From a virus (taxonomy: Duplodnaviria; Caudoviricetes): a stretch of DNA of 40,635 nt. The stretch covers positions 1 through 40,635 of IMG/VR virus record IMGVR_UViG_3300032330_000963, one strand, 5' to 3'. Numbering within the stretch: position 1 is the stretch's first letter; the number at the start of each line of letters is the position of its first letter. The notes under the pieces were generated by a model. It had not been told where the DNA came from, did not search any database, and saw only the letters and a program-made list of their open reading frames with translations. A program made the translations under genes and the position numbers. Shown one piece after another: positions 1 to 40,635 of this stretch.

Positions 1-123
1 CGCAAGCCTACTTGCATAGTTTTGGTGCTGAACTCAAAGCCAAACTTAGTCCTGCTGAGGCTAAGGCCCTGATGTCTTACACAGGTTCATACTACGACAC
101 ACTTAACCTGGCGTTGTGGGACA
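1..123. repeat. 123-bp exact direct repeat with 40513..40635 (circular-assembly overlap)
   Basis: cgcaagcctacttgcatagt...gcgttgtgggaca occurs at both ends. It falls inside a continuous ORF. Confidence 0.97.
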
Positions 124-971
124 AGGCAACTAAAGGTAAATCGATTGATCCGGCGTTGCAAAAAGACATCGACCACATTATGTCGGCCTTTGACAAGATT
201 GCTCCTTTGAAAGAGGACATTATTGTCTGGCGTGGCAACGTTCACCACACAACATTCAATCCAGTCTTTCAAAACTTGGGCCTGAATATCGGTGAATTTA
301 TACCGAAGCAGAGTACAAACGGTGATCAAGCTTACCAGATGCTTAAGCACGCTGAAAACGCTCTGATTGAATTTAGTGGCTTCACCAGCACATCCTTCTC
401 TCATAGCGTGACTAAGAGTTTTCAGAAGTCAGGTCAAGCTATCCAAGTTCAAATACAAGTGCCAGCAGGTCAAAAGGCCTTGATGCTTGGAGCGATCTCA
501 ACACACCAAGGTGAAGCTGAAGTGCTGTTGCCAGCCGGTACGCAGTTGCGCGTGAAGCAAATTATTCCAGGCGTCAATGGAGCTCAGCCCACCGCGGTGT
601 TGCAAGTCGTTGAAAAGGGAAGTCAACAGTTCGTTGAAGTACCTGATTACCAAGCTTTGAAAATTGCTCAAGCATATAGAGACAAACCACCGAGTGCAGG
701 AGATAATCAACCACTGTGGTATGAACCTAAGGATGCCGTGGCTGATAGTTTGAAAGGCAAGATAGAGGACCTTGATGCTGTGACCAAGGATATTGATGCA
801 CTGACGGCTGAGATTGATGCTCACTTGACCAATGCTGATCCTGCCTTGTCTACAGCAATCAAGAAGGAACTAGACACTACGATGAAAACCATAGCTGAAC
901 AAGAAGCCTCGGCTCAAGACCTGCATAAAGCTGCGCAGGCTGCTGCCGTGTGTATAACGAAGGGAGGCTAA
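1..971 (+). CDS. C-terminal part of the 1165-aa junction-spanning internal virion protein: ADP-ribosyltransferase domain (VIP2/C3/T4 Alt-like) plus helical C-terminus
   Basis: In frame with the ORF starting at 37986. R-S-E motifs: IIVWRG (R at 231-233), FTSTSFS (STS at 387-395), QGEAEVLLP (ExE at 513-521). Also has the upstream YTGSYY..LN..L helix typical of VIP2-like ARTs. Confidence 0.88.
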   Translation, partial: QAYLHSFGAELKAKLSPAEAKALMSYTGSYYDTLNLALWDKATKGKSIDPALQKDIDHIMSAFDKIAPLKEDIIVWRGNVHHTTFNPVFQNLGLNIGEFIPKQSTNGDQAYQMLKHAENALIEFSGFTSTSFSHSVTKSFQKSGQAIQVQIQVPAGQKALMLGAISTHQGEAEVLLPAGTQLRVKQIIPGVNGAQPTAVLQVVEKGSQQFVEVPDYQALKIAQAYRDKPPSAGDNQPLWYEPKDAVADSLKGKIEDLDAVTKDIDALTAEIDAHLTNADPALSTAIKKELDTTMKTIAEQEASAQDLHKAAQAAAVCITKGG

Positions 972-972
972 T

Positions 973-3492
973 ATGGCCATGCAAGATTGCTTGAACGTCA
1001 TTAAGAAGGCAGCTGGTGAAGGCAAGATCACAGACCAACAGGCAGAGCAACTCCTGTCTGAGATTGATGACTTTGTAACCATGAAGAAAAAGGCTCTCGA
1101 TCCAGAGAACCTTGATGCTACCATTGCGCAACACTTGCAGCAGCGCCTGAACGACACGATCCTTAGTGCTGCCATTGAGAAACGAAATGCCTTGATCAAC
1201 GCCAAGGTGATTGCCAACGTCTTCAATCGCGTCAGTGCCTTTGACAATGCTGCTGAGGGGTTGTCTGCTCTCTTGGTTGGTAGTATCAAAAGCAAAGTTG
1301 GTAGCAAACTAAGCATTGATGCAGAAGGCAAGGCACTTGCAAGCAAGTATCTTGGTCGTTTGATCAATGACCTTGAAAAGGCAGGAGCTCTCGAGCACTT
1401 CTCAAAAGGACACATGGATGGAGACATTGCCAAAGAATTGTGGGAGATTCGTCCAGGCGGTCAACCTGGCAAGACCAACAATCCTATCGCTCAGGTCATT
1501 GCTGAAACAATTCACAAGTACCAGATCGCAGCAGTTGAGCGTCTAAACCGCGCAGGAGCTTACATCAATCCTCGTCCTGGCTATATGTTCAGGCAGAGCC
1601 ACGATCAAACACGTATTCGTGAAGCAGGCTTTGATGAGTGGAAGCAATTCATCCTTGATAAGCTAGACATTGAAGCCACATTCAAAGACGCGAACCCTGA
1701 AGAGTTCCTTAAAGGAGCGTATCGCGGTTTGACCACGGGTCTCCACAAGCGATTCAACAGTGGCAATGAAAGCAACCATTTGCAAGGCTTCACTGGTCCT
1801 GCAAACCTTGCAAAGAAGGCCAGTCAAGAACGTATCTTACACTTCAAGGACGCTGAGTCGTTCATGGCGTACAACGAGAGGTTTGGCACCAAAGACCTTC
1901 GTGAAGCCGTGATCGGAGGTCTTGAGCACATGGCTCGCAATACATCCTTGATGGAAGCCTTGGGCACCAACCCGGTTGCAAACTTTGACAAGATCCTTAC
2001 TGAGTTGAAGACCAAGTATCGCGACGATCCAGAGATGTTTGACAAGCTCTCGTCTAAGTCCCTGATCAATCAACTCAAGGAAGTTGATGGAACCACTCGT
2101 ATTCCAGGCAGCGTATCACTAGCAAAGATCGGTTCAATCAATCGAGCCATCCAGAACATGGCCAAGTTAGGCGGCGCCGTAATCTCGTCTATCACTGACT
2201 TACCGAGTCAGGCAGCCGAACTACGTTACCAAGGCGTTCCCCTGTTCAAGGCGTATACAGAAACCTTGATGAACGTGTTCGACGGTCGCGGCAATGCAGA
2301 GAAACGTGAACTTGCTCGCTTGATTGGTGTCGGTTTTGAAGGCATGCTTGGAGACGTACACGCTCGCTTTGGTTCGCAGGATTCTGTTCCTGGCCGCATG
2401 GCTAAGTTGCAACAGCGCTTCTTCAAACTGAACGGTATGTCTTGGTGGAACGACACCAACCGGACAGGCACTGCTTTGATCATGTCTAACCACCTGGCTG
2501 AGAACTCCGGCAAAGCATTCTCAGCACTTGATCCAAAGCTTCAAAACGTCTTGAGTCAATACAAGATCGGAGAAGCTGAGTGGGCTCTGTACAGCAAACA
2601 CGGCGTTCATGAAGGCGGCAATGGCAATAAGTACATGACCACGGATGGTCTAGAGGACATCTCTGATGACGAAATCGCGGCGTATCTGAAAGCACAGACA
2701 GGTAAAAAACCAACAGCCAGGGCCATCTCTGAGGGACGAGATGAACTGATTAGTCGCTTAGATACTTACTACCAAGATCGTTCTGACTTTGCTGTTCCTC
2801 AGCCAGGAGCCGCTGAACGTGCCATGCTGAATCAGGGAACCACTGTAGGTACGCTTGAAGGTGAAGCCTTGCGAACCATCATGCAGTTTAAGTCATTCCC
2901 TGTTACCATGCTGCGTCGTGGTCTTGGTCGAGAGATCTATGGATCAGCTGACGGCAAGACAGACGTCATGGGTCTTGTTCACTTGATGGTAGCAACCACA
3001 GTCTTTGGCTACGCGTCGATGGTGGTGAAAGACATCTTGAAGGGCAAGGAACCAAGGACCTTCCAAGGAGACCTTGCGAAAGACAGCAAGCTTATGTTTG
3101 CTGCCATGTCTCAGGGCGGTGGTCTAGGTATTTACGGGGATTTTCTTTTCGGGGAATATAGTCGTTACGGACGTTCGTTCCTGTCTACGATGGCCGGTCC
3201 GACCTTCGGACAGGTAGATGACCTAGCCGAGATTTTTACCCGCATCCGAACTGGTGAAGATGTGGGTGCAAACGTCATGCGGTCGGTTATCAACAACACT
3301 CCGTTCATAAATTTGTTTTATACTAGACAAGCTTTAGATTATCTGTTTCTGTACGAGTTGCAAGAAATGGTAAATCCAGGGTATCTTCGTCGGATGGAAG
3401 GTCGTATAATGAGAGAAAATGATCAGCAGTTTTTCGTACCACCAAGCCAGCATGTTCCATACGGGGGTAGTTTAAGGAGCTTAGTACAATGA
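973..3492 (+). CDS. Large internal virion (DNA ejection) protein, 839 aa
   Basis: Last of the internal-core genes, just before the tail fibre. Helical, with a hydrophobic C-terminal region (GGGLGIYGDFLF). Resembles epsilon15/APSE-type ejection proteins (recalled, not searched). Confidence 0.75.
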   Translation: MAMQDCLNVIKKAAGEGKITDQQAEQLLSEIDDFVTMKKKALDPENLDATIAQHLQQRLNDTILSAAIEKRNALINAKVIANVFNRVSAFDNAAEGLSALLVGSIKSKVGSKLSIDAEGKALASKYLGRLINDLEKAGALEHFSKGHMDGDIAKELWEIRPGGQPGKTNNPIAQVIAETIHKYQIAAVERLNRAGAYINPRPGYMFRQSHDQTRIREAGFDEWKQFILDKLDIEATFKDANPEEFLKGAYRGLTTGLHKRFNSGNESNHLQGFTGPANLAKKASQERILHFKDAESFMAYNERFGTKDLREAVIGGLEHMARNTSLMEALGTNPVANFDKILTELKTKYRDDPEMFDKLSSKSLINQLKEVDGTTRIPGSVSLAKIGSINRAIQNMAKLGGAVISSITDLPSQAAELRYQGVPLFKAYTETLMNVFDGRGNAEKRELARLIGVGFEGMLGDVHARFGSQDSVPGRMAKLQQRFFKLNGMSWWNDTNRTGTALIMSNHLAENSGKAFSALDPKLQNVLSQYKIGEAEWALYSKHGVHEGGNGNKYMTTDGLEDISDDEIAAYLKAQTGKKPTARAISEGRDELISRLDTYYQDRSDFAVPQPGAAERAMLNQGTTVGTLEGEALRTIMQFKSFPVTMLRRGLGREIYGSADGKTDVMGLVHLMVATTVFGYASMVVKDILKGKEPRTFQGDLAKDSKLMFAAMSQGGGLGIYGDFLFGEYSRYGRSFLSTMAGPTFGQVDDLAEIFTRIRTGEDVGANVMRSVINNTPFINLFYTRQALDYLFLYELQEMVNPGYLRRMEGRIMRENDQQFFVPPSQHVPYGGSLRSLVQ

Positions 3493-4376
3493 CAGTTCAA
3501 ACAGAAATAAAACGCGTTGTCCAGGTTGGCACTGGTGCCACCAAGACCTTTTATTTCAACGCGACTGTCCAAGGCCTTGATGACCTTAAGGTCTATACAG
3601 TAACCCCAGCTGGTGTACAAACATTGCAAGTCCGCGGTGGTGCTGCTACCTACGACTACGTAATGACGATCAACTCGTCTACGAAGTTTGCTACTGTTAC
3701 ACTAAACAACTTCCTTGCAGCCACATACAAGATCGTTATTCTACGTGGTACCCCAATCACTCAGGTGGTTGACTATGTTGAAGGCGATCCTTTCCAAGCT
3801 GAGACACACGAATCTGCTCTTGATAAGCTAACCATCATCGCAACACAGTTGCAAGAACAGCTTGACAGATCGTTCCAAGTTGTTGAAACCAGTACGGTAA
3901 CCGGTATTCGTGTGGCTGAACTTCAAGCCACAAAAGCTTTGGTGGTCAATGCAGCAGGCACTGCGATTGAGATGGGACCAACCACCACAGACATCGCCAA
4001 CGCTTCAGCTAACGCAGCAACAGCTTCTGCAGCAGCAGCTTCTGCTTCGTCTAGCGCTTCATCTGCAAGTTCTTCTGCAGCAGCAGCTGCGGCTACCTTG
4101 GCAGCAGCCGGTCTTCCAGCTCTAGTTGCTGGAGACGAACTCAAATTTATCCGTATTAAGGCAGACCGTTCTGGATACGAGACCATTGCGCCTCCCCAGG
4201 ATAACTCTACTTTGTACGGTTTTAGGATCTCTACAAGCAGTTTGCTTGTGGACAAGTCTGTAATCGGTGTGGCAGACTCGTTTGACGTGACAAGCTTTGA
4301 AGATTACTTTATCGGTGCTTCAGGTAATGTCTTCTCAGTCAACGCCAACGGTCACCTCATCTGCACATTACCATAA
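3489..4376 (+). CDS. Tail fibre / fibre adaptor with T7 gp17-like N-terminal anchor
   Basis: Anchor motif YVEGDPFQAETHESALDKLT, an Ala/Ser-rich linker, and position after the ejection genes. Confidence 0.75.
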   Translation: MTVQTEIKRVVQVGTGATKTFYFNATVQGLDDLKVYTVTPAGVQTLQVRGGAATYDYVMTINSSTKFATVTLNNFLAATYKIVILRGTPITQVVDYVEGDPFQAETHESALDKLTIIATQLQEQLDRSFQVVETSTVTGIRVAELQATKALVVNAAGTAIEMGPTTTDIANASANAATASAAAASASSSASSASSSAAAAAATLAAAGLPALVAGDELKFIRIKADRSGYETIAPPQDNSTLYGFRISTSSLLVDKSVIGVADSFDVTSFEDYFIGASGNVFSVNANGHLICTLP

Positions 4377-4386
4377 GGAGTAAAGC

Positions 4387-6357
4387 ATGGCAACCCTTGA
4401 TCTTGGAAAGATTAAATTCACGTGGAAGAGCGCTTATTCCGGCGCTACTGCTTACGAAAAGGACGACGTCGTTTCTTACAACGGCAACTCGTACGTCTGT
4501 AAACTGGCAACTACTGCTGGTACGCTTCCTACAAACACAACCTACTGGGACGTGATGGCGCAAGGTGCTGGTCTAGCTACCACCCTTGGAGACCTGATCA
4601 CGCACAACGGAACAACGGCAGTTCGCTTTGGCATTGGATCAAGTGGTCAAGTGCTGACTGCTTCGTCTACCGGTCTTGCTTGGGCTCCTCAGTCCGGGTT
4701 CCAAGGTAACTCAATTTACGTCAACACCACACGTCCTTGGATCGCAGGTCCTAACCTAGTAGGTACCGGCAACGAACCCTGGCTCGGTGACCCTGCTGGC
4801 ACGAACCTGCGCATTGCTCAGGGTTTGCCTAATCCTCGCTTGGGACCACGCCAGTTTTCTCGTGGCGGTCGTACTAGGTTTGAGGTCAGCAACTTCTTGA
4901 ATGACCGCTTTGAGTACGTGGCTCGCGGCACTGTGGAATATGGTTTGGTTGGTAAGTACGCACACTCTCATAACCACCACAACCTGACCGCATTCATGTC
5001 GTTTAGCGGTGAATACGGCTTGATGCGAGCAGGCGACCACTTTGTTCAGATCCACCACTGCAGTGCTTCGGGCGCCATGATGGCCCTGACCAAGGACGGT
5101 GACCTGTTCTTTATGGGTTACAACAACCTGGGTCTTGCAGGGGCAGGACACACCACGGACGTGTACTCATGGACCAAGGTTCCTTACTTAGGTCCTGATG
5201 CTTCTGTTGGTGGACTATCTTGCAAGATCATTGGTTTGACTGTTTCCAATGAACTGAACGGCGGCGAAGCAGATAGCCCAACCATCTTTGCTATTGACAG
5301 CAGCTATCGCCTCTGGACATGGGGCTACAACGGCAACGGTGAGTGCGGCATTGGTAATACCACTTCTCCTCAAACCACCCCTCAATTGGTTTCTGCCTTG
5401 CCAAACGTGCGCATGATCCACGCACGTCCTCGCAACGTTATGGCGGTCAACAACGCAGGTCAGTTATACACTTGGGGTTGGAATGCGTACGGTCAACTTG
5501 GCACTGGCAACACAACGGCCTATACATCGCCTCAGTTGATTTCAGGGGCTACCAATGTATACGACATTGAAGTCCACACTGGCTCTTATTACTCAGCTGG
5601 TTGGAACTACTACGGCACCGCGTACTACATGAAGAACAACGGTGAGTTGTACGGTTCAGGTTACAACAGCAACGGAAACCTTGGTAACGGCAACACAACG
5701 TCCCAGTCTGCTTTCGTACGCTGTGGTACCTCTCAGACCTTTGCTGAGTTCCACGTTAATGGTACGTCTGAGTATAAGACCCTGGCTGCTATCGCCGGGG
5801 TTCCTGGAACACCAACCGGGGCTCTTTGGGTCTGGGGTTACAACGGTAACAGTCAGTTTGGTGACAACACTACAACCCAAACCAGTACGCCTACTCGCCC
5901 GGGAACCTTGTGCGATACCACGCGTAACCGCAACTTCACCTACATTGGTGGTGTAACGTCTAACAGTGACCGTGTCTTTCCAAGAGACAACATTGTCAAG
6001 ATCATGCCATACACGTATAGTGAATCTGGAACAGGGTGGTTTGTACAAGACACTACCGGTCGCTGGTATATCATGGGTTACGGCGTCAACTTTGGAACTT
6101 ACCGCAGTGACAACACCTCTCAGTCGTACTCTCGTCCTGTCTTGATGCCTGGTCCTTGGTCCTCTGAGGACGGTCATACGGGGTTAGTCGACGCAACAGT
6201 GGTTGGTTACCGTCAAGCAAGTTACCCGTACTCCCCTGGATTCATGCATCAACTACTGATGTCAGACGGTCGCGTTTTGATGATGAGTTCTAACGGCGAG
6301 GCTGAGTTCTCAAGCGATACCGGTTACAACGGCCGATTCATGGTCATGAACCCATAA
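4387..6357 (+). CDS. Receptor-binding/tail fibre protein with RCC1-like beta-propeller repeats
   Basis: N-terminal YEKDDVVSYNGNSYVC (CBM5/12-like module). At least five RCC1-like units, e.g. LWTWGYNGNGECGIG, LYTWGWNAYGQLGTG, LYGSGYNSNGNLGNG. RBS taaggag upstream. Confidence 0.8.
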   Translation: MATLDLGKIKFTWKSAYSGATAYEKDDVVSYNGNSYVCKLATTAGTLPTNTTYWDVMAQGAGLATTLGDLITHNGTTAVRFGIGSSGQVLTASSTGLAWAPQSGFQGNSIYVNTTRPWIAGPNLVGTGNEPWLGDPAGTNLRIAQGLPNPRLGPRQFSRGGRTRFEVSNFLNDRFEYVARGTVEYGLVGKYAHSHNHHNLTAFMSFSGEYGLMRAGDHFVQIHHCSASGAMMALTKDGDLFFMGYNNLGLAGAGHTTDVYSWTKVPYLGPDASVGGLSCKIIGLTVSNELNGGEADSPTIFAIDSSYRLWTWGYNGNGECGIGNTTSPQTTPQLVSALPNVRMIHARPRNVMAVNNAGQLYTWGWNAYGQLGTGNTTAYTSPQLISGATNVYDIEVHTGSYYSAGWNYYGTAYYMKNNGELYGSGYNSNGNLGNGNTTSQSAFVRCGTSQTFAEFHVNGTSEYKTLAAIAGVPGTPTGALWVWGYNGNSQFGDNTTTQTSTPTRPGTLCDTTRNRNFTYIGGVTSNSDRVFPRDNIVKIMPYTYSESGTGWFVQDTTGRWYIMGYGVNFGTYRSDNTSQSYSRPVLMPGPWSSEDGHTGLVDATVVGYRQASYPYSPGFMHQLLMSDGRVLMMSSNGEAEFSSDTGYNGRFMVMNP

Positions 6358-6367
6358 GGAGAAGAAG

Positions 6368-6739
6368 ATGAAGCTATACACTTTCGCGGGTGAGTATGTT
6401 CACCCGCAATCAGGTTTTGGTAATGCGCCAATTTGGCACGGCACTAAGGACAACGTGACCTACGCGTCGATGGACGACACTTGTCTTGCTGCGTTCAATG
6501 CCGCACAGGATGGCAACTGGGCACTGGGTACCTCTGCAGATATTGCAGTGGCTAAGTCAATCAGCCTCAAGGTTGAGATGATCCTGGCTCAGATTACCAA
6601 AGACATTCGCAAGAAATACACGGTTGACGATGAGTTTGCTGCGCACCGTACCCAGAACCAAACTGTTCTGGACGACATTGCAGCAATCGTCGCAGCCCGC
6701 AAAGCTGAGGTGGAGGCCCTGTTCAATGGTACGGCATGA
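6368..6739 (+). CDS. Hypothetical protein, possibly a tail fibre assembly chaperone
   Basis: Good RBS (taaggag), directly after the fibre gene, helical C-terminus. Confidence 0.55.
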   Translation: MKLYTFAGEYVHPQSGFGNAPIWHGTKDNVTYASMDDTCLAAFNAAQDGNWALGTSADIAVAKSISLKVEMILAQITKDIRKKYTVDDEFAAHRTQNQTVLDDIAAIVAARKAEVEALFNGTA

Positions 6740-6908
6740 TGATTCGATGATCGATAAAACTGAGGCACGCTTGGATTCTCATGAAGAACTTTGTGCCTTG
6801 CGCTACGAAGCAATCAACGCGCGACTCAAGAGGCTTGAGAGCATCTTGATTGGTAGCGCAGGGTTTGTCATTGCTGCCTTAACGGCTATTGCATTCAAAC
6901 TGAAATAG
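6726..6908 (+). CDS. Small membrane protein of the lysis region (coiled coil plus C-terminal TM)
   Basis: ARLDSHEELCALRYEAINARLKRLE followed by a hydrophobic tail. GGAGG lies upstream of ATG 6726; alternative start at 6747. Confidence 0.6.
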   Translation: MVRHDDSMIDKTEARLDSHEELCALRYEAINARLKRLESILIGSAGFVIAALTAIAFKLK

Positions 6909-6919
6909 GCTGACCATGT

Positions 6920-7435
6920 ATGGATCCAGTTACCGCATTTGCTGCTGCGCAAGCAGCTGTAGCTGGGATCAAGGCCTGCGTCAATTTATACAAGGACGCT
7001 AAGTCTGTTGGTAACGACGTGAGCAACATAGCTCACGAGATTAGCAGCAACCTTGGTAAATTCTTCGACGCTCAGGAACATGTCTGTAGAGCTGGTTCTG
7101 AGATCGAAGGCAAGATCATCAAGACAAAGTCTGTCAACCAACAGGCTTTGGATAACGTCTTGCGAGTAAGACAGCTCCAGCAGTTTGAACAGGAGTTGAA
7201 AGAGTTGCTGATATACCACACGCCAATGGCCGGTTTGTGGGATGACTTCCAAGCAGAGAGACGTAGAATCCGCGAAGAGATAGCAGAGCAAGAACGTCTT
7301 GAACGCGAGAAAGAAGCTCGCGCCAAGAAGTTGAAGGCCAAACAACAGGAAGAAGACGAGGTAGCCGTACTAGTATTGATCATAGCTGCGCTGTTCATGT
7401 CAATCCTAGCTGGGGTACTATATTTGATCATGTAA
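6920..7435 (+). CDS. Coiled-coil protein with C-terminal transmembrane helix
   Basis: Charged helix ending VAVLVLIIAALFMSILAGVLYLIM; located in the lysis cassette. Confidence 0.6.
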   Translation: MDPVTAFAAAQAAVAGIKACVNLYKDAKSVGNDVSNIAHEISSNLGKFFDAQEHVCRAGSEIEGKIIKTKSVNQQALDNVLRVRQLQQFEQELKELLIYHTPMAGLWDDFQAERRRIREEIAEQERLEREKEARAKKLKAKQQEEDEVAVLVLIIAALFMSILAGVLYLIM

Positions 7436-7450
7436 AGAAAGGCGGTATGT

Positions 7451-7864
7451 ATGTTTGGATTAGATGCACTCCTTGGAATTGGAATGAAGGTCCTGGACAA
7501 GTTTGTACCAGACCCGGAGATGAAGGCAAAGGCTCAGCAAGAACTGCTACGCATGCAGCAAGAAGGTCGCCTTGCTGAACTGACAGCTGACAACATCGAA
7601 GCCCAGGAACTTACCAAGCGCCAAGCAGCTGACATGGCCAGTGACTCCTGGCTCAGCAAGAATATCCGTCCCCTCACGCTGATCTTTATCCTTGGTGCCT
7701 ACTCCCTGTTCGCTACAGGATCTGCCTTCAATATCAGCGTCAATCAGTCGTACGTTGAGTTGCTAGGTCAGTGGGGCATGTTGATCATGTCCTTCTACTT
7801 TGGCGGTCGTACTCTAGAGAAGATCATGGAAATGCAGTCCTCAAAAAAGGATGAGAAAAAATGA
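7451..7864 (+). CDS. Holin (3TM/GTA-type holin-like)
   Basis: SDSWLSKNIRPLTLIF and YFGGRTLEK motifs, TM segments, adjacent to the endolysin. Confidence 0.75.
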   Translation: MFGLDALLGIGMKVLDKFVPDPEMKAKAQQELLRMQQEGRLAELTADNIEAQELTKRQAADMASDSWLSKNIRPLTLIFILGAYSLFATGSAFNISVNQSYVELLGQWGMLIMSFYFGGRTLEKIMEMQSSKKDEKK

Positions 7865-8313
7865 GCTACCATCTTTCGCAGAAAAGCCTGGACAAACTAG
7901 TTGGCGTGGATCCTAAACTGGTGCAGGTAGTTAAACTAGCTATTGACTACACCAAGGTAGACTTCGGCGTGACTGAAGGACTGCGGACTATTGAGAAGCA
8001 GCGTGAGTACTTTGAAGCCGGCAAGAGCCAGACCATGAGCTCCAAGCATATTGATGGGAAAGCCGTGGACCTGGTTGCCTACGTCGGCGGTACTGTCTGC
8101 TGGGAAGCGAACGTGTACGACGACGTGGCTGATGCCATGAAGACGGCAGCCAAGGAACTAGGCGTTGCAATCCGTTGGGGAGCAGCCTGGAACGTCAAAG
8201 ACCTGACCAAGTGGGAAGGTACCGCAGAAGACGCAATGCACCACTACATCGATGAACGTCGTAGCCAGGGTCAACGACCCTTCATTGATGCACCACACTT
8301 TGAGTTAGCGTAA
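7861..8313 (+). CDS. Endolysin, M15 family (L-Ala-D-Glu) Zn peptidase
   Basis: EGLRT..Q, SKHIDGKAVD (SxH...D) and DAPHFEL Zn-ligand motifs. Confidence 0.88.
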   Translation: MSYHLSQKSLDKLVGVDPKLVQVVKLAIDYTKVDFGVTEGLRTIEKQREYFEAGKSQTMSSKHIDGKAVDLVAYVGGTVCWEANVYDDVADAMKTAAKELGVAIRWGAAWNVKDLTKWEGTAEDAMHHYIDERRSQGQRPFIDAPHFELA

Positions 8314-8795
8314 TGGCAACACTAATGTCCAAGAAAAAGGTTGACCTCAGTGTCTGCCCAATGCCGCTGCAGGATAACACGCTCAACGTCAAGAACCACA
8401 TGGAAGGTATCAAGATGAAGGGACTGGGGCCTGCTGATCCGCGGGTTCCTAACGACGTGTTCTGGGCAGACAAGGCAGAGAAGTGGGGAGTTACCCCTGG
8501 AGACGCACGAGGTCGTCTATGCTGCAACTGCAGATTCTTCGTCAACTCCAGTGACATCAAAGCCTGTATTGAGAACGGTCCGGCCAAGGACTTAAAGGCG
8601 AGTGCGTTGCCTCTCAATCCTAGGTGGGCGGACATCGAGAGTAAGCCAGTCGCCTTCTGTGTCTTGCTCGACATTACATGTTCTCCAGTAAGGACATGCG
8701 ACTTCCAACAACTTGGCGGACCTATTGACGACGACAAGCGTACGCTTCCCAAGTACAGGAATATCCTGGCAGAGGAAAAGAACGAGAAGAATTAA
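8313..8795 (+). CDS. Cys-rich hypothetical protein (putative metal binding)
   Basis: CCNCRFF ... AFCVLLDITCSPVRTCDF. TAATG coupling to the endolysin. Confidence 0.65.
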   Translation: MATLMSKKKVDLSVCPMPLQDNTLNVKNHMEGIKMKGLGPADPRVPNDVFWADKAEKWGVTPGDARGRLCCNCRFFVNSSDIKACIENGPAKDLKASALPLNPRWADIESKPVAFCVLLDITCSPVRTCDFQQLGGPIDDDKRTLPKYRNILAEEKNEKN

Positions 8796-10240
8796 GACAG
8801 CCATGTAGCTAGGTCTTCACCTAGCACTTGAGCTGCAATGTTCTTCTTAGCTCTCAGTGCTTTGATGATCTTCTCGTCAATGGTACCCTGAGTACAGAGG
8901 TCCACGTAGTTCACAGACTTGGTCTGTCCAATACGGTGAGCACGGTCTTCAGACTGTTCCCTGTACTCGAGGTTGTAGCTGTTCGAATAGTAGACCACGG
9001 TTGAAGCTGCGGTCAATGTCAAACCATATCCACCAGTAGATGGGTTGCCAATAAAGAACCTGGTATTAGGATCGTCTTGGAAACGCTTGACTGCATCAGA
9101 TCTATCATCAGTACTAGTGGCTCCGTAGTAGGTAACTACGGACTCTGGACCGTAGACCTCGGCCAGCTTCTCGGTAATCTTCTTGATGTCCTGTACGTAG
9201 GTCGCCCAGATGATGACCTTGTCGCCAGCTTCCTCGAGCACGTCCATCAGCTCATCGAGTCTATTGTTCGGTACGTCAACAACGGTACCATCGTCAGACT
9301 TGAAGTGGCCACAAGTAATCTGGTGCAGCCGCAGAATCTCTGTTAAGACATTGTCCACAGTGATTGCCTTCCCCTGTAATGAGGCAATGGCCGTATCTGA
9401 CAACTGCTTGTAGATCTGCTTCTGCTCCTTGCTCAATTCAACGTACCTATACTGGTACACCTTGTCAGGCAAGTCAAGACAGTCTGCCTTCTTGACGCGG
9501 TACGAGAACCGCTGCAAGAGCTTCGTCAATTCCTCTAGCTGCTTAAACCCAACGATCTTCTTGAAGCTGCGGTTGCCGGCCTTGATGTCAACCATGATGG
9601 CGTACCGATTGCGGAACGTGTAGTAGCTGCTGAAGCCTAGCAGATGCGGGTTCAAGAACTGACACTGACTGTACAAGTCTAATGGACTGCGGGTCACAGG
9701 GGTTCCTGTCAGGATCCGCTTGTACTTCGCCTTCATACCTACCTTGATCACGTTCTTGGTGCGTGCTGCTGCCGGGTTCTTGATTGCCGTTGATTCGTCT
9801 ACGACCATGGCAACGCGTCCACCGATGTCCATGAACAGGCTAGCAAACTTGGTACCACGCTCCGTGGAGAATGCTTCGACGTTCATGACCAGGATTCTTA
9901 GGTCGTCTGACTGGCTCATCACGTGATCTAGTGCTTGCTGCTCTGCCTTTTTTGGCGCAGCGTGCCATGATGCCATGACGTACCGGACATGGTCAGGCAG
10001 GTGGGTTGGTATCTCCTTGGTCACCCAGTTCATGTAGACACCCTTGGGAGCCACAATAAGTACAGAGTTAATCCGACCTGAGTCATAGAGGTACGCGATC
10101 GAGTCAATCGCTACCTTTGTTTTGCCTGTTCCCATCTCCATGAACAGACCAAATTCGTCCTTTTCTTTGGACATGTCCCAGGCTTTGGCTTGATGAGCGT
10201 AGGGCTTGGTCTTGAATGGGTATATGTTGCTATGGTCCAT
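8792..10240 (-). CDS. SNF2-family (SF2) DNA helicase
   Basis: Motifs MEMGTGKT, VVDES, LTGTP, GGYGLTL, QSEDRAHRIGQ. Confidence 0.92.
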   Translation of the reverse strand: MDHSNIYPFKTKPYAHQAKAWDMSKEKDEFGLFMEMGTGKTKVAIDSIAYLYDSGRINSVLIVAPKGVYMNWVTKEIPTHLPDHVRYVMASWHAAPKKAEQQALDHVMSQSDDLRILVMNVEAFSTERGTKFASLFMDIGGRVAMVVDESTAIKNPAAARTKNVIKVGMKAKYKRILTGTPVTRSPLDLYSQCQFLNPHLLGFSSYYTFRNRYAIMVDIKAGNRSFKKIVGFKQLEELTKLLQRFSYRVKKADCLDLPDKVYQYRYVELSKEQKQIYKQLSDTAIASLQGKAITVDNVLTEILRLHQITCGHFKSDDGTVVDVPNNRLDELMDVLEEAGDKVIIWATYVQDIKKITEKLAEVYGPESVVTYYGATSTDDRSDAVKRFQDDPNTRFFIGNPSTGGYGLTLTAASTVVYYSNSYNLEYREQSEDRAHRIGQTKSVNYVDLCTQGTIDEKIIKALRAKKNIAAQVLGEDLATWLS

Positions 10241-10270
10241 ATTATTTCCCGCGTTTCTGGGGCCTCTCTG

Positions 10271-11731
10271 TTATCCGATTTCGTAGAAAAGATTGGTTTG
10301 CGGCTGAACCAGGTGCAGATTCTGTTTTGCCCGCGTCATTCCTACGTAAAACACCCGAGTTTCGTCATCAGGGTATTGCTGCATGTACTTGTACGACCTG
10401 GCTGCCATGTCAGTCAGCAAGAGTACGTTGTCTGCTTCTCCACCCTTCACTGCATGAATGGTGTTGATCTTGATCCTTGGTTCGCCGATCAACGACTCAC
10501 CTTGGCGTCTGGCTGAGATGTAGTATTCCCGCTCAGCTGACGGTATCTTGATCAATCGCTCGTGCCAGATTCCTGGTTCAAGCTTCAGTTCCTGCAGTTC
10601 GTATATTCTTTCTTTGTCGGTTCTCTTTCTGATTCCCATGAACCGATAGATCAATCTTACCTCATCTCCTGTTGCCGTCTTACCGGCACATAAGCGAGTC
10701 CACGCAATTATTGCTTTGAGACTATCGTTCTCCAGGGGCGAATGCTTCAGGCTTTGGAATGGGTAACCATTGCGCAGGCAAATGTCCTCTAGTCCTTTAT
10801 TGAGATAGGAATTACGGCTAAGGAGCAGCCACTGTCCTTTGGACAGGTCGACTTCTTCACTGTCAAAATGCCAGTTAACGCTACCTGGTACGTCTGCTGG
10901 CTTGAATCGCTTCGGTACTCTTCCCGGTATACGTGAGAGGAGATTGGTTGCCATTCGATGCACAGCGATGGGGACGCGATAAGACTGATCGAGGACAATA
11001 CGGCGTCCGGGTAAATGAATAAGTCTCTCAACATCAGCTCCGGCCCATCGATAGATAGCCTGATCGTCGTCGCCTGCAACATACCTGTCCTCCACTTTCT
11101 CTGTTAGCTTCTCCACGAAGTCCCACTGCAGCGCAGACAAGTCTTGCGCTTCATCCACAAACACGGCGTCTAGCTTTGGCGACATACCTACCTTCAACCA
11201 TTGCTCAAGCAAGTCAGTGAAGTCCATGAGCTTGTGGATCTTCTTGTAACTAGCCAGGGTCCTTGATACACGATCAAGTTCACCCCAGTCTATCTCATCA
11301 TCACCACATTCTTCAAAGACCTTGCGCAATGGAACCCGCATGATACGAGCAAGATTGTCCAGGAAGAAATACCTATCGCCCAAAGGCATTCCCTGTATCA
11401 CGCCATCCTCTGTGTTAGAGTATCCACTGACCTCAATGCCTAGCTTCTCACCAAGTTCCTTGTAGTTCGTGCGCTGCAGCATGGCACTGGGTTTCATACC
11501 CAACTGCAAGAAAGCAAGACTATGAATGGTACGGAAGTAAGGCATGTCGTCCTTGGTAAAACCAAATCGCTCCGCAGCTCGGGACCGTGCCTCATTCGCC
11601 GCCTTTTTGGTAAATGCAATGTACCCGATACGCTCTGGCTTCACCCCCTTCTCCAAGCGGTCTTCAATGAACCGCATCCCTGCAGTCGTTTTGCCTGTCC
11701 CTGGCGGCCCAAAGATAATTGTCCACGTCAA
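10271..11731 (-). CDS. UvrD/Rep-like SF1 DNA helicase
   Basis: Motifs GPPGTGKTT, VDEAQD, GDDDQAIY, QSYR, TIHAVKGGE, YVGMTRAK. TTG start overlaps the primase stop. Confidence 0.92.
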   Translation of the reverse strand: MTWTIIFGPPGTGKTTAGMRFIEDRLEKGVKPERIGYIAFTKKAANEARSRAAERFGFTKDDMPYFRTIHSLAFLQLGMKPSAMLQRTNYKELGEKLGIEVSGYSNTEDGVIQGMPLGDRYFFLDNLARIMRVPLRKVFEECGDDEIDWGELDRVSRTLASYKKIHKLMDFTDLLEQWLKVGMSPKLDAVFVDEAQDLSALQWDFVEKLTEKVEDRYVAGDDDQAIYRWAGADVERLIHLPGRRIVLDQSYRVPIAVHRMATNLLSRIPGRVPKRFKPADVPGSVNWHFDSEEVDLSKGQWLLLSRNSYLNKGLEDICLRNGYPFQSLKHSPLENDSLKAIIAWTRLCAGKTATGDEVRLIYRFMGIRKRTDKERIYELQELKLEPGIWHERLIKIPSAEREYYISARRQGESLIGEPRIKINTIHAVKGGEADNVLLLTDMAARSYKYMQQYPDDETRVFYVGMTRAKQNLHLVQPQTNLFYEIG

Positions 11732-13215
11732 AAGATCTCTCCACTCTCGCCTAAGTCAGGAGTATCAAAGTCACCATGATGCTTCTCAAACTCTTCGACT
11801 GCCCACAGGTTTACGCCCTTGCCCTTCAAATTAAAGAAGTGATGTTCAGCTCCGCCTTCACGCAGCACTGACGTGACTTGGTGGACCTTGTAATCTCTGA
11901 AGTGATGACGATCTAGGAACGCCATTAAGTCTGCCATCCTGAAATAGTGTTTGCCACCATCGGTCCATGGCTTACCAAGCAAGATCTCTTCCTTGGTCTT
12001 AGCTTGCACACGGCCTGTACAGAATCTCTCGACGTACTCGAACAACTGACCTACTGGTGAAGCATCAGGTGGTGCCTCAATGACAGTGAGATTCTCAAGC
12101 AGGTGATTGACAAGTTTGGTCCATGCAATATCATTCATCTTGCCTGGCAGCACGTTCAATCGTTCCATGCACTTGCGCTGGAACCTGCGTTGGTTGTGCA
12201 GATCGTCTGTATCTAGTTCGAGACGACCCCCACCATCCACGTCCAAGAACCAAATTGGAGGGTTAGTATTGAACTTCGTGAGACTGTGAACAGCAGGCAT
12301 ATCAGAGTTAGTGCCAACACCATGTTTACGAAGTTTGCAAACAGCAACATTGCAGTAAGGAGCGATGGGAGGTTTACTACAAGTATATTGGTACTCTTTT
12401 CGTCTGGCTGATTTGATGACACCTTGAACCTCGCTTGATGATAGTGGTGGATCCATAAGTTGAACGTTGAAGCTCTCAAGTTCAGACTCCCAATTGTCAG
12501 GGCTTTTCTTACGGCAGTAGACTGCGATGTTGAACAAGCCGTTGTTCCTGGTTCCCTGAGGAAAACCCTTGGTACCAAGATGCTGCAAGCAAGGAGGACC
12601 GTCTTCAAAGCCAGCCTTGACTGCAATGGTTAGTGATTCGAGTTGCTTGGCAGTGAAGCGGTTCTCAAGGACCTTTTGAACGAAGACCTCTGCTGCCATG
12701 CCTTGGCACCAACGCGTGTCGCCGAAATAAGGCATGTTGATCCATTGACCAATGTCTCCACGATCCGCGAGGATTTTGGTTTGCTTCGGAAAAATTTCGC
12801 AGCCGCCATAACCCATGTAAGCTGCAAGGTCTTTCAACTTCTGCTGCATGAGACCAGCTTCTACCCATTCGCTTGTGAACAGGTAGAGATGGATACCACC
12901 TGACTTGCTTGCACAAGGAAACAGGGGTACCTTCAATTCTTGTATTGCTGCATTGATCTTAGGTAGGTCAATGCTTCCATCGTACGTGTCGATGTCAATG
13001 GCACCAAACTTACACATGGACTCGTCGTTGATTGGAATAACGCCAAGACCTGTCTTACCTTCGAGGTGTTGCTGCCACAATTCCTTGGTTACCGGTTCAC
13101 GAACAGTGGTAGCCTTGCCAGTCAACTTGTTGTCTTGGCGGCTTCCCTTGATTGCATAGGTTCCATGAGCGCGCAGCAAGCCCTCGAAAATCTCCATGAA
13201 ATTTTCTACTAGCAT
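11728..13215 (-). CDS. Archaeo-eukaryotic-type primase with PriCT-like domain
   Basis: AEP motifs GAIDID and SKSGGIHLY; PriCT-like GTRNNGLF...PPLSSSEV. Confidence 0.8.
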   Translation of the reverse strand: MLVENFMEIFEGLLRAHGTYAIKGSRQDNKLTGKATTVREPVTKELWQQHLEGKTGLGVIPINDESMCKFGAIDIDTYDGSIDLPKINAAIQELKVPLFPCASKSGGIHLYLFTSEWVEAGLMQQKLKDLAAYMGYGGCEIFPKQTKILADRGDIGQWINMPYFGDTRWCQGMAAEVFVQKVLENRFTAKQLESLTIAVKAGFEDGPPCLQHLGTKGFPQGTRNNGLFNIAVYCRKKSPDNWESELESFNVQLMDPPLSSSEVQGVIKSARRKEYQYTCSKPPIAPYCNVAVCKLRKHGVGTNSDMPAVHSLTKFNTNPPIWFLDVDGGGRLELDTDDLHNQRRFQRKCMERLNVLPGKMNDIAWTKLVNHLLENLTVIEAPPDASPVGQLFEYVERFCTGRVQAKTKEEILLGKPWTDGGKHYFRMADLMAFLDRHHFRDYKVHQVTSVLREGGAEHHFFNLKGKGVNLWAVEEFEKHHGDFDTPDLGESGEIF

Positions 13216-13223
13216 GCAATGAA

Positions 13224-13244
13224 CCGGGGGCTGTTAACCCCCGG
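13224..13244 (-). terminator. GC-rich hairpin after the ssb gene (weak terminator or processing site)
   Basis: CCGGGGG-ctgttaa-CCCCCGG, with only a short U tail on the minus strand. Confidence 0.45.
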
Positions 13245-13252
13245 CCTCCTGG

Positions 13253-14002
13253 TTAGAAGTGGTTGGACGACTCGGTGTGATCTTGATCAGGAGCTGCAGT
13301 GCGTACAAGACCGCTGCCAACTTGCTGTGCAAAGTCGCGAGCTGCTTGATACAGACCTGGCTCAGTGACCTGACCAACAATGTCAATGGTCCAGCCCATC
13401 CACGCGCCCTTATCGTTCTGTTCACCAACAGACCCGAGCTTGTACATGTGACTGAAGCGAGCTGGTGTGACCATGCCTGTAGGACCCTTGACCTTCAGGT
13501 TATTCATCAAGCTATTCCAACGACGATTCTTCTTGAGCTGTGTGCTGCTCATGGTGATCAAACCAGGTTCCATGACACCAGTGTCGAGCTCAACGCGCAG
13601 CACGAAGTGGTACGCAGTCTCGACAAGGATGTTGCCTGATGGAGTCGTCAACTTACCGTTGACGTTCTTCGCATCAGTGACTACCGCGCTAGTAATCGAG
13701 TGTTGGCCAACCAAGCCGCCACCCTGTTCACGAGGTTTCCATTCAACGAACTCACGCTTGTACGCGCAAGGAATAACCACGATGTCTTTGAAGACCTCTT
13801 CGGTTACAGTGTTGAAGATGTTACCGGCCTTTGCGTTCTGCAAAGTATCCAGTTGAGGTGAAAGCTTTTGCAAGATGTTGAAGAATGGAATAGCCATATC
13901 TTGGCTAGTCATTCCCTCCATACCCATACCAGCATCTGCTGCAAAGTCAATCACTGCAAGGGCGCCACCCTGCTTCTTTTCAGCTACTTCGTTTTTCGCC
14001 AT
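13253..14002 (-). CDS. Putative ssDNA-binding protein
   Basis: Position in the replication module, REFVEWKPREQGGGLVG motif, acidic tail ending in F. Start MAKNEV with AGAAAGGA RBS. Confidence 0.6.
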   Translation of the reverse strand: MAKNEVAEKKQGGALAVIDFAADAGMGMEGMTSQDMAIPFFNILQKLSPQLDTLQNAKAGNIFNTVTEEVFKDIVVIPCAYKREFVEWKPREQGGGLVGQHSITSAVVTDAKNVNGKLTTPSGNILVETAYHFVLRVELDTGVMEPGLITMSSTQLKKNRRWNSLMNNLKVKGPTGMVTPARFSHMYKLGSVGEQNDKGAWMGWTIDIVGQVTEPGLYQAARDFAQQVGSGLVRTAAPDQDHTESSNHF

Positions 14003-14008
14003 GATCAA

Positions 14009-14542
14009 TTATCCTTTCTTGATACTTGCTTTTTGCCCGATATAAATACCCAACAGATCAAAGGGCAGGTTCTGACCTGTCTCTACCTGTTCACGCACAA
14101 ACGCTTTGAACGTCATTGGGTGAACTCCGGTCTTGTCAGTGTAAGACGTACCGTTGTCACGCAAGAAGACTTTGAAATCCTCCGCACGGTTGTCTTCACC
14201 TTTTCCAAAGCTGACTGTCACGTCGTTCTTGATCAAGTCACCATGACCATTGTCGCGTAACCAAGCCATTGCTTCGTCGTATTTCTCTTTGGGTGGATTA
14301 GCCTGGTAGTACGGCTTGACTGTTACCTTGCTGCCATCCAGCAGTTTGATCTCAGACAAACCGCACTCAGCCAAAGCTTCTGGTAGATCCTTCTCAGCAA
14401 CCTGAGTCAGAGCTTCCTTCTTCTCTTTGAGTTGTGCTTCAAGGTCTTCAACCTCTTTCTCAAGCACGAGCTGCCGATTGGCTAACTCAGCTACCACCGT
14501 CAGGCTTTCATCTGACGCAAAGCTGTCTTCAGTAGTCATCAC
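14009..14542 (-). CDS. Conserved replication-module hypothetical protein
   Basis: Coiled coil, then AWLRDNGHGDLIK and VHPMTFKAFVRE; coupled to its neighbours. Confidence 0.65.
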   Translation of the reverse strand: MMTTEDSFASDESLTVVAELANRQLVLEKEVEDLEAQLKEKKEALTQVAEKDLPEALAECGLSEIKLLDGSKVTVKPYYQANPPKEKYDEAMAWLRDNGHGDLIKNDVTVSFGKGEDNRAEDFKVFLRDNGTSYTDKTGVHPMTFKAFVREQVETGQNLPFDLLGIYIGQKASIKKG

Positions 14543-14849
14543 TTCTCCTCATTAAATCGAATTCAACTACGTAATACCGCATCTCTTGCCGATCCCATTT
14601 GAGCAACTTCATGCGCCCATTGTTCATCATGCAGGCTACGGCTCCGGCTGCAGCAATGGCTGCAGGATCGCCGACCATGAGCAAGTAATCCTCGTCCGTG
14701 AACCGGGCGAGACCACGCTTTAGTCTGGCTGCTGTAGGTCCGGAGGAAAACGCAACATTACCCGGCGGCAACAACACTTGTAGGTTGCCAAACTTTTCTG
14801 CGGGCAGTAGGTTTATTCCTCGAACTTCTTGAACGACGTACACCGTCAT
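14529..14849 (-). CDS. Hypothetical protein
   Basis: Strong RBS AGAAAGGAGAA; DYLLMVGDP...LKWDRQ. Confidence 0.7.
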   Translation of the reverse strand: MTVYVVQEVRGINLLPAEKFGNLQVLLPPGNVAFSSGPTAARLKRGLARFTDEDYLLMVGDPAAIAAAGAVACMMNNGRMKLLKWDRQEMRYYVVEFDLMRRSDDY

Positions 14850-14895
14850 CTTTTCTCCTTTCTGATATTGACTATATCACACTATTGCCAATAAG

Positions 14896-15312
14896 CTAAC
14901 TGTGATAGATTATATCCGCGACTGTTTCCCAAATCTTTTTATCACCTGATTGCAGCATCCAACAGGAACGAATCTTGCTGATGTGAAGTTTGACCACCCC
15001 TTTCTTTGTTGTCGCTTCGATCTTGTCTGAGATCGACACCAGTTCTGCTCCAGTGAAAAGCAAAATCATTTCGTCGTACTTGACTAGTACAAATACCCGT
15101 CCATTCTCGACAGCTCGCCTGGTCATGAAGACCACTTGAGCTGCACGAAAATAGATGTAGTGTCCCTTGGCTACCTTGAGTTCGATCCACGCTTCCTTGC
15201 CTTGCCAGCAAGCGTTAACGTCAGGTGTTCCTACGCCAGCGGTGTTCTCAATGCGGACCAAGTGCCCGGGTAAACGGGCCTTGACCTGTAGCCAGAAGTC
15301 ACTCTCTGTCAT
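14896..15312 (-). CDS. PD-(D/E)xK nuclease (VRR-NUC/Holliday junction resolvase-like)
   Basis: MTES, RIEN...GTPDV...WIELK and downstream Q. Confidence 0.8.
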   Translation of the reverse strand: MTESDFWLQVKARLPGHLVRIENTAGVGTPDVNACWQGKEAWIELKVAKGHYIYFRAAQVVFMTRRAVENGRVFVLVKYDEMILLFTGAELVSISDKIEATTKKGVVKLHISKIRSCWMLQSGDKKIWETVADIIYHS

Positions 15313-15640
15313 AGTCAGCGTCGAGGTTTACGGGTATAGGACCTTGCATAGCCAAGCAGTCTCCCCACACCCGTGAATAGGTGGTAGTCAGGGATGGATC
15401 AGATGCATCCTTGAAGTTCGCGTAGTTGATGTCATACACTTCCTTGACCAGGGTCTTGGCTACCTCTTCGCGAGGCAACACCATGCGCCAATGGTAGTCA
15501 GCATACGGCGTGTGCTGAAACTCCCGCAATGGGAATAGTTCAGTTAGATGTTCACGCCTGCGGGCGCGTACACACAACAAGTTCCGGTCTTCGCGATGCT
15601 CGACAATACTGAGCATGCCTCTTGTGGTAAAGATCCACAT
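15299..15640 (-). CDS. Hypothetical protein
   Basis: MWIFTTRGMLSIV...INYANFK; RBS AAAGGAG. Confidence 0.7.
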   Translation of the reverse strand: MWIFTTRGMLSIVEHREDRNLLCVRARRREHLTELFPLREFQHTPYADYHWRMVLPREEVAKTLVKEVYDINYANFKDASDPSLTTTYSRVWGDCLAMQGPIPVNLDADYDRE

Positions 15641-15651
15641 GTCATTCTCCT

Positions 15652-17520
15652 TTATTTTGATTCACCCCAAGTCGGACCCATCTCTAAGTCCACCTTGATT
15701 GGAACGTTTATCTTAACACAGTTCTCCATGATCTCCTTGATTCTTTCGCCGTGTTTTTTATCACGGACCGAGAAGCACAGTTCATCGTGGACCTGTATGT
15801 GTGCAAGTTCTCCCTCCTTGTAGAGGTCAACCATTGCTTTCTTGGTCATGTCAGCAGCACCGCCTTGAATCAGGGCATTCAATGCCTTGTGAGTCATGGA
15901 CCTACGCAGCGGACGATCTGCCCAAATTTTTTGCGCCTGATCGAGAGTCAACGGATTTTCTCTGTTAGGGTAGACGTTGCGACTGTCTGCCGGTTCCCAA
16001 AGATTGAAGTGCCGCTTGCGACCTAGCAAGGTCTTGATCCACCCCTTGTCCGATACTGACTGGCTGCATCGTTGACTGAGCTGCCTGACAAACGGAACAC
16101 GGTCATGGTACTGCTCGAACAGGGGTTTGGCGTCCTCAATAGGGACCCCTAGTTCTTGCGAAAGCTTAAAGATGCCCATACCATAGAACATACCCAGATT
16201 GATGGTCTTGGCATGCTTTCTGGTGATCCCTGCCATGTCTGCAACCATTTGATGGAAGTCGGTGTCGCCTGTATACTGAGCAACGGCATCACTTGCGCCC
16301 TTCAAACCGAGAAGATCCGCATAATGGACCAAAACCCTGGGTTCTTGCTGGCTGTAGTCGCAGCTAGCCCACTCCATTCCTTCGTCTGGTAGGAATAGAC
16401 CACGGATCATCGGACCCCAATGCTCGTCACGGGCAGGAACCTGCTGCAAGTTCGGCATGGAACTGCTGAACCTACCAGACCTGGTACCTGACTCGTCTTT
16501 GCGCAAGGCGTGGAACTGACAATGGATACGACCGCTGTGTTCCATCTTGAGGACCATGCCTTCAATGAAGTCACGACGCATTTTGTTGATGCGCCTGTAC
16601 TCAGCTGCCTTCTTAGCTAGTGGATGCTCATGAGCAGCTAACCAATCGCCGGTAAAGCTTGGGTTGCCTTTGCCTGTTCTTGGGTACCAGACTTTGAGCT
16701 TGTCGAAAGCTTTTCCAAGGTCGTCACTTGACCACACGTCGATCGCGTGACCAGCAACATCTCTGAGTTCTCCCAAGATCCGTGCCTCATCTCGCAGACA
16801 CTGGTCATTGATCTGCTCGGCTCGATCGACATCCACGCGGACGCCTCTAAACCGCATGTCGAGCATGATAGGTACAAGCGCAGACTCGAGTTCGAAGACG
16901 TCCCAAAGATCCTCTTCGTGAAGGATTCGCTTTTGCTGTTCCCATATACGAAGCGGCAGGGCTGCGTCTGCTTCGGCGTAGGGACCAACGTACCTGGCGG
17001 GGAGTCGCCACAATCCTGATTTCGGATCCACTCCATAAGCAGCAGCAGCTTGGCGTAGCAGTGACTCATCTTTGTCTTCTCCCAAATACTTCTTGGACAG
17101 GGCTGATAGGCTATAGCTTACTTGGTTTTCGTCGATGAGCGGTTCCGCGATCTGAATATCCCACACAGGACCAGCGACAGACACGCCTTCCGCCCTAAGC
17201 CATTCAAGATCGTATATGAGATTAGCCCCAACTTTAGGTTGATCTGTCTTAAGAACCTTCTCAACATAAGCGAGTACCTGAGCCTTGTCGAGATTATCGC
17301 CACCTTCATGCGCAATCGGTAGGTAAACAGTTTCATTTCCATCCGAAAGACTAATCCCGACAACTTGCCCATCATACCTGACTCCCCCTGGTCCCCGATC
17401 CATCAGATGCGGGTCCCTCGTTTCGCAGTCCAAAGAGATCGCCTTGGCCTGGCTGAAGTCGGGCAGTTCTACCGGTGGGCGCCATGCTGAGTTCGGCGTA
17501 AACATTGGCAATTGATCCAT
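15652..17520 (-). CDS. polA: DNA polymerase, family A, with 3'-5' exonuclease (about 622 aa)
   Basis: ExoI DCET, ExoIII YAEAD, SGRFSS..PNLQQ, motif A DYSQQEPR, motif B AKTINLGMFYGMG, motif C QVHDE. Start reassigned to MDQLPMF (17520) behind AAAGGAGA. Confidence 0.95.
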   Translation of the reverse strand: MDQLPMFTPNSAWRPPVELPDFSQAKAISLDCETRDPHLMDRGPGGVRYDGQVVGISLSDGNETVYLPIAHEGGDNLDKAQVLAYVEKVLKTDQPKVGANLIYDLEWLRAEGVSVAGPVWDIQIAEPLIDENQVSYSLSALSKKYLGEDKDESLLRQAAAAYGVDPKSGLWRLPARYVGPYAEADAALPLRIWEQQKRILHEEDLWDVFELESALVPIMLDMRFRGVRVDVDRAEQINDQCLRDEARILGELRDVAGHAIDVWSSDDLGKAFDKLKVWYPRTGKGNPSFTGDWLAAHEHPLAKKAAEYRRINKMRRDFIEGMVLKMEHSGRIHCQFHALRKDESGTRSGRFSSSMPNLQQVPARDEHWGPMIRGLFLPDEGMEWASCDYSQQEPRVLVHYADLLGLKGASDAVAQYTGDTDFHQMVADMAGITRKHAKTINLGMFYGMGIFKLSQELGVPIEDAKPLFEQYHDRVPFVRQLSQRCSQSVSDKGWIKTLLGRKRHFNLWEPADSRNVYPNRENPLTLDQAQKIWADRPLRRSMTHKALNALIQGGAADMTKKAMVDLYKEGELAHIQVHDELCFSVRDKKHGERIKEIMENCVKINVPIKVDLEMGPTWGESK

Positions 17521-17947
17521 GATGTATCCATTCTCCTTTCCAAAGGTTTCTAGCTGCTGCATGCGGGTATTCCTCAAGGAACACTATGCGCTTGCAGCCC
17601 GTATTCATAAACAGCTTGATGCACGTGATGCAAGGACTTGCCGTCACGTAAGCCGTCTCTATTTCTTTCGCGTCCCTACATTGAAGGAGCGCGTTCTGTT
17701 CCGCGTGGATCGCCTCACATAGATCGAGCCCCCGTCCAGACGGAAGACCAGCACCAGGACAAGCAGTATCAATACAATGGGCAACGCCGCGAGCAACACC
17801 GTTATAGCCAGTAGCCAAAACATGCTTGTGCCTATCCACGAGCACGCAACCGACACGACGTCTTCGACATGTTGCACGAAGGGAAACGAGCGCAGCCATC
17901 GCCAGAAAGTATTCATCGCTACTTGGTCTCCAAAATTCCTGATCCAT
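17372..17947 (-). CDS. dCMP deaminase (cytidine deaminase superfamily)
   Basis: RATCRRRRVGCV, TGYNG, HAEQNA and SPCITC Zn motifs. Start reassigned to MDQEFWRP (17947) behind GGGAG. Confidence 0.9.
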   Translation of the reverse strand: MDQEFWRPSSDEYFLAMAALVSLRATCRRRRVGCVLVDRHKHVLATGYNGVARGVAHCIDTACPGAGLPSGRGLDLCEAIHAEQNALLQCRDAKEIETAYVTASPCITCIKLFMNTGCKRIVFLEEYPHAAARNLWKGEWIHHGSIANVYAELSMAPTGRTARLQPGQGDLFGLRNEGPASDGSGTRGSQV

Positions 17948-18671
17948 TTGCTTTCTCCCACAACCAATCAATAAGGTCCTGTCCCTTCTCAAACCAAGGA
18001 ATGGTAGGTGCAGGCAGTTCGTCGAATTCACCGTCAGCAATCAACTCAGCAGCAATCCAGTTAGACTCATACAAGTGCATGCTGCCTGCTTGAAGAACCA
18101 GTGTGCCTAGTTCAGGCTTGTTCTTCAGAAGCGTGATGACAAACCTTGCCAGCATGCTGAAGTTGAATACGTCGTAAGGCCAACCTAACCACAAGTCACT
18201 GCTGCGCATGGTGTCAACCACATGCAGCCTGTTTCCTCTGATCAGGAACTGAATCGAGACCGTGCAAGGAATATCCTTACTAGGACGTGGATTCGGTCGC
18301 CAAATAGTCAGCACAGCTTGACGTGAATCAGGGTCACTGTTCAACGTGTCAGCAACAAAGTGAAGTTGGTCAATGATCTGAGGACCATAAGCCCCGTGAA
18401 AGAAGTAACCGTCATCGCTGAAGTTGGCAATGGCTGCACTGTATGGCTTGATCGTGTTGACACGATTGTCGCCACTGAGAATCCACGCTGCTTCAGCTGC
18501 CATGAACCGGTAACCAAGGTTGCGGTCCTTCACGGTGACAACAGGATCCTCCATGTTGATGGCAGTCTGGTAGCCAATGCGCTCCTTGATCTTCAAGCCA
18601 CGTGGTTGTGACGAGATCCCTTGAAGCACATCTGACATGGCCTTCTGCCACGCAAGGTTAGTGTATTGCAT
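17919..18671 (-). CDS. Thymidylate synthase-family enzyme, dCMP (hydroxy)methylase-type
   Basis: AAEAAWILSG, DPDSRQAV, DIPCT (catalytic Cys), MRSSDLWLGWPYD, GSMHLY. Asp replaces the TS specificity Asn. Confidence 0.85.
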   Translation of the reverse strand: MQYTNLAWQKAMSDVLQGISSQPRGLKIKERIGYQTAINMEDPVVTVKDRNLGYRFMAAEAAWILSGDNRVNTIKPYSAAIANFSDDGYFFHGAYGPQIIDQLHFVADTLNSDPDSRQAVLTIWRPNPRPSKDIPCTVSIQFLIRGNRLHVVDTMRSSDLWLGWPYDVFNFSMLARFVITLLKNKPELGTLVLQAGSMHLYESNWIAAELIADGEFDELPAPTIPWFEKGQDLIDWLWEKANGSGILETK

Positions 18672-19650
18672 GTCTTAATATCTCCCGCATAGTGTCAGTA
18701 CCGCCTTCAAACCGCTTCACGTAGGCTGGATGCTTGACTTGTTCAAAAATAGGCACGCCTGCCTCTCTTGCAGCGATGCTGCCAACAGCAATGACCTTGA
18801 TCTCTGGCTTCACGTCAACAACTTGCTTGATCAAACGGTTTGCTAGTCCGTCGTGATCACGCGCATTTGCCCACATGAATAGTTCTTCACGAGCAGGAAC
18901 TTGCTGCAAAGCCTCTGACAGGTAAAGACTTGAATGACCGTAGTCATACCAAGGCCAGTACAAGTTGTTGTACTTTGGATTGACCTGCTCACCGACAAAC
19001 AGGTACTGCGCTTCTTTCAAGTGTCCAAGCATGTTGGGGTTGTCCATTGAATTAGGCAACTGTGAAGCAACGCGTTCAGCTGACCGTGCTGCCACTAAGT
19101 CAGTGAAGTAGTCCATGATGTGGCCGTACTTCTCAATCGTGTAGTAGACGTGGTCCTCACGGTTTTTCACTCCACCAGTCCTGACAAGCAGGTCTGCGTA
19201 GTTCTCATTGGCTTCATGGCAAGCATCACCTGACCACAGCTTCAGATACCGCTTGGCAACTCCAAGAACAGAGTCATACATCTCTTCACGTTCGGTCTTC
19301 AGTTTGTCAAACCGCTTCTCGTACTCAACCAAGTCGTCAGGCAAGCAGTACACATAGATGGCTCCGTGCTTGCGAGCAACTCGATCCATCATGCGACCCA
19401 TCTGACTCCACTTGCTGCCGCCTCGAAACTCAGCAGCATACAAGGCTTCACTTGGCCACCACCTGTCGATGATGACTGGACGCTTGTGACTCTTGCGAAT
19501 CGCCCACCTGATGGCTGCCGTATGGTACTCGAACATGTGATCGGGCCAACGGTAGGTCAGGTGAATGTAGTCAGCACCAAGTCTCTTGGCCATGTACTGA
19601 CCAAGAGTTGTCTTGCCTACTCCATCAGGACCTTCGAGGATAATGATCAT
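18658..19650 (-). CDS. dNMP (thymidylate-like) kinase fused to a C-terminal UDG-like domain
   Basis: N-terminal LEGPDGVGKTT and IIDRWWPSE..Y. C-terminal YLFVGEQ, WANA, KVIAVG..A and KHPAYVKR match family 4/5 UDG fold motifs. Confidence 0.8.
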   Translation of the reverse strand: MIIILEGPDGVGKTTLGQYMAKRLGADYIHLTYRWPDHMFEYHTAAIRWAIRKSHKRPVIIDRWWPSEALYAAEFRGGSKWSQMGRMMDRVARKHGAIYVYCLPDDLVEYEKRFDKLKTEREEMYDSVLGVAKRYLKLWSGDACHEANENYADLLVRTGGVKNREDHVYYTIEKYGHIMDYFTDLVAARSAERVASQLPNSMDNPNMLGHLKEAQYLFVGEQVNPKYNNLYWPWYDYGHSSLYLSEALQQVPAREELFMWANARDHDGLANRLIKQVVDVKPEIKVIAVGSIAAREAGVPIFEQVKHPAYVKRFEGGTDTMREILRHAIH

Positions 19651-19651
19651 C

Positions 19652-20011
19652 TCACTCTCCTGCTAGGTCCGATAGATCTGGAGCGGTCCAGCCGTCGGGT
19701 TTGATGACGTCATAGCCCTCGCTGCGTTTAGACGGGCCACGTGTCTTTGCCATATTAGCGGCATGGACTCGGTTCCACGCCTCTTGGAAGTCAAATCCTT
19801 GTAGGTATGCAGTGCCCATGACCACGTAGCAGAGGTCCACCAAAGCGTCGAGTTCGTCAGCTTTCGTTTGCGCCACAATGAGTTCGTCGAGTTCCTCGAA
19901 GATGAATCCAATTCTGAAAGAGGCAAGTTCCTTAGGGAGCTCACGTGGTTCGCCTTCGTAAGTAAGTCCGAATTTTTCATGGAAGTCCTTGATGTCTTGC
20001 CACTGGCTCAT
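19652..20011 (-). CDS. MazG-like / all-alpha NTP pyrophosphohydrolase (dUTPase/dCTPase-like)
   Basis: FEELDEL...DELDALVDLCYV, VHAANMAK, IKPDGW. ATGA overlap with the upstream gene; RBS AAGGAG. Confidence 0.85.
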   Translation of the reverse strand: MSQWQDIKDFHEKFGLTYEGEPRELPKELASFRIGFIFEELDELIVAQTKADELDALVDLCYVVMGTAYLQGFDFQEAWNRVHAANMAKTRGPSKRSEGYDVIKPDGWTAPDLSDLAGE

Positions 20012-20844
20012 GCTAACTCCTTCCACTTCTCACTGCTGCCCCAACGACCTTCAACATCGCGCAAATCAGGGAACATGCGGGGACCACCTGGATTCCACTT
20101 CAGCTGCCACAAGCAATTGCGACTAAACTGAGGATACAGTGGTGCAAAGATCGTGGCCAAGTAATTAGAGTCGTAGTATTCGCGCATCTTGTCGAAGACC
20201 TTCTTCTCCTCTGGCTGCAACTCGTCTTTGTAATCGCGCATCGAGGCGAACGTGCCCCAATGACCTTCGACACGCCAGCCGATGTCTTCAAGCAAAGCAC
20301 CAAAGGCAAGGTAAGTCATCTCATTGACGTGGTTGGCGGCGGCCCCTACATCAGGATCCCAGCATGGTGTTGACAAGAAGCAAGTACCTTCTGGTTCGAG
20401 CAACTTACCAAAGTTGGCCAGCAAACGACGGCAGTGCTCTGGCTCAATGTGTTCGGCTACCTCAAAGCAGACGATCGTATTGGGAACCTCTTGCAACTGG
20501 TCCTGAGTAAGGACAGCAGCATCGCACTCGCTGAGCAACTGAGCAGGCTTCCAAGTAGACTTGGCGAACTGATCAGGCATAGACAACTTGGCTACGTCAG
20601 CAGCCGCATAGAACTGTGGACCCAGGCGTGACGAGTGCATGAGTTTGGCCAACGGCATTTCCTTGCCGCAACCCACATCAAGAATCCTGGCCGTCTTGTA
20701 GCGACCTGCCTGATGCAGCCACTTGACGACGTGCGTCCAGCGAAGGCAATGGGCAATGTAATCGCGGTGCAAGAAACCGCGTTCTTCAGCGTTATCGATC
20801 GACAGGAATGTCTTATCGATGGTCTTTCCTCTTTCGTTAGCCAT
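20008..20844 (-). CDS. Class I SAM-dependent methyltransferase (small-molecule type)
   Basis: ILDVGCG motif I, CFEVAEHI, LLEPEGTCFLSTP. No DPPY/NPPY or PC/ENV DNA-MTase motifs. Confidence 0.85.
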   Translation of the reverse strand: MANERGKTIDKTFLSIDNAEERGFLHRDYIAHCLRWTHVVKWLHQAGRYKTARILDVGCGKEMPLAKLMHSSRLGPQFYAAADVAKLSMPDQFAKSTWKPAQLLSECDAAVLTQDQLQEVPNTIVCFEVAEHIEPEHCRRLLANFGKLLEPEGTCFLSTPCWDPDVGAAANHVNEMTYLAFGALLEDIGWRVEGHWGTFASMRDYKDELQPEEKKVFDKMREYYDSNYLATIFAPLYPQFSRNCLWQLKWNPGGPRMFPDLRDVEGRWGSSEKWKELA

Positions 20845-20870
20845 GGCTATTTTCCTTTCTAAGGGTTGGT

Positions 20871-20893
20871 CGGGGCTTTTTAAGTCGGCCCCG
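20871..20893. terminator. Intergenic hairpin upstream of the modification operon
   Basis: CGGGGC...GCCCCG stem; no clear U tract. Confidence 0.3.
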
Positions 20894-20906
20894 GAACGAC
20901 TGTGGG

Positions 20907-21134
20907 TTATCGTAATACTGATCTGATGGCTTCAATGCTGCCTGTTTTAATAAGGCTGCCCTGATAATAGCTGATCAGACGTTGAGCTTTCTGACGACTC
21001 TTGAGGCGTTGGCCGACAAGCGTCAAGAGCTCTGTCTTGCTGATTTCGCCGGCTTCCTCAATGATCGCCAGAATGGCCTTTGCCTGTTTAGCCAGTGCCT
21101 TGTCAGGTATCTGGACAAATCGGTAAGTGACCAT
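20907..21134 (-). CDS. Small basic protein, putative winged-helix DNA-binding
   Basis: LAKQAKAILAIIEEAGEISKTELL...RLISYY; RBS AAGGAG. Confidence 0.6.
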   Translation of the reverse strand: MVTYRFVQIPDKALAKQAKAILAIIEEAGEISKTELLTLVGQRLKSRQKAQRLISYYQGSLIKTGSIEAIRSVLR

Positions 21135-21148
21135 CTGGTTCTCCTTGT

Positions 21149-22126
21149 TTAGGCAGCCTGCGCGAACTCGACTGCCAAGTTTAAGGCCTTCCGCTTAAGT
21201 GCGGCACGCGGGCCAAACCACGCAGACTGCAAGGAAGCATCGCGGTCACGACCTGCCTTGTGGTCAACGTAATAGGTCACAGCATTGAGAGCAGACCACC
21301 ATGAACCTTCGGACATGGCGGCTCCTGGCTGCGTATGGATGCATTGGAACACGTCTTCAGCAGAACGGCTCCACAAGGACCGATCGATCTCGGACTCTTG
21401 CGCCAGTGCAGGACTGAACAGCGTGGCAATGAACTTGGAGACGGCAGCCTCGTCGTACTGGACCTTGGCCAAGAACTCGGACGTCTGTTTGAAGGCATCG
21501 AGCTGGTGGGTTGCCAAGCCAAGCGCATTCTCTGCCTTCGCAATGATGTCGTCGTCAAACTCATGGATGTGCGGCATGGTGAAGCGTTCACCAGTCTGAC
21601 CAAGTGCCTGAGTCAACGTGTTGTTGCAGACCACTCGGATCGGCGTGAACATGATGTTCAAAGACTTGCCCCAGACGTGCGGCTGACTGATCAAGAGATA
21701 ACCCTTGACTTCGTCATCACCAGGCAAAGCAAAGCCCTTATTCATTGCAGCAAGGCCCCAGACTTGGCGGCCTCCATCCAATGAACCTGCTGTTTCCATC
21801 TTCATAGCACCTGCCTTGACGAACTTATCGAAGAACGTGAAGACCTGCTTGTTTTGGATGGGCAGATAGTTCTTGCCACAAGGACCAAGAACCTTGTTGT
21901 CCGAATCACGGACCAACATGGCGTAGTCACTGACGCCAAGGGTTCCTTCGGTTGGGTTGACTTCACCAGCTGCTTGAGTGGTGAAGATAGGACGACGGCT
22001 GACGGTCCAATCAAGACCTGCAGCTGTGACCATCTCCTCTGGTGTAAGGCTATCGGCGACCTGTGTGCCGAGACCGTGCCAGGGGACTGCGTTGGCGTAA
22101 GCCATGGTTTCTACTAAGTGGGCCAT
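21149..22126 (-). CDS. DUF932 family phage/plasmid protein (TIGR03299-like)
   Basis: VPWHGLG, AAGLDWTV, METAGSLDGGRQVW, TPIRVVCNNTL, NAVTYYVDH. Confidence 0.88.
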   Translation of the reverse strand: MAHLVETMAYANAVPWHGLGTQVADSLTPEEMVTAAGLDWTVSRRPIFTTQAAGEVNPTEGTLGVSDYAMLVRDSDNKVLGPCGKNYLPIQNKQVFTFFDKFVKAGAMKMETAGSLDGGRQVWGLAAMNKGFALPGDDEVKGYLLISQPHVWGKSLNIMFTPIRVVCNNTLTQALGQTGERFTMPHIHEFDDDIIAKAENALGLATHQLDAFKQTSEFLAKVQYDEAAVSKFIATLFSPALAQESEIDRSLWSRSAEDVFQCIHTQPGAAMSEGSWWSALNAVTYYVDHKAGRDRDASLQSAWFGPRAALKRKALNLAVEFAQAA

Positions 22127-22162
22127 AAAATTCTCCTTTCTAGAGGTGTGTTGGTAAGGCCA

Positions 22163-22408
22163 TTATACACGGAAAATTGCGGATCTAAACAAAAAAATTG
22201 CCATCAAAATCAGGCAAACCGCGGCCGGAATTGCGAACACGGTTGCCAGGACTTCGAGGTTAGTCGGGTCTCTTGAACCTAGGATCTTGCGCCGAATACC
22301 CGGTGTTCTCTTCAAAACACTGATCATCCAGCGCGCAGCCAACCCAAAGGCCAACATACACAAAGGCAAGAACCAGACATACACCAACGAATGCTGCCGC
22401 ATACTCAA
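22163..22408 (-). CDS. Small two-TM membrane protein
   Basis: Two hydrophobic helices; start overlaps the upstream stop. Confidence 0.55.
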   Translation of the reverse strand: MSMRQHSLVYVWFLPLCMLAFGLAARWMISVLKRTPGIRRKILGSRDPTNLEVLATVFAIPAAVCLILMAIFLFRSAIFRV

Positions 22409-22896
22409 GCCACTTCTTCATGAGGATTCTCCAATTTCAAGATTTTGAGACCGATCATCTTCGGGCGATAATACTGGAAGATGCGCCAAGGATCTTGCTT
22501 CGTGTTGACCTTGACAGCAGCTTGCAGCTCAGACTCCGTGTAGACGTCTTGCTCGAGCTGGTCAATGATCTGACGAGCTTGAGGAGCCAGTTGACGACGG
22601 TACTTGTCATAAGTGTCGAAGTCGAAACGGTAGATCCTGTTTGCCAGTTGACCGGACGGACGACCACGAACCTTGATGATCTTCGACAGATCCTTAGGAG
22701 GATCCACGAAGGTCAATGCTGGCTTTTGTTCCGCACGTTTCTGCTCTAGCATCGGCAGGATTCTCTTGGCAGCAGCACCCTTGTCCGAGAACTTAGGTGC
22801 GTGCGTCTTGGTCATCTTGGAATACAGGCTGCAAAGATCTTGCATTGAATAAACCCGCAACTCTTCGACTGTCTTGCAATCTTCTATATTATTCAT
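22405..22896 (-). CDS. Early hypothetical protein with C-terminal wHTH-like domain
   Basis: RGRPS motif, then LAPQARQII...QDPWRIFQYYRPKMI. Confidence 0.65.
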   Translation of the reverse strand: MNNIEDCKTVEELRVYSMQDLCSLYSKMTKTHAPKFSDKGAAAKRILPMLEQKRAEQKPALTFVDPPKDLSKIIKVRGRPSGQLANRIYRFDFDTYDKYRRQLAPQARQIIDQLEQDVYTESELQAAVKVNTKQDPWRIFQYYRPKMIGLKILKLENPHEEVA

Positions 22897-23089
22897 CTAA
22901 CATTCTCCACAAATCAAGTTCAGTAGGCCTGGAACCGAAGTCCTCGAGCAAAAACACGGGCGATCCGCCTGAAGGGCAGACAACTCCTCGAATGTGCGAG
23001 ACAAACGGATGCGCAGGATCAATGGCTAACATCACCTCCTTGTTGGGAGGATAATCGGCTAGGATCTCTAGCAAGTCACTTACTTTCAT
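22889..23089 (-). CDS. Small early hypothetical protein
   Basis: MKVSDLLEILADYPPNKEV; strong RBS TAGAAAGGAGAA. Confidence 0.7.
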   Translation of the reverse strand: MKVSDLLEILADYPPNKEVMLAIDPAHPFVSHIRGVVCPSGGSPVFLLEDFGSRPTELDLWRMLDE

Positions 23090-23122
23090 CGAACGTTCTC
23101 CTTTCTAAGTGTTCGGAATTAC

Positions 23123-23151
23123 ATCGTACCATGGACCATGGACTGCGTAAA
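23123..23151 (-). promoter_or_regulatory. sigma70-like leftward promoter
   Basis: Minus strand TTTACG-17 nt-TACGAT with extended TG. The -35 sits inside the palindrome GGACTG-cgtaaa-CAGTCC (23140-23157). Confidence 0.5.
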
Positions 23152-23197
23152 CAGTCCGAGAAATATATTCCCGCAGCAAAGTCCAATAAATTTTATG

Positions 23198-23250
23198 CCC
23201 CTCTAGACTATGCAAAATCAATAAGTTATTGGTTTATTGTATTGATTGGC
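23198..23250 (-). repeat. Left copy of an approximately 50-bp inverted repeat
   Basis: Reverse complement of 23221-23250 matches 24416-24445 at 28/30 nt; weaker similarity extends to 23198/24467. Confidence 0.85.
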
Positions 23251-23278
23251 CAAAGGGACATAAATTGAGCTGCAATTT

Positions 23279-23647
23279 TTATTTTTTTCCTATACTAATA
23301 GAGCCAATTGGAAGCCCTGATCCCCACTTGCGTGCGCTTGATCCGACCTTGGCTTCCACCCAATCCACGTTCTCGTGACTGTGTCCACCAATATGCCACT
23401 CGTACTCACCAAGAGGAGTCTCCCCCATCTTGTAGTCGTAGATCGTCACGAACAGTCCGAAGTCTGCCATGATCTTCCACTCGCACGTGACTTTGTCGCC
23501 CTCGTAATCAAATGGCCCGTAAGTTGGCGGTCCGAAGGTTTCACACAAGGTCTTGAAGTCTGTCTTGATATATCCCTTCAGACTTCCGCCATTGAACTCC
23601 TGCAGATGATCCTGATCACCTGCCTTCACCACTTCGAAATCACTCAT
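23279..23647 (-). CDS. Early hypothetical protein
   Basis: SLKGYI...FGPPT...KVTCEW...TIYDYK...EWHIGG; GGGAGG RBS. Confidence 0.7.
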   Translation of the reverse strand: MSDFEVVKAGDQDHLQEFNGGSLKGYIKTDFKTLCETFGPPTYGPFDYEGDKVTCEWKIMADFGLFVTIYDYKMGETPLGEYEWHIGGHSHENVDWVEAKVGSSARKWGSGLPIGSISIGKK

Positions 23648-23843
23648 TGGAACCTCCCATTCTTTCTTTTAAGTAGCGATGCAGCAGACCGTTGATGAAG
23701 CCATCAATCAAGTCCATTCCATCGTCGTCGTTCAGAATCTCACTGACCTGCTGGTTCCATTCATAGAACTTCTCTATGCTGGAATCCAGTAGATCCTTGA
23801 GATCTTCATAAGCTGCATCCACATCTATCTTTGAAACATCCAT
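23640..23843 (-). CDS. Small acidic protein, first gene of the leftward arm
   Basis: 67 aa with 17 D/E versus 6 K/R; strong RBS TAGAAAGGAGAA. Confidence 0.7.
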   Translation of the reverse strand: MDVSKIDVDAAYEDLKDLLDSSIEKFYEWNQQVSEILNDDDGMDLIDGFINGLLHRYLKERMGGSNE

Positions 23844-23887
23844 CTCGATTCTCCTTTCTAATCCGGACCAATTATGTCCGTAGTCCT

Positions 23888-23915
23888 ATTATATGGACAT
23901 TATCCGAAAAGTACA
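23888..23915 (-). promoter_or_regulatory. sigma70-like leftward (early) promoter
   Basis: Minus strand TGTACT-16 nt-TATAAT, flanked by GGAC/GTCC palindromes. Confidence 0.5.
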
Positions 23916-24415
23916 TACTTTCTTCAATTTATTTTTTGTATTGGACTCTCACTCTCAATCAATAAAACTTATCACCCTTTCGAACTCCTGCTCGATTAGT
24001 CCCAGTTGCTCCTGTTCGTCCTGTTCCGACCTGAACTTGTCCAGACTCTTTCCACCATTTCTCCCACTGATTAAATATCAGGCTTTTTCACCCTCATCCC
24101 TGCCATTTCCATCCATCGACCCTCGCACTTTTGCCGCGATTCGCTGCAATTGCTGCATCGACCTTGGTCCGAGGTTCTTTAAGTTGGTACGAAAGTGCTT
24201 GTTCTATATAGTAATGGACGTCAGAACATGTTTTTTGCCGGCTGCGACCGGGTTCGCGGTCCGGGGGCCCGGGGCGGCAGCGAGCGGCCGCGCCCCTAAA
24301 AGCGCCAGGTCAGTGGTTCTGCGGGGGCGTCGGAAGGTAAATCGGCAAAAATCCGTGCATATTGGGCATAGTATAGGAGAAAAATCAGAATCATCGTGTG
24401 AAAAAGTAAAAAGAT

Positions 24416-24467
24416 GCCAATCAATACAATAAGCCAATAACCTATGATCCTTTGCAAAGTTCAGGGG
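24416..24467 (+). repeat. Right copy of the approximately 50-bp inverted repeat
   Basis: gccaatcaatacaataagccaataacctatgatcctttgcaaagttcagggg. Confidence 0.85.
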
Positions 24468-24472
24468 ATCTA

Positions 24473-24501
24473 TGTACAATCTAGCTAAGTTCATATATTA
24501 T
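24473..24501 (+). promoter_or_regulatory. sigma70-like rightward promoter for the packaging/structural arm
   Basis: TGTACA-17 nt-TATTAT, followed by AGGAGG RBS and terS. Confidence 0.5.
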
Positions 24502-24523
24502 CTGAGGTTAGGAGGCCCTTCTT

Positions 24524-24838
24524 ATGGCACAAATAGGCGGTAAGCGCGAAGGCGCAGGTCGACCTGCCGGTTCTAAGAACAAGAGGACCGAGGAGATCGA
24601 AGAAAAATTGGCGGCACTGAATTGCGATCCCATTGAAGGGATGGCAATGATTGCTGCTGACCCAACAGCAAGTCAGGAATTGAAGTTCCAGGCCTTTAAG
24701 GAACTGGCCCAGTATGTCGCTCCAAAGCGCAAGGCTGTCGAGATGGAGATCGAGGGCAGCGGTTCATTCAACATTAACGTCGTACGGTTTAGCGACGTAG
24801 TAAAGGCTGACGATGGCGGAGATAACGGTACCACTTGA
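24524..24838 (+). CDS. terS: Terminase small subunit (putative)
   Basis: GGKREGAGRPAGSKNK N-terminus, ELAQYVAPK, directly upstream of TerL. Confidence 0.7.
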   Translation: MAQIGGKREGAGRPAGSKNKRTEEIEEKLAALNCDPIEGMAMIAADPTASQELKFQAFKELAQYVAPKRKAVEMEIEGSGSFNINVVRFSDVVKADDGGDNGTT

Positions 24839-26108
24839 TTGGGCACCCAGACCTTATCAGTTTCCTCTTTGGAAATTCCTAGAGGATGGCGGCAAACGAG
24901 CCGTCGCAGTTTGGCATCGGCGTGCTGGCAAGGACTTGCTGTCGATCAACTGGTGTGCGGTATCGGCTTTGACCAGGCCAGGTTTGTACTGGCACCTGTT
25001 CCCCACATACAACCAGGGGCGAAAGATTGCTTGGGATGGGATGACTCGCGATGGTCGCAAGTTCATTGACCATTTCCCCAAGGAGATGTGGGAAGCCGTC
25101 AACAACACTGAGATGCGGCTGACGTTAAAGAATGGCTCAATCTATCAGGTGGTGGGTACAGACAATGTCGACAGACTGGTTGGAGCAAATCCAGTCGGGG
25201 TCGTCTTCTCTGAATACTCCCTCCAAGATCCCCGAGCATGGGATTACATTCGTCCCATCTTGGCTGAGAATGGAGGATGGGCACTGTTTATTTATACCGC
25301 TCGAGGTCGAAATCACGGATACGACTTGCTTAATATGGCAAGACGAAATGAACGCTGGTACCAACAAGTCCTAAGCGTGGACGATACCCGAGCCATTAGC
25401 CAGGATGCTGTGGACGAGGAACGCGAATCAGGCATGCCTGAGGAAATGATCCAGCAAGAGTTCTATTGCAGCTTTGACGCGCCTTTAGTCGGTTCATACT
25501 ACGGCTCCGCCATGGCCAAACTCCTAGCCGACGGTAGGTTGACATCGTTACCCTACGAGCCGCGCCTAGAGGTTCACACAGCGTGGGACCTTGGAGTCGG
25601 TGACTCCACTGCAATAGTTTTTTATCAGAAGCACGGACAAGAGATCCGTATAATCGACTACTACGAGAACAGCGGTGAAGGTTTGCCGCACTACGCCAAG
25701 ATCATCAAAGAGAAAGAGTACGTCTATGGAGAACACCTTGCACCTCACGATATACAAGTTCGTGAGCTTGGCAGCGGTAAGTCTCGACTTGAAATTGCCA
25801 GAGAACTTGGAATACGGTTCCGCGTGGTACCAAACCTTAGGATCGACGACGGCATCGAAGCCGTCAGAGCCACCCTACCGAAATGCTGGTTTGATGAAAA
25901 GAAGTGCGCTCACCTCATCGAGTCCTTACGCCAGTACAGAAAAGACTTCGACGAAAAGAACAAGGTCTTCCGAGACAAGCCACTTCACGACTGGACCAGT
26001 CACCCGGCCGACGCGTTCCGGTATATGTCGCTTGGTATCCGCGACCAACTAGATCTAAACGCTAGGAAGCTACCAAGGATGGCAGACATGGAGTACAAGA
26101 TCCTATGA
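24813..26108 (+). CDS. terL: Terminase large subunit
   Basis: WHRRAGKD Walker A, VVFSE Walker B, YTARG coupling motif, nuclease motifs TAWDLG and HPADAFRY. Confidence 0.93.
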   Translation: MAEITVPLDWAPRPYQFPLWKFLEDGGKRAVAVWHRRAGKDLLSINWCAVSALTRPGLYWHLFPTYNQGRKIAWDGMTRDGRKFIDHFPKEMWEAVNNTEMRLTLKNGSIYQVVGTDNVDRLVGANPVGVVFSEYSLQDPRAWDYIRPILAENGGWALFIYTARGRNHGYDLLNMARRNERWYQQVLSVDDTRAISQDAVDEERESGMPEEMIQQEFYCSFDAPLVGSYYGSAMAKLLADGRLTSLPYEPRLEVHTAWDLGVGDSTAIVFYQKHGQEIRIIDYYENSGEGLPHYAKIIKEKEYVYGEHLAPHDIQVRELGSGKSRLEIARELGIRFRVVPNLRIDDGIEAVRATLPKCWFDEKKCAHLIESLRQYRKDFDEKNKVFRDKPLHDWTSHPADAFRYMSLGIRDQLDLNARKLPRMADMEYKIL

Positions 26109-26563
26109 TCATTCGCCCCGCAACCGAAGCCGATGTCCAACACGTCTACGCGTTGTCGGAAGGAATTTTCAATGAGTCCCTTTATGCCCGCACTTGCGAG
26201 TATAGTCCCGAGAAGGTAGCTCACCTGGTGACCCAGGTGATGTTGCCAAACCCAGATAGATGGTTCCTGTACCTTGCAGAGAAAGACGGATCTATAATCG
26301 GTATGTACGCCGGGTTCCTGACAGAGTATTATTTCAGTAAGGATCTGATGGCGTGCGATCTTGCTTTGTTTGTGGACCCTACCAAACGGGGCGGTTTGGC
26401 AGCTGTTAAGTTAGTTCAAGCCTTTGAAGACTGGGCCTTTGCCCATGGTGCAAAGGAAATTTGCCCAGCCACCTCAACCATGGTGGCTCCAGAACGTACG
26501 GCTCTGCTGTATCAGTTCTTGGGTTACGAGGTTGTAGGTAACATGTTCAAGAAAAGGAGATAG
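26105..26563 (+). CDS. GNAT-family acetyltransferase
   Basis: MIIRPAT..D, LFVDPTKRGG, LYQFLGY. Confidence 0.8.
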   Translation: MIIRPATEADVQHVYALSEGIFNESLYARTCEYSPEKVAHLVTQVMLPNPDRWFLYLAEKDGSIIGMYAGFLTEYYFSKDLMACDLALFVDPTKRGGLAAVKLVQAFEDWAFAHGAKEICPATSTMVAPERTALLYQFLGYEVVGNMFKKRR

Positions 26564-26565
26564 TT

Positions 26566-26829
26566 ATGTGTGGTGGATTCATTGGTAATATGCTTGGTAT
26601 GAGTGGCGGCGGCGGTGGCAGTCCTGCCCCAGCATCTAAAACTCCAGAAACCCCTAAGGTAGACGACAAGGCAGTTCAAGACGCGGTTGACAAACAGCGT
26701 TCTGCTGAAGGTGGCGCTCAAGGCCGCGAGTCTACTATGTTGACCGGGGCTCAAGGCGTTTCCATCGGTATGGAAAAACTCCAGAAGAAGAAACTGCTAG
26801 GCACGGCGACAAAACTTGGCGGTGAGTAA
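26566..26829 (+). CDS. Small pre-portal virion-associated protein
   Basis: GRESTMLTGAQGV...KKKLLG; T7 gp7.3-like position, TAATG-coupled to the portal. Confidence 0.6.
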   Translation: MCGGFIGNMLGMSGGGGGSPAPASKTPETPKVDDKAVQDAVDKQRSAEGGAQGRESTMLTGAQGVSIGMEKLQKKKLLGTATKLGGE

Positions 26830-28520
26830 TGGAAGACAGTCAACAGCGAGAACTAGTTCAGATCACGCTTGACCGGCTTAGCAAACTCAAGCAGATTCGT
26901 TCTAATTGGGAAAGCCTCTGGCAAGACTGTACCGACTTTGTCAACCCTCGACGCGGTGACTTCAACACCACTCGCGCGCAGGGTGACAGGACTCGCTATG
27001 ACCGCGTGTATGACTCAACGGCTCCCTTAGCTAATGAGCAGCTTGCAGCAGGTTTGCATGGTTACCTGACAGCCCCCTCAGAAACTTGGTTCAGTCTTGC
27101 TTTGGAACGCATGGCGTCTAAAGACGAGGCGGTGATCAAGTACCTGCAAGAGGTTGTAGACATCATGTTCAAGGAGGTGTTCCACTCTCCTAATTCCAAC
27201 TTCGGTTCCATGATCCACGAGTTGTACTTAGACCTTGGGTCTTACGGTACCGGCGTCATGTACGTTGAAGATCGTCCAGGTAGACCGATCAACTTCAGAA
27301 CCTTCCACTTGGCTGAATGCTACATTGCTGAATCAGCAGACGGCGTAGTCGATTCTTTGTATCGCCAGTACAAGCATTCAGGTCGCCAGATTCTGCAACT
27401 GTACAAAGACAAGAATGTCTTGCCAGAACGTTTCGTGCAGATGGTGATGAAAGATCCTCACAAGGAGTTCACCTGCATTCACGCCGTTGAACCACGCGAC
27501 GGCTTCAACCCCAATTCAAAACTCGCCAAGGACATGCCTTGGATGAGTGCTTACATCCTCGAAGAAGAGAAGATCATTCTCGACATCAGTGGCTTTAACG
27601 AATTCCCCTTCATGGCTCCTCGTTGGACCAAGACTGCAGGTGAAGTCTATGGCAGGTCTCCTGCTATGACGTCATTGCCTGACATCAAGATGGTCAATGA
27701 GATGAGCAAGACAGTCATCAAGGCTGCTCAGAAGGCCACAGATCCACCTCTCATGGTTCCTGATGACGGCTTCATGTTGCCTCTCAGAACGATCCCAGGG
27801 GGTCTTAACTATTACAGAGCAGGTACTCAAGACGTAGTCAAGCCATTGATGGATGGCGTGCGTCCTGACATTGGCCTGGACTTCATTGAGTCGCGTCGCC
27901 AGCACATCTTGAAAACGTTCCACGTTGACTGGATGCAGATGCGTGAGGGTCCAGCCATGACGGCTACTGAGGTGTTGCAGCGCCAAGAAGAGCGTATGCG
28001 TCTCATGGGCCCCATGGTTGGGCGTCTGCAGTTTGAGTTGCTAGGTCCTATGATCGATCGCGTCTTTGCAATCATGAACCGCCGCAAGATGCTGCCACCT
28101 GCACCACAAGAGTTGCAAGGTAAGACTCTGCGCATTGACTACGTGTCTCCAGTTGCTCGTGCCCAGAAGACGCAACAGTTGTTTAGCTTCAGTCGCTTGA
28201 TTGAAACTCTAGCTCCCTTGGCGCAAGTCAAACCCGACATCTTTGACAACATCAATGCCGACGGTACGGTTCGCTGGGCGCATAAACTACTTGACGCTCC
28301 TTCTGAGACCTTGAATTCAGAAGAAGATGTTGCGCAGTCTAGGAACGCTAGAGCTAAGCAGCAACAAGAGTCTGCTGAACTGGTTAAAGGTCAAGCACTC
28401 GCGGCAACTGCTAAGGATGCCGCATCAGCTGCTGCAACAATGCCTGAAGGTACTGAACCTGCTCCAACACCTGGCGTTGATCAAGCTCAAGCAGCACAAC
28501 CTGCTCCGGTGAACCTATGA
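26829..28520 (+). CDS. Portal (head-tail connector), T7 gp8/BPP-1-like
   Basis: VYDSTA, RWTKTAGEVYGRSP, MTATEVLQRQEE, YVSPVARAQK. Confidence 0.93.
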   Translation: MEDSQQRELVQITLDRLSKLKQIRSNWESLWQDCTDFVNPRRGDFNTTRAQGDRTRYDRVYDSTAPLANEQLAAGLHGYLTAPSETWFSLALERMASKDEAVIKYLQEVVDIMFKEVFHSPNSNFGSMIHELYLDLGSYGTGVMYVEDRPGRPINFRTFHLAECYIAESADGVVDSLYRQYKHSGRQILQLYKDKNVLPERFVQMVMKDPHKEFTCIHAVEPRDGFNPNSKLAKDMPWMSAYILEEEKIILDISGFNEFPFMAPRWTKTAGEVYGRSPAMTSLPDIKMVNEMSKTVIKAAQKATDPPLMVPDDGFMLPLRTIPGGLNYYRAGTQDVVKPLMDGVRPDIGLDFIESRRQHILKTFHVDWMQMREGPAMTATEVLQRQEERMRLMGPMVGRLQFELLGPMIDRVFAIMNRRKMLPPAPQELQGKTLRIDYVSPVARAQKTQQLFSFSRLIETLAPLAQVKPDIFDNINADGTVRWAHKLLDAPSETLNSEEDVAQSRNARAKQQQESAELVKGQALAATAKDAASAAATMPEGTEPAPTPGVDQAQAAQPAPVNL

Positions 28521-28765
28521 CCAAACCAGTTAACTTAGTTGAGTTGCATGACTCATACAAGAAAACATTTTCCACGCCAGACGGCGAACGAGTGTTAGCG
28601 CACCTCTGCAAAGTAGGTTACATCGCTGATACCTCTTACGTTTCTGGCGATCCCACCGAGACAGCGCACCGTGAAGGACAGCGCCGCTTGGTACTTAGCA
28701 TCTTGCGGTTTTTGGAAAGAGACCCAAGAGAATTTATGAAACGTCTGGAGGAATTAAATGAGTGA
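28517..28765 (+). CDS. Bbp19-like small protein
   Basis: FSTPDGERVLAHL...TAHREGQRRLVL, located between portal and scaffold. Confidence 0.75.
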   Translation: MTKPVNLVELHDSYKKTFSTPDGERVLAHLCKVGYIADTSYVSGDPTETAHREGQRRLVLSILRFLERDPREFMKRLEELNE

Positions 28766-29618
28766 TATGAACGGAGGGTCCGTAGTAAGTGATGGCGGTG
28801 CTTCAACCGCTGGCACTATTGATGCGGGCAGCTCTGCCGGTTCTATGCAGGATTGGCGAGCTTCCCTTGATGAAACTTTGAGAGCTGATCCCACTCTAGC
28901 TGACATCAAAGACCTGAATGGTCTTGCAAAATCGTATGTCCATGCGCAGCGAATGATTGGCAAGGACAAGATTACTATCCCTCAGGAAGGTGCTGATCCT
29001 TCTGAATGGGACGGTTTTTACGAGCGACTTGGTCGTCCAGGTGACGGCAATTACAAACTTGATCCCACAGGTGTTGTTCCTGAGGGAGTGTCGTTTGAAC
29101 CACAGGTCCTTGACCGCTTTAAGAAAATCTTCCACGAAGCCGGTCTAAACCAGAAGCAGGCTGAAAAGCTTTTCAAAGGCTACATGGGCTACGTTGGCGA
29201 AGTTCACGGGAATAATTCCGCCGGTGTGGAACAGCAACGAGCTGAGTGGGTGAACACGGTCAAAAAAGAATTCGGTCGCGCCTTTGATGAGCGCGTAGAC
29301 CTGGCTGTTCGCGCGGTTGAGACCTTTGGCGGTACTGAACTTGTGCAGTGGCTTGATCAGACTGGTATGGGCGACCATCCCATGTTTGTGAAGATGTTCG
29401 CCAAGATTGGACAGCAGATGCAAGAAGCCTTGGCCTCGCCTAATCAATCACGCGGTTGGACAATGACTCCGGATACTGCTCGTCAAGAGATTGCACGGGC
29501 TCAGCGTGATACTGAGTTCATGAAGGCCTACATGACTCCTGCAGCAACCGGCCACGCAGAAGCAGTGAAGAAGATGCAGGACCTCTTCAGCTTCGCTTAT
29601 CCAGACGAGGCGGCATAG
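28758..29618 (+). CDS. Capsid scaffolding/assembly protein
   Basis: LAKSYVHAQRMIG, FYERLGRP, GMGDHP; lies upstream of the capsid gene. Confidence 0.8.
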   Translation: MSDMNGGSVVSDGGASTAGTIDAGSSAGSMQDWRASLDETLRADPTLADIKDLNGLAKSYVHAQRMIGKDKITIPQEGADPSEWDGFYERLGRPGDGNYKLDPTGVVPEGVSFEPQVLDRFKKIFHEAGLNQKQAEKLFKGYMGYVGEVHGNNSAGVEQQRAEWVNTVKKEFGRAFDERVDLAVRAVETFGGTELVQWLDQTGMGDHPMFVKMFAKIGQQMQEALASPNQSRGWTMTPDTARQEIARAQRDTEFMKAYMTPAATGHAEAVKKMQDLFSFAYPDEAA

Positions 29619-29619
29619 T

Positions 29620-29943
29620 ATGGGAATCCTGACGAGAAAGATGGAAAAAGACATGGAGCTGATGAAAGAACAGCTCCGCGTTGATACACCTAGCGACAAC
29701 ATTAAAAAGGAGTCGCTAGTGAGTCAAGCAATTAAAACCGCAAATCTTCCGTCAGAGATTCAAAAGTCTATGGGCGAAATGCTGCGCGATCGTTTGAAAG
29801 TGGCCAGTCAATCCCAACAAGATGACGAAGAGTTGAAGAAGCGCGTCTCGGAACAACTGAAAACGTCCGACATGGTGAACATGGGGACGACAATGCAAAG
29901 ATCGGACAATAGCCTACTGTCAAAAGGAAAATCCCTAGGCTAG
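29620..29943 (+). CDS. Hypothetical protein
   Basis: ORF starts immediately after the scaffold stop; charged and helical. Confidence 0.5.
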   Translation: MGILTRKMEKDMELMKEQLRVDTPSDNIKKESLVSQAIKTANLPSEIQKSMGEMLRDRLKVASQSQQDDEELKKRVSEQLKTSDMVNMGTTMQRSDNSLLSKGKSLG

Positions 29944-30097
29944 TTTCTTTTTCCGGTTTTTGCTGTATTATCCTATTAACGGGGAACCTGAAAGGGTCCG
30001 TAGGCATCGCCTAGCCATAAGGGTATGTGGGGGTCCAATTGCGGGCAGCCTCTGCGAGCAAACTGCTTTTTAACTTTAACTGAATGAGGAGGACATA

Positions 30098-30982
30098 ATG
30101 TCCATTCAAATCACTACGGCATTTGTACAGCAGTACCGTGCCAACGTAGACCACCTCGTCCAGCAGAAAGGTTCGCGTTTGCGTCCGCTCGTACGTGCAG
30201 AATCTCAGCAAGCTGAGTTTGAGTTCTACGATCGGATTGGCGCAACCACTGCTCAAGAGGTGACAGGCCGCCATCAGGATACTCCATTGATCAACGTTCC
30301 TCACGATCGTCGTCGCGTTTCACTGCGCGATTTCGATTGGGCTGACTTGATTGATCGCCCTGATCGCATTCGCATGTTGATTGATCCCACTTCACCTTAT
30401 AGCCAGAACGCGGCTTTCGCGCTTGGTCGTAAGATGGACGAGATCATTCTCGATGCAGCTTTTGGTACTGTGTATACTGGCAAAACCGGTGGCACTACCG
30501 TGACTTTCCCTAGCACTCAGCAAGTTGCTGTGGACTACGTTGAGACCGGTTCTGCAGCAAACTCTGGTTTGACCATTGCTAAGTTGCGCAAAGCCAAGCA
30601 AATCCTTGACCGTAACGAGGTCGATCCCACAGAGCGTCGTTATATCGCCATGACTGCAAAACAAGTCACCGACTTGCTGCGCACGACTGAAGTGACCAGC
30701 TCTGATTACAACACCGTCAAAGCTTTGGTTGCCGGTGAGATCAACACCTTCATGGGCTTTGAGTTTGTTCGCACTGAATTGGTTCGCACCAATGCATCGA
30801 GCTACCGCCGTGTTGTGTGCTGGGCACAGTCTGGTCTGTTGCTTGCCGTTGGCAGCGACATCACCGTCGACATTGGTCCACGCCGCGACAAGCGTAACTC
30901 GACTCAAGTCTACGTCTCAGCTTCCTTCGGGGCAACTCGTATGGAAGAAGAGAAGGTAGTTGAAATCATCTGCGCTGAATAA
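30098..30982 (+). CDS. Major capsid protein
   Basis: FVQQY..NV..LVQQKGSRLR, ALGRKMD..I, LVAGEINTFMGFEF, GATRMEEEKVVEI; strong RBS GAGGAGG. Confidence 0.92.
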   Translation: MSIQITTAFVQQYRANVDHLVQQKGSRLRPLVRAESQQAEFEFYDRIGATTAQEVTGRHQDTPLINVPHDRRRVSLRDFDWADLIDRPDRIRMLIDPTSPYSQNAAFALGRKMDEIILDAAFGTVYTGKTGGTTVTFPSTQQVAVDYVETGSAANSGLTIAKLRKAKQILDRNEVDPTERRYIAMTAKQVTDLLRTTEVTSSDYNTVKALVAGEINTFMGFEFVRTELVRTNASSYRRVVCWAQSGLLLAVGSDITVDIGPRRDKRNSTQVYVSASFGATRMEEEKVVEIICAE

Positions 30983-30993
30983 GGAGAACAGAG

Positions 30994-31446
30994 ATGGCTA
31001 CTACAAACTCAACTGAGTACGGCAACACCGTTGCAGTACCTGCAGTGATGAACGATGTTTGTGATGAGCACGCACGTGTGCGTATTCGCTCTTTCACTTA
31101 CACCCAAGTCGGTGCTGGTGCTTCCGGTGACTTGATTAACCTTTGCAAATTGCCTGCAGGCAACATTCGCACTTGCGGTGTCTTCATTACTAACTCTGCT
31201 TTGGGTGCTTCTCGCACCGTCAAAGTGGGTCATACTGGATACACCAACTTGGCGAATACGACTGTTGCAGCAAGCAGCACTGCGTTCTTGGCAGCAACTT
31301 CCGTTGCGGCAGCGGGTCAAATCGCTGATCACTCCACACAGAAGATCTCTTCGAAAGAAGGTTTGACTGTGCAGGCGTTGATCGAGGGCGGTACGATCCC
31401 TGATGCGACAACGTTGAACGGTTACGTGCTTTACGCACTCGACTAA
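30994..31446 (+). CDS. Capsid decoration/minor capsid protein (putative)
   Basis: Beta-rich, Ala/Thr/Gly-rich; sits between the capsid gene and the terminator. Confidence 0.6.
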   Translation: MATTNSTEYGNTVAVPAVMNDVCDEHARVRIRSFTYTQVGAGASGDLINLCKLPAGNIRTCGVFITNSALGASRTVKVGHTGYTNLANTTVAASSTAFLAATSVAAAGQIADHSTQKISSKEGLTVQALIEGGTIPDATTLNGYVLYALD

Positions 31447-31467
31447 GCAGCGTTAAGGCAAGACGTG

Positions 31468-31502
31468 GGGGGATCGGGCCTAACGGTCTGGTCCCCCTCT
31501 TT
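31468..31502 (+). terminator. Intrinsic terminator after the capsid genes
   Basis: GGGGGATCGGGCC-taac-GGTCTGGTCCCCC followed by TCTTT; same position as T7 Tphi. Confidence 0.7.
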
Positions 31503-31518
31503 ACATTAGGAGTAGGAC

Positions 31519-32115
31519 ATGGCAGCATCAGACATTGAAATCGTAAATAGAGCACTCACTTTGCTTGGTGTTGACCCTATCAATTCCTTGTCAGACTCTA
31601 ACAAAGCCGCCAGTACTGCCAACCGTTTGTACAACGACACGCGCTCTGCTGTGTTTCGTGCGCACCCTTGGAGTTGCTTAGTCAAGCGCGCTGCTTTACC
31701 GCTTGACGCTACGACCCCTTTGTACGGGTTCACTTACCAATTTGTTTTGCCAGCAGACTACTTGAGGTTGCTTGGCATTGAAAACTCAACAGGTCGTTAC
31801 AGCATTGAGAATAGAAAAATTCTCTACGACAGTGACACGCTCAACATTACCTATGTGGCCTTGATCACTGACGTGCCTAGCTACGACACACTGCTTGTAG
31901 ATACATTGGCTGCTCGTTTAGCAGCTGACTTGGCTCATCCTCTTTTGCAAACGCAACAGAGCATGGAGTCTATGTGGCAACTTTATGAATTGAAGTTGCG
32001 TGAAGCTAAACTCATCAACGCGCAGGAAAACCAACAAGACGTGTTGGACACCGATTACTGGTTGAACTCTCGTCTTGGCGTTTCTCCTCTTGTTGGCGCT
32101 CCTCCAAGGTGGTAA
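31519..32115 (+). CDS. Tail tubular protein A / adaptor (T7 gp11-like)
   Basis: IVNRALTLLG, RAHPWSC, YQFVLPADYLR, LAARLAADLA. Confidence 0.85.
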   Translation: MAASDIEIVNRALTLLGVDPINSLSDSNKAASTANRLYNDTRSAVFRAHPWSCLVKRAALPLDATTPLYGFTYQFVLPADYLRLLGIENSTGRYSIENRKILYDSDTLNITYVALITDVPSYDTLLVDTLAARLAADLAHPLLQTQQSMESMWQLYELKLREAKLINAQENQQDVLDTDYWLNSRLGVSPLVGAPPRW

Positions 32116-32120
32116 CATAG

Positions 32121-34145
32121 ATGTCTCGTACAACGCCCATTCAAACTAACTTTACCGGCGGGGAAATCTCTCCTCGCTTGTACGGCCGCGTTGACTTGCA
32201 AAAATACGCAACCTCAGTTGAGCGCTGCGAGAACTTCATCATCTTCCCACACGGCGGTATCACTAAGCGCTCAGGCACTCGTTTTATATCTGAGGTCAAG
32301 TACTCAAGCCGCAGCACCAAACTCATACCGTTCATCTTCTCAACTGAACAAGCGTACATGCTTGAGTTTGGTCACTACTACATTCGCTTTTATCGTAATG
32401 AAGGCGTGTTGTTGAATTCAGCCGGTACTGCTCCTTACGAGCTTGTAAGTCCATATTCAGAGACTGATCTAGCCAACATTGACTACACGCAGTCTGCAGA
32501 CATTTTATACTTGGTGCATCCAAACTATGCTCCACGCACACTCAATCGTTTGGGAGCAACAAACTGGAGTTTAGACCTGTATTCGTTTGTTGATGGTCCA
32601 TACAATGACTTCAACTTAGACACGTCAAAGACCTTGACTCCAAGTGCTACAACAGGAGCTATCACAATCACTGCAAGCAGTGCTACGTTTGCTTCTACTG
32701 ACGTAGGACGTTGGGTGCGTATCAACAACGGTACTGTTTGGGGTGCAGCAAAGATCACTGGATACACGAGTGCGACAGTAGTCACAGCAACTGTCAACAG
32801 TAAATTTCCAATGTCAGCTACCACGGCCATTTCCAATTGGAGACTGGGTGCTTGGTCTGATACAACAGGATGGCCTTCATGCGTTGGCTTTTTCCAAGAA
32901 CGCTTGTTCTTTGCATCTACTCGTTCTCGTCCTTCTAGCGTGTGGGGTAGTCGCAGTTCTGACTTCAACACGTTCAGTCCATCTGATGCAACAGGTGCTG
33001 TACTTGACGACTCCGGCTTGAATTTCACGTTGTCTACAGACCAAGTGAACGCGATTCGCTGGATTTACGGCGAGAAGCGTTTGCAGCTTGGTACCTCTGA
33101 TGGTCCATTCATTCTGTCCTCAGGTCGTAACTTTGAAGCGTTGACGCCATCTAACATCACTGTTTCACGTGAAACAACTGATGGTACAGCCAACGAACGT
33201 CCTGTTGGTGCAAGTCGTACGACGCTTTACATTGACCGTTCTCGTTTGAAAGTGCGCGAGTTAGCGTATGACATCAACATCGACGGTTACACATCAGTCA
33301 ACCTAACACTCTTGGCGGAGCACATCACTACTGGTAACGTGCACATGGTTTCCTATGCTCGTTCACCAGATAGTTTGGTGTGGACTTTGCTGAACACAGG
33401 TGAACTTCGCTGCTTGACGTACGAGCGCGAGCAAGAGGTTGTTGCTTGGCACAGACACATCATTGGAGGCACTAACACCTCCGTTGAACACATAGCCACT
33501 ATTCCTAAGAACGACGAATCAGAGGACGTACTCTATTTAGTCGTGTCTAGGACGATAGGAGGCGTCACTAGGAAGTACGTTGAATACCTGGAAAAATCCT
33601 TTGATACAGCCAAAGGTATGTTGGCTGAAGAGGCCTTCTTTGTTGATAGCGGCATCTCTTACGACGGTGTAGCAACTACGACCTTGTCTGGCCTAGACCA
33701 CCTTGAAGGTGAAACTGTACAGGTGCTTGCTGATGGAGCAGTTCATCCTGACCGCGTGGTGTCTAGCGGTTCTATTACTCTTGCACGATCTGCCTCAAAG
33801 GTGAGCGTGGGTCTTCCCTATATCGCTCGAGTACGTACCCTCGACCCTGAGGTTCAAACCCAGACAGGTCCTTCTCAAGGAAAGGTACGTCGCATTGAAC
33901 GCGTGACTTTCAGGGTCGTAGACACCTTTAATTTGAAATTTGGAGCCAACGGCGGAGACCTTGAAATCATTCCTTTCCGCGGTTCTGCAATGCCTATGGG
34001 CACAATTGAACTGTACACGGGGGACAAGCGCGTGTTGGTTCAACATTCTCCTGAACGCCAGTTTGAATTGCTGGTTCAGTCTGATACACCGCACCCATGC
34101 ACGGTGTTGGCAATCATGTACTCAATGACTGTGTCTGACCGATGA
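32121..34145 (+). CDS. Tail tubular protein B / nozzle (T7 gp12-like)
   Basis: QTNFTGGEISP.LYGRVD, GWPSCVGFFQERL, VVAWHRH, GLDHLEGETV..LADG. Confidence 0.88.
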   Translation: MSRTTPIQTNFTGGEISPRLYGRVDLQKYATSVERCENFIIFPHGGITKRSGTRFISEVKYSSRSTKLIPFIFSTEQAYMLEFGHYYIRFYRNEGVLLNSAGTAPYELVSPYSETDLANIDYTQSADILYLVHPNYAPRTLNRLGATNWSLDLYSFVDGPYNDFNLDTSKTLTPSATTGAITITASSATFASTDVGRWVRINNGTVWGAAKITGYTSATVVTATVNSKFPMSATTAISNWRLGAWSDTTGWPSCVGFFQERLFFASTRSRPSSVWGSRSSDFNTFSPSDATGAVLDDSGLNFTLSTDQVNAIRWIYGEKRLQLGTSDGPFILSSGRNFEALTPSNITVSRETTDGTANERPVGASRTTLYIDRSRLKVRELAYDINIDGYTSVNLTLLAEHITTGNVHMVSYARSPDSLVWTLLNTGELRCLTYEREQEVVAWHRHIIGGTNTSVEHIATIPKNDESEDVLYLVVSRTIGGVTRKYVEYLEKSFDTAKGMLAEEAFFVDSGISYDGVATTTLSGLDHLEGETVQVLADGAVHPDRVVSSGSITLARSASKVSVGLPYIARVRTLDPEVQTQTGPSQGKVRRIERVTFRVVDTFNLKFGANGGDLEIIPFRGSAMPMGTIELYTGDKRVLVQHSPERQFELLVQSDTPHPCTVLAIMYSMTVSDR

Positions 34146-34561
34146 TAGTGGTACCATTTGAATCATGGCATATAGACATCATAAAACCTTTGTGGCCGGT
34201 AATGAGAGCAGGAATTGCCTTAGAGCAAACCTCTATCTCTTACACAGCCATTGCGGATGGGAAGATTGTGACTATTGCCGGCGTGATTCCAATCTGGGAG
34301 GGCGTGGCGGAGTCGTTCCTAATCCCGTCGGACTTATTCAAAAGTCACAAAATACAATGTATAAAGTACATACAACTAAATCAGGAATTTTTGAGACGGG
34401 AACTCAAGCTGCATCGACTTCAAACCACAGTGCCAGCAGACCTTCATCACGCCATCCGTTGGTTGGAGTGGTTGGGATACAAACGCGAGTCGACACTGCG
34501 CATGTGGGGCCCAGACAAACGAGACCACTACAGATATGTGAGGTTATTTGATGGGAACTGA
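34142..34561 (+). CDS. GNAT-fold protein at the T7 gp13-like position
   Basis: AGVIPIWEGVAE, HRLQTTV, AIRWLEWLGY. Confidence 0.7.
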   Translation: MIVVPFESWHIDIIKPLWPVMRAGIALEQTSISYTAIADGKIVTIAGVIPIWEGVAESFLIPSDLFKSHKIQCIKYIQLNQEFLRRELKLHRLQTTVPADLHHAIRWLEWLGYKRESTLRMWGPDKRDHYRYVRLFDGN

Positions 34562-35024
34562 AGTCCTTATTCTCTCAGCGATTGCAGCGAGTACAGCTGT
34601 CACTGCTTATGGTCAGTACCAAGCTGGCCAGGCGCAGGAGAAAGCTTACCAGTACAACGCTCAGATACAAGAACAAAACGCCAAGGTAGCGCAAGACAAA
34701 GCCGCGTATGAAGCTGAAAAACAAGCTCAGCGAGTACGTCGCTTGACGGCTACTCAACGAGCAGCTTATGCCGCTTCAGGAGTTACTCAATCAGGATCAG
34801 CGCTTGACTTGCAAGAAGACTCCGTAATTCAAGGCGAAATGGATCGTTTGGCCGTCCTTTATGGCGGTAATGTTGAAGCAGCCAACGCAAGGTCAGAAGC
34901 GGAACTTTCAAAATTCCAAGGCAAGGCTGCAGCGCATTCCGCAACTACAGCTGCTTTTGGTACCATCTTGGGCGGTGGAGCCAGTCTTGGCTTCGCAGGT
35001 TACCGGATGGGTGTCTGGAAATAA
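34551..35024 (+). CDS. Small internal virion protein (T7 gp14-like position)
   Basis: Hydrophobic N-terminus, Ala/Gln-rich helix, QRAAYAASGV..SGS. Confidence 0.75.
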   Translation: MGTEVLILSAIAASTAVTAYGQYQAGQAQEKAYQYNAQIQEQNAKVAQDKAAYEAEKQAQRVRRLTATQRAAYAASGVTQSGSALDLQEDSVIQGEMDRLAVLYGGNVEAANARSEAELSKFQGKAAAHSATTAAFGTILGGGASLGFAGYRMGVWK

Positions 35025-35036
35025 GGATAAAAACAA

Positions 35037-37982
35037 ATGCCAAAAATTCCAATTTACGGAGAACCTCAAGTCAGTTTGGGCGGTCGTCCTCGCCAGGGCC
35101 TAAACGATCGAGAGATTGCAACCCTTGGTTATCAGGGTGGCGGTCAACTTGCAGAAGCCGGTCAACAAATCGGTAGGATCGCTGAAAAGGGTATTGAGTT
35201 TGAAGTACAACGTCAGCGCGACCAAGCTGCTATTGAGTTTGAACAAAAGCGCGCAAAATTTGAAGTTGCTCTCGATGAGGGTGACTCAAATTTTCGTATG
35301 GAAGACACAGCCAATGTCAACAAGTATGCCAATGCAGACTACGGTGGTGAAGCATCCAAGGATGAAAGCACCTATTACAACAGGACTCTGAAGCACTTTA
35401 AGAACCTGTCAAACTCAGAGGATTTCAAATCCAATAATCAATTCTTCAATCAGACCTGGCAAAAATACCTTGCAGCTAAAGAGGCTGACGTTCGCATCTC
35501 AGCGCGTAAGTTTGAAGCATCTCAACGCGTGCAGGCTCGTGAGAACAGCATTGATGACTCGCTGACAAACGACGCTAAATTAGCCGTTGCAAACCCTGAT
35601 AAGATCCCAGACATCTTGCAACGTTGGAAGAACGTGCTTGGCGGTTTTGGCAAAGATGAGAATGGTCAACCTATTCCTAACTATTCAGGAGTAGTGCGCG
35701 GTACTTTCCTTCGCGACCGACTAGATAAACTTGGACAGATCCTAGTTATTCCTGCTTTGGAGAAGATGATCATTGACGACCCCAAGTCGGCAATGGCGTT
35801 GTTGAATTCACTTGGTAAAGAACTGGGCGGTAACGCTTATAGTTTGTCTGACATCGCGATGGGTAAAACCCCAACAGCGAAGGTTGCAAGCAAACCGATT
35901 GAGTTAACTCCTGAAGCAGCAGTTAATTACCGCTTAGAACTTGAGAAAGACATCTCAGAGCTCGAGAGAGATCCCAAGAAAAACGCTGCAGAGATTGGGC
36001 GGAAACAAGAGCAAATCAAACAGATTAACGCCTACGTTAGCGAAAATCCCCCTGATAACGGCGTGGTTCGCGTTCCCGTCAAAGATTCTCCAATAAGGAC
36101 TCAACCTCAAAAAGGTGTAGCTAAAGATACTGGTGGTTACACCCTCGCAGATATACAAAGTGAACTTAACAGGGAATTGGCGCAAGTTCCCGATACTGAA
36201 GATCCTCAGTTCAAACAAAAACTTGAAGCACAAAACAAGCGAATAGACAAAATTGAAGAACGCCAAGCGGCTCTAAAGGCTGAGCAAGCACGACTTGACG
36301 CTAAATATGAAGAAGATCTAAAAGCTTGGAACGACAAACAAGCCGCTGGCCCTGATACAGGCACTGGTACGAAGGAAGTAAAACCCCTCGTGCTTGCACC
36401 TCCTCCTGAAGCAGCCCCTGGAAAATCTCCAACAACTAGTTTGATGGCTAAGTGGGGACTTGAACCCCAGGATTGGGTTCGTCTGTACTCCAAGGCAAGA
36501 GCCAACATGGACACAGTCAACGCGTACGATGAGTACCGTTTGAAAGAAGCCGTGGCAGACCACATTGCTTCTGTTGGCGCAGGTAATGCGGGTGATCCTC
36601 GCTTCAAAACAAAAGAGGGACTGGCCGGCGCAGTTGCTCAGTTGTACTCTGGTGTGTACGGGGCAGACGCTCCCAAATACACTCAGAAAGCTCAAATCTT
36701 TGTGGATGAAGCTTGGAGCAAGATTACTATTGCACAACGCGCGTGGCAGATTGGTTCTTCGCTTAAGTGGGCAGACGATCAAACTCTTGAGAGAGCCGTT
36801 GCAGGTCTTAGTCCGCAAGGCAAGGGGGCTGCTGATACCGCAGAGGTACGCGATCGCGTGATTGCCATTGTCAACTCATATCGCGCACAACGAGCTTCTG
36901 ATCCTGTAGGTTACGCAAACTCGCATCCTCAAGTCCAGAAACTTGCGCGTGATGGTGACGTAGCTGGTGCCCGCACCATGTCAATTGCTATTCAACAAAA
37001 GTTTGGAGCCCCTGATTGGCAAGTTGGTGTACTCTCTAAGGCTGAGGCAGCAGCTGAAGTTAATCGCATGCGTAATGCCGAACCCGGTCAAGTCATTTCG
37101 ATGATTCGAGACTTTGAAACTAGGTTTGGTGGACGCAACGCCGATGGTTCAATTAAATACCCAGGTCAGCTGCAAGCAGCTTGGCGCCAATTGACAACAG
37201 GTACAGATGCCCTAGATTCTTCGTGGCAGTTTGCTGCCCGGTCTATGGGGACAAATGCTGAGTCAAAAATTTACCAAGCACTCAAGGCTGACACAAAAAC
37301 GTTGCGTGATCAACTCGGTACTCTTCAAAAGACAGGCACTAGCTTTGCTGATCTTGAGTCGCAAGCCGTGTTGGAAGGTGCTGCGTTTAAGAAAGCCTTG
37401 ACAGGAAACTTGCCAGAGCGTCTTGAGATGTGGCAAGGTGCTCATACCTTGGCTGTGAAGATGGCAGCCTTAGATGTGTACACAAACAACACACCTACGT
37501 CCAAGGCACTTAAAAATGCCTTTAACGCGTTGTCGCAAAGCTTTGACGTGTCTGGCGGAACCTACGTGATTCCTCAACCGCGTCCAGGTTATCCAACCGC
37601 GTATGTCAACAAGAACATTCACGCAAACGCTGAGTATCTAAAAACCCCTGAGGCTTTGGGTCGTTTGTTTCAGATTGTTCCGCCAGCTTCTCGTGACTCT
37701 GCAATCAACAGTCAACCTAACTACAAGCAAGATTCGTACCTCAAGACTTTGGGAGCCGAATCATTTTGGATTTCAAACAACAACAACTCTGGCTTGATAC
37801 TTGTCCACAACACCACAACAGGCATTGAACCTGTGATGACTAAGACAGGTAGCATCATTGACATCAAGTTCTCTGATCTAAGTAAGGATCCAAGTGTTTG
37901 GAGACCTAAGCCTTCTGAACCCACGTTGGGTGGTCGAAGTAACTTCTTCAGAGACCCATTAAGCATTCCGATGGCGGAGTAA
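35037..37982 (+). CDS. Large internal virion (ejection) protein, 981 aa
   Basis: MPKIPIY start, mostly helical, position between the tail and ejection genes. Confidence 0.7.
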   Translation: MPKIPIYGEPQVSLGGRPRQGLNDREIATLGYQGGGQLAEAGQQIGRIAEKGIEFEVQRQRDQAAIEFEQKRAKFEVALDEGDSNFRMEDTANVNKYANADYGGEASKDESTYYNRTLKHFKNLSNSEDFKSNNQFFNQTWQKYLAAKEADVRISARKFEASQRVQARENSIDDSLTNDAKLAVANPDKIPDILQRWKNVLGGFGKDENGQPIPNYSGVVRGTFLRDRLDKLGQILVIPALEKMIIDDPKSAMALLNSLGKELGGNAYSLSDIAMGKTPTAKVASKPIELTPEAAVNYRLELEKDISELERDPKKNAAEIGRKQEQIKQINAYVSENPPDNGVVRVPVKDSPIRTQPQKGVAKDTGGYTLADIQSELNRELAQVPDTEDPQFKQKLEAQNKRIDKIEERQAALKAEQARLDAKYEEDLKAWNDKQAAGPDTGTGTKEVKPLVLAPPPEAAPGKSPTTSLMAKWGLEPQDWVRLYSKARANMDTVNAYDEYRLKEAVADHIASVGAGNAGDPRFKTKEGLAGAVAQLYSGVYGADAPKYTQKAQIFVDEAWSKITIAQRAWQIGSSLKWADDQTLERAVAGLSPQGKGAADTAEVRDRVIAIVNSYRAQRASDPVGYANSHPQVQKLARDGDVAGARTMSIAIQQKFGAPDWQVGVLSKAEAAAEVNRMRNAEPGQVISMIRDFETRFGGRNADGSIKYPGQLQAAWRQLTTGTDALDSSWQFAARSMGTNAESKIYQALKADTKTLRDQLGTLQKTGTSFADLESQAVLEGAAFKKALTGNLPERLEMWQGAHTLAVKMAALDVYTNNTPTSKALKNAFNALSQSFDVSGGTYVIPQPRPGYPTAYVNKNIHANAEYLKTPEALGRLFQIVPPASRDSAINSQPNYKQDSYLKTLGAESFWISNNNNSGLILVHNTTTGIEPVMTKTGSIIDIKFSDLSKDPSVWRPKPSEPTLGGRSNFFRDPLSIPMAE

Positions 37983-37985
37983 CGC

Positions 37986-40635
37986 ATGCCAAACTCCATT
38001 AGAAAAAAGACACTTGACCTCGGCAATCCCAATGAGTTAGTTGATAAGTCATTGGTTGATCGTGCTGAGGCCTTGAGTCTTAACTACAACTCGCAGGCTC
38101 CTTCGCAGTACTACCAGTCGTTTGGTTTTGACGAGCTGCGTTCTTCCCTGTCTGAGATTCGTAGCACTGCAATTGATTCAGGTTGGAAAGAAACCGGCAT
38201 TGATTCCCTGTCTCGCATGCGCGAGATCAACAGGGCTGAAGACCTAACCAACCTAGATCCGAATCAACTCGATCGTAAGTACAACTATTCTGCTGGCCGT
38301 GGTGGAATGACGCGTCGCGGTCGCGACAATCGACCTACGCTTGAAGAGTTCGGGATTACTGAACGACCTACTATGTTGCAGCCTGATGAGGCGAATACAA
38401 AGTATGGTATCTCAGGACACTTGTCTTGGGACAAACCAGTCAGCAGTCTTGTTGCGCAAATCCAGCATAAACGCAAGCTTGAAGAAGTTCGCATGGACAG
38501 CACGTTGAGTCGTGCTCAAGGTTTTGTAGACAACTCCATTGGGTTTGGTTTAAGCATGGGTACTGCTATTGTCGATCCTGTTGGTTTGGCAATTGGTTTT
38601 ATTCCTCTTGTTGGTGAAGCCCGTTACGCCAAAATGGGAGTTAACGCCGCTCGATTTTTCCGCGGAGCTGAGGCCGGTTTTGTTGGATCACTTGGTGTTG
38701 AGCCACTTATCTACTCAGCAAAGACGCAAGAAAAAGCAGACTACGACATGTATGACTCGCTGCTCAACGTCACCTTTGGTACGGTGGCGGGTGGCGGCTT
38801 GTTTACGGTTGGCGGCAAGATGTACGACGGTTATCGCAACCTTCGCAGCAGAAGTCATCAAGCGGCTCTTGAGCAAGCCATCAAGCAATTGTCGTCAGGT
38901 GCTGATGTAGAAGTAGGTCACGTTGCTACGCACGGAGCTGGCAGCACCAAACCAATTCTTGTCAACACTTCCGAACAAGCAGCAAATCCAGTAGGGGCAC
39001 GTATCAACCCTGCGGACCCTAATGTCCCTGCTCGCGCGCCAACTCCTCAAGATCTTGTTCAAGACTTCCCGCCTTATGTTAAACCAGCAGATCCCGTTGT
39101 TGAGGTAGAAAAGAAAAAATCATGGCTTGACTTCTTCTCTTTGAAGAAGAACAGTCCCCTTGATCCTCCTGTTGAGGCCATTGGTCGTTCAATCAGTCCT
39201 TCAACAGTTGCTGAGGCATTTAAGAACCCACAGTTGTCTGAGGCAATTCAAACAGCCGTTGACAACGGCATGCCTAACAAGATTGGTTTTTATGTCAAAA
39301 CAGCTGATGGTAACGTCATGCTTGTACGCCCCTCAGAAAAAGGCGTAGCAAACCTATTGACGGCTCCTGAGGCACTCCCTCACGGCACTGTTGACATGAA
39401 CAAACTGTCAACAGACATGACCAAGCTTTTGTCTGATCATGGCCTACTTGCAAGTGAGAATTTTGGTGTCACTTACAAGGGCTCATACAAACTAGATGAA
39501 GGCGGCATCACGCACATTCTTGAATTAGATGGTGCAAAGTTTGATCCTGAGAAGAATCAAAAACACACTGTCTTTGGACCTGAATCAGTCATCAAAAACC
39601 TGTTGTCTGAAGATCCATCAGCGCAAGTCTTGACGGGACTTAACCCTCAAGGCAAGTCTGCTGTCATGTCGTTCTACCAAGACCTAGGTTCCTTCATCAA
39701 CGATGGCGATAGCAAGTTCAAGAACTTTGCTGGGTACGACGAGACCAAGGACATCACGCAACTCAAGCAGACTGGAGACCAATTAGGCAGCAACAAAGGT
39801 GGTGTGTTCAAAGACAAGGCCGACCAGACAGATGTCTATGTGAAATTCCAAGACGCAAACCATACGCTCAATGAGTGGGTTGCAGCCACCCTGTATCGTT
39901 GGTTTCAGGTTCCTTTGCCGCAAACAACCATTGTCACAGACAAAGGAGTGACTAAGGGGATTGCTTCTAATTGGGTGTATGGCGCCAAAGCAATTGGACC
40001 TGATGACTTCAATAAACTCGATGATGCAGCCAAGCAAGACTTTATTAAGCACTTCCTGGTTGATGCGTATCTTGGCAACTGGGACGTTGTAGGTACTGGA
40101 CCTACGTGGAACATGATGCTGTTGCCAAACGGCCAGGTGATGCGTATGGATCCTGGGGGTGCTTTGCTGTATCGCGCACAAGGTGCTCCTAAAGGAGATC
40201 AGTTTGGTGCAGCCATTGATGAACTCAAAACACTGACGGACGCAGGTAAAAACCCGTCGGCAGCCGCTGTATTTAAGAACATTCCAATCGCTGCTATGGA
40301 CGACGCAGCGTATAGGATTCTTCGTATACCTCAAGACGAGATCAACAAACTTATCGACACGGCTGTTGCTCATGGCATGGATAAGGATGTGGGTACGAAA
40401 CTCAAAGATACCATGCTCAAGCGTCGTTATGAACTTGAAGTTGCCTTTAAGGATGCTGCAGTTAAAGCTGCTAAGGATCAGGGGCAGATTAAGTTCATGA
40501 ACACCAGCGATGCGCAAGCCTACTTGCATAGTTTTGGTGCTGAACTCAAAGCCAAACTTAGTCCTGCTGAGGCTAAGGCCCTGATGTCTTACACAGGTTC
40601 ATACTACGACACACTTAACCTGGCGTTGTGGGACA
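37986..40635 (+). CDS. N-terminal part of the 1165-aa internal virion protein (ejection-type N-terminus plus HipA/PI3K-like kinase); continues to 971 across the junction
   Basis: Translated by hand from ATG 37986 (MPNSIRKK...) with no stop to the window end; absent from the ORF track. Gly-rich hydrophobic segment at about 38520-38820. Kinase motifs QLGSNKGG, YVK, NEWVAATLY, DAYLGNWD and RMDPGG at about 39760-40440. Confidence 0.9.
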   Translation, partial: MPNSIRKKTLDLGNPNELVDKSLVDRAEALSLNYNSQAPSQYYQSFGFDELRSSLSEIRSTAIDSGWKETGIDSLSRMREINRAEDLTNLDPNQLDRKYNYSAGRGGMTRRGRDNRPTLEEFGITERPTMLQPDEANTKYGISGHLSWDKPVSSLVAQIQHKRKLEEVRMDSTLSRAQGFVDNSIGFGLSMGTAIVDPVGLAIGFIPLVGEARYAKMGVNAARFFRGAEAGFVGSLGVEPLIYSAKTQEKADYDMYDSLLNVTFGTVAGGGLFTVGGKMYDGYRNLRSRSHQAALEQAIKQLSSGADVEVGHVATHGAGSTKPILVNTSEQAANPVGARINPADPNVPARAPTPQDLVQDFPPYVKPADPVVEVEKKKSWLDFFSLKKNSPLDPPVEAIGRSISPSTVAEAFKNPQLSEAIQTAVDNGMPNKIGFYVKTADGNVMLVRPSEKGVANLLTAPEALPHGTVDMNKLSTDMTKLLSDHGLLASENFGVTYKGSYKLDEGGITHILELDGAKFDPEKNQKHTVFGPESVIKNLLSEDPSAQVLTGLNPQGKSAVMSFYQDLGSFINDGDSKFKNFAGYDETKDITQLKQTGDQLGSNKGGVFKDKADQTDVYVKFQDANHTLNEWVAATLYRWFQVPLPQTTIVTDKGVTKGIASNWVYGAKAIGPDDFNKLDDAAKQDFIKHFLVDAYLGNWDVVGTGPTWNMMLLPNGQVMRMDPGGALLYRAQGAPKGDQFGAAIDELKTLTDAGKNPSAAAVFKNIPIAAMDDAAYRILRIPQDEINKLIDTAVAHGMDKDVGTKLKDTMLKRRYELEVAFKDAAVKAAKDQGQIKFMNTSDAQAYLHSFGAELKAKLSPAEAKALMSYTGSYYDTLNLALWD
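40513..40635. repeat. Second copy of the 123-bp terminal overlap
   Basis: Identical to 1..123. Confidence 0.97.

What the first reader, a model, noticed from the sequence alone, without database searches (positions are those of the whole stretch)
15652..20844. Five-gene pyrimidine-modification operon coupled to PolA: predicts an unknown modified base
Seen: SAM methyltransferase > MazG-like pyrophosphatase > dNMP kinase::UDG-like > TS homolog > dCMP deaminase > PolA. The junctions all overlap or abut (ATGA overlap, 1-nt gap, then 14, 29 and 149 nt overlaps). Established: T4- and SPO1-type base substitution uses the same logic, where a dNTPase removes the canonical triphosphate, a TS homolog modifies C5 of the monophosphate, a dedicated kinase activates it and the phage polymerase incorporates it. 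Unusual here: no glycosyltransferase or amino-acid transferase is visible; a small-molecule-type methyltransferase and a glycosylase fold take their place. Inference: the DNA carries a C5-modified pyrimidine with an added SAM-derived methyl, for example an O-methylated 5-hydroxy(methyl)cytosine, as an anti-restriction or anti-CRISPR shield. The exact chemistry cannot be read from sequence.
Basis: partly seen in the sequence, partly recalled or inferred. Interest (0 to 1): 0.86.

Follow-up and report, generated by a model that had tools for sequence, protein, structure and literature searches.

The report
Phage cassette for methylated hydroxymethylcytosine
This complete phage genome carries a tightly packed gene set that very likely swaps the cytosine in its DNA for hydroxymethylcytosine, it lacks exactly the six-base restriction sites that this swap cannot protect, and an unstudied methyltransferase in the set would likely cap the base to give a DNA letter not found in the papers searched.

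Summary
In detail: genes, order and all five junctions. The window is a complete 40.6 kb podophage.

The thymidylate-synthase homolog has the published dCMP-hydroxymethylase signature (D143, C146, D169, D177, E. coli numbering), so it is unlikely to make dTMP. Of 2,080 hexamers only six are absent from the genome (0 seen, 19.6 expected). They are exactly the six plain 6-bp sites whose enzymes still cut 5hmC DNA completely. Cultured phage AXL3 has the same cassette, and its DNA resists 35 of 37 enzymes.

The methyltransferase sits beside such a synthase in 78 of 82 well-flanked loci. It carries an invariant ExxEH…H motif like the hydroxyl O-methyltransferases HEN1 and UbiG. A carbamoyltransferase, a family shown to cap 5hmC, fills the same slot in four other phages.

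Best reading: modified cytosine made from 5hmdCMP (about 0.9), capped to 5-methoxymethylcytosine (about 0.5, inferred, untested). This is a new variant of the T4/carbamoyl pathway. The scan already noted this cassette in five other genomes.

The parts
20008..20844 (-). Class I SAM methyltransferase, 278 aa, virus-restricted family; predicted metal-dependent hydroxyl O-methyltransferase (E128, E131, H132, H172)
   Evidence: Pfam PF13489. NCBIfam hits only UbiG and Hen1, both below cut-off. Model pLDDT 91; folds ChlM Z 18.7, CmoM 18.6, HEN1 16.8. Motif invariant in 150-151 of 150-151 aligned rows.
19652..20011 (-). MazG/PRA-PH-like dNTP pyrophosphohydrolase, 119 aa; predicted dCTPase role
   Evidence: PF01503 E 1e-13, phrog_671 E 7e-25; substrate inferred by analogy to T4 gp56
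19075..19650 (-). N-terminal P-loop dNMP kinase domain (aa 1-192) of the 330-aa fusion
   Evidence: phrog_761 thymidylate kinase E 1e-15; model matches YorR Z 13.0 and TMK Z 12.8
18658..19074 (-). C-terminal uracil-DNA-glycosylase-fold domain (aa 193-330) with conserved N262 and H307-P308; predicted repair or sanitising role
   Evidence: UdgX Z 10.6, T. maritima UDG Z 10.4; Foldseek 1l9g E 1.8e-4; conservation
17919..18671 (-). Thymidylate-synthase homolog, 250 aa, predicted 5-hydroxymethyl-dCMP synthase (D133=Ec143, C136=Ec146, S157=Ec167, D159=Ec169, D167=Ec177, R117)
   Evidence: Best solved relative MilA CMP hydroxymethylase E 3e-26 against ThyA about 1e-13; residues; diagnostic rules in PMC13326640 and PMC5175136
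17372..17947 (-). dCMP-type zinc deaminase, 191 aa (HAE and PCxxC motifs); its 3' tail overlaps PolA by 149 nt
   Evidence: PF00383 E 1e-20, phrog_174, sequence
15652..17520 (-). Family A DNA polymerase with 3'-5' exonuclease, 622 aa
   Evidence: PF00476 and PF01612
1..40635 (.). Genome-wide absence of AATATT, ATTAAT, CATATG, GATATC, TTATAA and TTTAAA, the only 6 absent hexamers
   Evidence: matches PMC7653180 Table S1; the record is complete, with direct terminal repeats

Best explanation
The phage likely replaces cytosine in its DNA with 5-hydroxymethylcytosine made before replication, and the linked methyltransferase would likely cap the hydroxymethyl oxygen with a methyl group to give 5-methoxymethylcytosine. 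Inferred steps: (1) the MazG-like enzyme breaks dCTP down to dCMP; (2) the TS homolog hydroxymethylates dCMP with methylene-tetrahydrofolate and water; (3) the kinase domain phosphorylates the modified dNMP and PolA incorporates it; (4) the deaminase diverts spare dCMP to dUMP, for dTMP synthesis by the host; (5) the methyltransferase uses SAM and a Mg/Mn site (E128, E131, H132, H172) to methylate the 5-CH2OH, on the nucleotide or on DNA (not resolved); (6) the UDG-fold domain removes the deaminated, uracil-type by-product. Confidence is about 0.9 for modified C from 5hmdCMP and about 0.5 for the methoxymethyl cap. Shown directly: genes, order, folds, residues, co-occurrence and site loss. No enzyme activity was measured.
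For: TS residues D143/C146/D169/D177 match the 5hmdCMP-synthase rule of PMC13326640. All 123 of 123 complete TS homologs on methyltransferase loci, the window's included, carry them across several TS lineages, among them T4-gp42-like ones. A TS lies in 78 of 82 well-flanked methyltransferase loci. Only six hexamers are absent, and they are the six plain 6-bp palindromic cutters scored complete on 5hmC T4gt DNA. Observed 0 against 19.6 expected (P 3e-9); 500 codon shuffles gave a mean of 39.6 and a minimum of 24. The other 54 C-containing palindromes stand at 0.95. AXL3 has the same cassette, a separate ThyX, and DNA cut by only 2 of 37 enzymes, both A/T-only. The methyltransferase profile hits Hen1 (E 4e-7) and UbiG (E 7.5e-7), with ExxEH aligned to Hen1 EVIEH; these residues bind metal for hydroxyl methylation in HEN1 (PMC10781085). 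A carbamoyltransferase, a family shown to modify 5hmC and 5hmdCTP (PMC8670742), occupies the methyltransferase slot in L146/L164, L172, L180 and Xp15. It co-occurs with the methyltransferase in 0 of 121 loci, and its TS partners fall among methyltransferase-linked ones (quick tree, 3 changes).
Against: No activity was measured. Structural neighbours include carboxyl-O, N- and C-methyltransferases at similar Z, and the top sequence-profile hit is a lysine methyltransferase lacking the motif. The match of H172 to HEN1 H860 is inferred from its position after strand 5; the printed alignments stop at profile position 170. The site loss shows a modified C but cannot tell 5hmC from a methylated form. 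Shorter sites that also cut T4gt are not depleted: AATT, TTAA, TCGA, TCNGA, ACNGT, and the ApoI sites. The signal is weak when pooled over 124 related loci (0.81 against 0.92) and weak in MW202621 (9/13.2); AXL3 has too few expected sites to test. 13 of 77 TS-seeded loci have neither capping enzyme. 4 of 82 well-flanked methyltransferase loci have no TS in view.
Confidence: 0.52

Rival explanations
1. The DNA carries plain 5hmC, and the methyltransferase acts on something other than the DNA base. Candidates: a released 5-hydroxymethylpyrimidine (as the bacimethrin pathway does with a TS homolog, a glycosidase and a methyltransferase), a side nucleotide, or RNA ends as Hen1 does.
For: The bacimethrin operon has a TS, a nucleoside 2-deoxyribosyltransferase, a methyltransferase and a kinase (PMC5627462). 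A deoxyribosyltransferase-like gene follows the methyltransferase in L194, L237 and L174. EcoRV cuts 5hmC DNA fully but glucosylated DNA only very partially, so loss of GATATC fits a small modification. T7-like relatives keep TS and kinase without the methyltransferase.
Against: The TS has S157 and R117, the dCMP-preferring residues, not MilA's A176 and K133. No thiaminase or Pnkp hit in the window. The methyltransferase alternates with a family of 5hmC-capping enzymes in one slot and falls far below the Hen1 cut-off (20 against 340 bits).
Confidence: 0.22
2. The enzyme does modify 5hmC in DNA but by other chemistry: methylation at N4, or transfer of a different SAM-derived group (carboxymethyl, aminocarboxypropyl), possibly with a C5-methyltransferase-fold partner in some lineages.
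For: Class I folds cover many chemistries, and phages use Cx-SAM (PMC12783734). The methyltransferase is fused to a C5 DNA-methylase domain in L213 and L247 and adjacent to one in L255, L286 and L308.
Against: The invariant ExxEH motif is shared with hydroxyl O-methyltransferases. No CmoA-like or DNA-methylase hit in the window.
Confidence: 0.13
3. The TS homolog makes 5-hydroxy-dCMP, which the methyltransferase turns into 5-methoxy-dC, or it makes 5-methyl-dCMP as in Xp12 and PaMx74.
For: D177 fits any dCMP-modifying TS. UbiG methylates ring hydroxyls. Some deaminases beside such TS genes turn 5mdCTP into dTTP (bioRxiv 2024.12.05.627091). The residue rules are correlations.
Against: All tested 5hoC synthases have D169N, and this one keeps D169. 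PaMx74's TS has N at 143 and a neighbouring DHFR; the window has D143 and no DHFR hit.
Confidence: 0.09
4. An ordinary thymidylate-supply cassette: dCMP to dUMP to dTMP, with unmodified DNA.
For: This is how the AXL3 authors annotated the genes. A deaminase, TS and kinase make a textbook dTTP route.
Against: Position 177 is D in all 150 rows that cover it, of 151 distinct TS cores. AXL3 has its own ThyX and restriction-resistant DNA. The pattern of lost sites fits modified C.
Confidence: 0.03

Closest known systems
T4 pre-replicative 5hmC pathway (gp56 dCTPase, gp42 dCMP hydroxymethylase, gp1 dNMP kinase, cd deaminase, then glucosyltransferases; gene names partly recalled)
   Same: Same logic and the same TS signature (N177D, L143D, D169); a kinase, a pyrophosphatase and a deaminase beside it.
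   Different: Small PolA podophage. No glycosyltransferase hit. A class I methyltransferase and a UDG fold fused to the kinase instead.
5-carbamoyloxymethylcytosine system (Yang et al. 2021, PMC8670742; Xp15 has the gene set)
   Same: Same neighbours (TS, PRA-PH/MazG, dCMP deaminase) and the same gene order; L146's TS is about 48-50% identical to the window's.
   Different: A methyltransferase replaces the carbamoyltransferase in the first slot; the two never co-occurred (0 of 121 loci).
Stenotrophomonas phage AXL3 genes 27-31 (PMC7504290); also PW916, MW202510, MW202621
   Same: Homologous five genes in the same order (TS 48%, methyltransferase 30%, kinase::UDG 26%). AXL3 DNA resists G/C-site enzymes.
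   Different: AXL3 is a siphophage with PolA elsewhere. Its authors left the modification unknown and read the genes as dTMP supply.
HEN1 / UbiG hydroxyl O-methyltransferases
   Same: Class I SAM fold and the ExxEH metal motif, with a second His after strand 5.
   Different: Far below both family cut-offs, no Pnkp partner, virus-restricted clusters, and a cytosine-modification context.
Xp12/PaMx74 5mC and RB69/DLP3 5-hydroxycytosine pathways
   Same: A TS homolog acting on dCMP, with a kinase and polymerase incorporation.
   Different: D143 rather than N143 with DHFR (PaMx74); D169 rather than N169 (5hoC synthases).

Membership tests
T4-type pre-replicative 5hmC pathway | TS homolog with catalytic Cys, Asp at 177 and an acidic residue at 143 | tested here: met
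   D133, C136, D167; rule from PMC13326640
T4-type pre-replicative 5hmC pathway | Phage dNMP kinase, dNTP pyrophosphatase and own DNA polymerase | tested here: met
   Families and folds present; substrate choice not measured
T4-type pre-replicative 5hmC pathway | 5hmC or a derivative actually present in virion DNA | not testable with these tools
   Indirect only: lost sites and AXL3 digests
T4-type glucosyl-5hmC | DNA glycosyltransferase gene | tested here: not met
   No glycosyltransferase hit among the window ORFs scanned; the record is complete
5hmC carbamoylation system | Carbamoyltransferase beside the TS | tested here: not met
   None in the window; present instead of the methyltransferase in L146, L172, L180 and Xp15
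5-hydroxycytosine synthases (RB69/DLP3) | D169N | tested here: not met
   D159 kept; D in all 150 of 151 TS cores that cover the column
Xp12/PaMx74 5mC pathway | Non-acidic residue at 143, with DHFR | tested here: not met
   PaMx74 N143 and frd; window D143 and no DHFR hit
DNA methyltransferases (C5 or amino) | DNA-methylase family match | tested here: not met
   Only Methyltransf_23 and _12 in Pfam; UbiG and Hen1 in NCBIfam
HEN1 | Metal-binding E-x-x-E-H plus a later His | tested here: inconclusive
   ExxEH aligned to Hen1 and invariant; the H172 equivalence is inferred by position only
HEN1 | Family score and Pnkp partner | tested here: not met
   20.4 against 340 bits; no Pnkp hit in the window
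Bacimethrin/mildiomycin CMP pathways | CMP-preferring TS (A176, K133) and an N-glycosidase of the deoxyribosyltransferase family | tested here: not met
   S157 and R117; no PF05014 hit in the window, though present in three related loci
UDG superfamily | UDG fold | tested here: met
   Z 10.6 and 10.4 to UdgX and family-4 UDG
UDG superfamily | Glycosylase activity and substrate | not testable with these tools
   N262 and H307 conserved in at least 90% of 57 rows; no assay

The most novel reading that the evidence does not exclude
A widespread, virus-specific HEN1/UbiG-like enzyme makes 5-methoxymethylcytosine, a DNA base not found in the papers searched, replacing cytosine in many small phages, cultured AXL3 among them. 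It is a plug-in cap exchanged repeatedly with the carbamoyltransferase. It would hide the hydroxyl that 5hmC-dependent nucleases read, and it travels with its own UDG-fold repair domain.
Probability: 0.5. Interest if true: 0.76.

Novelty: new variant of a known kind. Interest (0 to 1): 0.63.

Why it matters
It would add a new natural DNA base and a new DNA or nucleotide O-methyltransferase chemistry, in a family with at least 1,311 sequence clusters. It gives a concrete explanation for the unexplained restriction resistance of the therapy-candidate phage AXL3, testable in one LC-MS run. A 5hmC-specific SAM enzyme would also be a labelling tool for 5hmC sequencing, as the carbamoyltransferase became. 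The exact match between absent hexamers and sites still cut in 5hmC DNA suggests a sequence-only way to spot cytosine-modified phage genomes.

Tried and rejected
Literature. No paper tying this methyltransferase to a base turned up. One search listed 20 of 24 papers, none relevant by title or abstract start; searches returned 0; one search listed 3, which I did not open. The library lacks most subscription journals. I could not open Iyer et al. 2013 (recalled), which may have predicted such a pairing. PMC13326640 has no occurrence of methyltransferase, methoxy or AXL3.

What I saw of each paper: passages of PMC7504290, PMC12783734, PMC10781085, PMC5175136, PMC5627462 and bioRxiv 2024.12.05.627091 (its supplements are closed and may list these contigs); passages plus section 12 of PMC8670742; passages plus section 28 of PMC13326640; passages plus supplementary file 2, parts 1-2 of 3, of PMC7653180.

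Analyses that led nowhere. A single-sequence PDB search with the methyltransferase gave nothing significant. Four- and five-base sites and the pooled loci gave weak or no avoidance signal. The promoter/terminator scan gave no clear boundary for the cassette. The TS tree is the quick version with many open forks: it supports repeated exchange (at least 2 changes forced) but no order of events. Nucleotide-level against DNA-level action could not be resolved; the protein is acidic (pI 5.9), which leans weakly to a small substrate. No complex prediction and no read mapping were run.

Limits on counts. Each viral scan kept only the best 80 of 112, 165, 356 and 232 matches. The loci are related, so counts are not independent events.
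Full report
What the window is. The window is one complete viral record of 40,635 bases with direct terminal repeats and about 50% G+C. Head-tail connector, capsid and nozzle genes mark a podophage whose capsid resembles HTVC010P-type phages. The replication arm has an AEP primase, UvrD and SNF2 helicases and Pam3-like genes.

Observation. The predicted structure of the fusion (pLDDT 94) has a dNMP-kinase domain (Z 13.0) and a UDG-fold domain (Z 10.6 to UdgX).

The TS homolog predicts 5hmdCMP. Its best solved relative is MilA, a CMP hydroxymethylase (E 3e-26 against about 1e-13 for ThyA). PMC13326640 gives the rules: N177D for dCMP, L143D/E for hydroxymethylation, D169N for hydroxylation. The window has D143, C146, D169 and D177 in E. 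coli numbering. It has the Ser and Arg that favour dCMP over CMP. PaMx74, described as a 5mC phage in the preprint, has N143 and a DHFR gene; the window has neither. Of 151 distinct TS cores in all loci then held, 149 were complete and all 149 had the D/C/D/D pattern: 123 with the methyltransferase, 3 with a carbamoyltransferase, 23 with neither in view. Many of these were fetched by TS similarity, but the set includes distant and T4-gp42-like lineages brought in by the methyltransferase alone.

The genome itself points to modified cytosine. Of 2,080 strand-collapsed hexamers only six are absent: AATATT, ATTAAT, CATATG, GATATC, TTATAA and TTTAAA. I saw these first and then read Table S1 of PMC7653180. 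Its only plain 6-bp palindromic cutters that completely cut 5hmC-containing T4gt DNA are SspI, AseI, NdeI, EcoRV, PsiI and DraI, the same six sites. The expectation is 19.6 under a Markov model (P 3e-9) and 39.6 under codon shuffling (minimum 24 in 500). The other 54 C-containing palindromes stand at 0.95, and four A/T palindromes outside the six at 18/18.1. The cassette relative MW202510 gives 5/45.3. Four relatives without an annotated cassette give 0.54-0.90 for the six and 0.65-0.90 for the rest; a fifth, T-modifying phage had too few expected sites.

Evidence against, on site loss. MW202621 gives 9/13.2, AXL3 has only 2.1 expected, and 124 pooled cassette loci give 0.81 against 0.92, though GATATC and CATATG rank first and third most depleted. 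Shorter T4gt-cleavable sites are not depleted. The signal shows that cytosines are protected; it does not identify the cap.

A cultured phage has the same cassette. AXL3 genes 31-27 are methyltransferase, pyrophosphohydrolase, kinase, TS and deaminase. Its DNA was cut by 2 of 37 enzymes, both with A/T-only sites, and the authors left the modification unknown (PMC7504290). AXL3 also has a ThyX, so the cassette TS is not needed for dTMP. None of the 22 AXL3 proteins I scanned (of 65; most of its larger hypothetical proteins and four annotated ones) hit a glycosyltransferase or a deazaguanine-pathway family.

The methyltransferase travels with hydroxymethylases. It has 1,311 relatives among 2,300 candidates. 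Nine of the ten listed Atlas clusters are viral, and the genome collection gave 11 loci, nearly all on metagenome-assembled contigs. Among 82 distinct methyltransferase-seeded loci with at least 3 kb each side, 78 have a TS, 75 MazG, 69 a deaminase, 65 a kinase, 57 a UDG domain and 0 a carbamoyltransferase. A methyltransferase 73% identical to the window's sits beside a TS only 26% identical (L016-L022), so the link survives exchange of the TS. Conversely, of 77 TS-seeded loci with 4 kb upstream, 61 have the methyltransferase, 3 a carbamoyltransferase and 13 neither.

The slot is shared with a known kind of 5hmC cap. L146/L164, L172, L180 and cultured Xp15 have a carbamoyltransferase, then MazG, a kinase-sized gene (kinase hit in the three viral loci, unassigned in Xp15), TS and deaminase. 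An enzyme of that family was shown to carbamoylate 5hmC in DNA and 5hmdCTP (PMC8670742). On a quick TS tree of 95 rows the four carbamoyl-linked enzymes need 3 changes, at least 2 forced by strong branches. I infer that the two enzymes are alternative caps for the same hydroxyl.

Chemistry of the methyltransferase. The model (pLDDT 91) is a single class I domain, nearest ChlM (Z 18.7), CmoM (18.6) and, a little lower, HEN1 (16.8). These folds do not fix the chemistry. The profile of diverse members hits a lysine methyltransferase first and then Hen1 and UbiG, where the ExxEH motif aligns exactly; NCBIfam returns only UbiG and Hen1, below cut-off. E128, E131 and H132 are invariant in 150 of 150 aligned rows, and H172 and E175 in 151 of 151, among 152 distinct proteins. 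In HEN1 an E-x-x-E-H motif and a His after strand 5 bind Mg/Mn to methylate a hydroxyl (PMC10781085). O-methylation of the 5-hydroxymethyl group is therefore the simplest reading. It is an inference.

The UDG fold. A domain matching the fused-UDG profile occurs in 77 of 113 methyltransferase loci and 1 of 17 without (related rows). MW202510 has a stand-alone glycosylase-like gene instead. Three loci without a fused domain have a nucleoside-deoxyribosyltransferase-like gene after the methyltransferase. I infer a clean-up role for the deaminated form of the modified base, which host enzymes may not recognise.

Comparison and verdict. The system works like T4's pre-replicative 5hmC pathway and most like the carbamoyl system. 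It is a member of neither, since the glycosyl- and carbamoyltransferases are missing. I found no paper on this enzyme or base, within a limited library and without access to Iyer et al. 2013. The scan has noted the cassette in five other genomes with the same lean; those are unchecked AI notes, not support, and my reading was stated before I saw them. Not mentioned in the excerpts of those notes: the exact restriction-site match, the slot exchange including Xp15, and the HEN1-type motif. Modified cytosine from 5hmdCMP: about 0.9. 5-Methoxymethylcytosine: about 0.5. Interest 0.63, new variant of a known kind.

Noticed in passing
window 37986-40635 continuing into 1-971 (+): One 1,206-aa ORF crosses the record ends. 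Its C-terminal part is an ADP-ribosyltransferase domain (PF03496, E 5e-31) among the virion genes, suggesting an Alt-like protein injected with the DNA.
   Followed up: partly
L213:5022-7031, L247:6921-8840, L255:8852-9961, L286:8849-9883, L308:9117-10166, L190:5859-7256: A C5 DNA-methylase domain (with a PPC motif in the three sequences printed) is fused or adjacent to the methyltransferase, or lies near the TS, in genomes predicted to have no plain cytosine. Its substrate is unexplained.
   Followed up: partly
L194:4265-4885, L237:3135-3815, L174:975-1649, L179:3-509: A nucleoside 2-deoxyribosyltransferase-like gene, with ThyX and an HD-domain gene nearby in L237, L174 and L179, appears where the fused UDG domain is missing.
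   Followed up: partly
L003 (HTVC119P) 4499-5783; L131, L139, L155, L156, L211: T7-like pelagiphages carry the same D143/D177 TS plus kinase without a capping enzyme nearby, predicting plain 5hmC in cultured HTVC119P and HTVC200P.
   Followed up: no
L334 (Xanthomonas phage Xp15) 2568-6504: Cultured phage with carbamoyltransferase, MazG, TS and deaminase in a row: a ready test for carbamoyloxymethylcytosine in virion DNA. No paper linked the terms.
   Followed up: partly
L335 (uvMED S28-C10) 4414-6435: T7-like marine phage with D177 but a hydrophobic residue near 143, a deaminase and a kinase: a 5mC-type cassette.
   Followed up: no
L226:6815-9707; L320:9438-10244: Variants with a Nudix hydrolase in place of MazG, and one with a SAM-synthetase-like gene near the methyltransferase.
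   Followed up: no
window 15652-17520: PolA motif B reads with Leu at the position recalled as E. coli F762. Its closest cultured relatives include T-modifying YuA/PaMx11-like phages at about 42%.
   Followed up: no
window 21149-22126 (-): DUF932 gene upstream of the cassette; a similar gene lies upstream in MW202621.
   Followed up: no
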